DNA from: Desulfohalobiaceae bacterium
GTDB lineage: Bacteria > Desulfobacterota > Desulfovibrionia > Desulfovibrionales > Desulfothermaceae
Direction of reading: 5' to 3'
Assembly (NCBI GenBank): GCA_027013815.1
Contig: JALWFY010000111.1
Location: 46,642 to 110,641 of the forward strand
DNA: 64,000 nt
The notes under the pieces are model-generated. The model searched no databases, was not told the origin of the DNA, and saw only the letters and a program-made list of their open reading frames with translations. The translations under genes and the position numbers were made by a program. Shown piece after piece: positions 1 through 64,000 of this stretch; position 1 is the stretch's first letter; each line of letters starts with the position of its first letter.

Positions 1-1
1 T

Positions 2-256
2 GTAGAATGTAGGGACATAAATGAAGTAAAAGAAGCTGTTAATTCAAAGGTAAATAGGATACTATTAGATAATATGGATGTACAAGATATAAAAATATGT
101 ATTAAGGAAATACCTCGACGCATAGAAGTGGAAATAAGTGGAGGTATAACACTGGATAATATTGCTACCTATGGGAGATTAGGAGCTGATTATATATCTG
201 TTGGAGCAATTACCAAAGATGCACCGTGTATAGACCTTAGTATGAGAATTGCATGA
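2..256 (+). CDS. nadC: nicotinate-nucleotide pyrophosphorylase (quinolinate phosphoribosyltransferase), C-terminal fragment; 5' end lies outside the window
   Basis: Frame is open from the window edge. Translation VECRDINEVKEAV...EISGGITLDNIATYGRLGADYISVGAITKDAPCIDLSMRI resembles the conserved NadC C-terminus. nadB follows immediately. Confidence 0.85.
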   Translation, partial: VECRDINEVKEAVNSKVNRILLDNMDVQDIKICIKEIPRRIEVEISGGITLDNIATYGRLGADYISVGAITKDAPCIDLSMRIA

Positions 257-293
257 TACCTATAAAAAATTAGTTTAAAAGGAACAAAGAATT

Positions 294-1886
294 ATGTTTA
301 AAGGAGATATAAGACACCACATCAAGGTACTTATTGTTGGAACTGGTATTGCAGGTTGTAGTGCTGCCATAACCCTTGCCAATAAAGGAATACATGTCAC
401 ACTTATTACATCAGGAGATGATATAGATTCTGGAAACACGCCTCTTGCCCAAGGAGGAATTGTCTATAAAGGTGATAAAGATTCTCCTAATTTATTAAAA
501 AAAGATATATTAACTGCAGGTTGGAGATATAACTATGTAAAAGCGGTTAATTTTTTGAGCACAAAAGGACCTAATGTTGTTGAAGAAATCTTAATAAATG
601 AATTAAATGTGCCATTTGAAAGAGATGAAGCAGAAGGATTTAAACTTACTAGAGAAGGTGGTCATTCATTAAATAGGATTTTATATTGTGGAGACTATAC
701 TGGTAGGGCTATTATAGATGGTTTTATAAAAAAAATAAAAAATCATCCCAATATAACAATACTTACTAAACGTACAGCAGTTGATCTTATTACTTCACAT
801 CATCATTCCAATAGATTGGAATTTAAATATCATTTAGTAAATCAATGTATTGGGGCATATGTGTATAATGAACACTTAAATCAGGTTGAAACCATGATGG
901 CAGACTATACCATCCTTGCAACAGGTGGTATTGGGCAAATATATTTACATACTACCAACTCAGATGCTGCTATAGGTTCGGGATTAGTCATGGCATATAG
1001 GGGTGGGGCCAAGGTTTTTAATACAGAATTTGTTCAATTTCATCCAACTGCCCTATATCAAAGGGGAGGGCAAAAATTTCTTATATCAGAAGCACTTAGA
1101 GGAGAAGGGGCAAAATTTGTAAGAATAGATGGAATCCCTTTTATGAGAGAATATGATTCAAGGGGAGATTTGGCCCCAAGGGATATTGTGACTAGGGCAA
1201 TTGTAGAGGAAATGCTCAGGACTGGAGATGATTTTGTATATCTAGATGCAGCTGATTATGTAAAAAAGGACATACCCAAGAGATTTCCAACTATTTATAA
1301 AAAATGTTTAGAACTTGGATATGATATTACCAAAGAACCTATACCAGTTGTCCCTGCCGCACACTTTTTTTGTGGTGGGATATTGGTTGATTTAGAGGGA
1401 AGGACCACTTTGAGCCGGTTATATGCAGTTGGAGAATGCAGTTGCACAGGCGTACATGGGGCAAATCGCTTAGCAAGTACCTCTCTGTTAGAAGGCCTGG
1501 TCTGGGGACACAGTGCTGGGAATTCAATACTCAAGGCCATATCCAAAAAAAGAGGTATTTCCAAAAAACTCAGGGACTCTATCCCAGACTGGTCTAATCC
1601 GGGAAATAACAACAATGAAGACCCAGCATTAATTGCCCAGGACTGGTCTACCATAAAACACACCATGTGGAACTATGTTGGCATTGTAAGGACTACTTCC
1701 AGATTAAAGAGGGCAAGGGAGGACTTACACAATTTGAGCAAGAGATTATATGAATTTTATAGGAACACACCGATTAGCAAGAGTTTAATTGACCTTTTCC
1801 ATGGATGTCAATGTGCGATAATTATTACAGATTCAGCATATAGAAATCCAAAGACCACAGGATGTCATTTTAGGATAAATAAATAA
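294..1886 (+). CDS. nadB: L-aspartate oxidase
   Basis: 530 aa. N-terminal FAD fold VLIVGTGIAGCSAA, then GGIGQIY, HPTAL and GANRLASTSLLEGLVWG motifs of the succinate dehydrogenase/fumarate reductase flavoprotein family. Adjacent to nadC. Confidence 0.9.
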   Translation: MFKGDIRHHIKVLIVGTGIAGCSAAITLANKGIHVTLITSGDDIDSGNTPLAQGGIVYKGDKDSPNLLKKDILTAGWRYNYVKAVNFLSTKGPNVVEEILINELNVPFERDEAEGFKLTREGGHSLNRILYCGDYTGRAIIDGFIKKIKNHPNITILTKRTAVDLITSHHHSNRLEFKYHLVNQCIGAYVYNEHLNQVETMMADYTILATGGIGQIYLHTTNSDAAIGSGLVMAYRGGAKVFNTEFVQFHPTALYQRGGQKFLISEALRGEGAKFVRIDGIPFMREYDSRGDLAPRDIVTRAIVEEMLRTGDDFVYLDAADYVKKDIPKRFPTIYKKCLELGYDITKEPIPVVPAAHFFCGGILVDLEGRTTLSRLYAVGECSCTGVHGANRLASTSLLEGLVWGHSAGNSILKAISKKRGISKKLRDSIPDWSNPGNNNNEDPALIAQDWSTIKHTMWNYVGIVRTTSRLKRAREDLHNLSKRLYEFYRNTPISKSLIDLFHGCQCAIIITDSAYRNPKTTGCHFRINK

Positions 1887-1895
1887 GATATCCTC

Positions 1896-3161
1896 CTAGT
1901 CTTCTATATGTGGTGTGAAACCAGCAGATACAAGGGCATTTACAATTTGTTCTCTTTTTTCAAAAAATCTAGGCTCCAATAATATTCTTTTATTTTTTAA
2001 ATCTACAACTGCATTATCTATATGCAGCTCTTTTAATGCACCTTTAATGGTATTCACACAGTGTTGACAATCCATATCAGGAATCCTTAACACAAATTCC
2101 TCTCCAGTTGTTTCTATATGTGGATGATTTAAGCCTAACATATTTTTAATAGAAGAATATAAAAGCAGACATCCAAGTAGTATAGATGAACCTATACTTA
2201 TCCATAAAGGAATAGTCTCTTTTGAGGGGGAAAAAATTGTATTATTATAATGTGGCCATATGATATTTAAGATCATGCCAGATAGTATTGCAGCTATTGA
2301 TATAATCACAAGATATAACCCAACTTCCTTTTTACCTAATTCCTTTGCAATTACTGTTATAGTCACTGTATTCGTTGCAGGACCAGCTATTAAGAAAACC
2401 AATCCTGCACCTGGACTCATCCCCTTTAACATCAAGGCTGCCACTATAGGTATAGATCCTGTAGCACATATATATATAGGAATTCCAATAAGGAGCATAA
2501 TAAACATTGAAGTCCAATTAGATCCAAGATATCTGTATATAAAATTGTCTGGTATTGAATAAGTAATAATACCTCCTAAGATTATTCCAATGACAAGCCA
2601 CTTACCTGTATCCTCCATTAATTCTACAAAGGCATACGAAAAAATATACTTCAGTTTATCCATTATAGAATGGGTATGGGGCTCTATTCTAGAACAAATA
2701 GAACAAGAATTATTTACACAGCTAATATTTCTCTCTTTATCCGGGAAAAATAGATTAGTAATAATACCACATATTACTGCAGTTACAAAAGAACTTATTA
2801 CCCTAAATGCAGTAAATACAGGACCGAGTAAGGCATATGTGGCAAGAATGGAATCGATCCCTGTTGTTGGAGTAGATATTAAAAACGATAGAGTGGCCCC
2901 TTTGTCTGCCCCTTGTTTTCTAAGTGAAGCAGCTGCTGGGATTACTCCACACGAACATAGGGGAATGGGTATTCCAATTAAAGACGCATACAAAGACGAC
3001 CTTATCTTCCCTCTTCCCAGAAAAGATAATATCTTATCCTGTGGGATAAATACCTTTAAAATCCCTGCAAACAAAAAACCAAATAGGAGATAAGGGGCCA
3101 TGGTCTGGAACAAGACTCCAGACTCTTTTATAATCCCCCACCCTATATTCATGATATTCAC
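1896..3161 (-). CDS. polytopic permease (DUF318/ArsP-YraQ-like, SO_0444-type putative metal efflux) with a C-terminal heavy-metal-associated (HMA) domain
   Basis: 421 aa and very hydrophobic. CSCGVIP motif is typical of this permease family. The last ~65 aa form a ferredoxin-like HMA module with MDCQHC (MxCxxC). Confidence 0.7.
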   Translation of the reverse strand: MNIMNIGWGIIKESGVLFQTMAPYLLFGFLFAGILKVFIPQDKILSFLGRGKIRSSLYASLIGIPIPLCSCGVIPAAASLRKQGADKGATLSFLISTPTTGIDSILATYALLGPVFTAFRVISSFVTAVICGIITNLFFPDKERNISCVNNSCSICSRIEPHTHSIMDKLKYIFSYAFVELMEDTGKWLVIGIILGGIITYSIPDNFIYRYLGSNWTSMFIMLLIGIPIYICATGSIPIVAALMLKGMSPGAGLVFLIAGPATNTVTITVIAKELGKKEVGLYLVIISIAAILSGMILNIIWPHYNNTIFSPSKETIPLWISIGSSILLGCLLLYSSIKNMLGLNHPHIETTGEEFVLRIPDMDCQHCVNTIKGALKELHIDNAVVDLKNKRILLEPRFFEKREQIVNALVSAGFTPHIED

Positions 3162-3189
3162 CTAAACTACCTCCTAATAGAAATATTTT

Positions 3190-5118
3190 TTATATACCTA
3201 ATTTTATTTTACCAATAGGCAGCTTATTAACATTTTCTTTTTCTTGTAATATATGGTTATAGGAAATCCTATAATAAAAAGAATCAAGACCTATATACTG
3301 CTTAAAGTTATCTAAAAAATATTCTTCTATGTTTATATCTTCCATACCATATAGCATAAACCAAAATATACTTTCATTATCCCTTCTAGTAAACCAAGAA
3401 GACGGAATAGATACAAGACATAAATTATTAAATGGACTCTTAAACAATATAAATATCTGTGTAGACCTAATAATATCTATGGTATCACAATATATTCTAT
3501 CTAAATAGTATTCCCTCATACTTAATATATCCTTAATGGCATACATTATAAAATCTAGTGACACATCTTTTAATATATCTTCATCAAATATAATATCAAT
3601 TAATTCATATGGATTTTTTTCTAAAATAGAAGAATATAACTCCTTTAATTTAGATATATCATTTATCCATATAGAGTCACATATCTTTAATACTATTGTA
3701 GAGGTAAGTCTGGTTATATCATTTAATAAAAATTCCCTATAACATCTACCACTACTATCTAGTTCAATCATATATATTAACTTAACGCCTTCTATTTTTT
3801 CATCTATTGAGGGCAGAGGAAATTCTCGTGGGAATAGATCTATTCCACTTATCTGTTCTGCATAAAGAAAACTCTCTCTTATATCTTCTTGTGACATGAG
3901 AGGAGTAGCTTTCACAAGATATGGGGGCTTACTTGAATATTTAATCCCAAAATAATTAGCCTGTTCTTTTAATTGAGTACCTGGGAGCAGATATAATGGA
4001 TACATTCCCATATCGTCAAGTAGTATTTCATTTAAAATGAAGTCCACTCCCTTACAAATATCCTCCACCCTGTCTCCAGGAAGTCCTACTATTAGGTCTA
4101 AGACCACATCTATTCCCGCATTTTTTAGGTGAAATATCCCGTTTACAAATTTTTTCCTATTAAATTTCCTATTTATTAGACACAGTGTCTTTTCGTTAAT
4201 AGTTTGAAGCCCTACTTCTGTACTCTTTATATTTGCCTCAGCCATGAGTTGAGCCAGGTCATAGGTTACATCCTCTGCATTTAATTCACAGAATATACTA
4301 ATATCCATTTCTCCTGTAATATTCATTAATCTATTTAAGAATTCCTTAGGTCTTCTCCTCCTTAAAAACGAAGGGTCTAAAAAACTTATCTCTCCGGCCC
4401 CCCTATCTTTGCCCCAGGTTATCTCATCTAATACCCTTGAATATGGGAAATATCTAATGGAGTTAAAATTTTTGTGATAATAACAATATTTACAGGAATG
4501 CACACACCCCCTCATAGATTCAATCAACATAGAGCCATCAAGGGACAAAGATCCATTACCCTTAATATAAGATGAAGGGACATTGTCCAAACATACCTCA
4601 CTACCTTTTATAAAGACCTTTTTGTTTAAAAAAATCCCTTTGTCTTTTTTTAAAATCCTCAAGATCTCTTTTGGCTCTTTCCTATCCCTTGCTATTGTTG
4701 CAATATATAAAATGGCATTTTCCCCCTCGCCTATTACTCCTAGATCAAATCCTGGTCTTTGGATTAAAAAATCGTTGTCCAGGGTCACCTCAGGGCCACC
4801 AAATATAACTAGGGTATGCGGAGAGTATTGTTTTACCTTATTTGCAATATACAGACTCCTCTCCACATTCCACAAATATACACTAAAACACACACAAGAT
4901 GGTGAGGCCTCTAATATATACTCCAATATACATGAATCTGAGCCAAGGGCCTCAATAGTAGGATCGAGCCTACATACATCAATATCAAGACCATTTTTTA
5001 GATATGAGGATACTGCAGAAGATGCATATGCACAGTGGGATAGGTTGTACTTAAGGTCATGAGAAGAGACTGGTAGTTGCACAAACAACCATATTGGAGA
5101 AAGTTCATCTCCTGGCAT
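3190..5118 (-). CDS. B12-binding-domain radical SAM protein with a long C-terminal extension (DUF4080-like)
   Basis: 642 aa. Radical SAM cluster motif MRGCVHSCKYCYY (CxxxCxxC) follows an N-terminal Rossmann-like cobalamin-binding-type region (VIFGGPEVT). Confidence 0.75.
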   Translation of the reverse strand: MPGDELSPIWLFVQLPVSSHDLKYNLSHCAYASSAVSSYLKNGLDIDVCRLDPTIEALGSDSCILEYILEASPSCVCFSVYLWNVERSLYIANKVKQYSPHTLVIFGGPEVTLDNDFLIQRPGFDLGVIGEGENAILYIATIARDRKEPKEILRILKKDKGIFLNKKVFIKGSEVCLDNVPSSYIKGNGSLSLDGSMLIESMRGCVHSCKYCYYHKNFNSIRYFPYSRVLDEITWGKDRGAGEISFLDPSFLRRRRPKEFLNRLMNITGEMDISIFCELNAEDVTYDLAQLMAEANIKSTEVGLQTINEKTLCLINRKFNRKKFVNGIFHLKNAGIDVVLDLIVGLPGDRVEDICKGVDFILNEILLDDMGMYPLYLLPGTQLKEQANYFGIKYSSKPPYLVKATPLMSQEDIRESFLYAEQISGIDLFPREFPLPSIDEKIEGVKLIYMIELDSSGRCYREFLLNDITRLTSTIVLKICDSIWINDISKLKELYSSILEKNPYELIDIIFDEDILKDVSLDFIMYAIKDILSMREYYLDRIYCDTIDIIRSTQIFILFKSPFNNLCLVSIPSSWFTRRDNESIFWFMLYGMEDINIEEYFLDNFKQYIGLDSFYYRISYNHILQEKENVNKLPIGKIKLGI

Positions 5119-6154
5119 CTCTTTTTTTTCTTCCTTGAATTTGATATTTATACACTGCTAGGTTGTGTTCTCTCAATGTCCTGCTAAACTTATGAGTACC
5201 ATCTCCCTTTGCCACAAAATATAAATAAGAATGTTTGGCAGGATGCACCACTGCATATATGGAACTAATTGTAGGAGAACAAATAGGGGTAGGGGGAAGA
5301 CCTTTATGTGTATAGGTATTATATGGATTTCTCTTGTCTCTAAGGTCCTTTTTTCTCAAATTACCGCTAAATCCTGGTCCCAAGCCATATATCACCGTTG
5401 GATCAGATTGAAGGGGCATATTCAGTTTTAATCTATTGAAAAATACTCCAGCTATAATTGGCTTCTCAAAATCATAAAGTGCCTCTTTCTCCACTATAGA
5501 GGCGAGTATTACTACTTTATACACCTCTGTTTGATCTGGAAGTCCATTTACCCATACATATTTTCTCACATTTTTCCAAAATTCATCTATCAAGGTCTCA
5601 ACCACTTCCCTTGCATGTCCTAATGAGTCCCCTTTTTCAAAATAATATGTATCAGGGTACAAATATCCTTCACCATTTTTTCCTGGTATATTATTTTGGT
5701 CCAAGAATTTCCTATCAAAAATAACCTTTTTAAAATCTGAGAACTTCAAAATCCCTTGGGATGCCAATATCCTACCTACCTCCCACCATGGAGATCCTGC
5801 AGGTATATATATTTTGTGTAGATATGGTCTTCCTGAGACCAAATATCTCATTAATTTTTTTTCACTCCACCTTGTGTTTATCAAAAACTCCCCTGCCTTT
5901 ATCTTATGGGAATCCCCGGTTAATTTACCCATAAGATAAAATACCTTTGTTTCTTTTAATATGCCTTGTTTTTTCAATTTATTTACTACACCTAAGAATG
6001 AATCCCCTTTTTTGACCTCAAACACAAGGTGAGTGCCCTTTTCATTAATAGGAGAAGTCCATGTATATATAAAATAATAAAAAAAAGAAGTAATAAGGAT
6101 AAATAAAGCTATTAAAATAAAAGCAAATAAAAAATGTCTAGTATTTCTAGTCAT
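5105..6154 (-). CDS. mltG: endolytic murein transglycosylase MltG (YceG family)
   Basis: 349 aa. N-terminal TM helix. C-terminal YceG signature ...QSDPTVIYG...NPYNTYTHKGLPPTPICSP...YLYFVAKGDGTHKFSRTLREHN. Follows ruvX, as in many bacteria. Confidence 0.85.
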   Translation of the reverse strand: MTRNTRHFLFAFILIALFILITSFFYYFIYTWTSPINEKGTHLVFEVKKGDSFLGVVNKLKKQGILKETKVFYLMGKLTGDSHKIKAGEFLINTRWSEKKLMRYLVSGRPYLHKIYIPAGSPWWEVGRILASQGILKFSDFKKVIFDRKFLDQNNIPGKNGEGYLYPDTYYFEKGDSLGHAREVVETLIDEFWKNVRKYVWVNGLPDQTEVYKVVILASIVEKEALYDFEKPIIAGVFFNRLKLNMPLQSDPTVIYGLGPGFSGNLRKKDLRDKRNPYNTYTHKGLPPTPICSPTISSIYAVVHPAKHSYLYFVAKGDGTHKFSRTLREHNLAVYKYQIQGRKKRDARR

Positions 6155-6581
6155 GGGTCCTAGATCTAAGATAGGTGATTAAAATATCCTGGGCAGCCAC
6201 CTGGTCTACTATTTTTTTTATCTTTTTACTGGACATGCCAAGCTCTCTTAATTTAGATTCTGCTTCATATGAACTATAGGACTCATCCATAAGATATATA
6301 GGGATAGAGACCTTTTTTCTTAGGTCAGCTACAAAATTTCTAACCTGCCTAGTAGTTAGGGTCTCCTCTCCTTGCAGACCAATAGGCAGCCCAACCACTA
6401 TTGCCTCTACTTTTTCTTGTTTAACTATATTTATAACCTCTGTGATAGCCTTTTGTCTGGAACTGTTTTTAAGGGTTTTATAGGGCGTTACTACCTCCTC
6501 ATCTACTGAAGAGAGAGCAAGCCCTATCCTTTTTTGTCCATAATCAATCCCCAGATACCTCATAACCTTGTCCAGTATCAA
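6147..6581 (-). CDS. ruvX: Holliday junction resolvase-like putative pre-16S rRNA nuclease RuvX/YqgF
   Basis: MRYLGIDYGQKRIGLALS... is the canonical YqgF N-terminus. The TTG at 6581 overlaps the upstream stop (TTGA). An ATG at 6563 is an equally plausible start. Confidence 0.85.
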   Translation of the reverse strand: MILDKVMRYLGIDYGQKRIGLALSSVDEEVVTPYKTLKNSSRQKAITEVINIVKQEKVEAIVVGLPIGLQGEETLTTRQVRNFVADLRKKVSIPIYLMDESYSSYEAESKLRELGMSSKKIKKIVDQVAAQDILITYLRSRTHD

Positions 6582-9500
6582 TAAACCTTTTGTTCCTTAT
6601 TTATCAAGTGCTTTAACTCCTTTTTCCACCCCTTGCCACCTATTAAGTGGCTCAAAAATTCCACTATATGCAAGACCTCCCTTGTGTCATCAACACGAGG
6701 GAGTATCCTTGAAAGCCCTACCTTGCAAGAAGGACATCCAACTAAGATTGGTAGGCCCTGTGGATATCTATCAAGGTCCTTATCAAGTTGTCTTTGCTTT
6801 TTCTTTTTAATAGTATAGTAAACCCCTGGTGCAGTAATGGCCCCAAGGCCACTCTCTCCACAACAACCTGGACTTAACCTCACAGGGATTTTAAAGAGTC
6901 GTTCTAGTGCTTGCTTATACACCTCATTGGCCTTTAGTTTTGGTACCCCTGTCCATTCAATATGACATGCCTGATGATAGACCAAGAATTCTGGTTTTAT
7001 CTTTTCTCTAAAATACAGAGCCATTCCCCTGTTTATGTAATTTTCAATCAAGTACTGGGTTATATCTTTAAATTCAATATCTGAATCAATAAAATGCTCT
7101 AGCCCATAAGACAGGATTGCCTCCCTACAAGTGCCGCAAGAGGTGAGTATGGTAATCTTAGATTTAGAATCTAGCCTAAGAGAGTTTAAAAGAGACCTTA
7201 TCTTCAATACATTTTCCATCTTATTCTTGTCAAAATCATCTTTAAGCCCTCCTGCCAACAAGGGATACCCACAACACATATGGTGGTCAGGAACCAATAC
7301 ATTCACACCCATTTTTAGCAACAAATAAATAGATGCCATACCAATATTAGAAAAAAATAATGCCCCTCCACATCCTGGGAAATAAAATACATTCTCCTTT
7401 TTAAACCCAGTGAGTTGTGATTCAATATAATTTCGTTTTCCAAGTCCAAGACGCATATATAAATCCAAAAAATCCAGGGATGGACCTGGTCCAGAGATCA
7501 AAGGATGTTTAAACTTATCTCTCACCTTGGGTGGTAGTAATTTTACCACCTGATTTTGAACATCCTGTCCCAATGACAGGACCTTGGCTACCTTTGGCAC
7601 ATAAGAAGATTTCTTTGTAAGATAATGCAGTATTGAAGATTTTATAGGATGATTGCCTCCAACTCCCCTTTGTTCTAAGAATTCTTTTAAACCAAGGATC
7701 TGTTCCCCGGTATTTATCTTTACAGGACAAATCTCCATACATTTCCCACAACCTGTGCACCTCTCTGATAAGTCCTTTAACATTGCCAAGATCTTTTTGT
7801 TGGGTCGATTCTCCACAGTCTTTACATAATAATATGCCTCTAACAATGCACCAATTGAAATAATCTTGTTTCTTGGATGATATAAATACCCTTCCTCAGG
7901 GTAATACATTGGACATACTTGTTTACATTTTCCACACCTAGAACATATTTGCACGTTCTTTAATATTGAAATCAATTTTTCTTTAAAAGGAATAGAGGTC
8001 TTTTTAAGGTCTTCAATCAATTTATTAAAAGAAAATGTATAAGGTACAAATTCCAATGACCTACGAGTAAGCTTCCCTGGATTAAATATATTATTTGGGT
8101 CAACAATGGCCTTATATCTTTTGAGTTCCTCTATCCTTTTTTCATCTAAAAAATGGATCTTTGTTATACCAATCCCATGTTCACCGGATATTGCACCACC
8201 CAATGAGAGCACTTCTTCAAAAACCCTAGACGCTGCCTCTTCAGCAAGTTTTAACATCTCTGGATCATTTGAATTAACAGGGATATTTACATGACAATTT
8301 CCATCACCTGCATGCATATGATTTGCAATGGTTATCCTGGTATTTAGCATATTTTCTTCTATTATTGAAATATCGTCCCTTAGTTCAGGATATCTCCCCT
8401 TGAGATCTATAAAAAAGAAGTGGATCTGTAACATAAATTCCTGTTCTGGCAACTCGTCAACATTTATCTTGCCTTTTAAAATATTAGTGGAAAAATTTAT
8501 TTCCATATCCACAAATTCATCTCCAGGGTCTACTCCATCTATCTTCAATATATCTTCTAGGGCCCGCCTGTATGCCAGTGCTGTATAATATAGGTTCAAG
8601 TTCTCGATAAACTTTGCAAATTCAGGTATAACATGGATAGGGATTACAATATCCTCGTTTATCTTAAATCCACTAGTACGCCTGGCTATTGCGCTGAGTT
8701 TATGCCTATCCTCCCAAAATAACTCTGCCTCTTTTTCGTTCTTTGCAATAAATACATCTACATTTTTATATCTTCTTGCAATATTTGCCACTTCTTCGGT
8801 AGTCTTATCCAGCACCTCCTTGTCCTCTGAATCAAGCTGGATCAAGAGGACAGACATTGGATCGCCTTCTATTTTTTTTGACTTCTTTTTATATTCTATT
8901 GCCTGGACATATTTTGCCCCAAATTCTTCCAAGGCAGACATCTTCACCATATCACCATGTTCTCTAATATTATCCCTCAATGACACGAGTTCTTTTATCA
9001 CAAGCATTGCATTTTCCATGGTCTTGCCATAAAACTCTATACAAAGTGTGGAGCTGTAAGGGAGTTTTTTATATAAGGCAAAACAGGCCTCAGTAATTAT
9101 CCCATCTACCCCTTCTTTTTGTACCCCTGGTAGCCCACCAAGGTACTTATTTGTAACATCCTTTCCAAGTCCTGTACCCCTTATGTGCTCACCCTTTAAC
9201 ACCACGGTATCTATAAGGGTGTTGTCATCCTCTGAAAAGATCTCAAAGACCACCTCCTCTTGTGGAAGTATCTTATGCCTTGGGTGGTTCTTTCTCTTTA
9301 TTTGCACACATTTTCCATTTGCAAGCACCATCTTATAGCTCAATATATTGTCCAATGTAGTTCCATATTCAAAGGCATACGGACCTCCAGCATTTTCTGA
9401 AATATTTCCACCAAGGGAAGAAGATGCCTTAGAAGCTGGGTCCACTGTAAAAAGCAACCCATGTTTTGCTGCCTCTTTTATTGCATTTAAGGTAATCACC

Positions 9501-10129
9501 CCTGCCTGTGCACACATATACATCCTGGATTTACTAATTTTCAAAATTTTCTTCATCCTGCTAAGGCTGAGGACCACTGTCCTGCTCATTGCGGGGATTG
9601 CCCCCCCTGTTAGACCTGAGCCCCCACCCCTTGGTACAATATGAAATTTCATCTCATTTGCCAGGTCCACTACTTTTTTTACTTCTTCAGTAGAACCAGG
9701 TGCAACCACGCACATTGGGAGTTCTATTCTAAGGTCTGTTGCATCTGTGGAACACTCCACCAAATTATTGGGAGAAGTATATATATGATCTGGAGAAATG
9801 AGTTTTTTTAACCTAGATATCACACTCTTCTTAAACTCTTTATCTTCTAAATATTCTTGCCAAAATTTCTTAAGTTGAGTTGAAACTAGGTTATATACAT
9901 CTTCGTCTATAATTCCCTTTTCATCTTCAAGTTGTTTAAACACACTCTCTGAGACCACTTCACAAGGGATAAAGGGATTATACCTGATCAAAAACATCTC
10001 AGAGCAAAGGCTCTCCACTGTCTCTCTAGTATACTCTGGCCATTTTAAAATCTCTTGCTCCTCTATCTGAAGTACGCGCTCAACTAATTTTAAATTAGCA
10101 ATAGAAATATGAGGGCTCTTTCTGTACAT
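6578..10129 (-). CDS. fused FAD-linked oxidase (GlcD-like) / 4Fe-4S dicluster / CCG-domain (GlcF/HdrD-like) oxidoreductase, YdiJ-like; probable 2-hydroxyacid (e.g. D-lactate or D-2-hydroxyglutarate) dehydrogenase
   Basis: 1183 aa. FAD_binding_4-type segment (VVAPGSTEEVKKVVDLANEMKFHIVPRGGGSGLTGG). Two CxxCxxCxxxCP motifs (CSRCGKCKQVCP, CTGCGKCMEICP). C-terminal Cys-rich CCG-type repeats (PGCCGESG, VGCPSC). Confidence 0.75.
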   Translation of the reverse strand: MYRKSPHISIANLKLVERVLQIEEQEILKWPEYTRETVESLCSEMFLIRYNPFIPCEVVSESVFKQLEDEKGIIDEDVYNLVSTQLKKFWQEYLEDKEFKKSVISRLKKLISPDHIYTSPNNLVECSTDATDLRIELPMCVVAPGSTEEVKKVVDLANEMKFHIVPRGGGSGLTGGAIPAMSRTVVLSLSRMKKILKISKSRMYMCAQAGVITLNAIKEAAKHGLLFTVDPASKASSSLGGNISENAGGPYAFEYGTTLDNILSYKMVLANGKCVQIKRKNHPRHKILPQEEVVFEIFSEDDNTLIDTVVLKGEHIRGTGLGKDVTNKYLGGLPGVQKEGVDGIITEACFALYKKLPYSSTLCIEFYGKTMENAMLVIKELVSLRDNIREHGDMVKMSALEEFGAKYVQAIEYKKKSKKIEGDPMSVLLIQLDSEDKEVLDKTTEEVANIARRYKNVDVFIAKNEKEAELFWEDRHKLSAIARRTSGFKINEDIVIPIHVIPEFAKFIENLNLYYTALAYRRALEDILKIDGVDPGDEFVDMEINFSTNILKGKINVDELPEQEFMLQIHFFFIDLKGRYPELRDDISIIEENMLNTRITIANHMHAGDGNCHVNIPVNSNDPEMLKLAEEAASRVFEEVLSLGGAISGEHGIGITKIHFLDEKRIEELKRYKAIVDPNNIFNPGKLTRRSLEFVPYTFSFNKLIEDLKKTSIPFKEKLISILKNVQICSRCGKCKQVCPMYYPEEGYLYHPRNKIISIGALLEAYYYVKTVENRPNKKILAMLKDLSERCTGCGKCMEICPVKINTGEQILGLKEFLEQRGVGGNHPIKSSILHYLTKKSSYVPKVAKVLSLGQDVQNQVVKLLPPKVRDKFKHPLISGPGPSLDFLDLYMRLGLGKRNYIESQLTGFKKENVFYFPGCGGALFFSNIGMASIYLLLKMGVNVLVPDHHMCCGYPLLAGGLKDDFDKNKMENVLKIRSLLNSLRLDSKSKITILTSCGTCREAILSYGLEHFIDSDIEFKDITQYLIENYINRGMALYFREKIKPEFLVYHQACHIEWTGVPKLKANEVYKQALERLFKIPVRLSPGCCGESGLGAITAPGVYYTIKKKKQRQLDKDLDRYPQGLPILVGCPSCKVGLSRILPRVDDTREVLHIVEFLSHLIGGKGWKKELKHLINKEQKVY

Positions 10130-10286
10130 ATGCTCTCTTCTCCTTAAAGATTAAGATATTATTGGGATAGCAATATTAGTTTTTTGTCTGTAATTGGCGG
10201 GTAAGAGATCTTGAATATCTTACCTGTAAAATGGTGGTAAACATGGCCCTAAACTATCAACAAAAAAATACATAATCAAGTAAATA

Positions 10287-12371
10287 TTAATGGGCAATTA
10301 TTATAGTGGAATCCACACAAACTATTCCCTCTTGAGTAACTACCATGGGATTTATATCAATTTGATCTATCTCTTGGAATCTATGCCCTATATCCCCAAG
10401 TACCTTTAATACATGTGCTATCTGCTCCCTGTCTATCTTTGGAATATCCCTATACCCATCAAATAGTCTCTGGTTTTTGAGATCAAAGGTATATAACATG
10501 GCTTGATCTAGGGAAAAAGGAGCCAGTCTAAATACCCTATCGTCTAGTAGGTCTGCTATAGTACCCCCAAAACCCATCATCACCACTGAGCCAAAATCCT
10601 TGTCCCTTATCATACCAAATATGAGTTCTAATTTTATATCTAATTGTTGTTGTACAAGTAGAAAACCCTTGTCTAATACCATCTCATTTAATTTCTTATA
10701 AGCAGAGACAAATTTCTCATCAGTAAAGATATTTTTCTCCACTAGGCCATGCTCTGTTTTATGGACTATCCCAGGCAAAATCCCTTTTAAAACAACAGGA
10801 TATCCTATTTCCCTTACCTTTTCCAATCCATGATCTAGGCTAGATATTTTATATTCAGTCACCACAGGAATATTAAATTTTGATAGTATCTCTTTGGCCT
10901 TAAACTCATCTAATACAACTCCAGGACCACTTAAATAAAGATCTTTTATACATGGTCCTATTTCTATAGGGGTGTTCAATAAATCTTTATGCAATCTATC
11001 CCTATTTTTATATGTAACAAATTTATCCATGACCTCTATTGCCCTACTTATCTCCAAAAACATAGGTATTTTTAATTCTCTACACTCACAAGCCCTATTA
11101 TATAAAGTGTCCTTGTCTCCACTTGCCCATAGAAATACTGGGGTATTATATTTTTCTGATATTTCTTTAATCTTTTTTAGGTCTATACCACCTAGTTTAC
11201 CACTTCCAAAATAGTGCATAAAAACTATATCTACTCCCTTGTCTTCACATATTGCCTTAAATATAGCCTCATATGCCTCTGGCCCATTTTTCTCAACAGC
11301 AGGCCACACATCAGCGGGATTTCCTATTGGCAGCCAATCTGGAGATAGAGATTTTATTTTCTCTATTGTGTCCCTAGAAAATTCACTGACCTCAAGGTGG
11401 GTGTCCTTTAAAAGATCAACACTAACTATCCCAGCTCCCCCACTATAGGTCAAGATACCCAATCTATTCCCATTGATCTCCATATCCCCATAGTTTGAAA
11501 GCCCAAGACATATATCCATCATTTGCAAAAAATCCGTGGCCTCAATCAAATTCGTCTGTTTCAACATCCCAGAAATCACCTCACTTGACCCAGCAGCACT
11601 TGCAGTATGAGTCAAGGCAGCCCTTTTCCCGTGTCCAGTCTTACCTCCTTTTAATAAAACCACTGGTTTTTTCAAACACATACATAAGTCAAAGAACCTC
11701 CGCCCCTGTTTAATTGACTCAAGATACATTCCAATCACCTTGGTGTGGGGATCATTGTCTAAAAATTCAAGTAAATCACACTCATCTACATCCAGTTTGT
11801 TTCCTATAGAACATGCCTTGGAAATACCAAACCTCCCTGAAGAACATAGGTTTATCAAAAAACCTGCACTCAACATTCCACTTTGAACTATCAAGGATAT
11901 ATCACCAGGATACATATACTCCCAGATACCAGGGGAGACAAAAGAGAATACGTGTTGGGTGTGCATATCTACAATGCCCATACAATTTGGTCCCCAGATC
12001 CTAGTGCCACTGTCTTTTACTATATCCATGATCTCTTTCTGGAGCCCTACACCCAGCTCCCCTGACTCAGCAAATCCACCAGATTCAATTATAATTCCTT
12101 TTACCTTTTTTTTGACAAGGGATTTGACTATTCCCTTTACTGCCCTTGCTAGGACAAATACTATTGCTAGGTCCAGTTTACCGGGCAACTGACACACATC
12201 CCTAAAACATCTAATTCCATATATTTCATCATATTTTGGATTTACAGGATAGATGTCCCCTTTAAACCCATTTTTAATATTATTTAAGATTATATTTCCA
12301 CCCTTTGTTGGTTCCTTACTTACACCAATCACTGCTATAGACTTTGGATAAAAGAAAAAATCTAGGTCCAT
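10287..12371 (-). CDS. ADP-forming acetyl-CoA synthetase / acetate--CoA ligase family protein (fused alpha-beta, NDP-forming acyl-CoA synthetase)
   Basis: 694 aa. N-terminal CoA-binding domain (PKSIAVIGVS...GGNI), a succinyl-CoA-synthetase-like central domain with conserved LTHTASAAG His loop, and a C-terminal ATP-grasp. Confidence 0.8.
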   Translation of the reverse strand: MDLDFFFYPKSIAVIGVSKEPTKGGNIILNNIKNGFKGDIYPVNPKYDEIYGIRCFRDVCQLPGKLDLAIVFVLARAVKGIVKSLVKKKVKGIIIESGGFAESGELGVGLQKEIMDIVKDSGTRIWGPNCMGIVDMHTQHVFSFVSPGIWEYMYPGDISLIVQSGMLSAGFLINLCSSGRFGISKACSIGNKLDVDECDLLEFLDNDPHTKVIGMYLESIKQGRRFFDLCMCLKKPVVLLKGGKTGHGKRAALTHTASAAGSSEVISGMLKQTNLIEATDFLQMMDICLGLSNYGDMEINGNRLGILTYSGGAGIVSVDLLKDTHLEVSEFSRDTIEKIKSLSPDWLPIGNPADVWPAVEKNGPEAYEAIFKAICEDKGVDIVFMHYFGSGKLGGIDLKKIKEISEKYNTPVFLWASGDKDTLYNRACECRELKIPMFLEISRAIEVMDKFVTYKNRDRLHKDLLNTPIEIGPCIKDLYLSGPGVVLDEFKAKEILSKFNIPVVTEYKISSLDHGLEKVREIGYPVVLKGILPGIVHKTEHGLVEKNIFTDEKFVSAYKKLNEMVLDKGFLLVQQQLDIKLELIFGMIRDKDFGSVVMMGFGGTIADLLDDRVFRLAPFSLDQAMLYTFDLKNQRLFDGYRDIPKIDREQIAHVLKVLGDIGHRFQEIDQIDINPMVVTQEGIVCVDSTIIIAH

Positions 12372-12588
12372 GCCATCTACCTCCCCTATCCTTTATTTAA
12401 GACATTTTAGCCATATGGTTAATTATTTTTCCTTGATAAAACTACAAATAGATTCAAAAATCATAAAGAGTTAAAAATAGACTAATACTGTCAAATTTGC
12501 TACATTTCCATCTCACCTTAGATATTATCCCCTTGCAATAATATTTTTTTGAAAAATAACTTAATAAAACACATATAACAATATAAAC

Positions 12589-14877
12589 ATGTTGGCAAAA
12601 AAAATTATAATAAAAGGAAAGGTACAAGGAGTAGGGTTCAGGCCATTTGTTTATAAATTGGCCATAAAATACAATATTAAGGGCTATGTGTTAAATGATT
12701 CAAGGGGAGTTGAAATCTTTGCACAAGGCACACCCAAAGACATCAATGCTTTTGAAACTCAACTAAGAAAAAAACCACCGCCTATTTCCAAAATTATATC
12801 CATAAAATCTAAGATTACATCCCCTGACCAAGCCCTAAAAGGTTTTTTAATAAAGCAAAGCAAAGGTTCTATATCCCATGAGGTATTAATCAGTCCTGAC
12901 ATAGCCACCTGTCCAGATTGCTTGAGGGAACTATTTGACCCTGAAGATAGGAGGTATTTGTTCCCATTTATCAACTGTACCAATTGTGGTCCTAGGTTTA
13001 CTATTACAAGTTCAATCCCATATGATAGAAAAAACACATCAATGTCATGTTTTTCAATGTGTGATAATTGTTATAGGGAATATACTAACCCATTGGACAG
13101 GAGATTTCACGCCCAGCCAAATTGTTGTCCTGAATGTGGCCCTAAGCTTCATTTATTGAACAATGCTGAAAAACTAATAGCCCAAGGTACTAATGCAATA
13201 GATTATGCTGCCAGAGAGCTGGCAGATGGTAATATAATTGCACTAAAAGGGCTTGGTGGATTTCACATATGTTGTGCTGCAGACAACGAACAAGTAGTCA
13301 AGAGACTTAGGGAATTAAAACACAGGCCATATAAACCTTTTGCCCTAATGGCAGACTCCATTAAAGATATAGAAGAGATAGCATATGTATCAAAAGAAGA
13401 AAAAGAAATACTCAAAGGGGAAATCAGGCCTATTGTACTTTTAAGGGCAAGGCCCAATGTATTGCCTAAGTCAATTGCCCCAGATACATCAGATTATGGA
13501 ATAATGCTTCCATATACCCCCATACACCATCTATTATTTTATTTTTACAAAAAATACATACCCCAAGATAAATTCCCCATACTTGTTATGACTTCAGGAA
13601 ACAGATCAGGGAATCCAATCTGTATTGGAAACAGGGAAGCAATATCTAATTTAAAAGAATTTGTATCCTATTTTTTAATACACAACAGGGACATACTAAT
13701 AAGATGTGACGACTCTGTTGTGAGGGTATTGGGCAAGAAAGGATTTTTATTTTACCGTAGGGCACGGGGATTTGTCCCATCCCCTGTATTTTTGAAACAC
13801 AAATTCCCAACTGTAATGGGGGTTGGAGCTGAACTAAAAAACACAGTATGTTTTATAAAAAATGACCAGGCTTTTGTATCTCAATATATAGGAGACCTCA
13901 AAAACCTAGATACATATAATTTCTTTTTAAATACCATAGACCACTACATAGATATCTTAAAGATAGCCCCCAAGGCCATTGGAGCAGATATGCATCCTGA
14001 CTATCTATCCACTAGATATGCAAAAGAGCAAGACAAACTCCCTGTTATAAGAGTACAACACCACCACTCTCATATCCTTTCTGTAATGGCAGAAAATCAA
14101 ATAGATGAAGAGGTAATTGGCATTGCACTAGATGGCTCTGGCCTAGGGCCAGATAATACCATCTGGGGTGGAGAAATTCTCTTGATAAACAAAGACCTAT
14201 CTTTTCAAAGGACGGGATATCTTAGCCCCATTAGACTCCCTGGAGGAGAAATAGCCATAAAAGAGATATGGAGAATAGGACTTTCATTTTTATATAGTAT
14301 TGGGGAAGATAATATAGAAAGATTTCTGACCAAAGTACCTATTAGAAAAAAAGAACTAATATATGATATGTTAAAAAAAGATATAAATTGCATTATAACC
14401 ACAAGCTGTGGACGTTTGTTTGATGCTGTTTGCTCCCTAATAGGGTTAAGGTCTAGTATTACTTATGAAGGTGAAGGGGCAATAGTCTTAGAGTCTATCC
14501 AAGACAAGGGCTGTGATATTGCCTATGAAATCCCCATAAAAAATAAGGAGGATAAATATATAATAAATACCCAATATTTAATAAAAGAAATTATAAAAGA
14601 CCTTATAAAGAATATACCTCCATCAATTATTAGCAGAAAATTCCACCTAGGTCTGTGTGAAGCCCTTGCAGAAACAGTAAAGAATATATCCAAGGACACT
14701 GGAATAAAAAAGATTGCACTAAGTGGTGGGGTATTTCAAAATCAAACCATCCTAGGTCAGATGATACATAAGCTCACCTCCATTGGGCTCACCCCTATAT
14801 TTCATAGATCTATCTCTCCAAATGATGAGAGTATCTCCCTTGGCCAGGCATATTTTGTGGCCAATAAGATAAAATAA
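12589..14877 (+). CDS. hypF: [NiFe] hydrogenase maturation carbamoyltransferase HypF
   Basis: 762 aa. N-terminal acylphosphatase domain (IKGKVQGVGFRPFVY). Two CxxC...CxxC zinc-finger pairs (CPDCLREL...CTNCGPRFT; CDNCYREY...CPECGP). YrdC-like and Kae1-like domains follow. Confidence 0.92.
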   Translation: MLAKKIIIKGKVQGVGFRPFVYKLAIKYNIKGYVLNDSRGVEIFAQGTPKDINAFETQLRKKPPPISKIISIKSKITSPDQALKGFLIKQSKGSISHEVLISPDIATCPDCLRELFDPEDRRYLFPFINCTNCGPRFTITSSIPYDRKNTSMSCFSMCDNCYREYTNPLDRRFHAQPNCCPECGPKLHLLNNAEKLIAQGTNAIDYAARELADGNIIALKGLGGFHICCAADNEQVVKRLRELKHRPYKPFALMADSIKDIEEIAYVSKEEKEILKGEIRPIVLLRARPNVLPKSIAPDTSDYGIMLPYTPIHHLLFYFYKKYIPQDKFPILVMTSGNRSGNPICIGNREAISNLKEFVSYFLIHNRDILIRCDDSVVRVLGKKGFLFYRRARGFVPSPVFLKHKFPTVMGVGAELKNTVCFIKNDQAFVSQYIGDLKNLDTYNFFLNTIDHYIDILKIAPKAIGADMHPDYLSTRYAKEQDKLPVIRVQHHHSHILSVMAENQIDEEVIGIALDGSGLGPDNTIWGGEILLINKDLSFQRTGYLSPIRLPGGEIAIKEIWRIGLSFLYSIGEDNIERFLTKVPIRKKELIYDMLKKDINCIITTSCGRLFDAVCSLIGLRSSITYEGEGAIVLESIQDKGCDIAYEIPIKNKEDKYIINTQYLIKEIIKDLIKNIPPSIISRKFHLGLCEALAETVKNISKDTGIKKIALSGGVFQNQTILGQMIHKLTSIGLTPIFHRSISPNDESISLGQAYFVANKIK

Positions 14878-14960
14878 TACAGACCTTTAAACTAATTCTA
14901 AATAGATTATTCCTTCAGATAGAGTGTTTTAAGCTAAGGGCAGAGGAAAGATTCTTAGCT

Positions 14961-15007
14961 TTTAGCCTCTTGTCCCTTTAGCCTTTTGCCTTTAGCCCCT
15001 CTCTGCC
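14961..15007. repeat. degenerate 7-8 nt periodic tract (TTTAGCC TCTTGTCC CTTTAGCC TTTTGCC TTTAGCC ...), related to the tract at 18306-18360
   Basis: Read directly from the sequence. It is preceded by an 8-bp inverted repeat, AAGCTAAG (14931-14938) / CTTAGCTT (14954-14961). Confidence 0.8.
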
Positions 15008-15208
15008 TTTCTCTTTCAACCCTTTGTTGTGTATTTCACAATTATAACTCAACAGAAGACCGGAGATTAAACTGTACATAAAAATTATAACTCACGGGAA
15101 ATTGGTATTATCACTTGCAATATAATTGTTAATAGGTTAATTTTTATTAGAGGAGAGGACTGTGTATCTATAAGTAATTTCTATTAAAAAAATATAAGGG
15201 GGCAAAAA

Positions 15209-16750
15209 GTGAATAGTCTAAAGGCAAAGATTTTATTAATATCTATCATTACCATCCTATTATTTTTAGGAGCCAGGTTTTTCTTAAATAACATTGCTGT
15301 AGAAACTATTATCTTGGTAATTGGTTTTGGAATCTCTATCATCATGGTATCTAACTACAATTCCTCTATAAAAAAACTAAAAGACCTATTACAGGACCCA
15401 ACATTAATAACAAATTTTCATTTGGATACCTCTAATATAAAAATCCCAGACCTAAATGAGATTGGGGAAACAATAAATCAAGTCTTAGATTCTATTTACA
15501 AGAACTATATATGGAAGCAGGGAGTTGTAGATGAATTACCCATGTGTTGTATTATATGCGATGAAGAAAACAAAATCCTATATGTAAACCAGGAAATAAT
15601 TGACTTTGTAGAACAAGATGGCACCCCTGAGGATTTTATAGGAATGAGCACTGCAGAATTCTTTTATGGAGACCCAGACCATCCTACTATCACAGGCAGG
15701 CCATTTAAAGAAAATAAAAAAATAACTGGCGTCAGAACTGAGGTAGTTGGTCGAAAAGGGCGCAAGGTATTTACAGAAATAAATGCTGCGCCATTTTATG
15801 ATCCACAAGGTAACTTAATAGGTTCATTTGCAGTATTCAACGACTTGACTGAACTTAAAAGAGAACAAGACAAGGTATTAAGACAAGCAGAGATATTAAA
15901 GGCTGCAATAGAAGATGCCACAGGACTATCCTCTAAGCTCACAGCTACTAGTGAAGACATATCATCTCAGATCGAAAGTGTAAATTCTTCAATGGAACAA
16001 CTAAAATCCAGGGCAGAAGAAGTTGCAACTGCCATGGAAGAGATGAACTCCACAGTACTTGAGGTATCAAAAAATGCTGCATCTGCAGCAGAAGCAGCAG
16101 AACACACTGCGAACAAGGCAGAAGAGGGTTCCCATGCACTAAACCAAGCAATTGAGCTCCTGGAAAAGATAAAAGACAGGGCACAGCAACTACAAAAAGA
16201 CATGGAAGAGATGGAGAAACAGGCAGAAGGCATTGGCGAGATAATAAACACTATTTCAGATATTGCAGATCAGACAAATCTTTTGGCATTAAACGCAGCA
16301 ATAGAGGCAGCCAGGGCTGGAGACGCTGGGCGGGGATTTGCCGTGGTAGCAGATGAGGTGAGGAAATTGGCTGAAAAGACCATGACTGCGACTAAGGATG
16401 TAGAAGAATACATATATACCATTCAAAATAGCGCAAAGACAAATATGAACAGCACCAGAGAAGTTGCTGATGCTATAATCAAAAACATGGAAATAAGCAA
16501 ACAGGCCAATGAGCTACTCAAGGAAATGGTGGAATTATCTGATGCATCCAATGATCAAATACGCTCTATTGCAACTGCAGCAGAACAGCACTCTGCTGCT
16601 TCAGAACAAATTACTAGGTCCACAGAAGAAGTAAATAACATATCCCAACAAACCATGGAGATCACACATCAAACAAGCGAGTCAATTATGGAACTAAATG
16701 AAATGATCCAACAATTAAATCAATTAATCAAGGATATGGAACAAAAATAA
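15209..16750 (+). CDS. methyl-accepting chemotaxis protein with a PAS-like sensor region
   Basis: 513 aa. GTG start preceded by AAGGGGG. Two N-terminal TM helices. Highly conserved MCP signalling hairpin [40 protein letters not shown]. Confidence 0.88.
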
Positions 16751-16756
16751 AAAAAG

Positions 16757-16805
16757 GGCGGGTAATCCCTAAGCGAAGCTTTGCTCTGCTTAGGGATTAC
16801 CCGCC
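16757..16805. terminator. 18-bp perfect-stem hairpin; probable bidirectional intrinsic terminator between the convergent MCP and UPF0597 genes
   Basis: GGCGGGTAATCCCTAAGC / GCTTAGGGATTACCCGCC with a 13-nt loop. On the minus strand it is followed by TTTTTTTATTTTTGT. On the plus strand it is followed by an A/T-rich run. Confidence 0.7.
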
Positions 16806-16873
16806 TATTATATAAATTTTATTCCTTATTAATTTGGCCTAAAAGGCCAAGATAAAATGCAACAGAGCTCCAC
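16776..16873. repeat. copy A of a ~97-nt structured intergenic repeat (second copy at 28547-28643)
   Basis: Hand alignment shows shared blocks: AAGCTTTGCTC(T/C)GCTT, GCCTATTA, AATTTTAT(T/C)CCTTATTAA, TTGGCC-N5-GGCCAAGATAA and AACAGAG(C/T)TCC. Confidence 0.6.
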
Positions 16874-16876
16874 TTT

Positions 16877-18169
16877 TTATTTTCTCCTCAATATATTTAA
16901 GATATTCTTGTCCATATTTTTATAAGAGTTAGCAGTCAATTCTTCTACAAAGTCCAGTGTCTCATCTAGGCTAGCCCCACATATCCCATCTTCTCTAGAG
17001 ATATTAATATGGTTTATGGCAAAATAGGCACTATTTAAGGCACATGAGGTTGCAACAAATAGCTTTATAGAACATGCAGGTTTTGCCCCATCACATAAAA
17101 CACCATACATAGATACTAGATGATTTTTAACTGCACTCAATGCAATCTCCCTATCCTTGGACAATAGCCAGGAAATAGCCCCTGCGGCCCCTCCCCCTGC
17201 ACAAAGTGAACAACTACATATTGGGGTAAGCCTCCCTATATGGGCCTTTAATTTTGAAGTAATTACATGACTCAAGCCAATGGCCTTTAAAAAATCCCCC
17301 TCATCTAATTTAAGGCCAGAATATATCACCCACACAGGCAAGGTGGCAATTATACCATTATTTCCGCTCCCAGCAGAACTCATAGCAGGCAGAGATGCCC
17401 CACCCATCCTTGCGTCCACTGCAGCTAACACGTATTTTTGGGCCTTAAAACTAAGATTATCATCCCAAAAAATGCCTTTATCTGTTTTAAGAAAAACATG
17501 AGATGTCCCATATCCCCATTTTTCATTTAAGCCCTGTTGTGCAAGCTCCAGGTTCATGTTCACACCCTTTTTTAAAAAATCAAGGTCATATTCATCTAAC
17601 CCATCTAATAGATCAAATAGTTCAACAGAGCTTATATTTTTTAGCCAGTTACTCAACTCTTGTATTTCTGAGTCACCTATCTCCCCTCCACCTGCATCTC
17701 GTTCAAAAACCAGTTTTCCATCTAATTTCAAAGAGGTGAGTCGATTGTGAAATCCTGATATCTCGGCCTCAGCGATATTTGATATACCCTTTATCTTGGC
17801 AAATACATAGATCCCTTTTTTATTTGGTGCCACATCAACAATTACTCTGCCACTTGCAACTAACTCCCTTGCCATTTTTATATAATCGTCATTTACCTTA
17901 GAAAATACCTCCAGGTCATCTTTGGGTTCTCCACACACACTGCCAAGGGCTGCTGCCATGTATAATCCCTTTTCTCCCCTTGCACCTGGCAAATATACAC
18001 CCATGCCATTTTTATATAGCCCTTCTGAAACCAATACTTTTATATACACTATTTCCCTTTTTGCGAGCATGGAACCTGCATGGGAACATGCAAGTGCCAC
18101 ACAAACTGGTTCAGTACACCCAAGGGCTGGAGATATCTCTAATCTTATTAAGTCCTTTATAGTAAACAT
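16877..18169 (-). CDS. UPF0597 / L-cysteine desulfidase family protein (YhaM/CyuA-like, serine dehydratase alpha-chain-like fold)
   Basis: 430 aa. N-terminal [14 protein letters not shown] and central [22 protein letters not shown] motifs match my memory of E. coli YhaM ([36 protein letters not shown]). Confidence 0.8.
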   Translation of the reverse strand: [430 protein letters not shown]

Positions 18170-18270
18170 AAAATTGCTCCTGTATATTATTAGATATCAG
18201 ATATAAGCTTTTTATTTCAAAAACGTGAAAAAAATTTACGTTTTTTCTAACTCCTAAGTCATTTTTTTAA

Positions 18271-18360
18271 ATTCTGAATTATGAATTCTGAATTCTGAAT
18301 AAAAATTAGCCTTCAGCCTTCATCCTTTAGCCTTCTGCCTTTTGCCCTTTGCCTTTAGCC
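18271..18360. repeat. 90-nt tract with strict 7-nt periodicity: (ATTCTGA)x4-5 followed by eight TTNNGCC-type units
   Basis: Parsed by hand: ATTCTGA ATTATGA ATTCTGA ATTCTGA ATAAAAA TTAGCC TTCAGCC TTCATCC TTTAGCC TTCTGCC TTTTGCC CTTTGCC TTTAGCC. Confidence 0.9.
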
Positions 18361-18523
18361 TAAAATATTCCATTTAAAGGATACAATCATATGAGAATTG
18401 GTATAACAATTAAAAACTCATGTTTAAACTTATTTTTTTACCTTGAGTAATCTCGTTAATTCCTATAGTATCCCGTGCTTGATAGCAAGTATACAACAAT
18501 GCCAATTAATAAATTATTTAGTA

Positions 18524-19807
18524 ATGTCTCTTATGAAAAAAAACTGTTTTGTCTTTTATTTCCAAAGACAAAATAAATATTCCATTAATGCATTAACAGG
18601 GGCAATTGAGACAAAAAAATATCATAATAAATTGGACATAATTTTATGTAACAAAGACCTCCCTAAATTGATAACCTCGATAAAAAACAAATATAAGACC
18701 ATTGCCATAGGGACATCATTTTTTAGCTCTCAAATCTTTTCAATAGGTAGCACAATAAAGACAATCAAAAATATTGTGCCCAAAGCGATCTTGATTGCAG
18801 GAGGGCCACATGCCAGCGGAGACCCAAGGGGCACAATAGGACTTGGTTTTGATATTGTGTGTAGGGGAGAGGGCGAGGAGGTTATTTTAGAGTTAATAGA
18901 ATGGATACTTGGAAACAGGTCCTTATCCAAAACAAGGGGTATATTTTTTAAACAAAAAGATAAGATCATATTTACTGGCAAAAGACCCCCTGTTGACCTA
19001 GATAAATATATGCCTTTTAGTGTTAGTTTTAAAAGATTTGGACCTATTGAAATAACTAGGGGGTGTCCTTTTGGATGTTTTTACTGTGAGACCTCATATA
19101 TGTTTGGAAAGATCCCTAGGCATAGGTCAATAGAATCTATATTGAGTTGTGTGGAAATAATGTATTCACGGGGAATAAAGGATATAAGATTTATAACCCC
19201 CAATGCATTTTCATATGGGTCAAAAGATGGTAAGACATTGAACTACGAAAAAGTGGAAAAATTGTTAAAAGGTATAAGAAAAATAATAAAAAATAAGGGA
19301 AGGATTTTTTTTGGGAGTTTTCCCTCTGAAGTTAGACCTGAACACGTAAATAAATATACCATTGAACTTGTTAAAAGATTTGCTGACAATGACAACCTTG
19401 TAATTGGATGCCAATCTGGAAGTCCTAGGATACTAAAAATTTGTAAAAGGGCCCATACTGTATTAGATGTTTACAATGCAGTGGATTTATGCATAAAAAA
19501 CAGATTAACACCAAAGGTAGATTTTATATTTGGTCTACCAGGGGAAGGAGAGGAAGATATTATAAAATCTATAGAATTCATGGATAAATTGACAAAAATG
19601 GGGGCCAAGATACATGCACATACCTTTATACCTCTACCTGGCACTCCATTTTCAAAAAAGACCCCTGGAAATATAGAACCTTATATAAGGAAGTTTATTA
19701 ATAAAGTACTGCCAAAGGGAGCTGTTTTTGGGGAATTTGAAAAACAAAAAAAACTAGGGAAACAACTTGTAGATCTAAGAAAAACAGGGAGATATAAACC
19801 AATATAG
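18524..19807 (+). CDS. B12-binding-domain/radical SAM protein (MJ_1487-like family)
   Basis: Radical SAM motif ITRGCPFGCFYCETS. N-terminal Rossmann-like region (AILIAGGPHASGDP). The ORF-track start at 18443 is a TTG with no conserved N-terminal sequence. The ATGs at 18524/18533 (MSLMKKN...) are preferred, but the start is uncertain. Confidence 0.7.
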   Translation: MSLMKKNCFVFYFQRQNKYSINALTGAIETKKYHNKLDIILCNKDLPKLITSIKNKYKTIAIGTSFFSSQIFSIGSTIKTIKNIVPKAILIAGGPHASGDPRGTIGLGFDIVCRGEGEEVILELIEWILGNRSLSKTRGIFFKQKDKIIFTGKRPPVDLDKYMPFSVSFKRFGPIEITRGCPFGCFYCETSYMFGKIPRHRSIESILSCVEIMYSRGIKDIRFITPNAFSYGSKDGKTLNYEKVEKLLKGIRKIIKNKGRIFFGSFPSEVRPEHVNKYTIELVKRFADNDNLVIGCQSGSPRILKICKRAHTVLDVYNAVDLCIKNRLTPKVDFIFGLPGEGEEDIIKSIEFMDKLTKMGAKIHAHTFIPLPGTPFSKKTPGNIEPYIRKFINKVLPKGAVFGEFEKQKKLGKQLVDLRKTGRYKPI

Positions 19808-19820
19808 GAGATATCTTTTC

Positions 19821-21044
19821 ATGCTAAATAACATGGATAAATACACTAGAAAAATTATATCTACTATAAATTATCTAGCACAAACACAAGATGTGGATAT
19901 AATGATGGAAAGGATTCTAACAGAGGCAAGAAAGATAACCAATGCAGATGCAGGGTCTATCTATAAAAAAGAATCCAATATGTTACAATTAAAATACGCA
20001 CAAAATGAAACCAAACAAAAAGAACTCCCTCCAAACAAAAAACTTATATATGAGACCTTCACCTTTCCAATTGACGAGAGTTCCATTGCAGGATATGTTG
20101 CAGAAACCAAGAAAATTTTAAACATAGATGATGTTTATTGCATCCCTTTGGATCTACCGTATAAGTTTGAAAAAAGGGTAGATGAGACATCAAATTATAG
20201 GACCAGATCAATGTTAACTCTGCCACTCTTAAATCCCAGTGAGGAAGTATTAGGAGTACTTCAATTAATCAATGCCAAGGACCATTCAGGCAAGGTCATC
20301 CCCTTTAAAGAAGAATTTGTTCCAATGGTGTCTTTTTTTGCTGAATGTGCTTCTATAGCCCTTGAAAGGGCCAATCTAGTCAGAAAAATAGTCCTCAGGA
20401 TGATCAAGATGGCTGAACTCAGGGATCCCAAAGAAACAGGTAAACACGTGAATAGGGTAGGAGAATATTCTTCTATATTATATGAGGCATGGGCACAAAA
20501 AAAACAAAAGTCATTCAAAGAAATCGAAAAGTATAAAGATATTATAAGGGTTGCGGCAATGCTCCACGATGTTGGCAAAGTTGCAGTCTCAGACACCATA
20601 TTAAAAAAACAAGACAAATTAACAGATGAAGAATATGAACAAATAAAGGCCCACACATATCTGGGGGCATGTTTGTTTGAAGACCCTGCATCTGAGGTAG
20701 AAAAAATAGCGCAAATAATATCCCTAGAACACCATGAGAGATGGGATGGAAAGGGATATCCAGGGGATATAGGTGATGCAGATAAACTAGTTGAATGTCC
20801 TAATAGGATTAGTCCCAAGAGGGGGAAAAAGGGAGAGGAGATTTCCATCTGGGGTAGGATTGTATCCCTTGCTGATGTTTATGACGCACTCACCTCAAAG
20901 AGGTGTTATAAAGATCCATGGCCAGAGGAAAAGGTAATAGAAGAGATAAAAACACAAAAAGGCAAACAGTTTGATCCTGAACTAGTGGATATATTTTTGG
21001 AAAACATAGAACTCATTGAGATGTCAAAAAAAAGATATTTATAA
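19821..21044 (+). CDS. GAF-domain HD-GYP c-di-GMP phosphodiesterase
   Basis: 407 aa. N-terminal GAF-like region. C-terminal HD-GYP signature AAMLHDVGKV ... LEHHERWDGKGYPG ... ADVYDALTSKRCYK. Confidence 0.85.
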   Translation: MLNNMDKYTRKIISTINYLAQTQDVDIMMERILTEARKITNADAGSIYKKESNMLQLKYAQNETKQKELPPNKKLIYETFTFPIDESSIAGYVAETKKILNIDDVYCIPLDLPYKFEKRVDETSNYRTRSMLTLPLLNPSEEVLGVLQLINAKDHSGKVIPFKEEFVPMVSFFAECASIALERANLVRKIVLRMIKMAELRDPKETGKHVNRVGEYSSILYEAWAQKKQKSFKEIEKYKDIIRVAAMLHDVGKVAVSDTILKKQDKLTDEEYEQIKAHTYLGACLFEDPASEVEKIAQIISLEHHERWDGKGYPGDIGDADKLVECPNRISPKRGKKGEEISIWGRIVSLADVYDALTSKRCYKDPWPEEKVIEEIKTQKGKQFDPELVDIFLENIELIEMSKKRYL

Positions 21045-21063
21045 TCCCCGGAGAAATAGATTA

Positions 21064-22041
21064 ATGAGCATTGAAATATATTCAGCCCAACAATTATTTG
21101 ATACCTTAAACAAGACAAGACGTCCCCATCACCAAGACTATCTTTCTATGTATTCTTCATGGTATGGATGTATTATAACAGATCCAACACTTATGCTGAT
21201 CCCCATAGATGATCATATGGTACACAGGGGAGATGGTATATTTGAGGCTTTTAAGTGCATCAATGGATATATCTATCAACTGGATTTTCACTTTAAAAGG
21301 ATGGAAAATTCCCTGAAACACATCTCCCTACAACTCCCTTTTTCTATTCAACAGATTAAAAAAATAATAATTGATACTATCAGGGCAGGGGGAGAAAAAG
21401 ATTGTATTATAAGGGTCTATATATCAAGGGGACCAGGGGATTTTTCACCAAAACCTGAAAAATCCATTGCTCCCCAGTTGTATGTAGTGGTAACTAGGAT
21501 CAAAGAGGTGGAGGAAAAGAAAAGAACAAAAGGATGCTCATTAAAGATTAGTAAGGTGCCCATAAAAGATCCATTTTTTGCTAAAATCAAGTCATGTAAC
21601 TACCTTCCCAATGTACTCATGAAGATGGAATGTCACAAATATGGAGTTGATTATGTAGTGGGCGTAGACGAAAATTGTAGGATATGTGAAGGAGCAACAG
21701 AGAACTTTGCTGTTATAACACAGAATAATGAGTTCCTGACACCTTATTTTGAAAATATATTAAAGGGGAGTACTGTATGTCGTGCCTTGGACATGGCACG
21801 AGACCTAGTTAAAGAAAAAAGGCTCCAAGGGGCAAGGATGGGAAATGTATATATAAAAGACCTATTTGATGCAAAAGAAATACTTGTATTTGGTACTACC
21901 ATTGATGTACTCCCCATAACCTCATTTGAGGGTAAATCTATTGGCAATGGTAGGCCAGGAGAGTTCTACCATATATTCTATGAAAAATTCTTGAAAGATA
22001 TAAAGGAAAATAAAGACTTACTTACCCCTGTTTGGAGTTGA
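21064..22041 (+). CDS. class IV (fold type IV) aminotransferase family protein (branched-chain/D-amino-acid aminotransferase or aminodeoxychorismate lyase-like)
   Basis: HRGDGIFE near the N-terminus, KSCNYLPNVL and EGATENF motifs are typical of PLP fold type IV. The start is taken at ATG 21064 (MSIEIYS...) rather than the overlapping 21016. Confidence 0.72.
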   Translation: MSIEIYSAQQLFDTLNKTRRPHHQDYLSMYSSWYGCIITDPTLMLIPIDDHMVHRGDGIFEAFKCINGYIYQLDFHFKRMENSLKHISLQLPFSIQQIKKIIIDTIRAGGEKDCIIRVYISRGPGDFSPKPEKSIAPQLYVVVTRIKEVEEKKRTKGCSLKISKVPIKDPFFAKIKSCNYLPNVLMKMECHKYGVDYVVGVDENCRICEGATENFAVITQNNEFLTPYFENILKGSTVCRALDMARDLVKEKRLQGARMGNVYIKDLFDAKEILVFGTTIDVLPITSFEGKSIGNGRPGEFYHIFYEKFLKDIKENKDLLTPVWS

Positions 22042-22570
22042 GTATATTGTGTACCTTTTTATGAAAATCTACTACCCTCTGCCTATACCCTTCACCAACC
22101 TCTCTTGCAAACCTCTCTTCCACGTCTTTTTCATCTTCTATCCCAGGTGAATCTAGGTTGTCTGCATAGGCTATTAAGATCTCTTCCACACTCTCAGGAA
22201 CATAGTCGTTTAAAGGGAGCGGTAAGGACTGTGATATTATATCTTTTTTAGTGATCCCAACCCCAATATGGGTTTCACACACCCTTGCATGTCTATTCAG
22301 CCCAATATCTCTTAATATCTTCCCCCCCTCTATTCCATGTCGTATAGAATCTTTAGACCCTGGGGGGAAAAAAAACCTTCCAATATCATGTAAAAGGGCA
22401 GCTGTTTTTAAAAATTCCATGTCCACGTCTTTTATCCCTGACCCCAGCTCAACTACCTTGTCCCTTACCCTAAGTGAATGAGCCAGGACCTTTTCATAGG
22501 CCTGTTTTGAAGGGGCATATTTTTTTAAGATCTCTAAGGCCTCTTGCTCTGTTATTTCATGTTCAGTCAT
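22022..22570 (-). CDS. HD-domain metal-dependent phosphohydrolase (TIGR00295-like)
   Basis: H...HD motif (AHSLRV...AALLHDIGR). The ORF track extends to 22609. The ATG at 22570 (MTEHEITEQEA...) avoids overlap with the upstream gene. The 3' end converges with, and overlaps, the aminotransferase by 20 nt. Confidence 0.65.
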   Translation of the reverse strand: MTEHEITEQEALEILKKYAPSKQAYEKVLAHSLRVRDKVVELGSGIKDVDMEFLKTAALLHDIGRFFFPPGSKDSIRHGIEGGKILRDIGLNRHARVCETHIGVGITKKDIISQSLPLPLNDYVPESVEEILIAYADNLDSPGIEDEKDVEERFAREVGEGYRQRVVDFHKKVHNILNSKQG

Positions 22571-22598
22571 AATAATAATTAATAATGCCAATTTCTGA

Positions 22599-23276
22599 TT
22601 ATCTAGCAATCATTGCCCTCAATGTATCAGCGCAGGTCTCACAATTTTTTACAGTATCATTTAAACAACCCACAAAATGTATTAATTGGTAGATGTCTTT
22701 AAAATCCATATCAGAATTATAAAACTCTGCAACTAACTCCCGTTGCATTTTCATTATCTTTTGCCTCTCCCTCCTGATCTTCCTATATTTTTCTTTACAA
22801 CCCAACCTGTCTATATGTTCCCCATGAACCAAACCAATAGTAGACTTTAAGGCTGGACCTACTAATTCAACTACATAGGTCACCTCTTCTACTAAATCCA
22901 CTAGCGGCTTTTGTTTTTCTTCTGGTAAGAGGACCCTTCTCATGCCTAACCAGTGAAGTGCTTCCTGAGCATAATCTAATATATTATCCTGGCCCCTAGT
23001 GTAATTCAAAAACAAGGTCTTGTCCACAGGCATAAATAAACGTCTAGGGAGGTGATTCCTTATATTTCTTTTTATCTTGTCTGCATGTTCTTCAATAGCA
23101 TCCACTTCAGTTGTGAGTTCTTTAAATTCCCTGCAAATACCTGAACCTGAGATATAACATTCAAGGGCCTCCCTGATCATAGCCACCCCCTCAACTATCT
23201 TTTCATAGTGTTCTATCAAACCATTCATTGGGGACCTTGGTGTAACTAGTCCAAAAAATGGCAATTTTTTCAACAT
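22599..23276 (-). CDS. DUF47 family protein (PhoU-like putative phosphate transport regulator, YkaA-type)
   Basis: 225 aa, all-helical. The family typically pairs with PiT transporters, and this gene is adjacent to pit. Confidence 0.72.
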   Translation of the reverse strand: MLKKLPFFGLVTPRSPMNGLIEHYEKIVEGVAMIREALECYISGSGICREFKELTTEVDAIEEHADKIKRNIRNHLPRRLFMPVDKTLFLNYTRGQDNILDYAQEALHWLGMRRVLLPEEKQKPLVDLVEEVTYVVELVGPALKSTIGLVHGEHIDRLGCKEKYRKIRRERQKIMKMQRELVAEFYNSDMDFKDIYQLIHFVGCLNDTVKNCETCADTLRAMIAR

Positions 23277-23372
23277 AGGCTTATATCTCCTTAACTTACT
23301 AAAATTTTTATAATAAACTAGAAATTGTTATTGTATTGAAAAATAAATATTTTTCAACTGAAAAAAATAGTA

Positions 23373-24611
23373 TTATGAAAGCAGACTCCACTTGAGTAAT
23401 TGAAAGAAAAAAATACTAGTAAAGGCTGCTATGGGTACAGTTAATACCCAATAAATTATGATCTTTATAAGTACCCCAAAATCCACTGCGCTAAACCCCC
23501 TAGCCAGCCCAACACCAACTACTCCACCAACAGCAGAATGAGTGGTTGAAACAGGAAGTCCCATATTTGACGCAGTGAGCACAGTAGTAGCTGTTCCAAA
23601 ATCCACTGCAAATCCCCGGGTATTAGTAAGTGTGGTAATCTTTTCTCCTACAGTGGCTATTACCCTTTTACCAAAAAACATGATCCCAGTGGCAATACCA
23701 AGTCCACCTAAGGCCAGAAAAAATACAGGGATTTGAACCTGAGATAGAAGAGAATGATATTTTGCAATAGAATAAACAGCAACCACAGGGCCTATTGCAT
23801 TGGCAACGTCATTGGCCCCTTGAGACATTGCCACATAACAGGATGTCCCTATTTGGATCTTTTGAAATACATCCTCAACTGCCTGGGCCCCTTGTTCTAC
23901 GTTTTTTACAAACCTAGACACCCATATCCTGCTAATCCAAAATATTAACGCACCAATAACAAACACTATTGAGATACTCACCCCAAAGGGAAGCCCTAGC
24001 TTCTTTCCAAAAGGGGTCTTGTAAAAAAAAGAAAATATCACCAAGGCACAAGTGAGTACAATCCAAATAGGTACCCAAAAAATAGTGTGTTTTAAAAATC
24101 TTTTCCTCATAAGTATCTGGCTCCTTATAAGGGTAAAGACCCCAAAGGAAATAGCTGCTGCAAAAAAAGGAGAGATTATCCAGGACAAGACTACCCCTCC
24201 AAGGACCTTCCAGTTCACCACATTAGGTCCCCCAGCAACTAGACCAAATCCTAAGATACTACCAATAATGGAATGGGTAGAAGATACTGGGAGGGCAGTA
24301 AGTGTGGCAATAAACACCCAAAGGGCTGCAGATATCAGAGAGGCAAACATACCAAGCATTATTATCCTTGGATCACTAATAAAACTTGGATTTATAATTC
24401 CCTTGCTAATGGTAGCCGTAACATGGGAGCCAAAACACACTGCACCTACAAAATTCAATATACCTGCAATAAAAATAGCCTGTTTTACAGTTATTGCCCT
24501 GGCACCTACTGCTGAGGCCATGGCATTGGCAACGTCATTAGCGCCTAGATTAAAGGCCATTAGGAATCCAGCCAGTACAGAAAGCCAAAGAAAGACTTCA
24601 AACATTCCCAT
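23373..24611 (-). CDS. pit: inorganic phosphate transporter, PiT family
   Basis: 412 aa polytopic protein. Duplicated PiT signature GANDVANA (N-terminal) and GANDVANAIGP (C-terminal half). RBS AAGGAG upstream. Confidence 0.92.
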   Translation of the reverse strand: MGMFEVFLWLSVLAGFLMAFNLGANDVANAMASAVGARAITVKQAIFIAGILNFVGAVCFGSHVTATISKGIINPSFISDPRIIMLGMFASLISAALWVFIATLTALPVSSTHSIIGSILGFGLVAGGPNVVNWKVLGGVVLSWIISPFFAAAISFGVFTLIRSQILMRKRFLKHTIFWVPIWIVLTCALVIFSFFYKTPFGKKLGLPFGVSISIVFVIGALIFWISRIWVSRFVKNVEQGAQAVEDVFQKIQIGTSCYVAMSQGANDVANAIGPVVAVYSIAKYHSLLSQVQIPVFFLALGGLGIATGIMFFGKRVIATVGEKITTLTNTRGFAVDFGTATTVLTASNMGLPVSTTHSAVGGVVGVGLARGFSAVDFGVLIKIIIYWVLTVPIAAFTSIFFFQLLKWSLLS

Positions 24612-24627
24612 ATTGTGCTCCTTGTTA

Positions 24628-24855
24628 CTAAATCAAGATCTCTTTATTTTTAGACCCCTTATATTCTTCCACCACCTGGCGAACATCTTTTATGCATCAA
24701 AGTCCCTTTGGATTTAGCTCCTTGCAATTACAATTCCCATGTTTTTTCTCCATTAAAATACGCTCTAAAATAAAGGATTTACCATTATTTTTTTTCACAT
24801 CCCCGATGATATCTTCTTTTGTGTATTCAAAACAATAACACACATATTTTCCCAT
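24628..24855 (-). CDS. candidate selenoprotein: small Cys-rich CopZ-N-terminal-domain / BFD-like metal- or Fe-S-binding protein with in-frame UGA at codon 53 (52 aa if UGA is a stop, 75 aa if recoded)
   Basis: Hand translation: MGKYVCYCFEYTKEDIIGDVKKNNGKSFILERILMEKKHGNCNCKELNPKGL-U-CIKDVRQVVEEYKGSKNKEILI*. SD AAGGGGGA lies 4 nt before the ATG. The frame stays open for 22 codons after TGA (24697-24699), down to a TAG 17 nt before the pit ATG. A SECIS-like hairpin follows the TGA. Not in the ORF track because it is under 60 aa. Confidence 0.6.
24667..24683 (-). promoter_or_regulatory. candidate bacterial SECIS hairpin downstream of UGA 24697-24699
   Basis: RNA UUCGCC-AGGU-GGU(G)GAA: 6 bp with one bulged G. 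The apical loop AGGU falls at +23 to +26 from the U of UGA. Immediately 3' lies the same UGGAAGAA octamer, at the same offset, as in selD. Confidence 0.4.
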
Positions 24856-24902
24856 AATTCCCCCTTAGTTAACAAATACCCTGTGTGTGTTCAAAAAATC
24901 TT

Positions 24903-25610
24903 CTATAACCCCAATTTCTTCATAAATTCTTCATCTACCTGTTTACCCTTATCCCCTTTGTTATTCATATTATTCCCCTGGGTTTCTAGTAATTCATCTA
25001 CATTTATGTCCTTTTCTTTTAAAATTTCTGGTTTTTTCTCCATTATAAAGTCCACTTTTTCAAAAGTGACCTCTAAATAAAACAATTTATTTTCCTGGGT
25101 CCTGAATTCAACCCTCATAAACAAAGGTTTGTCTATCTCTGTCTCCAAAGAAATCTTCATTGCCTGGTTCAAGGCAACCATTTTAGGCTGATTTTGATTA
25201 ACAGACAGGCCAAGGAATTTCCTCAAAGAGATCTGAAACTGCCCAACACATTGATTCATAAGTTCCCCAATGGTATCTGCAACCTCTGAAGATGTATGAT
25301 GATTAGCTAGTTCCTCCTCAGGCATCCCCATACATACATTATATTTTCTATATATCTCTAGTGCAGCATCAGATGTAAAGTTCATGGCAACCAAACCTGT
25401 AAATCCCCCATCAAAAAGGACAAAACATCCTATATCAGGTCTAAGACAGGTCTTATTAGTTTTAATAAAAGTAGACGAATATGATATCTTTGAATTGGTT
25501 ACTTTAGATAGGGTCTCCCCTATTGCATCACATAACACCTTTAACACATCTGATGATGTCTTAACTATAACTTTTTTCTTTTTTTGCATAAATATCCTCC
25601 TATATTTCAC
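24903..25610 (-). CDS. CheX/CheC-like fold protein (DUF3334-like), function unknown
   Basis: 235 aa. The segment DIGCFVLFDGGFTGLVAMNFTSDAALEIY...VADTIGELMNQCVGQF resembles CheX-type chemotaxis phosphatase folds. Lys/Glu-rich C-terminal tail. Alternative start at ATG 25589. Confidence 0.5.
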   Translation of the reverse strand: MKYRRIFMQKKKKVIVKTSSDVLKVLCDAIGETLSKVTNSKISYSSTFIKTNKTCLRPDIGCFVLFDGGFTGLVAMNFTSDAALEIYRKYNVCMGMPEEELANHHTSSEVADTIGELMNQCVGQFQISLRKFLGLSVNQNQPKMVALNQAMKISLETEIDKPLFMRVEFRTQENKLFYLEVTFEKVDFIMEKKPEILKEKDINVDELLETQGNNMNNKGDKGKQVDEEFMKKLGL

Positions 25611-26130
25611 CCTTATTTATTCTTATCTGTTCCCTTTGCTCTTGAAACACAAACCTTACTATCAACTCCCTGTCCTTTTGCCTAATATTGGTAAACTCAA
25701 TAATAAAATATTCTTCTTGTCCCCCTTCTCTCTCCACCCTAATTATCTCCCCCTTAACAGACACAACTACCAGGGGTATATGGGATAAATATAACAACAT
25801 CTCCACATGATCGCCCACACAATATTTATCCGGGATACTTATACATTTAAGTCCACCACCACTTAGCTCAACTACCATAGTAGAGGTCTCAAACTCTTTT
25901 TCAATAACATCTCTGCCAAGCATACTTAAGATGAGATCGATCTTTCCATCCAGATATTGAAAATATAAGTTCAACCCTTCTGGAAGCCCCAATTCCCTAT
26001 AATTAAAATCAAAATTAAGGGTCCTATCTGTATTTACTCTAAAAAAAGGAGGGCCTTGTCTATGAGCTGCCTTTTTTATCAATCCCTTGACACTGGTCCT
26101 TACCCTCAGATAAGTCCTTTTTTCATCCAT
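25600..26130 (-). CDS. PilZ domain protein (c-di-GMP receptor)
   Basis: 176 aa. RxxxR motif (RTYLR) near the N-terminus and a near-canonical (D/N)xSxxG motif (ELSGGG). Confidence 0.7.
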   Translation of the reverse strand: MDEKRTYLRVRTSVKGLIKKAAHRQGPPFFRVNTDRTLNFDFNYRELGLPEGLNLYFQYLDGKIDLILSMLGRDVIEKEFETSTMVVELSGGGLKCISIPDKYCVGDHVEMLLYLSHIPLVVVSVKGEIIRVEREGGQEEYFIIEFTNIRQKDRELIVRFVFQEQREQIRINKGEI

Positions 26131-26142
26131 AGTCTTTTCATT

Positions 26143-27018
26143 CTATAAGTTATTTTTTAAAAAACTCTTGGCAGTCTTGGCTTCTTTGCTAGATGGGAAA
26201 TCTTTTATCAAATCCTCTAATAAAATCTTTCCTGCCTTTTTTTTGCCTATCTTAAAAAAAGAGATCCCTTCTTTTAAAAGAGCAGGCCTATATTTATTAG
26301 ACGCGGGATATTTGTCTAATACCTTTTGGTAATTTAAGATGGCCTTTGCATATTGTTTTAATCTATAAAAACACTCCCCTCTCCAAAAAAATGCATTAGG
26401 GGTTAGTTTATGTCTGGGAAACTTTTTTATAAATACAGAAAAGAGATGGGAAGAGATATAATAATTCTTATTCCTAAAATTCAAAAGGGCCTGGGAATAT
26501 AGTTTTAAAGGAGAAATTTCAATTCCTTGTTTTGCCTTTGAAACCACCTTGGTTTTACTTTTCTTATTATGGACAAGGGAGTTGACCTTTGAATTATTTA
26601 CACCCTTGCTCCTTGATACCCCCAATAATAGCTTTAACTTATCAATATCATCTCTTAGTTCATTTATTGAATTATCAATGGAACTTATTTTCGTCTTTAA
26701 ATCCATTGTTGCATTTTTATTGTCATTTAATTCCTTTTTTAAAAGATCATACTCTCCTTCTAATCTGGCCAGATTCAGCCGAAGAACTTCAACCCTTGAG
26801 ACGATATCTGCCTGAGAACTCCTAACTGAAAAATTACTGGTCTGAATCTGCTTTTTAAGGTCTTTTTTTAAATTTTCAATTTCTATCTTATATTCTCTCC
26901 TAACCCTTTGTTGCTCAAATGATATAGATGCAATCTGTTGTGTTAACAAGTCTACATCAGATTTAGTGGCACATCCCAAAAAAAATAAGCAAATAAAAAA
27001 CAAACAATATCTCTTCAT
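26143..27018 (-). CDS. ybgF: Tol-Pal system protein YbgF/CpoB-like: coiled-coil plus TPR protein with a lipoprotein signal peptide
   Basis: Start at ATG 27018 (MKRYCLFFICLFFLGCATKS, lipobox FLGC) overlaps the upstream stop (ATGA). Central coiled-coil. C-terminal TPR repeats (YSQALLNFRNKNYYISSHLF..., AILNYQKVLDKYP...). Confidence 0.7.
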   Translation of the reverse strand: MKRYCLFFICLFFLGCATKSDVDLLTQQIASISFEQQRVRREYKIEIENLKKDLKKQIQTSNFSVRSSQADIVSRVEVLRLNLARLEGEYDLLKKELNDNKNATMDLKTKISSIDNSINELRDDIDKLKLLLGVSRSKGVNNSKVNSLVHNKKSKTKVVSKAKQGIEISPLKLYSQALLNFRNKNYYISSHLFSVFIKKFPRHKLTPNAFFWRGECFYRLKQYAKAILNYQKVLDKYPASNKYRPALLKEGISFFKIGKKKAGKILLEDLIKDFPSSKEAKTAKSFLKNNL

Positions 27019-27242
27019 AATTTTGGACCTTTTATTACCTTTTTCCTGCCCCAGATAATATATAATAAGCCACCAATTACTGGCAAAAAAGTAGCTATCA
27101 AGGCCCATGTCATCTTGTCCTGAGGCGATTGGAAATCATGTTTAAATATATGCCAAATAGACCAAAGATTTGGAATAATAGGTATAAGTAATATAATAGA
27201 CCATATAATAAGATTCAACAGGGCTTGCTCACTTATTATCAT
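27015..27242 (-). CDS. small membrane protein, PLD nuclease N-terminal (PLDc_N) domain family
   Basis: 75 aa with two TM helices. The ...IWHIFKHDF...WALIATFLPVIGGLLYIIWGRKK pattern is typical of PLDc_N proteins. ATGA overlaps at both ends. Confidence 0.6.
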   Translation of the reverse strand: MIISEQALLNLIIWSIILLIPIIPNLWSIWHIFKHDFQSPQDKMTWALIATFLPVIGGLLYIIWGRKKVIKGPKL

Positions 27243-27991
27243 TTTGTCCTCTCCCTAAGTATTATTAAACCAATACCTATAAAGGCAAGAACCATGGCAG
27301 TCCACTGAGTAAAAGAAAGAGGCCCTAACATGGGTCTATAATCCCCTCTAAAAAATTCTATTATGAATCGAAAGGCCCCATATAAGACCAAAAAAATTCC
27401 AAAAATAGTTCCAGTGGCTTTTACTCTTGGCTTTAAAATACATAAAACAAAAAAAGTAACAAGTCCAGCAAGGGAGTGGTATATCTCTGTTGGATGAAGG
27501 GGCACATTTAACGGTGCCAGGGAATTGGGATCCCTAAACGTGATTGCCCAAGGGAGGGTACAATACCTCCCATAACAACAACCTGCCATAAGACATCCAA
27601 TCCTCCCTACAAATTGCCCCAAGGCAATTGCTGGAGCAAATACATCAGCCCATTTCCAGATCTCTTGTTTTTTTGACCTCAAATAAATTATTGCAGTTAT
27701 AAAGCCTAGGATAGCGCCTCCGGCAAACACCAATCCCCCTTTCCATATCATAATGGATTCTAAGGGATGAGATTTAAAATATCTTAAATTCATCAACACA
27801 TATAGAAGTCTAGCTCCTAGAATACCTGCAATTATTAAATAAAATCCAAGATCAGAGACTATTTTTGGATCCAAATCCTGTTTTTTTGCTTCATAACCTG
27901 CCCATCCAAGGGCCAACAAAAAGGCTGAAGCAATAAAAAAACCATATGTATAAATAGTTATAGGACCAATCTTAATTAGAATTGGGTGCAT
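27239..27991 (-). CDS. lgt: prolipoprotein diacylglyceryl transferase
   Basis: 250 aa. IGPITIYTYG..., GARLLYV, GRIGC..GCCYG, HPTEIY motifs. Confidence 0.92.
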   Translation of the reverse strand: MHPILIKIGPITIYTYGFFIASAFLLALGWAGYEAKKQDLDPKIVSDLGFYLIIAGILGARLLYVLMNLRYFKSHPLESIMIWKGGLVFAGGAILGFITAIIYLRSKKQEIWKWADVFAPAIALGQFVGRIGCLMAGCCYGRYCTLPWAITFRDPNSLAPLNVPLHPTEIYHSLAGLVTFFVLCILKPRVKATGTIFGIFLVLYGAFRFIIEFFRGDYRPMLGPLSFTQWTAMVLAFIGIGLIILRERTK

Positions 27992-28499
27992 ATCTTTTTC
28001 CTTTTATCATTAAAATAATAAACAAAAACCCCCCTATTGAAATCGCCATATCAGCAATATTAAAGGCAGGCCAATGATATTTACCAATGTAGATATCAAT
28101 AAAGTCTGTAACAGACCCAAATAAGATTCTATCTATTAGGTTTCCTATAGCACCACCTAGGATCAAACCTAGAGGTATATGAACAGTTGAATCTCTATGA
28201 CCTTCAGTGATTATAAGATAAAAAATTACACCTATGGCTATTATGGTAATTATTGATAAAATCCATGATTGATGCATGGATGGATTATTGAATATACCAA
28301 AGGCTATTCCCCTGTTCTTTATGTGTACAAGGTCTATAAGACCTGGTATTACAATGACCTTTGAATACAGAGGGATAAATTGTACAATAAGATATTTCGA
28401 TATTTGATCCAAAAAGATGATAATTAAAGCAGTTACTATTGAAGGGCCAATTTTTCTAAAATCTATCTTTTTTTTCATTATATCATTGCCCATCCTCAA
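27972..28499 (-). CDS. lspA: lipoprotein signal peptidase II
   Basis: FLDQISKYL, VHIKNRGIAFG, GGAIGNLIDR, VTDFID, WPAFNIADMAI motifs. Start uncertain (TTG 28499, ATG 28493 or ATG 28478). Confidence 0.9.
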   Translation of the reverse strand: MRMGNDIMKKKIDFRKIGPSIVTALIIIFLDQISKYLIVQFIPLYSKVIVIPGLIDLVHIKNRGIAFGIFNNPSMHQSWILSIITIIAIGVIFYLIITEGHRDSTVHIPLGLILGGAIGNLIDRILFGSVTDFIDIYIGKYHWPAFNIADMAISIGGFLFIILMIKGKRYAPNSN

Positions 28500-28504
28500 A
28501 CAAA

Positions 28505-28522
28505 GGGGGTGTTACACCTCCC
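28505..28522 (-). terminator. terminator/attenuator-like hairpin in the ileS-lspA spacer
   Basis: The minus strand reads GGGAGGUG-UAA-CACCCCC (6 bp plus one mismatch) followed by UUUGUUUG, 5 nt before the lspA ORF. Confidence 0.3.
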
Positions 28523-28546
28523 TTAATCATTAATTTGTCCTTAGCC

Positions 28547-28643
28547 AAGCTTTGCTCCGCTTTTCTGGCTTCGCCTATTACAAGAATTTTATCCCTTATT
28601 AAGGTTGGCCTTTCAGGCCAAGATAAGTGGAACAGAGTTCCTC
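28547..28643. repeat. copy B of the ~97-nt structured intergenic repeat (copy A at 16776-16873)
   Basis: Same block order as copy A. The TTGGCC/GGCCAA stem is conserved with a different loop (TTTCA versus TAAAA). Confidence 0.6.
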
Positions 28644-28654
28644 TTATCTATTGT

Positions 28655-31465
28655 TTAATCTAATTTTTTTAATACACTAACACATCTTGAGCATACATCC
28701 ATATGCACAGGGTCTACCCCAATCTCATCTGAGTACACCCAACACCTAGCACATTTTTCACCTCTGGCTTTTTCCACGCATATACCCAATCCAGGGACAT
28801 CTTCACTTTGGAAACATTCACCTTGTATCTCTCCTTGTCTTAATACCTCCACCTTTGAAACAATAAATACTTCCCTTAAAAAGTCTTTAATTGGCTCCAA
28901 TTTATCATATAGTTCAGCATTTAAAAACAGCTTTACATGACAATCTAGAGAATGCCCAACAACCCCATCTTTTCTCTTGGGCTCTATGGATTTTGTGACC
29001 TCCCCTTTTATCTTCTTTACCAATTCCCACAAATCAATTTCTTGATCACTTATTTGAAAGTCAAGGTCCTTAAACCTAAGTTCAAATACACTCTTCCCTG
29101 TCTTATCAAAACTCTCAGGAAGGTCCTGATAGATCTCTTCTGCTGTAAAGCTCAAAACAGGAGCCATATCCAAAAGTAGTGTGTTGAGGATATGATACAG
29201 TGCACTCTGAGCAGAACGCCTCTCTATGGAATCTGGATGAGATACATAGAGCCTTTCTTTAATTATATCAAGATAAAAAGAACTCAAGTCCACTACACAC
29301 ATATTATGCAGGGCATAATATACCTTATGGAATTCATAATTTCCATAACCATCTAAAATAGTTCTATGTCTATTATTCACTAACCATAGTCCATACCTAT
29401 CAAATGACAACATGTCCTTAGATTCAACTAGGTCTTTTTTGGGATCAAAGTCATATAAATTTCCCAGGATAAACCTACACGTATTCCTAATCTTTCTGTA
29501 AGTATCTATTAATTGTGAAATAATCTTATTTGAAATCCTTACATCGTCCCTGTAGTCTTCATAAGACGTCCACATCCTGAGGATCTCTGCACCATATTTA
29601 TCTATAATTTCTTGGGGCCTTATCACGTTTCCAATAGATTTAGACATCTTTCTTCCCTGTCCATCTACCACATATCCATGGGTCAGTACTGCCCTGTATG
29701 GGGCAGTTCCCCTTGTCCCCACTGCTGCAAGGAGTGAACTATGAAACCATCCCCTGTGCTGGTCTGAACCTTCTAGATATAAATCTGCTGGGAATCCAAG
29801 CTCTTCTCTTTTTTCCAACACAGCGGCAAAACTAGTACCTGAATCAAACCACACATCTAATATATCTGTCTCTTTTCTGAACTCATGACTCCCACAATGC
29901 TCACACTTTAGACCAGGAGGCATAATTTCTTGTAAAGGTACTTCAAACCAATAATCAGCACCCCTCTCATGGGTCTCAAACTTTTCCACAATACCTTTCA
30001 CCCACTCTGGATCAAAATATGCCTCACCACATTTCTTACATATAAGGGCAATAATAGGGACCCCCCACGACCTTTGTCTGGATATACACCAATCAGGCCT
30101 AGATGCCACCATATTATAAATCCTCTGCATACCCCAAGATGGTATCCACTTCACATCCTTTTCAATAATCTCAAGGGATTTCTTTCTTAAGTCATTTGCC
30201 TCCATAGAAATAAACCATTGAAGGGTTGCCCTAAATATTACAGGTTTTTTACACCTCCAACAATGGGGATAAGAGTGTTTTAGCTTCCCATGATATAAAA
30301 GGTTCCCAACCTCTTTCAACTTCTCTATTACCTTTGGATTTGCATCAAATACAAAATCCCCTGCAAAAAATTCCACATTGTCTAAAAATCTCCCACTATC
30401 ATCAAGGGGAGATAATATCTCTAAGTCATATTTCAGGCCTGTGTCATAATCTTCTCTACCATGACCAGGCGCTGTGTGCACGCAGCCAGTACCAGTATCC
30501 AAAGTAACATAATCTGCAAGTACAAACCTTGAGTCCCTATCATAAAATGGATGACAAGCACATAGAGATTCAAGTTCCCTTCCCTTGACATTCGAAAGGA
30601 TATCATACCCATCCCAATTAAAAAGGGTAGCACACTCATCTAATAGTTCCTTAGCCAGTAAATACACCTCATCACCAACTTTAACAAACACATATTCAAA
30701 GTCAGGATGAACTGCCACTCCCATGTTAGAGGGTAGGGTCCAGGGTGTGGTAGTCCAGATAACTACATAAGACCTCTTCTCAAAACCTGACACGAATTTT
30801 TCCAACCCTTTTTCTTTTAATGGAAACCTTACATAAATTGATGGGGACTCTTTATCATAATATTCTACTTCAGCCTCTGCCAAGGCTGTTTCACATGAAG
30901 GGCACCAATAAATGGGCTTTTTACTCCGTATAACTGATCCATTTTTCATAAAATTATAGAGTTCCTTTGCTGTAGCTGCCTCATAAACTGGGTCCATGGT
31001 AATATATGGAGCATCCCATTTCCCAAAAACTCCTAATCGTTTAAATTCTTCCCTTTGTATATTTAAATATTTTTTTGCATATTTTCTGCATCTATCCCTA
31101 ATCTCTATAACAGGTACATCCTTCTTAGATATCTCAAGTTCTTGTTCAACCTTTAGCTCAATGGGGAGCCCATGACAGTCCCAACCAGGCACAAATTCTG
31201 CTTTTTCTCCTTTAAGATTATGGAATTTGACAATTATGTCCTTTAAGATCTTATTCATTGCAGTTCCAAGGTGTATGTTACCGTTTGCATACGGAGGACC
31301 ATCATGAAGGATAAACTTCTTGTCTCCACTTCTGCCTTGTACCATCCTATTATATGCATCTATCTTTTCCCAAAAATCCAACATCTTTGGTTCGTTTTTT
31401 GGTAAATTTGCCTTCATAGGAAATTTAGTCTTAGGTAAGTTCAATGTGTCTTTGTAATCCTTCAT
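28655..31465 (-). CDS. ileS: isoleucine--tRNA ligase
   Basis: 936 aa. HIGH-type motif [21 protein letters not shown] motif, and a C-terminal zinc-finger pair (CARCWVY...CSRCVSV). Confidence 0.97.
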
Positions 31466-31547
31466 TTTTTCTACCCCTTAAAAAAATTTTATTCTTGTTA
31501 TATTTTCCATCCTATGTAGTTGAATAATTTTCAATCAAAAATTACCT

Positions 31548-32378
31548 TTATAACTGTTTCAATATCTCTATTATTAATCTCTGTAAAATCCTACCGCTTT
31601 TTTTTGCCTGATTTACCACATATTCAAAAGAGGTCTCATTCATACAATCTGGTAGATTTTTATTTGTCAAACAGGAGAGACCTAACACCTTTAGGCCCAT
31701 ATGTCTAGCAGCTATAACCTCCATTACAGTGGACATCCCAACCGCATCCCCACCCAATCTCCTAAGGGCCCTTGTCTCAGCTGGGGTCTCTAAACTTGGC
31801 CCTAAGACTCCAACATATACTCCTCTATCTAGCCTCACTCCAATATTTATTCCACAGGAAATAGCAAGGGATATCAATCCTTCATCATATACCTTAGACA
31901 TATCTGGAAACCTATCTCCAAGCTCATCTATATTCTCACCCCTTAAAGGATTATGGCCAGTTAAATTTATATGATCTGTAATAACCATTATGTTTCCTTC
32001 TTCAAACTCAGGATTTAGTGCCCCAGCTGCATTTGTAATAATAATGGTCTGCGTCCCCATCATTGCAAGCACCCTTATGCCAAAACATACCTCCTCTGCA
32101 CTATAACCTTCATACAAATGAACTCTACCCTGCAAAATAGCTATCCTTTTATTATTTATCTCTCCGAGTATAAGTCTCCCCTTATGTCCTTCAACAGTAG
32201 AAATAGGGAACTTTGGAATATCACTATAGGCCATTTCTTCTCTTCCTTTGACCATTGAACATAAATCCCCAAGCCCTGTACCTAGGATAATACCAACCTC
32301 TGGCCATGGACCTGACTCCATATTCTCTTTAAGGAACTTACAAGCCTCGTGTAGATAAACCAAAATTTTCTTTGACAT
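31548..32378 (-). CDS. purine-nucleoside phosphorylase (trimeric PNP/MTAP family)
   Basis: 276 aa. GIILGTGLG, VEGHKGRLILG, TNAAGALN, GPSLETPAE and VGMSTVMEV motifs are typical of PunA/MTAP-type phosphorylases. Confidence 0.82.
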   Translation of the reverse strand: MSKKILVYLHEACKFLKENMESGPWPEVGIILGTGLGDLCSMVKGREEMAYSDIPKFPISTVEGHKGRLILGEINNKRIAILQGRVHLYEGYSAEEVCFGIRVLAMMGTQTIIITNAAGALNPEFEEGNIMVITDHINLTGHNPLRGENIDELGDRFPDMSKVYDEGLISLAISCGINIGVRLDRGVYVGVLGPSLETPAETRALRRLGGDAVGMSTVMEVIAARHMGLKVLGLSCLTNKNLPDCMNETSFEYVVNQAKKSGRILQRLIIEILKQL

Positions 32379-32483
32379 ATGTTTTATACCTCATATATAC
32401 TTTTGTCTTAGAGTAACATCTTCAATTGTGTATATTTTTTATTCTCCATATAACTACAGTGACATCTCTATATCGAGAAACTA

Positions 32484-33245
32484 ATGGATATTGCAACCCT
32501 TTTTGGTATCATAATTGGATTTTCCCTACTCATCGGAGCCATAATACTTGGTGGCCAATATAATATTTTCCTAAACATACCTGGACTGATGATAGTAATA
32601 GGGGGGACATTCTCTGCTATTTGTATCACGTTTCCTATTTCAGAGATATATAATGCTGTAGTTGCTGCCTTTAAAATCTTTATTACAAGGAAATTAAAGG
32701 CAAACGAAGTAGTTAATCTAATGGTAAGGATTGCAGACATAAGTAGAAGAGAAGGGCTCCTTGCTCTGGAAAATATAGAGACCGACAACAATATCTTAAA
32801 AAAGACCTGTCAGTTAATTGCAGATAATGCAGATACAGATCTAATAGAAGAAACCCTACTAATTGAAATAACTTCCCTAAAACAGAGACATTTTATTGTT
32901 CAGGAAGTATTTAAACGCATGGCCAACTACGCACCTGCCTTTGGTATGGTAGGAACGCTCATAGGCCTCGTTCAAATGCTCTCTTCTCTAAAAAACCCTG
33001 ATGCAATCGGCCCAGCAATGGCAGTTGCTATTTTGACCACCTTTTATGGAAGCGTGTTATCTAATCTGCTCTTTCTTCCAATTGCCGGTAAATTAAAGAG
33101 TAGGACAACAGAGGAAATCCTACATTTACAGATTATATTTGAGGGAGCCAAATGTATTTTACAAAACAATAATCCACGTTTTGTGTACGAAAAACTTTCC
33201 TCCTTTGTGCCACCAAAGGAAAGATATTATGAAAGAAAAAAATAA
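32484..33245 (+). CDS. motA: flagellar motor stator protein MotA/PomA
   Basis: 253 aa with four TM segments. Conserved APAFGMVGTLIGLVQML plug/channel region. Confidence 0.87.
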   Translation: MDIATLFGIIIGFSLLIGAIILGGQYNIFLNIPGLMIVIGGTFSAICITFPISEIYNAVVAAFKIFITRKLKANEVVNLMVRIADISRREGLLALENIETDNNILKKTCQLIADNADTDLIEETLLIEITSLKQRHFIVQEVFKRMANYAPAFGMVGTLIGLVQMLSSLKNPDAIGPAMAVAILTTFYGSVLSNLLFLPIAGKLKSRTTEEILHLQIIFEGAKCILQNNNPRFVYEKLSSFVPPKERYYERKK

Positions 33246-33978
33246 AAACATATTAATGGATATAGATGACCTTACTGAGAACGAAGAGGAAGAAGGGACA
33301 TGGATGCAGACCTTTTCAGATATGAGCATGTTACTTCTCACCTTTTTTATCCTCATGTATTCATTTTCTTCTATTAATAAAAAGACGTTTAATAGTTATC
33401 TCTTATCAGTTAGAAGGGCCTTGGTATCTGGTGGGACATCCAAAATGCAGCTCCAAAAGGCCATGCTAAACAATGAAGAAGGGATATTGCTTCAAGAGGC
33501 AAGGCTCAGACACCAAATAATTGAACAACAAAGACAATTATTTTCTGATTTTAATCTTTACTATACAGAAAAAGGGATAGAGGGGTTAGTAGGGGCAAAA
33601 TTTGATAAGGGCAAGATAATTATTGGACTCAGTGGAGATGTGTTGTTCGCCCCTGGACAGGTAACACTTACACCTAAGGGAAAGGAAGTATTAAAAAAAC
33701 TAAAAAATTTTTTAATAATGCACCCCAATGAGGAAATAAATATTGTTGGACACACTGATGATGTACCCCCATCTCCTAAATCTAGGTTCAAAGACAATTG
33801 GGAGATCTCTGCCCTCAGGGCACTTAGTGTATTAAGATATCTAATATCTCTTGGAATAAATCCTGATCGGATGACTGCAACAGGCCTTGGTGACACCAAA
33901 CCCCTTGTACCGAACACCTCTCCAGAAAACCGCAAAAAAAATAGACGGGTAGAAATAATTTTAGAAAGGAACGTATAA
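33229..33978 (+). CDS. motB: flagellar motor stator protein MotB (OmpA-like peptidoglycan-binding C-terminus)
   Basis: Start at ATG 33229 (MKEKNKN...) overlaps the motA end. Conserved WMQTFSDMSMLLLTFFILM TM segment containing the essential Asp. C-terminal OmpA-like NWEISALRA...NRKKNRRVEI. Confidence 0.87.
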   Translation: MKEKNKNILMDIDDLTENEEEEGTWMQTFSDMSMLLLTFFILMYSFSSINKKTFNSYLLSVRRALVSGGTSKMQLQKAMLNNEEGILLQEARLRHQIIEQQRQLFSDFNLYYTEKGIEGLVGAKFDKGKIIIGLSGDVLFAPGQVTLTPKGKEVLKKLKNFLIMHPNEEINIVGHTDDVPPSPKSRFKDNWEISALRALSVLRYLISLGINPDRMTATGLGDTKPLVPNTSPENRKKNRRVEIILERNV

Positions 33979-33979
33979 T

Positions 33980-34396
33980 ATGGTTGATATATCGGCTCTA
34001 TGTATCATATACAAAGGTAGAATCGGAAAAAGGCGATGCTACCGGGTATATCATCCTGATTTGTTCTTAGAACTAGTTCTAGACAAAGGGGATACAGAAA
34101 GGTTTAAGGTAAAAGACCTTAGCACCTTTGGGGTTGCGTTTTATCCTGAAAAATATAAGAATGAATTTTTTATAGGAAAAAAATTAAATTTATCTATCAT
34201 ATTCAAGAAAGCATATATTATAAAAAATATTGAAGCCCAAGTTATCAGGATCTATAAAAAAGAGAAATTCAATCATAAAAGCGTAGTATGTTGTAAATTT
34301 ACAGAACTTCATAGAAAGCAAGAATATATAATAGATGAGCTCTGTGTTAGCATACAAAAAGAGCTACTATCACTTTCAAAAAAGGAGAAGGAATAG
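33980..34396 (+). CDS. PilZ domain protein
   Basis: 138 aa. RxxxR (RRCYR) followed by DxSxxG (DLSTFG). The start lies 1 nt after the motB stop. Confidence 0.65.
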   Translation: MVDISALCIIYKGRIGKRRCYRVYHPDLFLELVLDKGDTERFKVKDLSTFGVAFYPEKYKNEFFIGKKLNLSIIFKKAYIIKNIEAQVIRIYKKEKFNHKSVVCCKFTELHRKQEYIIDELCVSIQKELLSLSKKEKE

Positions 34397-34852
34397 ATGG
34401 CTGGGAGTTATAATAAAGTCATATTAATTGGTAGGCTGGGAAGGGACCCAGAACTCAGGTATACTGCATCAGGAACACCTGTGGCCAATTTTCCCATTGC
34501 CACTAGTGAAACCTATGTGGACAAGGACGGGAATAGGCAGGAAAAAACAGAATGGCACAGGGTAGTGGTATGGGCAAAACAGGCAGAAAGTGTATCAAAT
34601 TACCTTAGTAAGGGACGATTAGCCCTAGTAGAAGGTTCATTGCAAACCAGAAAATGGACAGACAACCAAGGACAGGAAAGATATACCACTGAAATTAGAG
34701 CACAACGGGTGATTTTTCTGGATTCACAGGGCACAATAGAAGAAAGATCTACTGTCCCTGGACCTGAGAAAAAGGACGTCTTTCACCAAGAAGAAGATCT
34801 GGGGCCTGCTTTTCCTTCTGAGGCCAGTGGTATTGACGAAGCTCCATTTTAA
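34397..34852 (+). CDS. ssb: single-stranded DNA-binding protein
   Basis: [18 protein letters not shown]...[11 protein letters not shown]-fold. Acidic C-terminal tip IDEAPF. The ATG directly abuts the preceding TAG. Confidence 0.94.
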
Positions 34853-34866
34853 AATTTTTATTGTAA

Positions 34867-34894
34867 AGAAGAAAGGGAAATATCCCTTTCTTCT
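34867..34894. terminator. 11-bp stem hairpin between convergent ssb and the SNF2 helicase gene
   Basis: AGAAGAAAGGG - AAATAT - CCCTTTCTTCT. It overlaps the stop codon of the minus-strand helicase gene. Confidence 0.55.
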
Positions 34895-37800
34895 ATATCT
34901 CAAATAACATTTCCAGATCTTCACGTGTAAGGGACTTCCAGTGGTCTTGTCCAGGGATAATAGCCTCAGCCACACCCCTTTTCTTTTCCTGAAGTTTTAA
35001 AATCTTTTCTTCCACTGTGTTTTCACATATTAGCTTATAAGAAAATACCTTTTTGGTCTGCCCTATCCTATGAGTCCTGTCAGTGGCTTGGCTTTCCACT
35101 GCTGGATTCCACCACGGATCATAGTGAATTACATAATCTGCAGCAGTTAGATTTAAACCTGTTCCCCCAGCCTTTAAAGAAATAAGGAATATTGGAATAG
35201 TTGGATCATTATTAAAACGTTCTACCTGTTCAAACCTATCTTTACTAGACCCATCTAGATAAGAAAATGGGATCTTATTCATCTTAAGCCAAGCCCTGAT
35301 TATATGGAGCATTTGGACAAATTGGGAAAAGACCAACACCTTGTGCCCATCTTCAATTATCCCAGAGACCAAATTTTTAAATGCCTCAAACTTCCCTGAA
35401 GGCATATTAGTATTTATACCTGGCATATCTAGCTTTAACAGCCTGGGATGACAACATATTTGCCTTAGTCTGAGCAGGGCATCTAAAATGGACATCTGAC
35501 TCTGGGCAAGCCCCCTTTCCTCCACTTTTTTGAGTACTTGTTCCTTTAATTTCTTTGCAAGGGCTGTATACAGCTCTTTTTGTTCGTCCAAAAGTGCAGC
35601 ATAGTATACATGTTCTACTTTTGGAGGAAGTTCTTTGACCACTTCCTTTTTTGTCCTTCTCAGAATAAATGGTTTTACCCTGGCCCTTAAATATTCTAGG
35701 GCTTCTTCGTCTCCATCTTTAATGGGTTTTACAACGCTCTTTTGAAAACCATGTTGAGACCCCAAAAAGCCAGGCATCAAAAACTCAAACAAAGACCAGA
35801 GCTCAAACAAATTATTTTCTATTGGAGTTCCAGATAGACATACCTTAAACCTTGTATTTAATTTTCTCACAGACCTAGCAGTAATAGTATTCGGATTTTT
35901 TATGTTCTGAGCCTCATCTAAGATGACTGAGTCATACTCATATTTTAAGAGTTGTTCTAAGTCCCTTCTAATCAATGCGTAAGTAGTCAACACTATATCA
36001 CTTTCTGGAATCCTCTTAAATAAAGCATCCCTCCTCGTACCATAAATTATAAGGGTCCTCATATGTGGGACAAATTTATTTATCTCTTTCTGCCAGTTAG
36101 GAAGTACAGAGGTTGGTACTATTATTAAATTGGGTCCTTTTCCCCCTTTTTCTTTGACATGTTGTAGAAGAGCTAGGGTCTGAAGGGTCTTTCCCAGTCC
36201 CATTTCATCGGCAAGTATTCCTCCAAATCCATATTCCCTTAGAAAATTCAAAAAACTAACTCCTTGGAGCTGATACGGCCTGAGCTTGGCATTTAGGCCC
36301 TTTGGATGTTCTATCTGCTCTATTCTCTCAAAATGATGGATTCTTTCTTTTAAATGGTTCCAGAAGCTATTTGCCTCTACTTCGCTTGCCTCCTCTATAA
36401 TCTTATCCAAAATAGGGGCCTCATATTTCTTGAACTTCTTCTTTGGCGCAGAGTCCGGACTCATACCCATGGTCTGAAGCTTGTTTTTTAATCTCTTTAA
36501 CCAGGAATCAGGAAGACTGGCATATGAGCCATCCTTTAATTGAATATATCTCTTGCCCTGGGTCCACGCCTTCCAGATCTTTTCTATTGGTACTTTTATG
36601 TTGTCATATTCAACAGTCAATTTTAGATCAAACCAATCTTGATTTTCTCCCTCTGTATCTACACTGGCCACGATCCTAGGTTTGACGTGCCTTACCTTAA
36701 ACCTCGATAAATTCTTCTCTCCATAAACCCTATAGCGTTCTACAAGTTTGGGATAAAAATCCAGCAAAAAGTTGATGGCCCCTTCTGGCTCTAAAAACCA
36801 AATAGAATTATTCCTAGATTGAAAACCCATTTCAATAAGTTTGTTAATGAGTTCTTCTTCTGCCTTTTGATCCCTTTTAATCAAAAAAGATTGCCCCTCA
36901 AACTGATAACTACCAGTTTGAAAGTTGGGATTTATTTCTCCAACAATCACATCGCCATGTTCAGTTTCATACACATTTTGTATCTGTAAGGTAAGCAGAC
37001 TCCCTTCCTCATCCAAGAATAACTTTGGACTATACTTGGCAGAGACAAAGATAGGCTCCATGCGTTCCAAAAACTCTTCCTGTCCATATAAATTGGATGA
37101 ATGGATCTTTGACCAGACCCTATCTAAAAATTCTGAAAGTTCATTGTGTTGTATAGTTGGAGGTTCTTTTATAAGTCTCAATATCAAGTTAGAATCTAAG
37201 GTAGAATATACTGGATAAAAGGTCTTTTTCCATAACACCCATATTGGGAGCTGGCCATAGATATATATATCCTCTCCTGTTATAGGAAAAGGGACCTTGT
37301 CTTCATGGCTGAGCAACACCTCAAAGTTAAGGCCTTCATCTGACAATTTAGGACGTAATTTAAGCCTAAGGCTCTGGGAATTAATCCCTACAGGGATCTC
37401 GCTATCCTCCCAAAACAAATAAAACTCATCTTTTATTGACCACAAAAACCATGTCATTAACCCAGAAGGGATTTCTACCTTGTGTCCCAGGTAATCCAAA
37501 TACTGCCCAATTTGAAGTGCAACTTTAGGCAGGTCTGGAGAGAGTTCACACCACTCTGGATTATTTATTATTTGTTCTAAAGTAATTGGGTTCTGGACCT
37601 TTGAAAGGCCAGACTTATTCTGTCTTGCCCTAAAAAAAGAAACCAACAACCTTTTAGGCTCAGGAAAAAACCTCAGTATAAGATAATTATTTCCTGGTTC
37701 AGGTTCTGGAGACATAGAAAAAAATCCTCTAAAACACTGTCTCCAGTCAATTAGAGGAGCTGCTGGTTCCCCTTGACTACCATTTTTTAGCTTTTTTAAT

Positions 37801-38111
37801 AAAGAAACTAAAGTGGCACTCACATGGGGACATATTCCAGAAAAAGAGTCAGAGCAATTACAAAAATAAGTCACACTCCCTTCACTTAAATTTATTCCTA
37901 TCTCTGAATTATATACTTGGAAATCATCTCCTTGAATCAGACCCTCTATGTCCCAGTACTCTCCCCTTGTCTTTAAATCTATCTTTTCTATCCTATCCTG
38001 TATAGACTCTGCTTTTTCCCTAATATAATCGGGAATACTCTCTTCAATAAAAGACTCTGTAATCTCACATACCCTGTTCTTTGTCTCATTACTCACATGT
38101 TCCATACCCAT
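34893..38111 (-). CDS. SNF2-family helicase/ATPase with an N-terminal SWIM zinc finger
   Basis: 1072 aa. SWIM motif CNCSDSFSGICPHV. SNF2 motifs ILADEMGLGKT (I), DEAQNIKN (II), SGTPIENN (III). C-terminal helicase domain with QATDRTHRIGQ. Confidence 0.88.
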   Translation of the reverse strand: MGMEHVSNETKNRVCEITESFIEESIPDYIREKAESIQDRIEKIDLKTRGEYWDIEGLIQGDDFQVYNSEIGINLSEGSVTYFCNCSDSFSGICPHVSATLVSLLKKLKNGSQGEPAAPLIDWRQCFRGFFSMSPEPEPGNNYLILRFFPEPKRLLVSFFRARQNKSGLSKVQNPITLEQIINNPEWCELSPDLPKVALQIGQYLDYLGHKVEIPSGLMTWFLWSIKDEFYLFWEDSEIPVGINSQSLRLKLRPKLSDEGLNFEVLLSHEDKVPFPITGEDIYIYGQLPIWVLWKKTFYPVYSTLDSNLILRLIKEPPTIQHNELSEFLDRVWSKIHSSNLYGQEEFLERMEPIFVSAKYSPKLFLDEEGSLLTLQIQNVYETEHGDVIVGEINPNFQTGSYQFEGQSFLIKRDQKAEEELINKLIEMGFQSRNNSIWFLEPEGAINFLLDFYPKLVERYRVYGEKNLSRFKVRHVKPRIVASVDTEGENQDWFDLKLTVEYDNIKVPIEKIWKAWTQGKRYIQLKDGSYASLPDSWLKRLKNKLQTMGMSPDSAPKKKFKKYEAPILDKIIEEASEVEANSFWNHLKERIHHFERIEQIEHPKGLNAKLRPYQLQGVSFLNFLREYGFGGILADEMGLGKTLQTLALLQHVKEKGGKGPNLIIVPTSVLPNWQKEINKFVPHMRTLIIYGTRRDALFKRIPESDIVLTTYALIRRDLEQLLKYEYDSVILDEAQNIKNPNTITARSVRKLNTRFKVCLSGTPIENNLFELWSLFEFLMPGFLGSQHGFQKSVVKPIKDGDEEALEYLRARVKPFILRRTKKEVVKELPPKVEHVYYAALLDEQKELYTALAKKLKEQVLKKVEERGLAQSQMSILDALLRLRQICCHPRLLKLDMPGINTNMPSGKFEAFKNLVSGIIEDGHKVLVFSQFVQMLHIIRAWLKMNKIPFSYLDGSSKDRFEQVERFNNDPTIPIFLISLKAGGTGLNLTAADYVIHYDPWWNPAVESQATDRTHRIGQTKKVFSYKLICENTVEEKILKLQEKKRGVAEAIIPGQDHWKSLTREDLEMLFEI

Positions 38112-38508
38112 TTCTATTTACCCCTACTAAAAACTCTCCTACCAGCTAAATTTAATAATTTTTATGAAAACAGAAAAAAAACAAACAAGATTTTACCCTT
38201 TGCCCAGACATGAAGGCATACATCTTATATTATATAGTTTAGAAAGTTTTTTTTGGCAAGTATTTCTTGGTTTAATTTTCAATATAATTTATAAAAATAT
38301 TTTCCTTTACTATCCAATTTTAGTCAGCTAATTTAAAGAGAAATTGTATCTTATCAAAACCAGAACCCAAAAATATTACCAAATTCAGTAATTAATTCTT
38401 TTTTTCTATATAAGATTTATTAATTTAAGAACTAAATTTAACAAAAAGATCTTTTTATCCTTTGTAATCAAACTTTTCAATATTTTTTTAATCTGAGGAG
38501 CTTTTTTA

Positions 38509-40668
38509 ATGATAAGAATAACCGACATAGTGGAGAAGGCATCTCAATATTTGTCCCAATCTGAACTAGCCCTTATTGAAAAGGCCTATGTATATTCTGC
38601 TTCTGCCCACGCAGGGCAATTTAGGCTATCAGGGGAACCCTATCTTTCTCATCCCCTAGAGGTAAGTAATATATTAGTAGACTTACGCCTAGATGGAGCA
38701 ACTATTGCCAGTGGACTACTCCATGACACTGTAGAAGATACCAGCGTGAATATCTCTGACATTCAAGAACATTTTGGGAAGGAGGTAGCTGAGATTGTAG
38801 ATGGGGTCACAAAGATAGGACAGGTTACGTTTGAATCAAAGGAAACAGCACATGCTGAAAACATAAGAAAGATGATCCTTGCAATGGCCAAAGATTTAAG
38901 GGTAATTTTAGTAAAATTGGCTGATAGGCTCCACAACATGAGGACCCTTGAATTTCAAAATCCCATAAAAAGACGCCTTATTTCCCAAGAAACTCTAGAT
39001 ATTTATTCACCTATTTCTCACCGTCTTGGCCTTTATAAGATAAAAGTACAATTAGACGATCTTAGCCTAAAATACTTAAAACCTGATGTATATAACAGAA
39101 TTAGTAGGGGGATAAAACAACATAGATTATTAGGAGAGGACTATGTAAACAAGGTGATCTCAGAATTAGGAAAGATCTTAAAAGAAAATAATATCCTTGG
39201 TTCAATTAGTGGGCGCCAAAAACATATATATAGTATTTATCAAAAAATGAAAAGGCAAAAACTCTCTCTTGATCAGGTCTATGACCTTATAGCCTTTCGC
39301 GTCATCGTAAATTCTATAAAGGACTGTTACACGACCCTTGGAATTATCCATTCCAAATGGCCTCCTGTACCTGGTAGATTTAAGGACTATATCTCAATGC
39401 CTAAATCCAACATGTATCAAAGTTTACATACTACAGTGATTGGTCCTGAGGGAGAACACATAGAAATTCAAATACGTACAGAAAAAATGCACTACATTGC
39501 TGAATATGGAATCGCTGCTCATTGGAAATATAAAGATAAAAATATCATAAATCCAAAAGATGAAAAACGTTTTTCCTGGCTGAGACAAATTCTTGATTGG
39601 GAAAGGGAATTAAAAGATCCCAGGGAATTTATTCAATCACTAAAGATAGATCTATTTGAGGATGAGGTATATGTATTTACCCCTAGAAGGGACGTCCTTG
39701 CCTTGCCCCAGGGTGCAACTCCTGTTGATTTTGCTTATATGATACATTCAGAAGTTGGAGACAGGTGTGTTGGAGCTAAGGTTAACGGTAAATTAGTACC
39801 ATTGGAAACAAAACTAAAAAACGGAGACATTGTTGAAATTGTTACAAATCCAAACCATAAACCCAGTAGGGATTGGTTAAAATTTGTAAAAACAGCAAAG
39901 GCCAAGGCAAAGATTAGGCATTGGATAAAAACTGAAGAAAGATCCAGTTGCATAAGCCTTGCTAAAGAAATACTAGAAAAAGAGAGTAGAAAGCTTGGTC
40001 TAAACTTTCAAAAAGAATTAAAAAAGGGGGCCCTCGAAAAAGTTGCTGAAGAATTTTCATATAAAAATGTGGAGGACTTACTAGCTGCTGTGGGTTATGC
40101 AAAACTCACCCCAAAACAGGTATTAAATAAATTAATACCCCAACAAAATAGGACGGATGGTCTAAAGAACAAACAAGAAAGACAAAACTCCAATCACACC
40201 AAACAAGAGGTAGCTAGGAAAGAAGGGGTTGAGATCAAAGGGGCAAAAGATTTATTGGTTAGGTACGCCAAATGTTGTCAACCTGTAAAAGGAGATCCAA
40301 TAATAGGATATATTAGTAGGGGACGTGGGGTTGTTGTCCATACCACAGATTGTCCAAATGTAAAAAATTTAGAACCGCAGAGATTAGTAGAAGTTTCATG
40401 GACAGGAGAGGAGAATAAGACATATACTGCTACTATAAAAATTATTTCAAAAAATCAAAAAGGTGCCCTAGCTCAGATAGCTGGTGCCTTAAGCGATGAA
40501 GAGATAAATATATTGTCTGGACACTTCCATACAAGGGTTGATGACACTACTGAAATCTTTTTTACTATAGAAATAGATAGCTCAGAACACCTATATGCCA
40601 CGTTGGAAAAACTCAGCAAATTAAATCCTGTCATTGAAGCAATAAGGTCTATTAGTGAAAACAGCTAG
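38509..40668 (+). CDS. relA: bifunctional (p)ppGpp synthetase/hydrolase (Rel/SpoT homologue)
   Basis: 719 aa. HD hydrolase motif (HPLEV...LLHDTVEDT). Synthetase motifs (YRSLHT-like YQSLHTTV, EIQIRT). TGS and ACT C-terminal domains. Confidence 0.94.
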   Translation: MIRITDIVEKASQYLSQSELALIEKAYVYSASAHAGQFRLSGEPYLSHPLEVSNILVDLRLDGATIASGLLHDTVEDTSVNISDIQEHFGKEVAEIVDGVTKIGQVTFESKETAHAENIRKMILAMAKDLRVILVKLADRLHNMRTLEFQNPIKRRLISQETLDIYSPISHRLGLYKIKVQLDDLSLKYLKPDVYNRISRGIKQHRLLGEDYVNKVISELGKILKENNILGSISGRQKHIYSIYQKMKRQKLSLDQVYDLIAFRVIVNSIKDCYTTLGIIHSKWPPVPGRFKDYISMPKSNMYQSLHTTVIGPEGEHIEIQIRTEKMHYIAEYGIAAHWKYKDKNIINPKDEKRFSWLRQILDWERELKDPREFIQSLKIDLFEDEVYVFTPRRDVLALPQGATPVDFAYMIHSEVGDRCVGAKVNGKLVPLETKLKNGDIVEIVTNPNHKPSRDWLKFVKTAKAKAKIRHWIKTEERSSCISLAKEILEKESRKLGLNFQKELKKGALEKVAEEFSYKNVEDLLAAVGYAKLTPKQVLNKLIPQQNRTDGLKNKQERQNSNHTKQEVARKEGVEIKGAKDLLVRYAKCCQPVKGDPIIGYISRGRGVVVHTTDCPNVKNLEPQRLVEVSWTGEENKTYTATIKIISKNQKGALAQIAGALSDEEINILSGHFHTRVDDTTEIFFTIEIDSSEHLYATLEKLSKLNPVIEAIRSISENS

Positions 40669-40727
40669 ATCTATGATAAATAAAAACTATATAGCTAACA
40701 TCAAGTCTGAAAGCTATGTGGTGAGTC

Positions 40728-41765
40728 CTAAACAATTGTCAAAAAATATTTACCATTAAAATCCCTTGCCATTCCTATTTCATAGGCTATCTCATCTCTA
40801 TCCTCAAGATATGACTTTATCTCATCCTTTAGTTCAGGAGACACAGACAATATAAGTCCCCCCGATGTCTGGGCATCAAATATGATATCAACTAAAATTG
40901 GGTCTATATTATTTCCAACCTTTAAAAATCTCTTACAAAATGTTTTATTGAGATGGGATCCAACAGGTACAAGACCCATGGATGCCAACTCTTTTGCTCC
41001 TTTTAATATGGGTATCTTAGAGGACCAGAGCTCAATTTCCACTCCAGAGGCCCTTGCCATCTCTAATAAATGCCCCCCTAATCCAAAGCCAGTTACATCT
41101 GTAGCCCCCTTTATACCAAACCTCTGTATGGCCTCTGCCCCTACATTATTTAACCGGGAAGTCCACTTATATATCTCGTGTTCCATTTTTTCATATTCTT
41201 CCCATTTTGCCTTAAGAGCAGTTGCCAATATCCCTATCCCAATTGGCTTTGTTAATAATAATATATCCCCTTGTTTAACCCCGCCATTAGTAGCTATATG
41301 CTCTCGTTTAACAATACCAGTAACAGATAATCCATATTTTATTTCAGGGTCTTCTACACTATGTCCCCCAGCAAGTATAGCTCCTGATTCCTTTATCTTT
41401 GCAAATCCACCTCTAAGTATTTGCCTGAGTATATTAATATCCATATCCTTTACAGGAAAACACACAATATTCATCACACTATAGGGTTTCCCCCCCATTG
41501 CATAGACATCAGATAAGGCATTTGAGACTGCTATTTCCCCAAATTTATACGGATCATTCACTATTGGAGTAAAAAAATCAATGCTTTGAATCAAGTCAAA
41601 TCCCTCTGGACTCTCTAGAACCACACCATCTTCATTGTGTTCCATAGATATAATTAACCTCTCATCCTCTTGAGGGGTAAATTCCATCATAATTTCTTCC
41701 AGGGACCCTGGAGCAATCTTTGCTGCTCAGCCAGACGCAGAAACCTTATTTAAAAGTTCAATCAT
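40728..41765 (-). CDS. selD: selenide, water dikinase (selenophosphate synthetase), selenocysteine-containing form; in-frame UGA at codon 13 (41727-41729)
   Basis: The ORF track starts at 41690 (MMEFTP...). Upstream the same frame reads ATG ATT GAA CTT TTA AAT AAG GTT TCT GCG TCT GGC TGA GCA GCA AAG ATT GCT CCA GGG, i.e. MIELLNKVSASG-U-AAKIAPGSLEEI. This aligns with the E. coli active-site loop GCGCKISPKVLETI. The rest is the AIR-synthase-like PurM fold. Confidence 0.9.
41698..41712 (-). promoter_or_regulatory. candidate SECIS hairpin of selD
   Basis: RNA UCCAGG-GUC-CCUGGA (6 bp). The apical loop GUC falls at +24 to +26 from the U of UGA, followed by UGGAAGAA at +29 to +36. Confidence 0.45.
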
Positions 41766-42685
41766 GGATTTCCTCCAGTTTTTAATAAAATAGAACCAGT
41801 TACACAAATTTTTTTAATAAAATCCTTAAAAAAAACTGCAGCTGGAAGCAATGTCCTACATTTCCTCCATACTAAGACAAAATCTCTATTAAATCTAAAA
41901 AAAGGAAGTCTCTTTATTTCAATTTCTCTACTGCTCAATGACAATTCTTGAGCAGCAAAGATAGATGTGAGAGTTATACCAATTCCCTGGTTTACTAAGT
42001 TTAAAAGTCCCTGGGAATTGGATACACACACCTTTATATTTAAGCCCTCTATAGATAATCCAGCATCTATTAGACCTTGTTCCATGGCAGTTCTTGTTCC
42101 TGATCCCTTTTCCCTGATTATCCAAGGCAGTCTAAGGAGATCGTCTATCCCATTTATACATTGAAAAAACTTCTTTTTACCCACAAATACTAGCTCATCC
42201 TCTAATAGCTTGATATATTCAAGATCAATATCCTTTGGAACAACACCAACAATACCTAAGTCTATATCCCCTTTAGAGACCTTTGATAAAATCTCTGTAG
42301 AATCAGAAATCTCTAAATAAACACTTACTTTGGGATACTTTTTTGTATATTCTGAAATTATTGGAGGTAATATATAATGACCTGGGATAGTGCTACCACC
42401 TAATCTCAAATTACCAACAATATGATTTTTTAAAAAATGGACCTCTGAAACTGCAAGATCGATCAATCCTATCACTTGTCTTGCATATTTATATAATACC
42501 TCCCCTGCTGGGGTCGGAACTATATTCTTTCCCATCCTATCAAAAAGAGAACCCCCAAGCTCCTTTTCCAATGCCAAAATATGACTAGATACTGTGGGCT
42601 GAGAAACAAAAAGCTCCTTTGAAGCCCTAGAAAAACTCTTTAACTCATAAACTTTGCAGAATGTCTTTAATCTGGTTATATCCAT
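41762..42685 (-). CDS. LysR-family transcriptional regulator, translationally coupled to selD
   Basis: 307 aa. N-terminal wHTH (FCKVYELKSFSRASKELFVSQPTVSSHILALEKELG). C-terminal LysR substrate-binding domain. Its TGA stop overlaps the selD ATG (ATGA at 41762-41765). Confidence 0.88.
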   Translation of the reverse strand: MDITRLKTFCKVYELKSFSRASKELFVSQPTVSSHILALEKELGGSLFDRMGKNIVPTPAGEVLYKYARQVIGLIDLAVSEVHFLKNHIVGNLRLGGSTIPGHYILPPIISEYTKKYPKVSVYLEISDSTEILSKVSKGDIDLGIVGVVPKDIDLEYIKLLEDELVFVGKKKFFQCINGIDDLLRLPWIIREKGSGTRTAMEQGLIDAGLSIEGLNIKVCVSNSQGLLNLVNQGIGITLTSIFAAQELSLSSREIEIKRLPFFRFNRDFVLVWRKCRTLLPAAVFFKDFIKKICVTGSILLKTGGNP

Positions 42686-42724
42686 TTTATTGATAGATAC
42701 TATTTAAAAAAATAATACTACTAA

Positions 42725-42752
42725 ACCCAAAAAACAGGGCTTCCGCCCTGTT
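42725..42752 (-). terminator. intrinsic terminator of the alpha (rpoA-rplQ) operon
   Basis: The minus strand reads AACAGGGC-GGAA-GCCCUGUU followed by UUUUGGGUUU, 26 nt after the rplQ stop. Confidence 0.78.
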
Positions 42753-42777
42753 AAAAAATATCATCACTAGGTCTTTT

Positions 42778-43179
42778 TTATGAATCTATTTGTTTTTCAG
42801 ACTGTTTTTCGAGACTGTCTCCTCTAGCCACAAATTCTACCACAGCCATATCAGCACAATCTCCCTTTCTCCAACCAGCCATTTTAACTATCCTAGTAAA
42901 TCCCCCAGCTCTTTCCTTAAACCGAGGACCTATTTCATCAAACAATTTTTTAACCAGGCCCCTATCTTCTAGGATCCTATAAGCCTTTCTCCTTGCATGT
43001 AATGTATTCTCCAATGCATACTTCACCAATCTATCGCTCAGTTTACGCAATTCTTTTGCCTTTGGCACTGTTGTTGTTATCCTCTCATGCTCTACGAGCG
43101 ATCTCGCCATATTTTTAAACATGGCCTTCCTATGTTCCCATGTCCTATTTAATTTTCTTCCACTCTTCCTATGCCTCAT
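42778..43179 (-). CDS. rplQ: 50S ribosomal protein L17
   Basis: [24 protein letters not shown]... is the canonical L17 N-terminus. Follows rpoA. Confidence 0.96.
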
Positions 43180-44209
43180 GTTCCTCTTTCCTCTTTTTTT
43201 CCCATTTTTCTAATTGTTCTTCAAAGTTATCAATTCTCATACCCAATTCCAAACCCATATCATTTAATACCTTTAAAATATCGTCCAATGATTTTTTACC
43301 AAAATTCTTGGCCCTGAGTAGTTCAGCCTCTGTCTTTTGTACGAGCTCACCAACATAGTGAATATTTGCTTTTTTCAAACAGTTACTGGCCCTAACAGGA
43401 AGCTCTAATTCCTCTATGGTCTTAAATAGATTTGGATTTAATTCTTCTTCTTTTTTCTCTTTTATCTCTTCATTTGTCTTGGTTTCATCAAAATTAATAA
43501 AGATATCTAATTGATCCTTCAAAATCTTGGCAGAATAAGCCAAACTGTCCTCAGGGGATACAGAACCATCAGTCCATATTTCAATAATCAATTTGTCATA
43601 ATTTGTCATCTGACCTACACGAGCTTGCTCAACATTATATGCCACCTTTCTAATAGGTGAAAAATTTGCATCCAGCACAATAGTTCCTATATCTGTAGGA
43701 GGCTCCTGATTTTCCGCAGGTACATATCCCTTTCCCATCTGAACCTCTAATTCCATCTTTAATTCCCTGTCTTCTGTTAAAGTAGCTATGTGCTGATCAG
43801 GATTTAAGACCCTCACATGCATACTTTCTTTTATATCTCCGGCCTTAATCTCACCTTTTGTATTTTTGGTTAATTCTAACACCTGAGGCTCTTCTGTATC
43901 CATTGCAAATCTGACCTTCTTTAAGTTCAACACTATCTCAGTAACATCTTCAAGTACACCAGGGATTGATGTGAACTCGTGGTGAACCCCTTCAATCCTC
44001 ACACGAACTATAACAGCCCCTTGTAAGGACGAGAGCAACACCCTCCTCAGCGCATTGCCCAAAGTAGTCCCATATCCCCTCTCTAAGGGTTCAATTGTAA
44101 ATTTACCATATTTTTCATTGGAATTTGAATCCCTTTCAATCTTTTTGGGACGTACTAATTCTTGCCAATTTCTCGTATTTATTATCCTACCCTGCTCCTT
44201 TATTATCAT
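43169..44209 (-). CDS. rpoA: DNA-directed RNA polymerase alpha subunit
   Basis: 346 aa. [20 protein letters not shown] motif. C-terminal domain [23 protein letters not shown]. Confidence 0.97.
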
Positions 44210-44253
44210 GTGCCCTTACCTAATTTTAATTTCATTCTTATTTTTTGTAATGA

Positions 44254-44880
44254 TTATTTAGAATATAACTCAACTATTAAGTTCTCATTAATTGGGAATG
44301 TAATATCTTCTCTCTCTGGCAGCGCCTTGACTACTCCCTTGTATTCTTGAGCATTGAGCTCCAACCACCCCGGAACTGCACGCCTAGCAATAGCTTCCTG
44401 TGACTCCTGTATGATCGCGAGATTCCTGCTCTTTTCCTTGACTACGATCTCGTCTCCAACCCTTACCTGAAATGAAGGAATGTCTACCTTTCTACCATTA
44501 ACCAAAAAATGTCCATGTTTAACCAATTGTCTTGCTTGATTCCTAGATTGGGCAAAACCCAACCTATAAACCACATTATCGAGCCTAAGTTCTAATATCC
44601 TTAATAAATTTGTCCCTGTAACACCTTTTTTTGCCTCTGCAATTTGAAAATATCTTCTAAATTGAGCCTCTAAAACACCATAGAGTCTCTTTACTTTTTG
44701 TTTCTCCCTAAGTTGTATTTCATAATCACTGGATTTTTTTCTTCTCCTACCATGCTGACCTGGGGCATAGGGCCTTCGCTCATAGGCACACTTATCTGTA
44801 TAGCACCTGTCTCCTCTAAGAAAAAGCTTTGTACCCTCTCTTCTACACAGCCTACACTTTGAACCAGTATATCTAGCCAA
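44254..44880 (-). CDS. rpsD: 30S ribosomal protein S4
   Basis: [16 protein letters not shown]... Conserved position in the alpha operon. Confidence 0.97.
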
Positions 44881-44905
44881 AACAATTTCCTCCTAATTTT
44901 TGTTT

Positions 44906-45301
44906 TTATACCCTTCTTCTCTTTGGTGGCCTACAACCATTATGAGGTATAGGAGTAACATCCCTTATAAAGGTAATCTTAAATCCCTCATTATGTATTG
45001 CCCTCATAGCAGATTCTCTTCCAGCTCCTGGGCCTTTCACGTATATACCAACAGAGCGCATTCCATTATCATATGCCTTTTTTGCCGCCTCTTGTGCAGC
45101 AATCTGTGCAGCATATGGGGTCCCTTTTTTTGAACCTTTAAACCCACAGGACCCAGCACTTGACCAACTGACCACATTACCCTTTGGATCTGTAAATGTT
45201 ATTATAGTATTATTAAATGTGGATTTAATATGTGCTAGACCAGTTGGTATGTTTTTCTTTTCTTTTTTCTTTCCGCCTCTTCTTGTTTTAGCTTTTGCCA
45301 T
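44906..45301 (-). CDS. rpsK: 30S ribosomal protein S11
   Basis: [20 protein letters not shown]...WSSAG..GFKGS.K.TPYAAQ signature. Confidence 0.97.
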
Positions 45302-45318
45302 TTTCCCTCACTCCAAAT

Positions 45319-45690
45319 TTATTTCTTTCTTTTTCCTATTATAGATCTCCTAGGACCCTTCCTAGTCCTGGCATTTGTATGTGTTCTCTGTCCTCTTACA
45401 GGCAGATGCCTTTTATGACGTATTCCTCTATAACAATTAATGTCCATAAGCCTTTTAATATTTTGGGTAATTTCCCTTCTCAAATCACCTTCAACCTTAT
45501 AATTGTGCTCAATCTCTTTTCTAATGGCATTAACTTCTTCTGGCGTGAGATCATCTGTCTTTTTGGTCCAATCTACTCCAACGGTCTCTAAAATCTTTAC
45601 AGCACTGGTCCTACCTATTCCAAATATGTATGTCAGTGCTATGTCCATCCTCTTGTTTTTTGGTAGATCTATGCTGGCAATCCTAACCAC
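45319..45690 (-). CDS. rpsM: 30S ribosomal protein S13
   Basis: [26 protein letters not shown]... is canonical S13. Confidence 0.97.
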
Positions 45691-45704
45691 TTTATTCCTC
45701 CAAT

Positions 45705-45818
45705 TTATCCTTGTCTTTGCTTATGTTTTGGATTTTCACATATCACCCGTACTATGCCCTTTCTCCTAATTATCTTACATTTTGAGCACATTTTTTTTAC
45801 TGAGGGTCTCACTTTCAT
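45705..45818 (-). CDS. rpmJ: 50S ribosomal protein L36 (zinc-ribbon form)
   Basis: Not in the ORF track (37 aa). Hand translation [37 protein letters not shown]. Lies between secY and rpsM. Confidence 0.92.
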
Positions 45819-45840
45819 TTTCCCTACTCCTTAAAAATAA

Positions 45841-47151
45841 TTATATTCTACCCTTGATCCTGGCCTTTCTCATTAAACCTTCATACTGTTGAGAAATCAA
45901 ATGTGATTGTATCTGACTCATTGTATCAATAGCCACACCAACTACAATTAATAATGCAGTTCCTCCAAAATAAAAGGGCACGTGTAATTTATTAATTAGT
46001 ATCATTGGCAAAACACAGACAGCAGACACATATAATGCACCCCAAAAAGTCAACCTAGAAAGAACTTTGTCAATATATTCCTTGGTATTTTTCCCTGGTC
46101 TGATACCAGGTATAAATGCACCCTGTTTTTTTAAATTCTCTGCAATGTCTTTTGGATCAAATATAATCGCAGTGTAAAAATAACAAAAGAATATTATCAA
46201 CGCCACGTATAAGACTGTATATATAATTGAACCTGGCCTAAAAAAAACTGACAATTGGTGTAAAAACTGAATCTGTGAAAAATTTGCAATAGTAGCCGGA
46301 AACATCAATATAGATGAAGCAAATATAGGAGGTATAACTCCAGCAGTATTTATCCTAAGAGGCAGATGTGAGGACTGTCCCCCATACATACGCCTTCCTA
46401 CCATTCGCTTGGCATAATTTATTGGTATACGACGCTGTGCTGTTTCTATAAAACATATAAATGCCAGCACCCCAGCCATAAGAGCAAGTACTACCAATAG
46501 TAAAAAGAGTGTGATCTCCCCTGTCTTTATTAGATTTATCGTGTTTATTATTGCCCCAGGTATCCTCGCTACAATCCCAGCAAATATTATCAAAGAAATC
46601 CCATTACCTATTCCACGGGATGTGATTTGTTCACCTAACCACATGAGGAATACACTACCAGTTGTCAATGTTATCATTGTAACAAGCACAAACATAAGAC
46701 CTGGATGAGGTACAACAGGCACTCCTGTTGGACTGGTCATTTTTTGAAGTCCATATGCTATACCTGCTCCTTGTATCAAAGTAATCAAAACTGTACCATA
46801 CCTTGTATATTGAGTTATTTTCCTCCGACCAGCCTCACCTTCCTCTTTCTGCAATTTCTCAAGTTCTGGACTCACAACCACTAATAATTCCATTATAATG
46901 GCAGCAGATATATATGGCATAATTCCAAGGGCAAACACAGAGAACTTTCTCAGTCCACCACCTGAGAACATGTCAAATAATCCAAACAAGGTATTCTGAG
47001 CATTTGCAAAAAAATCTGCTATTGCCCCTGTATTTATTCCAGGTACAGGAATGTGTATTCCCAATCTATATACTATCAACAGTCCCAGAGTAATCAAGAT
47101 CCTTTTGGTGAGTTCTTTGGAAAAAGTGACATTCTCTAATTGTGGTATCAC
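45841..47151 (-). CDS. secY: preprotein translocase subunit SecY
   Basis: 436 aa with 10 TM segments. GIMPYISA and ...NYAKR... motifs. Follows rplO. Confidence 0.97.
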   Translation of the reverse strand: MIPQLENVTFSKELTKRILITLGLLIVYRLGIHIPVPGINTGAIADFFANAQNTLFGLFDMFSGGGLRKFSVFALGIMPYISAAIIMELLVVVSPELEKLQKEEGEAGRRKITQYTRYGTVLITLIQGAGIAYGLQKMTSPTGVPVVPHPGLMFVLVTMITLTTGSVFLMWLGEQITSRGIGNGISLIIFAGIVARIPGAIINTINLIKTGEITLFLLLVVLALMAGVLAFICFIETAQRRIPINYAKRMVGRRMYGGQSSHLPLRINTAGVIPPIFASSILMFPATIANFSQIQFLHQLSVFFRPGSIIYTVLYVALIIFFCYFYTAIIFDPKDIAENLKKQGAFIPGIRPGKNTKEYIDKVLSRLTFWGALYVSAVCVLPMILINKLHVPFYFGGTALLIVVGVAIDTMSQIQSHLISQQYEGLMRKARIKGRI

Positions 47152-47595
47152 TTACTTTCCCTCCAACACCATTGCCTCACCGCCAGCTTTCTTTATTTTT
47201 TCCATGGCACTCTTACTAAACTTGTGTGCCCATATCTTAACTGGCCTATCAATTTCACCAACACCTAATACCTTTATAGGCTTACTTTTCTTGCAAATAC
47301 TATACATATCTTCCAGGGTTATTTCCTGTTTATCACCAAATTTTTTGGCCAAAAAACCCAAACTAATTTCATTATAATCAACTCTAAATGGATTTTTAAA
47401 CCCCCTTTTTGGCAATCTTCTAACTAGAGGCATCTGACCACCTTCAAATGCTGGAGCAGGTCCTTTACCTGACCTAGATCTTTGACCTTTGTTTCCCTTT
47501 CCAGATGTACATCCCAATCCACTTGCAGGGCCCCTGCCTCTACGCTTTCTATTTTTTAGCTCTCCCTTAAAAGGCTTTAACTCATGTAGTCTCAT
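47152..47595 (-). CDS. rplO: 50S ribosomal protein L15
   Basis: MRLHELKP...RKRRGRGPASGLG.TSG.G.KGQ signature. Confidence 0.95.
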   Translation of the reverse strand: MRLHELKPFKGELKNRKRRGRGPASGLGCTSGKGNKGQRSRSGKGPAPAFEGGQMPLVRRLPKRGFKNPFRVDYNEISLGFLAKKFGDKQEITLEDMYSICKKSKPIKVLGVGEIDRPVKIWAHKFSKSAMEKIKKAGGEAMVLEGK

Positions 47596-47762
47596 TTTTC
47601 TATCACCTCTACCAAATGTTTTACCTTATTAATCTTACCCCATATTGTTGGATGATCTGGCAATTCTCTTACTTGATTTATCTTTTTTAGCCCAAGGGCC
47701 TTTAAGTTCTTCTTTTGATTAGGCGTAGCACCTATTTTACTTCTGATCATCTTCACCTTCAT
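47592..47762 (-). CDS. rpmD: 50S ribosomal protein L30
   Basis: MKVKMIRSKIGATPNQKKNLKALGLKKINQ... The start is taken at ATG 47762; the ORF track extends to 47786. Confidence 0.92.
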   Translation of the reverse strand: MKVKMIRSKIGATPNQKKNLKALGLKKINQVRELPDHPTIWGKINKVKHLVEVIEK

Positions 47763-47775
47763 ATCAAACCTCCAT

Positions 47776-48267
47776 CTAAACCCCAATTTTTAACTCCCTA
47801 CCCCTTATCTCTCCCACTTCTTCTGGAAATCTCAACATGGAAATGCCCATCATGGTAGCCTTTATAACATTTACTGGATTTCGTGAGCCTATGGCCTTAC
47901 TCAATATATCTGTGACTCCAGCCGCTTCCATTATGGCACGTACAGGACCACCTGCGATGATACCAGTCCCCTTAACTGCGGGTTTCAAAAGGACCTTTGC
48001 CGCCCCAAAATTTCCCAAAACTTCATATGGTATTGTCCCCTCAATAATTGGAACTGTAATCATGTTCTTTTTTGCCCTCTCTGTTGCCTTTACAATTGCA
48101 TCAGGTACTTGATTTGATTTACCATATCCATAGCCCACCTTTCCTTTTCCATCTCCAACAACAACAAGAGCAGTGAACTTAAAATTTTTACCACCCTTAA
48201 CTACCTTTGATACCCTATTTAAATGTACTATCTTTTCTATAAGACCAAGTTCATTTACAGTACTCAT
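47776..48267 (-). CDS. rpsE: 30S ribosomal protein S5
   Basis: [38 protein letters not shown] signature. Confidence 0.97.
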
Positions 48268-48280
48268 ACAACACCCCAGT

Positions 48281-48631
48281 TTAAAATTTTAGTCCACCTT
48301 CCCTAGCCCCATCAGCTAAGGCCCTGACCCTTCCATGATAGATATATCCATTTCTATCAAACACAACCTTTTCTATACCTTTTTCCTTAGCAAACTCAGC
48401 GATTTTCTTACCTACTGTCTCTGCTGTTTTTTTTGTTAATGTAAGTTCCCTGCCCATATTAATGGACGAAAAAGCAGCAATAGTTTTCCCATTTATATCG
48501 TCTATTATTTGTGCATATATGTGTTTATTGGACCTAAAAACTACTAATCGGGGTTTTTCCATTGTCCCAAACACCTTTTTTCTTATTCTAATCTTCCTTT
48601 TCTTCCTTGCTTGATTCCTGCTTAATTTCAT
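48281..48631 (-). CDS. rplR: 50S ribosomal protein L18
   Basis: [29 protein letters not shown]...[18 protein letters not shown]. Confidence 0.97.
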
Positions 48632-48641
48632 TTTCTCACCC

Positions 48642-49178
48642 TTACTTCTTAGCAGATTTTCCAGCTTTTCTCAAAATTTGCTCACCAATATATTTTATAC
48701 CCTTACCCTTATATGGCTCTGGAGGTCTAATTCTCCTTATTTGGGCCGCCACTTCTCCAACTACCTGTTTGTCAATCCCACTTATAAAAATCTTTAATCC
48801 CTCAACCCTAGCATTCACACCTTCTGGCAATTGATATTCCTTTGGCTTTGAATAACCCACATTTATTATAACCTTGTTGCCCTTTACTTCGGCCTTGTAT
48901 CCCACACCCACTATCTCCAGACCCTTTTCATAACCCTTACTAACCCCAATCACTGCATTGTGTAATAAAGTACGCCGCAGTCCATGTTGTTCCCTGGCCT
49001 TCCTAGACTCATCTATCCGTTTCACATGTATTAGGTCGCCTTTTACCTCATAAGTAATTAATTTATGATTTGCTAAGACCAATTGTCCCTTAGGACCTTT
49101 TACCTCGATTTCATTATCCTTAAAATTGACTGTAACTTTCTCTGGTATTTTTACTGGCAATTTTCCTATTCTTGACAT
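48642..49178 (-). CDS. rplF: 50S ribosomal protein L6
   Basis: [17 protein letters not shown]... is canonical L6. Confidence 0.97.
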
Positions 49179-49190
49179 CTCACACCTACC

Positions 49191-49568
49191 CTACCATATT
49201 TGACAAATAAGCTCGCCACCTACCCTCTTGTTCTTGGCCTCCTTACCTTCTAATACACCTTTGGAAGTGGATAATATACATATACCTAATCCATTTTGCA
49301 CACTAGGTATTTCATCCACCCCAACATATACCCTGCGTCCAGGCTTGCTTATTTTTTTTAGATCACCAATAGCAGGCCTTCCCTTAACGTATTTCAAGTA
49401 GACCTTTAACTCTCTGCCCTGTTCTTCGTATTTTTCCACATATCCTTCACGTACCAAGATATCCAGTATCGCCTTCTTCATCTTGGAGGTTGGTATTCCT
49501 ACCTCTTTATGTAGGGCCATATGTGCATTTCTAATACGTGCAAGCATATCTGATATTGGATCAGTCAT
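49191..49568 (-). CDS. rpsH: 30S ribosomal protein S8
   Basis: MTDPISDMLARIRNA... The ORF track adds two residues upstream (49574). Confidence 0.97.
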   Translation of the reverse strand: MTDPISDMLARIRNAHMALHKEVGIPTSKMKKAILDILVREGYVEKYEEQGRELKVYLKYVKGRPAIGDLKKISKPGRRVYVGVDEIPSVQNGLGICILSTSKGVLEGKEAKNKRVGGELICQIW

Positions 49569-49585
49569 ACCCATCGTCTATCTCC

Positions 49586-49771
49586 TTACCAACTGGATTT
49601 GCGTATGCCTGGAAGTTCCCCAGACAATGCCATTGTCCTAAAACAAATCCTACATATACCAAACTTTCTCAAAAAAGCCCTAGGACGTCCACATAAAGGA
49701 CATCTATTATATTTTCTTACCCTATATTTGGGCTTTCTCTTAGCCTTCACCATTAATGCCTTTCTAGCCAA
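49586..49771 (-). CDS. rpsN: 30S ribosomal protein S14, type Z (zinc-binding, 61 aa)
   Basis: [43 protein letters not shown] with a CxxC...CxxC pattern. Confidence 0.95.
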
Positions 49772-49782
49772 TTTATCCTCCT

Positions 49783-50322
49783 TTACCTTACAAAGGGCAT
49801 ACCCAATAATTTTAATAAAGTCTTTCCTTCTTTATCTGTCTTAGCTGTAGTAACTATGGTAACATTCATTCCCTTCACCCTATCTACTGTATCAATAGGC
49901 AGATCTGGGAAGATCGTGTGTTCTTTTATTCCAAGGGTATAATTTCCTCTACCATCAAATCTCCTATCAGATAGTCCCCTAAAGTCCCTAATCCTTGGAA
50001 TTGCAAAATTGACCAATTTATCCAAAAATGCCCACATCCTATCTCTTCTCAATGTTACTCTACAACCTACAGGATTGCCTTCCCTTACCTTAAAGGCTGC
50101 AATAGACTTTTTTGCCCTCGTAGGTACAGCCTTTTGACCAGCTATTAATGTGAGCTCCTTTACGCCATCCTGTATTATCTTATTTTCATGGGCCCCTTCA
50201 CCTAAGCCCATATTGAGAGATATAAACTTAATCTTTGGGACCTCCATTATGGATTTATACCCAAACTCTTCCCTCAACTTTGGTACGACATTTTCCTGAT
50301 ACACCATATATAAACGATTCAT
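49783..50322 (-). CDS. rplE: 50S ribosomal protein L5
   Basis: Start at ATG 50322 ([22 protein letters not shown]...). The ORF-track extension to 50439 overlaps rplX and is not conserved-looking. Confidence 0.96.
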
Positions 50323-50341
50323 AATTGCACCCTTAGATTTT

Positions 50342-50674
50342 TTAATCCAGTATCTCTTTGCATTTTTTACAGTATCTAAGTTTTCTTCCATCCTCAGTGA
50401 ACTTATATCCCACTCTTGTGGGCCTAGAACAGGCCTCACAATAAATTGCTACATTAGATATATGTATTGGTGCTTCTTTTTCTATTATTCCACCACTTTG
50501 ACCTGTATATGGATTTCCTCTTGTATGCCTCTTGACTAAATTGACTTGATCCACAACTACCCTGTCATTTTTCTTAATAATCTTTTTTACTGTCCCTACC
50601 TTCCCCCGGTCCTTCCCACATATGACCATCACTTTGTCATTAACTTTAATCTTGTACTTTTTGTTCATATCCAT
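50342..50674 (-). CDS. rplX: 50S ribosomal protein L24
   Basis: [28 protein letters not shown] motif. Alternative start at 50668. Confidence 0.95.
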
Positions 50675-50681
50675 CCTACCT

Positions 50682-51050
50682 CTATAAAACTTCAGGGGCC
50701 AAGGATACTATCCTCATAAATCTCTTCTCTCTTAGTTCCCTTGCCACTGGCCCAAAAATACGTGTTCCTATAGGCTCCATATTTTTATTTAATAATACCG
50801 CAGAATTTGTATCAAATTTTATATACGAGCCATTGGGCCTACCAACCTCTTTTTTTGTCCTTACCACCACTGCCTTGTAAATCTCACCCTTTTTGACTTT
50901 TGAATGTGGCATTGCCTCTTGTACAGAAACGACTATTATATCGCCAATACTAGCGTATCTTTTTTTACTTCCCCCAAGGACTTTTATACATTTTACGACT
51001 TTTGCGCCTGAGTTATCTGCTACATCTAGTTTACTCTCTACCTGAATCAT
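50682..51050 (-). CDS. rplN: 50S ribosomal protein L14
   Basis: [28 protein letters not shown]... is canonical L14. Confidence 0.98.
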
Positions 51051-51063
51051 TTCCTCTACCCTC

Positions 51064-51336
51064 CTACACCGCTTTTTCCAAGACCTTAAGCAGCCTCCAG
51101 CGCTTTCTCTTACTCAAAGGTCTGCTCTCTATAATTTGAACCTTGTCCCCAGCTCCACATTGATTTTTTGGGTCATGGGCCATAAATTTTTTTCTTTTTC
51201 TAATATACTTCTTGTATAATGGGTGTTTGACCATGGTCTCACACATTACTACTATTGTCTTATCTGGTTTATCACTTACAACATAACCAGTTAATACCCT
51301 TTTACTCTTTTTTTTACTAATCTTAGCTCCGTCCAT
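51064..51336 (-). CDS. rpsQ: 30S ribosomal protein S17
   Basis: [16 protein letters not shown]...HPLYKKY.....KF.AHD....C..GD.V.I.E.RPLSK.K.W. Confidence 0.95.
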
Positions 51337-51532
51337 TCTCCAACTCCAATTGCTTTTCCCTCATAATTGTTAAAATTCGAGCAATACTTTTTTTTACTTG
51401 TGGTATGCGTGCCGTATTTTTTAATTGTCCAATGGAATGTTGAAATCTTAAATTAAATAGTTCCTCTCTGTACTCAGAGAGTTTTTTTTGAAGTTCTGAA
51501 ATATCCATCTCCCGTATTTTTGCAGCTTCCAT
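51323..51532 (-). CDS. rpmC: 50S ribosomal protein L29
   Basis: [43 protein letters not shown]. Confidence 0.94.
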
Positions 51533-51533
51533 A

Positions 51534-51944
51534 TTAAATCCCCTTCTCTTCTATTTTTGTCCTAATGGGAAGCTTATATGAAGCCCTCTCCAAGGCACCC
51601 TTGGCCTTTTCCACATCTACACCTGCAATCTCAAATAATATCCTTCCTGGCTTTACCAAAGCTACCCATGATGAAGGTGACCCCTTTCCTTTACCCATCC
51701 TCGTTTCAGCTGGTTTTTCTGTAACGGGCTTGTCTGGAAATATCCGTATAAAAACTTTTCCACCACGTTTTAAATATCTCATTATGGCCACACGGGCAGA
51801 CTCTATTTGTTGTGCTGTTAGTCTCCCATGTTCACATGCCTTTAAGCCTACATCCCCAAAGGATACTCTACATCCTCGGTAGGCCTTGCCTCTTGTAAAT
51901 CCCCTGTGTTGTTTCCTATATTTTATCTTTTTTGGACTAAGCAT
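51534..51944 (-). CDS. rplP: 50S ribosomal protein L16
   Basis: [15 protein letters not shown]...[22 protein letters not shown]. Confidence 0.98.
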
Positions 51945-52581
51945 CAGTCTTTACCTCGTCTAGTATTTCGCCTTTAAATATCCACACCTTTACACCGATT
52001 ATTCCATATGTAGTCAGTGCTGTAGCAAATCCATAGTCAATGTCTGCTCTTAAAGTGTGTAGTGGCACCCTTCCTTCCCTAAACCATTCAGTCCTAGCAA
52101 TTTCTGCTCCACCTAACCTTCCTGAACAGGCAATTTTTATTCCTTTTGCCCCAAATTTTATAGCTAGACTAATGGACCTCTTCATTGCCCTTCTAAAAGC
52201 TACCCTCCTCTCTAGCTGTAAGGCCACATTCTCGGCTACTAGCTGGGCATCCGTCTCTGGTCTCCTGACCTCCACCACTTCTATGACGAATTCCCCTGTA
52301 AATTTCTGTTTTATCTCATTCCTTAATTTCTCTATTTCAACACCTTTTCTACCAATTACTATACCTGGCCTGGCAGTATGTATTATTATACGTACCTTAT
52401 CAGCAGCCCTCTCAATCTCAATCTTTGATATACCAGCGTGATATAATCTTTTTTTTATAAACTTTCTTAGCTGCTTATCCTCATAAACATAACGTGCATA
52501 ATCTTTTTTACTATACCACCTTGATAGCCAGTTTTTTGTATACCCTAACCTGAAACCGTATGGATGTACTTTTTGACCCAA
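51937..52581 (-). CDS. rpsC: 30S ribosomal protein S3
   Basis: [22 protein letters not shown]... with KH domain. Confidence 0.98.
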
Positions 52582-52593
52582 AGCCCTTTCCTC

Positions 52594-52926
52594 CTACTCT
52601 TCATCAAGAATAACTGTTATATGACTGGTCCTCTTTAATATCCTCGTGGCCCTTCCCATTGCCCTTGGTCTTATCCTCTTCCACGTAGGACCCTCATTCA
52701 CCAATACATTTTTTACATATAACCGGTCTACATCTAGAGAATAATTATTTTCTGCATTTGCAAGGGCTGAATACATTACCTTATATATTATCTGGGCAGC
52801 TTTTTTGGGAGTAAATTTTAGTACCTCTAATGCCTTATCTACTGGCATATTCTTGACATTTTTTGCCACCAACCTCGCCTTTCTGGGAGATATTCGCACA
52901 TATTTTTGACTAGCTTTTGCCTCCAT
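52594..52926 (-). CDS. rplV: 50S ribosomal protein L22
   Basis: ISPRKARLVAKNV.....AL..L.F.PKKAA ... GP..KR..PRA.GRA..I.KRTSHITV. Confidence 0.97.
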   Translation of the reverse strand: MEAKASQKYVRISPRKARLVAKNVKNMPVDKALEVLKFTPKKAAQIIYKVMYSALANAENNYSLDVDRLYVKNVLVNEGPTWKRIRPRAMGRATRILKRTSHITVILDEE

Positions 52927-52936
52927 AACTAACCTC

Positions 52937-53224
52937 TTACTTTTTTCCCTTTACTTTACTCTTTTTATCACCTGCATGACCATGGAATGTCCTTGTAGGA
53001 GAAAATTCCCCTAACTTATGCCCCACCATATTCTCTGTCACAAATACAGGAACAAACTTCTTCCCATTATGAACCGCAAATGTTAATCCTACCATTTCCG
53101 GAGTAACTGTAGACCTCCTAGACCAGGTCTTTATTACTGACCTGTCCTTTGTTTCCCTGGCTTTCATGACCTTTTTCAAGAGGTGATCGTCAACAAATGG
53201 TCCTTTTTTTAGTGATCTTGGCAT
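52937..53224 (-). CDS. rpsS: 30S ribosomal protein S19
   Basis: [19 protein letters not shown]...[42 protein letters not shown]. Confidence 0.98.
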
Positions 53225-53239
53225 AGGGTACCTCGCTAA

Positions 53240-54064
53240 TTATTTTCTTCTTTTTAATATGAACTTATCCGAATATTTATTTTTCTTCCTGGTCTTGTAG
53301 CCCTTGGTTGGCACTCCCCAAGGAGTTACAGGATGTCTTCCACCTGAACTCTTTCCTTCCCCACCGCCATGGGGATGATCAATAGGATTCATGGCTACAC
53401 CCCTTACCTTGGGTCTTTTATTTAAATATCTATTCCTGCCCGCCTTTCCTATTTTTATGTTTTCGTGCTCTATATTACCAACCTGTCCTATAGTAGCCCT
53501 GCAACTTGCCAACACCTTTCTAATTTCACTAGATGGAAGTCTAAGGAGTATATACTTCTCCTCTTTGTCTATAATCTGGGCATATGTTCCTGCTGCCCTG
53601 CATAACTGCCCACCCTTTCCAGGATGCAATTCTATATTGTGGACAATAGTACCATTAGGAATATTACCCATGGGCATTGAATTGCCTACTTTAATGTCCG
53701 CTTTTTCACTAGAGATGATCACATCACCAACAGATAACTCCTTTGGTGCCAAAATATATCTCTTTTCTCCATCCATATAATAGAGGAGCGCAATCCTTGC
53801 ACTCCTGTTGGGATCATACTCAATAGCTGCCACTTTGGCTGGGACATCAATCTTATTCCTCTTAAAGTCAATTATCCTGTATTTCCTCTTATGCCCCCCA
53901 CCCCTTCTCCTGGCTGTTATCCTACCATAGCAGTTCCTGCCATCACTCTGGGGTAAGCCCCTGGTCAATGACTTTTCAGGCTTGGTCTTTGTTATCTCTG
54001 AAAAATCTGATACTGTCTGTCCCCGTCTTCCTGGTGAAGTTGGCTTTAATACTCTAATTCCCAT
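53240..54064 (-). CDS. rplB: 50S ribosomal protein L2
   Basis: 274 aa. [20 protein letters not shown] and [12 protein letters not shown] motifs. Confidence 0.98.
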
Positions 54065-54066
54065 TT

Positions 54067-54357
54067 TTATACACCTTCAAAAAATTCTATTTTATCACCT
54101 GGCGCCAATTTCACATACGCCTTTTTTAATCCACCTTTTTTCCCAACTACCTTTCCAAACCTCTTTTTTAATTTTGGCTTCTTGTTTATTACTCTGACCT
54201 CTTGAACTTTGACCTTAAAGGCCTTTTCAATGGCCTTTCTAATCTCAATCTTATTCGCACGCCTATCTACCACAAAAACTACCTGATTGGATGTGTCTTT
54301 TAAAAAGGTAGTTTTCTCTGTAAGTAAAGGTTTTAAAATTATCCTTGTATAATCCAT
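54067..54357 (-). CDS. rplW: 50S ribosomal protein L23
   Basis: [12 protein letters not shown]......[22 protein letters not shown]... Confidence 0.95.
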
Positions 54358-54359
54358 AA

Positions 54360-54980
54360 CTACGCCAACCTTTCCTTTATGTTTTCAACCACCTCAGGAG
54401 TGACCACTAGGTTCTCATACTTTAACAGGTCATAAACATTTATATCCTTTTCTAACGTCAATTTAACGTCTGGGACATTCCTTGCAGAAAGAATAACGTT
54501 TTTATCCTGTTTGGACAAAACAATCAAGGATTTTTTTAAGTTCAGGTTATTTTTTACTTTTACAAATTCCCTTGTCTTAGGTTGAGATATCTCTATATTT
54601 TCCAATACCAGAAGATTATCCCCTTTTACCTTAGATGTAAGGGCCATCTTTAAGGCCAATCTCTTTATTTTTTTATTAACCTTAAAGGAATAGTCCCTTG
54701 CCTTAGGTCCATGGCTTACAGCTCCCCCAACCCATATAGGCGACCTGATCGAACCTACCCTGGCCCTTCCTGTCCCTTTCTGCCTCCAGGGTTTTTTCCC
54801 GCCACCCCTAATGGTGGATCTAGTTTTAACTGACACAGTTCCAACTCTTTTTGCAGCAAGATGAGCCTTTACCACAAAGTTTAATATTTCTGGCTTTATT
54901 TCCACATTGAATATTTCGTCAGGTAGATCTATCTCACCCACTTTGTTCTTTTTTAAATCATAAATATTTACCACTGTCAT
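54360..54980 (-). CDS. rplD: 50S ribosomal protein L4
   Basis: GTVSVKTRS.IRGGGKKPWRQKGTGRAR.GSIRSP.W.GG...GP signature. Start at ATG 54980 (ORF track 54989). Confidence 0.96.
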   Translation of the reverse strand: MTVVNIYDLKKNKVGEIDLPDEIFNVEIKPEILNFVVKAHLAAKRVGTVSVKTRSTIRGGGKKPWRQKGTGRARVGSIRSPIWVGGAVSHGPKARDYSFKVNKKIKRLALKMALTSKVKGDNLLVLENIEISQPKTREFVKVKNNLNLKKSLIVLSKQDKNVILSARNVPDVKLTLEKDINVYDLLKYENLVVTPEVVENIKERLA

Positions 54981-54990
54981 TCTACACACC

Positions 54991-55620
54991 TCAACTCTGC
55001 TTACGGATGTAGACTATTGAATTCTTGGCTCCTGGGACTTGTCCCTTGACCAGTATTAGGCCTTCTTCTTTTCTTACATCTAAAATTTCTACATTTTTGT
55101 ATGTATGTTGGACATTTCCCATATGGCCCGGCATCCTTTTTCCCTTAAACACCCTTGATGGATCAGCACATTGACCAATAGAGCCAGTTGCCCTATGAAC
55201 CTTGTGATGTCCATGAGAGTCTGGAGAACCACCAAAATTCCATCTCTTCATTACTCCAGCAAAACCCCTCCCTTTAGATCGCCCTGTAATCTTTACCTTT
55301 TCTCCTACATTGAACAAATCCACACCAAGCTCCTGTCCTACCTGGTATTTATCCACTCCATCAGTCCTAAATTCCTTTAAATGTCTGTAAAATCCCTTAC
55401 CTGCTTTTATCTGATGTCCCTTCTGGGGTTTACTTACCTTTTTCTCTTTAATGGGTTCAAATCCAAGCTGTAGAGCCTCATACCCATCTTTTTCATATTT
55501 TTTTATCTGTATAACCGGGCAAGGACCTACTTTTAAAACTGTTACAGGGACCTTGCTACCGTCTCGTGCAAATATTGTAGTCATCCCCATTTTTTTTCCA
55601 ATTAACCCTAATCCCTTCAT
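54991..55620 (-). CDS. rplC: 50S ribosomal protein L3
   Basis: Start at ATG 55620 (MKGLGLIGKKMGMTTIF...). FAGVMKRWNF.G...SHG motif. Confidence 0.97.
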   Translation of the reverse strand: MKGLGLIGKKMGMTTIFARDGSKVPVTVLKVGPCPVIQIKKYEKDGYEALQLGFEPIKEKKVSKPQKGHQIKAGKGFYRHLKEFRTDGVDKYQVGQELGVDLFNVGEKVKITGRSKGRGFAGVMKRWNFGGSPDSHGHHKVHRATGSIGQCADPSRVFKGKRMPGHMGNVQHTYKNVEILDVRKEEGLILVKGQVPGAKNSIVYIRKQS

Positions 55621-55639
55621 ATATTTCCCCTCTCTATAA

Positions 55640-55948
55640 TTAGAGCTTGATCTCCACATCAACACCTGCAGGTAAGCTTAATTTACCTAAGGCATCTACT
55701 GTTTGCTGGGTTGGTTCCAATATATCTAACAACCTTTTATGGATCCTCATCTCAAACTGTTCTCTTGATTTCTTATTGACATGTACTGATCTATTTACAG
55801 TCACCTTATGAATTCGAGTAGGTAGTGGTATGGGCCCAGCAACAGCTGCACCAGTGTTTCTCGCGGAGTCCACAATTTCTTGTACAGCCTTATCTAGAAT
55901 CCTGTAATCATATGCCTTGAGTTTTATCCTGATCCTATCGCTTTGCAT
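55640..55948 (-). CDS. rpsJ: 30S ribosomal protein S10
   Basis: [14 protein letters not shown]...LD........GPIPLPT... Start at ATG 55948. Confidence 0.98.
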
Positions 55949-55968
55949 ATTCACCATATTCCAATCTC

Positions 55969-57165
55969 CTATTCCATTATCTCAGAGACGACACCAGCGC
56001 CTACTGTCCTTCCACCTTCCCTTATCGCAAACCTAAGACCTTTCTCCATGGCTATGGGCGCTATTAACTCTACCTCAAACTGCGCATTATCTCCGGGCAT
56101 CACCATCTCAACTCCCTCTTCTAACTTGATCACTCCTGTTACATCCGTCGTCCTAAAATAAAACTGCGGCCTATATCCCGTGAAAAATGGAGTATGACGA
56201 CCTCCCTCTTCCTTCTTCAATACATATACCTCTGCCTTGAATTTCGTATGTGGTGTTATGCTCCCTGGCTTCGCTACTACCTGACCACGCTCTACCTCGT
56301 CCCTCTTGATCCCCCTTAACAATATACCTACATTGTCTCCTGCTTGACCTTGATCCAACGTCTTACGAAACATCTCTACACCTGTCACCACCGTCTTCTT
56401 CGTCTCTCCTAATCCTACTATCTCTACCTCATCTCCTACCGTCACTATCCCTCTCTCTACCCTGCCTGTCACTACCGTGCCCCTACCTGATATGGTAAAT
56501 ACATCCTCTATGGGCATCAAAAATGGCTTGTCTATCTCCCTCACTGGCTCTGGTATATAACTGTCCACTGCCTCCATTAACTCAAATACACACTTCGCTT
56601 CCTCACTGTCTGGATCATCACTCTCCAATGCCTTTAACGCACTACCATATATCACAGGTATATCATCTCCAGGAAAATCATATTGACTTAGTAACTCCCT
56701 TACCTCTAACTCCACTAACTCCAATAACTCCTCATCATCTACTAAATCTACCTTGTTCAAAAATACCACTATGCTCGGTACACCTACCTGACGAGCCAAC
56801 AATATGTGCTCCCTCGTCTGGGGCATCGGACCATCTGTCGCCGCTACTACCAGTATGGCACCATCCATCTGCGCCGCTCCAGTTATCATGTTCTTTATGT
56901 AATCAGCATGTCCTGGACAGTCCACATGCGCATAATGCCTGTTCGGTGTCTCATACTCCACATGCGCCGTCGCTATGGTTATCCCACGCTCCTTCTCCTC
57001 CGGCGCCTTGTCTATCTCATCAAATGGTACATACTCCGCACTACCATACTTCGCCGCCAACTGCTTCGTTATCGCCGCCGTCAACGTAGTCTTACCATGG
57101 TCTATGTGACCTATAGTCCCTATATTTACGTGTGGCTTCTTCCTCTCAAACTTCTCCTTCCCCAT
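55969..57165 (-). CDS. tuf: translation elongation factor Tu
   Basis: 398 aa. [33 protein letters not shown]..., [12 protein letters not shown] motifs. Confidence 0.99.
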
Positions 57166-57248
57166 AACTACCCCCTACTTCTAGGTTTTACTATACCCCA
57201 CCATCCATTTGATATGAATTTTATGTAGGCAATCTTAAAATTAGACAA

Positions 57249-57321
57249 AGCCCACGACCGGACTTGAACCGGTGACCTCTTCCTTACCAAGGAAGTGCTC
57301 CACCTACTGAGCTACGTGGGC
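57249..57321 (-). tRNA. tRNA-Thr (anticodon GGT)
   Basis: The minus strand folds as a cloverleaf: GCCCACG TA GCTC..GAGC A CTTCC TTGGTAA GGAAG AGGTC ACCGG TTCAAGT CCGGT CGTGGGC T. CCA is not encoded. Confidence 0.93.
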
Positions 57322-57342
57322 ACCCTTCAAAGACAAAAAAAG

Positions 57343-57416
57343 AGCGGGAAACGGGAATCGAACCCGCAACCCCCAGCTTGGAAGGCTGGTGCTCTAGCCA
57401 ATTGAGCTATTCCCGC
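57343..57416 (-). tRNA. tRNA-Gly (anticodon TCC)
   Basis: GCGGGAA TA GCTC AATTGGCT A GAGC A CCAGC CTTCCAA GCTGG GGGTT GCGGG TTCGATT CCCGT TTCCCGC T. Confidence 0.93.
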
Positions 57417-57422
57417 TAACTA

Positions 57423-57505
57423 TGGAGGGGGGTGGATTCGAACCACCGAAGGCGTATGCCGGCAGATTTACAGTCTGCTCCCTTTGTCCACTCGGGAACC
57501 CCTCC
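57423..57505 (-). tRNA. tRNA-Tyr (anticodon GTA), class II with long variable arm
   Basis: GGAGGGG TT CCC GAGTGGACAAA GGG AG-CAGA CTGTAAA TCTGC + variable arm CGGCATACGCCTTCG + GGTGG TTCGAAT CCACC CCCCTCC A. Confidence 0.92.
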
Positions 57506-57509
57506 AAAA

Positions 57510-57582
57510 AGCTGGCGATGGGACTCGAACCCGCAACCTGCTGATTACAAGTCAGCTGCTCTGCCAATTGAGCTACGCCAGC
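57510..57582 (-). tRNA. tRNA-Thr (anticodon TGT)
   Basis: GCTGGCG TA GCTC AATTGGCA GAGC A GCTGA CTTGTAA TCAGC AGGTT GCGGG TTCGAGT CCCAT CGCCAGC T. The T-stem has one C-A mismatch and one G-U pair. Confidence 0.88.
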
Positions 57583-57593
57583 AACAGAAGAGT

Positions 57594-57622
57594 CTTATAA
57601 ACTCTTTTTTTTTAAAAGGCAA
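57594..57622 (-). promoter_or_regulatory. possible sigma70-type promoter of the tRNA-tuf-S10 transcription unit
   Basis: The minus strand reads TTGCCT - 17 nt - TATAAG, ending 11 nt upstream of the first tRNA 5' end. Motif match only. Confidence 0.25.
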
Positions 57623-57671
57623 GAACAAAAATAGATAAATTCAAAAAAATAAAACTATCAACTCTACCACG

Positions 57672-58589
57672 TCAATTTACACATACTGAAACTGGCATAT
57701 CTCCTTTTCCAGTAGTATTTTTTGAATAATCCGAGGCAAGGGTTACTGTTTCTAGATATTCATGTTTGTTTTTCAACAAAAAATCTACAAAGGATGAGTT
57801 AAAATTGTGTCCAGAACAAAAAACTTGAAAATAACCTTCAATTGGAAGTCCAATTAATGATAAATCCCCAATAAAATCCAAGATTTTGTGCCTAACTGGC
57901 TCATCTTCAAATCTTAACCCCTCAGGATTTAAAACACCTCTATCATCAAACACCACTGCATTTTCCAATGATCCTCCAAGGGCAAGTTTGTCTTTCTTTA
58001 AATTATGTACATCCTTCAAAAAACCAAAGGTCCTTGCTGGAGAAATATCGTATTCAAAGGACTTGGCACTATGTTTATAAAAAAAATACTGTTGTCCTAT
58101 TAAATCATGAGAAAAATTTATTATATAATCAACTTTAAACCCCCTAGCAGGATATGCCTTTATCCACCGATTAAAATTGGCCAACATTACATTTTTCTTT
58201 AACAGATATCTTTTTTTAGGGGTATTTAAATCAGTGATGCCGGCAGATAAAATAAGCTCTACAAAAGGATATGCACTCCCGTCCATAATTGGGATTTCTT
58301 CTCCTTGGACCTCTATGAGCAAATTATCAATACCAAGACCACGAATAGCAGCCATTAAATGCTCTATGGTCTTGACCTCTTCTCCGTTAACTTTAAGATT
58401 AGTAGCCAATTCAGTATTACCTACATTCTTTGATATGGCCTTTATATATATGAGTCTATTTTTTACTTTTTTCACAAATATTACACCAGACCTAGAGGGA
58501 GCTGGATGAAAAATAACCCTACAATGAGTTCCAGAATGTAATCCAACTCCTTTACAATTTACAGAATGTCTTATTGTTCGCTCTCTCAT
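57672..58589 (-). CDS. lpxC: UDP-3-O-acyl-N-acetylglucosamine deacetylase
   Basis: 305 aa. MRERTIRHSVNCKGVGLHSG, TIEHLMAA, ...GDLSLIG...GHNFN motifs (zinc and active-site His/Asp). Confidence 0.93.
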   Translation of the reverse strand: MRERTIRHSVNCKGVGLHSGTHCRVIFHPAPSRSGVIFVKKVKNRLIYIKAISKNVGNTELATNLKVNGEEVKTIEHLMAAIRGLGIDNLLIEVQGEEIPIMDGSAYPFVELILSAGITDLNTPKKRYLLKKNVMLANFNRWIKAYPARGFKVDYIINFSHDLIGQQYFFYKHSAKSFEYDISPARTFGFLKDVHNLKKDKLALGGSLENAVVFDDRGVLNPEGLRFEDEPVRHKILDFIGDLSLIGLPIEGYFQVFCSGHNFNSSFVDFLLKNKHEYLETVTLASDYSKNTTGKGDMPVSVCVN

Positions 58590-58632
58590 TTTTTCATCCT
58601 CCTTGAGGAGACCTCCTGCAAAATTTATTCCG

Positions 58633-58641
58633 ATTATAACA
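58633..58641 (-). promoter_or_regulatory. possible extended -10 promoter element (TGTTATAAT) for lpxC
   Basis: The minus strand reads TGTTATAAT 44 nt upstream of the lpxC ATG. The RBS AAGGAGG lies downstream of it. No good -35 was seen. Confidence 0.3.
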
Positions 58642-58705
58642 TATTATTTTTACAGTAATATATCCTATTAGTAGTGTGTGGTTAAAAACACAACTATGTT
58701 TTTTA

Positions 58706-59554
58706 TCACACCTTTTCTACGCAAATAATCCTATCATGTCCTTCATAATCTTTGGCCAACTTTATATCTTTCCAACAACCCTGACTTTCTATCAGTTCTA
58801 TTATTTCAGGAAATTGTGAGCTATCTAGTTCCATTAAGAACCTTCCCCCAGGCCTTAATACATATGGTGAGTGCAAAAGAATATTTACTGCCAATTCAGT
58901 TCCACAAGGCCCGCCAAACAAAGCGTTCATGGGTTCAAAATTTATTACCTCTGGACTTGCCCCATTTAGGAGTTTAGGAGACAAATAGGGCGGGTTGGTA
59001 ACAATTAAGTCTGCTGTATTTGCCTGTATAGATGACAGGAGATCTGTTTGCACAAAACTCAACCTGTCATTGACCTCATATCTCTTAGCATTTAGTCTTG
59101 CTATATCCAGGGCCGGTCCTGATATATCAATACCTATTCCCCTAAAATTTGGGAATTCAAGGGTCAAGGTAATGGCAATATTTCCAGAACCTGTACCTAT
59201 ATCAAAAAAAAACAAGGTATTATCTTTTGAATAAAAGGACTTACACATATCGATTAAAATTTCTGTACAAGGTCTAGGGATCAAGACATCTTTATTTACA
59301 ATAAAATCCCTTCCATAAAATTCCTTCACCCCTATTAAATATGCAAGGGGTTCTCCTTTTCCTCGTCTTTGTATTAATCTCTGTATCTTTAAAATTTGAT
59401 CTTTTGATAGGTCCTGTCTGCTCAACAAGACCTCTAGGCGGGTCTTTCCTAGGACATGGGCAAATATAGCTTCTGTACTAAGTTCTGGTGAGTCTATTCC
59501 CTTACTTCTTAAATATTCTTTACAAAATTTTAAAAAATCATGTAAACTCACCAC
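58706..59554 (-). CDS. prmC: peptide chain release factor N5-glutamine methyltransferase
   Basis: 282 aa. SAM motif FFDIGTGSGNIAI and catalytic NPPY (IVTNPPYL). Directly downstream of prfA. Confidence 0.92.
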   Translation of the reverse strand: MVSLHDFLKFCKEYLRSKGIDSPELSTEAIFAHVLGKTRLEVLLSRQDLSKDQILKIQRLIQRRGKGEPLAYLIGVKEFYGRDFIVNKDVLIPRPCTEILIDMCKSFYSKDNTLFFFDIGTGSGNIAITLTLEFPNFRGIGIDISGPALDIARLNAKRYEVNDRLSFVQTDLLSSIQANTADLIVTNPPYLSPKLLNGASPEVINFEPMNALFGGPCGTELAVNILLHSPYVLRPGGRFLMELDSSQFPEIIELIESQGCWKDIKLAKDYEGHDRIICVEKV

Positions 59555-59559
59555 TTCAG

Positions 59560-60633
59560 TTATGCGACTATTTCCTTTACCTTTTGGGCTTGATGGTGTT
59601 GGATAAGTGGCTCTATGATCTCTTCTAGATCTCCATTTAATATAACTTCTAAATTATAAGTAGTGAGGCCAATCCTATGGTCTGTGACCCTTCCCTGGGG
59701 GAAATTATAGGTCCTTATCCTCTCTGACCTATCTCCACTACCCACCTGGGCCCTTCTTGCCTCATCCTGTTCCTGTTTTGCTTGCTCTTGCATCATCTGA
59801 AGTAAACGGGAGCGCAATACCTTCATGGCCTTGGCCTTATTCTTGTGTTGAGATTTTTCATCTTGACAAGTAACTACCAAACCAGTGGGTAAATGGGTAA
59901 TCCTTACTGCTGAGTCCGTGGTGTTAACACTTTGTCCCCCTGGCCCTGAGGCTCTGAACACATCTATTCTCAGATCTTTTGGATCTATCTCCACATCCAC
60001 CTCTTCAGCCTCTGGCAGGACTGCAACTGTAACCGCAGAGGTGTGAATCCTACCCTGGGACTCAGTAACAGGGACACGCTGTACCCGATGAACCCCTGAT
60101 TCGAACTTGAGTTTACTGTACACTTTTTCACCAGATATATTTACTATAACTTCTTTAAATCCACCTGCACCTGTGGAATGGGCATCAACTAACTCCACTT
60201 TCCACCTGTTCTTCTCTGAATAACGAGTATACATTCTAAGGAGGTCTGCAGCAAATAACGCGGCCTCTTCTCCCCCTGTACCTGCCCTAATCTCTAATAT
60301 TACAGACCTCTTGTCTAGGGGGTCTTCAGGAACTAATAGGACCTTTAATCTTTCTTCTAATTCTTTTAACCTATTTTCCAAGACCTCTGCTTCTGACCTG
60401 GCCAATTCCCGAATCTCTGGATCTGGATCCTTTGACAGCTCCCTATTCCCTTGAAGTTCCTGGTTTACTTCCTTGTATTCTCGATAAGTCTTTACTATTT
60501 CATCTAGTTCAGCATGGGATTTAGCAAGCTCTTTGTACTTTTCCTTATCTGAAAAGGCATCTGGGGAACTCAGTTTTTTCTCAAGTTCCAAATAACTATT
60601 TTCGATTTCATCTAATTTTGCAAAAATTCCCAT
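59560..60633 (-). CDS. prfA: peptide chain release factor 1
   Basis: 357 aa. The PxT-type tripeptide region (VTES... / RVQRVP), GGQ motif ([24 protein letters not shown]) and overall RF1 architecture. Confidence 0.96.
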
Positions 60634-60698
60634 GGGATAATTCTTATTCTTTTTTCAATTTTTATCTTTATATATATACTCTAAAATTGAGCAAAAAA

Positions 60699-60902
60699 CT
60701 ACTCAAGATTATATTTTTTCTTAAATCTATCTATCCTTCCTGCAGTATCTACAAACCTCTGTTTCCCAGTATAAAATGGGTGGCAGTTGGAACATATTTC
60801 CACATGGACCTCTTCTGCCCTTGTGGATAAGGTCTCTATCTCAAATCCACACGCACATTTGTATATAGCCTTATACAGCTTTGGATGGATCTTTTTCTTC
60901 AT
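60699..60902 (-). CDS. rpmE: 50S ribosomal protein L31 (zinc-binding type A)
   Basis: [19 protein letters not shown]...[18 protein letters not shown]...F.KKY. Confidence 0.95.
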
Positions 60903-60930
60903 CTGACATTTTCCTCCTCATTATATTTAA

Positions 60931-60961
60931 AATAAAAATATTCCCTCAGAAGAAGGGAATG
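60931..60961 (-). terminator. intrinsic terminator after the hydrogenase operon
   Basis: The minus strand reads AUUCCCU-UCUUCUG-AGGGAAU followed by AUUUUUAUUUU. It lies between the maturation protease gene and rpmE. Confidence 0.7.
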
Positions 60962-61081
60962 TTTTATAACCCCTTTAAAAAAAAATTACAAGGCCTTTTA
61001 TTTAGGATTTTCTGGATTTGTCTAGGGGGTTTTAACACACTAAAATTTTTATTAAGTTATTAAAATATCCTGATAAAATCT

Positions 61082-61588
61082 CTAATACATCTTTCTTATC
61101 AATATATTAGAACCCTCTAGGATCCCTATCAGGACACCTAATGCCTGTTCAATGCCTTTTTTTGCCTCAGGGCTTAGTTCTAGTCCTGGCTCAAGGCTTT
61201 TTGGCACAATCCCAATAAGTTGTATCTTCTTTGGAAGGATCTCAGAAATAGTCATAATATGGAGCAAATCAGATATACCCAGTTGATGAGGAGAAATCTT
61301 TATTCTATAAAAATTAGGCTTTTCAAGTAGGTCAATGACAACCACGTGCCCTGGAGAACTCCCCTTTTTTTGGATTGCATCAATAATATATACTGCATCT
61401 TTGCCTTCCATATAATTTATAAGGGACATTCCACTGGTCCCACCATCCACTATCTCCACGTTGTCAGGGACTTCATATCTTTTTTCAAGCTCCTCCACTG
61501 CCCTGACTCCAATACCCTCGTCACCCATTAGTATATTTCCAACCCCCAGGACCACTACCTGGGGGTTATTTTTATTAACACTTTCCAT
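61082..61588 (-). CDS. hybD: [NiFe] hydrogenase maturation endopeptidase (HyaD/HybD family)
   Basis: 168 aa. VVLGVGNILMGDEGIGVRAVEEL...DGGT...AVYIIDA motifs. Directly downstream of the large subunit. Confidence 0.9.
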   Translation of the reverse strand: MESVNKNNPQVVVLGVGNILMGDEGIGVRAVEELEKRYEVPDNVEIVDGGTSGMSLINYMEGKDAVYIIDAIQKKGSSPGHVVVIDLLEKPNFYRIKISPHQLGISDLLHIMTISEILPKKIQLIGIVPKSLEPGLELSPEAKKGIEQALGVLIGILEGSNILIRKMY

Positions 61589-61591
61589 AAC

Positions 61592-63292
61592 TTAAAGTAC
61601 CCTCACCTTTACAACCTCATCATCATCTTCATTATGCAGGTGAATAGCACAGGCAAGACAGGGGTCAAAGGAGTGAACAGTACGAAGAACCTCCAAAGGT
61701 TTTTTGGGATCTGCTATTGGATTTCCTATCAAAGAGGCCTCATAAGGTCCTAATTCGTCTTTCTGATTTCGTGGACCTGCATTCCAGGTTGAAGGAACCA
61801 CTGCCTGATAGTTGGCAATCTTTTCATCCCTGATTATTACCCAGTGAGACAACATTCCCCTTGGGGCCTCGTGAAAACCAAATCCCTTGATCTCTCCCTT
61901 TGGAAATTTAGGAGAATGGAATGTATCATAATCTCCCTTGCCTATATTTTCAACTAGGGCGGTCCAAACCTCATCCAAGGTATCAGTTAAAACAGCAGCC
62001 CTTACAGCCCTTGCAGCATGACGACCAATTGTTGAATGGAGTGCAGAGAGTCCAATCTTTGTCCCTGCTATTTGAGACGCAATACTTAAGGCAGTATTTA
62101 CATATTTCTTTGTTGGTTTATGTCCAGCAGCATACATACACAAAACATTGGCTAGTGGCCCTACTTGAGCTGGTTTTTCTTTAAAATTCGGCGCCTTGAC
62201 CCATGAATACTTTTCTTCCACATCATAACCTGTATATTTAGGATCAGTTTCTTCCACCCATGGATGACGATTCCAATCACCGTCATACCAAGAATGTTTT
62301 ATGCATTCTTTAACATTGTCTTTAAAGAATGAGTCATTAAACGATTTAATAGGTTGAAATGTACTTAGATCACCATTTTCAATGTAACCACCTGGCATTA
62401 AGAACTTAGTGCCCTTTTCATCCATTGGAAGCTCAGGTACACTAAGATAGTTTGTCACACCAGAACCATATTTTGTCCAATCAGCATAAAAAGCACCAAC
62501 AGCTGCCACGTCCACTAGATATACCTTTTTCACAAATCCTTTAATATTATCTATCAGACTCTTTACGTACAAGAGTTGTTCCATAGTAAGGGGCGCAGGT
62601 GTATTTGGATCAACTGGATTTGCAACCCCACCAACTGCAAGGTTCTGGATATGAGGGGTCTTACTTCCCAATATAGCAACTACTTTATTGATCTCTCGTT
62701 GATAATCAAGTGCCTGGAAATAATGTGTAACAGCAAGGAGATTGACCTCTGGAGACAATTTCATAGCAGGGTGTCCCCAATATCCACTTCCAAATATACC
62801 TAGTTGTCCTGATGCCACAAATTTCCTTAACCTATCCTGAATGTCCTTAAATTCATTATAACTATTTTTGTGCCAATCTGAGATCTGTTCAGCAAGTTTT
62901 GCTGTCTTCTTTGGATCAGCCTGAAGAGCAGACACAATATCCACCCAGTCAAGGGCAGACAGCTGATAAAAATGGGTTATATGATCAAATATCCCATGGG
63001 CAGCTATTATTAAATTTCTAATGTACTGAGCATTTAAAGGGATATCCATGCCCAGGGCGTTTTCCACTGCCCTTACAGAACAAATGGCATGGACTGTAGT
63101 ACAAACCCCACATATCCTCTGTGTAAATATCCAGGCTTCCCTTGGGTCCCTTCCCTTTAAAATTACCTCTATACCCCTCCACATCTGGCCAGATGACCAG
63201 GCATTTTTTACTTCTCCACCATCTACTTCAACGTCTATCCTAAGATGTCCTTCTATTCTAGTAATTGGGTCAATGGTTATCCTCTTTCCCAT
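61592..63292 (-). CDS. hybC: [NiFe] hydrogenase large subunit (group 1, hyb-like), all-cysteine form
   Basis: 566 aa. N-terminal RIEGH and RICGVCTTVH motifs. C-terminal DPCLACAIH followed by a 15-aa extension that the maturation protease removes. Confidence 0.95.
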   Translation of the reverse strand: MGKRITIDPITRIEGHLRIDVEVDGGEVKNAWSSGQMWRGIEVILKGRDPREAWIFTQRICGVCTTVHAICSVRAVENALGMDIPLNAQYIRNLIIAAHGIFDHITHFYQLSALDWVDIVSALQADPKKTAKLAEQISDWHKNSYNEFKDIQDRLRKFVASGQLGIFGSGYWGHPAMKLSPEVNLLAVTHYFQALDYQREINKVVAILGSKTPHIQNLAVGGVANPVDPNTPAPLTMEQLLYVKSLIDNIKGFVKKVYLVDVAAVGAFYADWTKYGSGVTNYLSVPELPMDEKGTKFLMPGGYIENGDLSTFQPIKSFNDSFFKDNVKECIKHSWYDGDWNRHPWVEETDPKYTGYDVEEKYSWVKAPNFKEKPAQVGPLANVLCMYAAGHKPTKKYVNTALSIASQIAGTKIGLSALHSTIGRHAARAVRAAVLTDTLDEVWTALVENIGKGDYDTFHSPKFPKGEIKGFGFHEAPRGMLSHWVIIRDEKIANYQAVVPSTWNAGPRNQKDELGPYEASLIGNPIADPKKPLEVLRTVHSFDPCLACAIHLHNEDDDEVVKVRVL

Positions 63293-63322
63293 ATCTATCT
63301 CTCCTTAACACTTTTTATTTTA

Positions 63323-64000
63323 TTATTTATTTTTGGATGGTAATGCCAACACTGGAAACCTTTTTACCACATATAAATAACCTAAAATCTCCACTGAAAT
63401 CACACCAAAGGTGATTATCAGTTCAGGAGCAGTAGGAAAATAATGCCATCCATTCCCAGGGTTAAATCCACATATATATGTATCAAATCTGTAAAGACCT
63501 GCTCCTAAGAGCACACAAAAAGCCGCAATAAAAACTTTTTTAACATTGGTCCTATTCTCAGGCTTCCATAAAATGATAAGTCCAATTAAAAGCAAAAAGG
63601 TTTCAATCAAAAACATATTGCCTGGTAGATCTCCCTTAAATATCTGAGACAGTGCCCCCCTTGCATTGATGTCTTGAATCCTCATTATCAAAAATATCCC
63701 TATTAGCCATGGGATGACCCCAGATAATTTTGTGAGCAACTTAAACTCATGGGTATTTTTAAAGGCTACCCCAGAGACACTTGTCTCAAAGATTACAATA
63801 CAATACCCCATCATTATGGCACAAATCAAAAAGAACAAGGGCAAAAGCTTTGACCAATAGAGAGGGGATAGCTTGTGTCCCGCCAGTATCATCAAAGTAC
63901 CTAAAGAAGATTGGTGCATAGTGGGAAGTAACATTCCTAGGGCAACAAAAATAAACAATACTTTGTTTAATTTCTCCTCAATATCCTCTACTTTTAGCAT
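63323..64000 (-). CDS. hybB: hydrogenase membrane anchor subunit, HybB/NrfD-like polytopic protein; C-terminal part only, 5' end probably outside the window
   Basis: Hydrophobic multi-TM translation immediately upstream of the large subunit, as in hybOABCD. The ORF runs to the window edge, and the ATG at the edge may be coincidental. Confidence 0.7.
   Translation of the reverse strand: MLKVEDIEEKLNKVLFIFVALGMLLPTMHQSSLGTLMILAGHKLSPLYWSKLLPLFFLICAIMMGYCIVIFETSVSGVAFKNTHEFKLLTKLSGVIPWLIGIFLIMRIQDINARGALSQIFKGDLPGNMFLIETFLLLIGLIILWKPENRTNVKKVFIAAFCVLLGAGLYRFDTYICGFNPGNGWHYFPTAPELIITFGVISVEILGYLYVVKRFPVLALPSKNK

What the first reader, a model, noticed from the sequence alone, without database searches (positions are those of the whole stretch)
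24628..24855. Unlisted small gene upstream of pit: CopZ-N-terminal/BFD-like Cys-rich protein with an in-frame UGA at a metal-ligand Cys position (candidate new selenoprotein)
**Seen in the sequence**
- A minus-strand ORF with a strong SD (AAGGGGGA) encodes MGKYVCYCFEYTKEDIIGDVKKNNGKSFILERILMEKKHGNCNCKELNPKGL.
- It then hits TGA, then continues in frame as CIKDVRQVVEEYKGSKNKEILI.
- It ends at a TAG 17 nt before the pit start.

**Established knowledge (from memory)**
- The pattern VCYCxxxTxxxI ... C.C..NP.G.CC matches the Cys-rich N-terminal domain of Archaeoglobus CopZ and related small (2Fe-2S)/Zn-binding BFD-like proteins.
- In that family the terminal CC pair supplies cluster or metal ligands.

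**Inference**
- The TGA falls exactly on the first Cys of that pair (NPKGL-U-C). This is the classic Cys/Sec substitution signature.
- The same window carries a Sec-containing selD, so the organism presumably decodes UGA as Sec.
- A hairpin with an AGGU apical loop sits at +23 to +26 from the UGA.
- A selenocysteine as ligand of an Fe-S or metal site in a small chaperone-like protein would be unusual.
- I cannot tell whether this Sec form is already catalogued.
Basis: partly seen in the sequence, partly recalled or inferred. Interest (0 to 1): 0.85.

Follow-up and report, generated by a model that had tools for sequence, protein, structure and literature searches.

The report
Known small iron-sulfur selenoprotein, mis-annotated
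This is a real 75-residue selenocysteine-containing iron-sulfur-type protein that gene callers cut short at its UGA codon, but the family and its selenocysteine form are already listed in published selenoprotein catalogues, so it is a correct detection rather than a new discovery.

Summary
Window 24628-24855(-) is one 75-codon gene with an in-frame TGA at 24697-24699. The gene call held in public collections for this species stops there (52 aa).

Evidence that the TGA encodes selenocysteine:
- All 80 related loci from species-representative genomes carry TGA at this codon.
- It is always followed by the conserved C[LI]xDVR[RQ]V[VA].
- Cys-Cys homologues exist.
- Three-base coding periodicity continues past the TGA.
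- A hairpin 19 nt downstream is conserved, with compensatory changes.
- The window's selD also contains Sec, and TGA is otherwise a normal stop.

It is not a new selenoprotein. Two reviews (2022, 2026) list "(2Fe-2S)-binding protein (CopZ family) form 1" with Sec motif GxUC. This protein reads G-L-U-C.

Whether Sec ligates the cluster is unresolved. Cys54 is invariant, whereas two lineages have Arg at position 53. I therefore favour Cys54 as the ligand and Sec53 as a reactive neighbour.

The pit adjacency is shared only with the two closest relatives. 34 of 79 loci instead lie in ArsR/ArsC/ACR3/ArsP clusters with thioredoxins and CcdA. I found no description of that context in the searchable literature.

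Verdict: new member of a known kind; interest 0.3.

The parts
24628..24855 (-). Complete selenoprotein CDS: 75 residues, with Sec at residue 53, plus the TAG stop. MGKYVCYCFEYTKEDIIGDVKKNNGKSFILERILMEKKHGNCNCKELNPKGL-U-CIKDVRQVVEEYKGSKNKEILI.
   Evidence: Family conservation across the UGA.
24859..24866 (-). Shine-Dalgarno sequence AAGGGGGA, 3 nt upstream of the ATG.
   Evidence: read directly from the sequence.
24697..24699 (-). UGA codon decoded as selenocysteine (residue 53), within the motif G-L-U-C.
   Evidence: TGA in 81 of 81 homologous loci. Cys in the CC-form homologues.
24668..24683 (-). SECIS hairpin: UUCGCC (24678-24683), loop AGGU (24674-24677), GGUGGA (24668-24673). There are 19 nt between the UGA and the loop.
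   Evidence: In the family, 90% of cells are paired against 29-57% in the slid controls. 4 of 7 pairs show changes on both sides.
24832..24840 (-). N-terminal C-x-C (Cys6, Cys8). It aligns with Cys75/Cys77 of A. fulgidus CopZ-NT (2HU9) and, weakly, with Cys4/Cys6 of Bfd. These are predicted [2Fe-2S] ligands.
   Evidence: Invariant in alignments A1 and A4.
24724..24732 (-). Internal C-x-C (Cys42, Cys44). Cys44 aligns with Cys109 of 2HU9. Either Cys can be missing in individual homologues.
   Evidence: L038 and L060 each lack one of the two.
24694..24696 (-). Cys54, the invariant partner of Sec53. It aligns with Cys119 of 2HU9 and is the more likely obligatory cluster ligand.
   Evidence: C in 81 of 81.
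23373..24611 (-). Downstream same-strand neighbour: PHO4/PiT-family anion permease (412 aa), followed by a TIGR00153/PhoU_div protein and an HD-domain protein. It is probably co-transcribed but is not a family-wide partner.
40728..41765 (-). selD (selenide, water dikinase) with its own Sec codon at 41727-41729. It shows that the organism runs the Sec-decoding pathway.

Best explanation
Window 24628-24855(-) encodes a 75-residue selenoprotein. It is a short, stand-alone member of the CopZ-N-terminal / BFD-like (2Fe-2S)-binding family, and its Sec form is already catalogued as 'form 1, GxUC'.

Shown:
- The UGA at 24697-24699 lies inside a conserved reading frame.
- It occupies the first position of a CC pair that Cys-form homologues keep.
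- A conserved stem-loop follows at the spacing expected of a bacterial SECIS.

Inferred from the standard bacterial Sec pathway: SelB carrying Sec-tRNA(Sec) binds this hairpin and inserts Sec, in competition with release factor 2. Some 52-residue product is therefore also expected.

Inferred for the protein:
- It binds one [2Fe-2S] cluster through Cys6, Cys8, Cys44 (or Cys42) and Cys54.
- Sec53 sits beside the cluster as a highly nucleophilic, redox-active or soft-metal(loid)-binding residue, rather than as an obligatory Fe ligand.
- It acts as a small electron-transfer or metallochaperone component.

In about 43% of related genomes the gene lies in ArsR-controlled arsenic/metalloid-type clusters, next to thioredoxins and a CcdA-type thiol relay. 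In this lineage it has been placed directly upstream of a PiT-family anion permease.
For: Reading frame and motif.

Family assignment:
- NCBIfam NF047645 (CopZ_Nterm_CC), E 2.5e-12.
- NCBIfam NF045877 (CopZ_Nterm_CU (seleno)protein), E 4e-8.
- Profile hit to PDB 2HU9, E 0.005, aligning all the Cys motifs.

Catalogue entry with the GxUC motif.

Conservation:
- An exhaustive HMMER search gave 244 relatives. About 126 of the 150 listed end exactly at the UGA position (my reading of the table).
- Those that continue show CC, or W-C where TGA was translated as Trp, followed by C[LI]xDVRxVV.
- 80 of 80 genome loci have TGA there, including cultured Desulfothermus, Desulfovibrio and Hydrosulfovibrio.
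- Codon-position entropy downstream is 0.62/0.55/1.17, against 0.89/0.80/1.59 upstream. The tail is never shorter than 13 codons.

SECIS:
- 90% of cells are paired against 29-57% in the slid controls.
- C-G to U-A double changes occur in 15 sequences, and 0 of 500 shuffles reach the observed covariation.
- 70 of 79 members pass all four published bSECIS criteria.

Sec decoding: Sec-containing selD. TGA ends 9 of 42 long ORFs in the window, so it is a normal stop codon here.

Genomic context.

Ligand reasoning: Cys54 is invariant, CGA (Arg) occurs at codon 53 in two lineages, and either Cys of the internal CxC can be missing.
Against: - No selA, selB or tRNA-Sec lies in the 64-kb window.
- This member's hairpin alone is only -6.2 kcal/mol, above the -7.5 criterion. 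It passes (-9.9) only with the lower pairs that include the UGA, and its energy z-score is an unremarkable -1.0.
- No Rfam SECIS model matches.
- All sequence-family scores fall below the curated cut-offs: Pfam Fer2_BFD 15-17 bits against 26, NF047645 47 against 100.
- The fold search returned only Bfd, but weakly: E about 3, TM 0.44/0.58.
- Cluster binding, the ligand set and any link to arsenic or metals are inferred, not shown. The window gene itself is not in an ars-type cluster.
Confidence: 0.9

Rival explanations
1. Sec53 is itself one of the four ligands of the [2Fe-2S] cluster. This is the reader's reading, and it would make this a naturally selenium-ligated iron-sulfur cluster.
For: - Position 53 is U or C in nearly all family members, and U in 81 of 81 of the closest loci.
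- It aligns with Cys118 of the CC pair next to the cluster-binding residues of 2HU9.
- L038, L060 and AfCopZ each have only one Cys at the internal CxC, so at least one residue of the U/C pair must complete a four-ligand site.
Against: - Cys54, not position 53, is the invariant member of the pair.
- Two independent lineages carry a real CGA (Arg) codon at 53, and it recurs in several assemblies.
- The sister 'form 2' puts Sec at the other position of the pair (CU), so the two positions are not equivalent and only one needs to be the ligand.
- My recollection of the 2HU9 paper is that Cys119 is the ligand, not Cys118. I could not read the paper to check.
Confidence: 0.3
2. The UGA is simply a stop codon. 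The functional product would be the 52-residue peptide, and the downstream 66 nt would be an untranslated spacer before the permease gene.
For: - Gene callers annotate it this way in every public assembly of this species and in most relatives.
- This member's SECIS hairpin is among the weakest in the family.
Against: - Amino-acid conservation and third-position wobble continue for at least 10 codons past the UGA in 81 sequences.
- The frame is always open for at least 13 codons.
- Cys-form homologues read straight through the same motif.
- The truncated product would lose invariant Cys54 and the C-terminal helix.
Confidence: 0.05
3. The TGA reflects a sequencing error, a pseudogene, or an alternative genetic code that reads UGA as Trp or Gly.
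For: Many database homologues show Trp at this position.
Against: - The DNA is identical in four independent assemblies.
- TGA is present in 80 of 80 species.
- TGA terminates 9 of 42 long ORFs in this window.
- The 'W' forms come from short metagenomic contigs. Gene calling there with a TGA=Trp code is the likeliest cause (my inference), and their flanking sequence is the same GxUC motif.
Confidence: 0.02

Closest known systems
[quoted passage not shown] CDD cd10141, Sec motif GxUC, example WP_245779778.1. Listed in PMC9312934 and PMC13188914, which attribute it to Zhang & Gladyshev 2008.
   Same: Same domain family. Same Sec motif (G-L-U-C here). Sec replaces the first Cys of the CC pair. 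Bacterial SECIS immediately downstream.
   Different: I could not retrieve the reference sequence, so I cannot say whether it is the short about-75-residue architecture seen here or the longer two-subdomain one. I could not find the family under these names in the main text or supplements of the 2008 paper.
Archaeoglobus fulgidus CopZ N-terminal domain (PDB 2HU9). A Zn- and [2Fe-2S]-containing domain fused to a CXXC copper chaperone.
   Same: Residues 72-121 align with the whole core of this protein: CYC, single C, NPSGRCC. It is a cluster-binding subdomain with a vicinal CC pair.
   Different: 2HU9 has an additional N-terminal four-Cys zinc subdomain (PF18423 in the long relatives) and a C-terminal HMA copper-chaperone domain. 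It has Cys-Cys, not Sec-Cys, and one Cys rather than CxC at the internal site.
NCBIfam NF045877, CopZ_Nterm_CU: 'Csac_0668 family 2Fe-2S cluster-binding (seleno)protein' ('form 2').
   Same: Homologous C-terminal subdomain (E 4e-8, profile positions 98-157 of 161). It is also a selenoprotein, with Sec in the same vicinal pair.
   Different: Sec is the second residue of the pair (C-U), not the first (U-C). The model is 161 positions long with an N-terminal subdomain that is absent here. The score of 33 bits is far below the cut-off of 190.
Bfd, the bacterioferritin-associated ferredoxin (Pfam PF04324 Fer2_BFD; PDB 4E6K, 6E6R).
   Same: N-terminal CxC motif, a small helical [2Fe-2S] fold, and similar size. 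Bfd gave the only PDB fold hits of the predicted structure.
   Different: The Pfam score is below the gathering threshold. Fold similarity is weak (E about 3). The second ligand pair in Bfd is CxxC rather than C...UC. Bfd has no Sec and works with bacterioferritin in iron release.

Membership tests
CopZ-family (2Fe-2S)-binding selenoprotein, form 1 (GxUC) | Homology to the CopZ-N-terminal / BFD-like cluster-binding subdomain (cd10141) | tested here: met
   NF047645 E 2.5e-12 over profile positions 86-137. Profile hit to 2HU9 at E 0.005, aligning every Cys motif.
CopZ-family (2Fe-2S)-binding selenoprotein, form 1 (GxUC) | In-frame UGA within a G-x-U-C motif | tested here: met
   G51-L52-U53-C54. 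The motif is as listed in the review table.
CopZ-family (2Fe-2S)-binding selenoprotein, form 1 (GxUC) | Homologues with Cys at the Sec position and conserved flanks on both sides | tested here: met
   CC forms P0013, P0077, P0102, P0179, P0181, P0182 and others. The tail C[LI]xDVRxVV is conserved in 81 of 81.
CopZ-family (2Fe-2S)-binding selenoprotein, form 1 (GxUC) | Bacterial SECIS stem-loop downstream of the UGA: loop 3-9 nt, stem 4-16 bp, G in the first two loop positions, 16-37 nt spacing, MFE at or below -7.5 kcal/mol | tested here: met
   Three criteria are met outright. Energy is -6.2 kcal/mol for the hairpin alone and -9.9 for the 48-nt fold. 70 of 79 relatives pass all four. Covariation supports the helix.
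CopZ-family (2Fe-2S)-binding selenoprotein, form 1 (GxUC) | Host has the Sec-insertion machinery (selA, selB, selC, selD) | tested here: inconclusive
   selD is present and itself contains Sec. No selA, selB or tRNA-Sec lies in the 64-kb window. The rest of the genome was not available.
NCBIfam NF047645 CopZ_Nterm_CC (138-position equivalog) | Full-length match above the curated cut-off (100 bits), including the N-terminal zinc subdomain | tested here: not met
   47 bits, and only profile positions 86-137 are matched. The protein has no N-terminal subdomain.
NCBIfam NF045877 CopZ_Nterm_CU (Csac_0668 family, form 2) | Score above 190 bits and a C-U order of the pair | tested here: not met
   33 bits. 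The order here is U-C.
Pfam PF04324 Fer2_BFD | Score at or above the gathering threshold (26 bits) | tested here: not met
   15.1 bits for the full length and 17.1 bits for the 52-residue part. The fold hits to Bfd are weak.
[2Fe-2S] proteins in general | Actually binds a [2Fe-2S] cluster | not testable with these tools
   Inferred only from homology to 2HU9 and Bfd.

The most novel reading that the evidence does not exclude
The short Sec-Cys form is overwhelmingly the dominant form among the close relatives of this mini-ferredoxin. It may be a so-far undescribed component of ArsR-regulated arsenic/metalloid-resistance and thiol-relay clusters. Two gene orders were seen:
- ArsR - ArsC(LMWPc) - ArsP - [gene] - TauE - Trx in Desulfobacterota.
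- ArsP - Trx - ArsR - ACR3 - Trx - [gene] - CcdA - FmdE in Nitrospirota.

In this reading the selenolate beside, or bonded to, a [2Fe-2S] cluster captures or reduces a soft metalloid such as As(III). If Sec is a direct Fe ligand, this would be a natural selenium-ligated iron-sulfur cluster.
Probability: 0.25. Interest if true: 0.6.

Novelty: new member of a known kind. Interest (0 to 1): 0.3.

Why it matters
Practical value:
- This genome, and most public gene calls for the family, truncate the gene to a stub of about 51 residues labelled 'hypothetical' or 'BFD-like'.
- The stub removes invariant Cys54 and the C-terminal helix.
- Recognising the UGA as Sec restores the real protein and adds one entry to this organism's selenoproteome.

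Scientific value:
- The family is catalogued, but as far as I could find it has not been characterised experimentally.
- A selenolate placed directly beside a [2Fe-2S] cluster is chemically interesting.
- The strong ars-type genomic context in two phyla gives a concrete and testable functional lead.

Tried and rejected
- **Word-indexed protein search** with the U-to-C sequence found only the truncated self.
- **First genome scan** with exact peptides found nothing. A 17-sequence alignment was too divergent for pattern design. A 5-sequence alignment worked.
The 52-residue N-terminal part was used instead.
- **Four loci of the same species** were identical in DNA and so uninformative.
- **Rfam**, at both gathering and permissive thresholds, gave no SECIS match.
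- **Primary sources not held:** the 2HU9 paper and both Haft papers. The 2008 GOS paper does not mention the family by these names in its text or supplements.
- **'U'-containing sequences** cannot be looked up.
- **Bfd** could not be reached by profile search. hhalign aligned only the N-terminal CxC at 4% probability, so the ligand question stays open.
- **Promoter/terminator scan** was uninformative.
- **A functional link to pit** was rejected as a family feature, because only 2 of 78 related loci share it.
- **My first neighbourhood clustering** merged LMWPc-type ArsC with ACR3. I corrected this after a Pfam check.

Full report
**1. Observation**

On the minus strand an ATG at 24853-24855 follows the Shine-Dalgarno sequence AAGGGGGA (24859-24866). 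It opens 52 codons, then TGA at 24697-24699, then 22 in-frame codons, then TAG at 24628-24630. The next gene starts 16 nt later, at 24611. That gene is a 412-residue PHO4/PiT-family permease. In a working note I first placed the TGA three bases off; the coordinates given here are the corrected ones. The 52-residue stub is what public collections hold for this species (P0001, in NCBI, ENA and Logan assemblies). Four assemblies are essentially identical in DNA here, which excludes a read error.

**2. Is the UGA read through?**

*Protein-level evidence.* An exhaustive HMMER search with the 52-residue part found 244 relatives. By my reading of the table, about 126 of the 150 listed end exactly at the position of the UGA. 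Those that continue fall into three classes:
- genuine Cys-Cys forms, for example ...NPSGHCCLGQVRQVVD;
- 'W-C' forms such as ...NPKGRWCLGDVRQVVD, where TGA was evidently translated as Trp;
- a few frame-shifted read-throughs.

*DNA-level evidence.* A scan of one genome per species found 316 relatives. All 80 loci kept carry TGA at this codon, followed by C[LI]xDVR[RQ]V[VA]. They come mostly from Desulfobacterota and Nitrospirota, with some Chloroflexota. They include cultured Desulfothermus okinawensis, Desulfovibrio desulfuricans and Hydrosulfovibrio ferrireducens.

*Coding signature.* Codon-position entropy keeps its coding pattern after the UGA: 0.62/0.55/1.17, against 0.89/0.80/1.59 before it. 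The frame stays open for 13-37 codons in all 81 sequences.

*Genetic code.* TGA terminates 9 of 42 long ORFs in the window, so the organism uses the standard code.

**3. SECIS**

A hairpin sits at the same register in essentially every member. In the family it reads GUYCGCC, then a loop, then GGUGRAC. In the window it is UUCGCC-AGGU-GGUGGA at 24668-24683.

For a 7-bp helix counted on 79 sequences:
- 90% of cells pair, against 29-57% when the 3' partners are slid by 1-3 columns.
- Four pairs change on both sides, including C-G to U-A in 15 sequences. That change couples a synonymous Val change to an Asp-to-Asn change.
- None of 500 shuffles reaches the observed covariation.

Against the published bacterial SECIS criteria (PMC13188914), the window hairpin scores as follows:
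- loop and stem size: met;
- G in the first two loop positions: met;
- 16-37 nt spacing: met, at 19 nt;
- energy: borderline, at -6.2 kcal/mol alone and -9.9 with the lower pairs.

70 of 79 relatives pass all four criteria. Rfam has no matching model.

**4. Sec decoding in the host**

selD at 40728-41765(-) carries its own in-frame TGA at the catalytic Cys position. With U replaced by C it scores 333 bits on TIGR00476. No selA, selB or tRNA-Sec lies in the window. The rest of the genome was not available to me.

**5. Family**

- NCBIfam gives NF047645 (CopZ_Nterm_CC, E 2.5e-12) and NF045877 (CopZ_Nterm_CU, 'Csac_0668 family 2Fe-2S cluster-binding (seleno)protein', E 4e-8). Both fall below their cut-offs, because only the last 50-60 positions of those 138- and 161-position models are matched.
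- Pfam Fer2_BFD is below threshold.
- The only solved relative by sequence is 2HU9, the A. fulgidus CopZ N-terminal domain. The alignment gives C6/C8 = C75/C77, C44 = C109 and U53/C54 = C118/C119.
- Long relatives carry the extra PF18423 domain, and one is named 'CopZ-like zinc binding protein'. That subdomain is absent here.
- An AlphaFold model of a short CC form (pLDDT 80) is a small, mainly helical domain. Its only PDB fold hits are Bfd, and they are weak.

**6. Novelty**

[quoted passage not shown] They also list 'form 2' with motif CU. This protein reads G-L-U-C. The Sec form is therefore catalogued, and this gene is an unannotated member of it.

**7. Is Sec a cluster ligand?**

This is unresolved. 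The relevant facts are:
- The 2HU9 subdomain has five Cys for four ligand positions.
- L038 and L060 each lack one Cys of the internal CxC. One residue of the U/C pair must therefore be a ligand, and one need not be.
- Cys54 is invariant.
- Two lineages carry a real CGA (Arg) codon at position 53, seen in several assemblies. In one of them a new Cys appears six residues downstream.
- Form 2 places Sec at the other position of the pair.

I therefore favour Cys54 as the ligand and Sec53 as an adjacent reactive selenolate (about 0.55). I put a direct Se-Fe bond at about 0.3.

**8. Genomic context**

The permease adjacency is shared only with the two closest relatives, L006 and L011. By contrast, 34 of 79 loci lie in ars-type clusters on the same strand. 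Two gene orders occur in two phyla:
- ArsR - LMWPc-type ArsC - ArsP_1 - [gene] - TauE - Trx_3;
- ArsP_1 - Trx_3 - ArsR - ACR3 - Trx - [gene] - DsbD_TM/CcdA - FmdE.

I found no description of this context in the searchable literature. The Haft papers on selenoprotein neighbourhoods were not readable. The window gene itself is not in such a cluster.

**9. Verdict**

The claim of a new selenoprotein is not supported, and the claim that Sec is a cluster ligand is open. This is a new member of a known kind. Interest is 0.3.

Noticed in passing
L085-L087 (gene at L085:3001-3264) and L088:3001-3231: Two lineages of the family have a genuine CGA (Arg) codon where all others have TGA or TGY. It recurs in several independent assemblies. 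In the L085 lineage the conserved Arg six residues downstream has become Cys (DVCRV). This may be a Sec-loss route that avoids truncation.
   Followed up: partly
L005-L084, about 3 kb either side of the gene: 34 of 79 Sec-form loci lie in same-strand ars-type clusters. These contain ArsR, LMWPc-type ArsC and/or an ACR3 permease, and ArsP_1, along with Thioredoxin_3, a second thioredoxin, DsbD_TM/CcdA, FmdE and TauE. Gene order differs between Desulfobacterota and Nitrospirota.
   Followed up: partly
Its best NCBIfam match is the CysP-type sulfate permease model (131 bits) rather than PitA (62 bits), and both are below their cut-offs. Its substrate (phosphate, sulfate or another oxyanion) is not settled. 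It is followed by a TIGR00153/PhoU_div protein and an HD-domain protein.
   Followed up: partly
window 40728-41765 (-): selD is itself a selenoprotein, with TGA at 41727-41729 and the motif SASG-U-AAKI. A LysR-type regulator ORF lies immediately upstream on the same strand.
   Followed up: yes
window 1899-3161 (-): A 421-residue fusion of an ArsP_1 permease with a C-terminal heavy-metal-associated (HMA) domain. It lies about 21 kb from the selenoprotein gene and is the only ars-type gene seen in the window.
   Followed up: no
L038:3001-3201 and L060:1579-1788: Two Nitrospirota homologues each lack one Cys of the internal CxC (CNS and SQC) but keep GRUC. Cys42 and Cys44 are therefore individually dispensable.
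   Followed up: partly
L070, about 300-600 nt downstream of the gene: Downstream of the Desulfuromusa homologue lies an ORF encoding a small membrane protein with a CC motif in a transmembrane helix (...AVAALCCFTPVLVVLLG...). By eye it resembles MerT/MerF-type mercury transporters.
   Followed up: no
window 61595-63292 (-) and 12589-14874 (+): A [NiFe]-hydrogenase large subunit (full-length match to PF00374, with no in-frame TGA) and the maturation factor HypF.
   Followed up: no
public protein collections: Most database entries for this family are stubs of about 51 residues truncated at the Sec codon. A sizeable minority have Trp at the Sec position, which suggests gene calling with a TGA=Trp code on short metagenomic contigs. 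This is a systematic annotation artefact for the family.
   Followed up: partly
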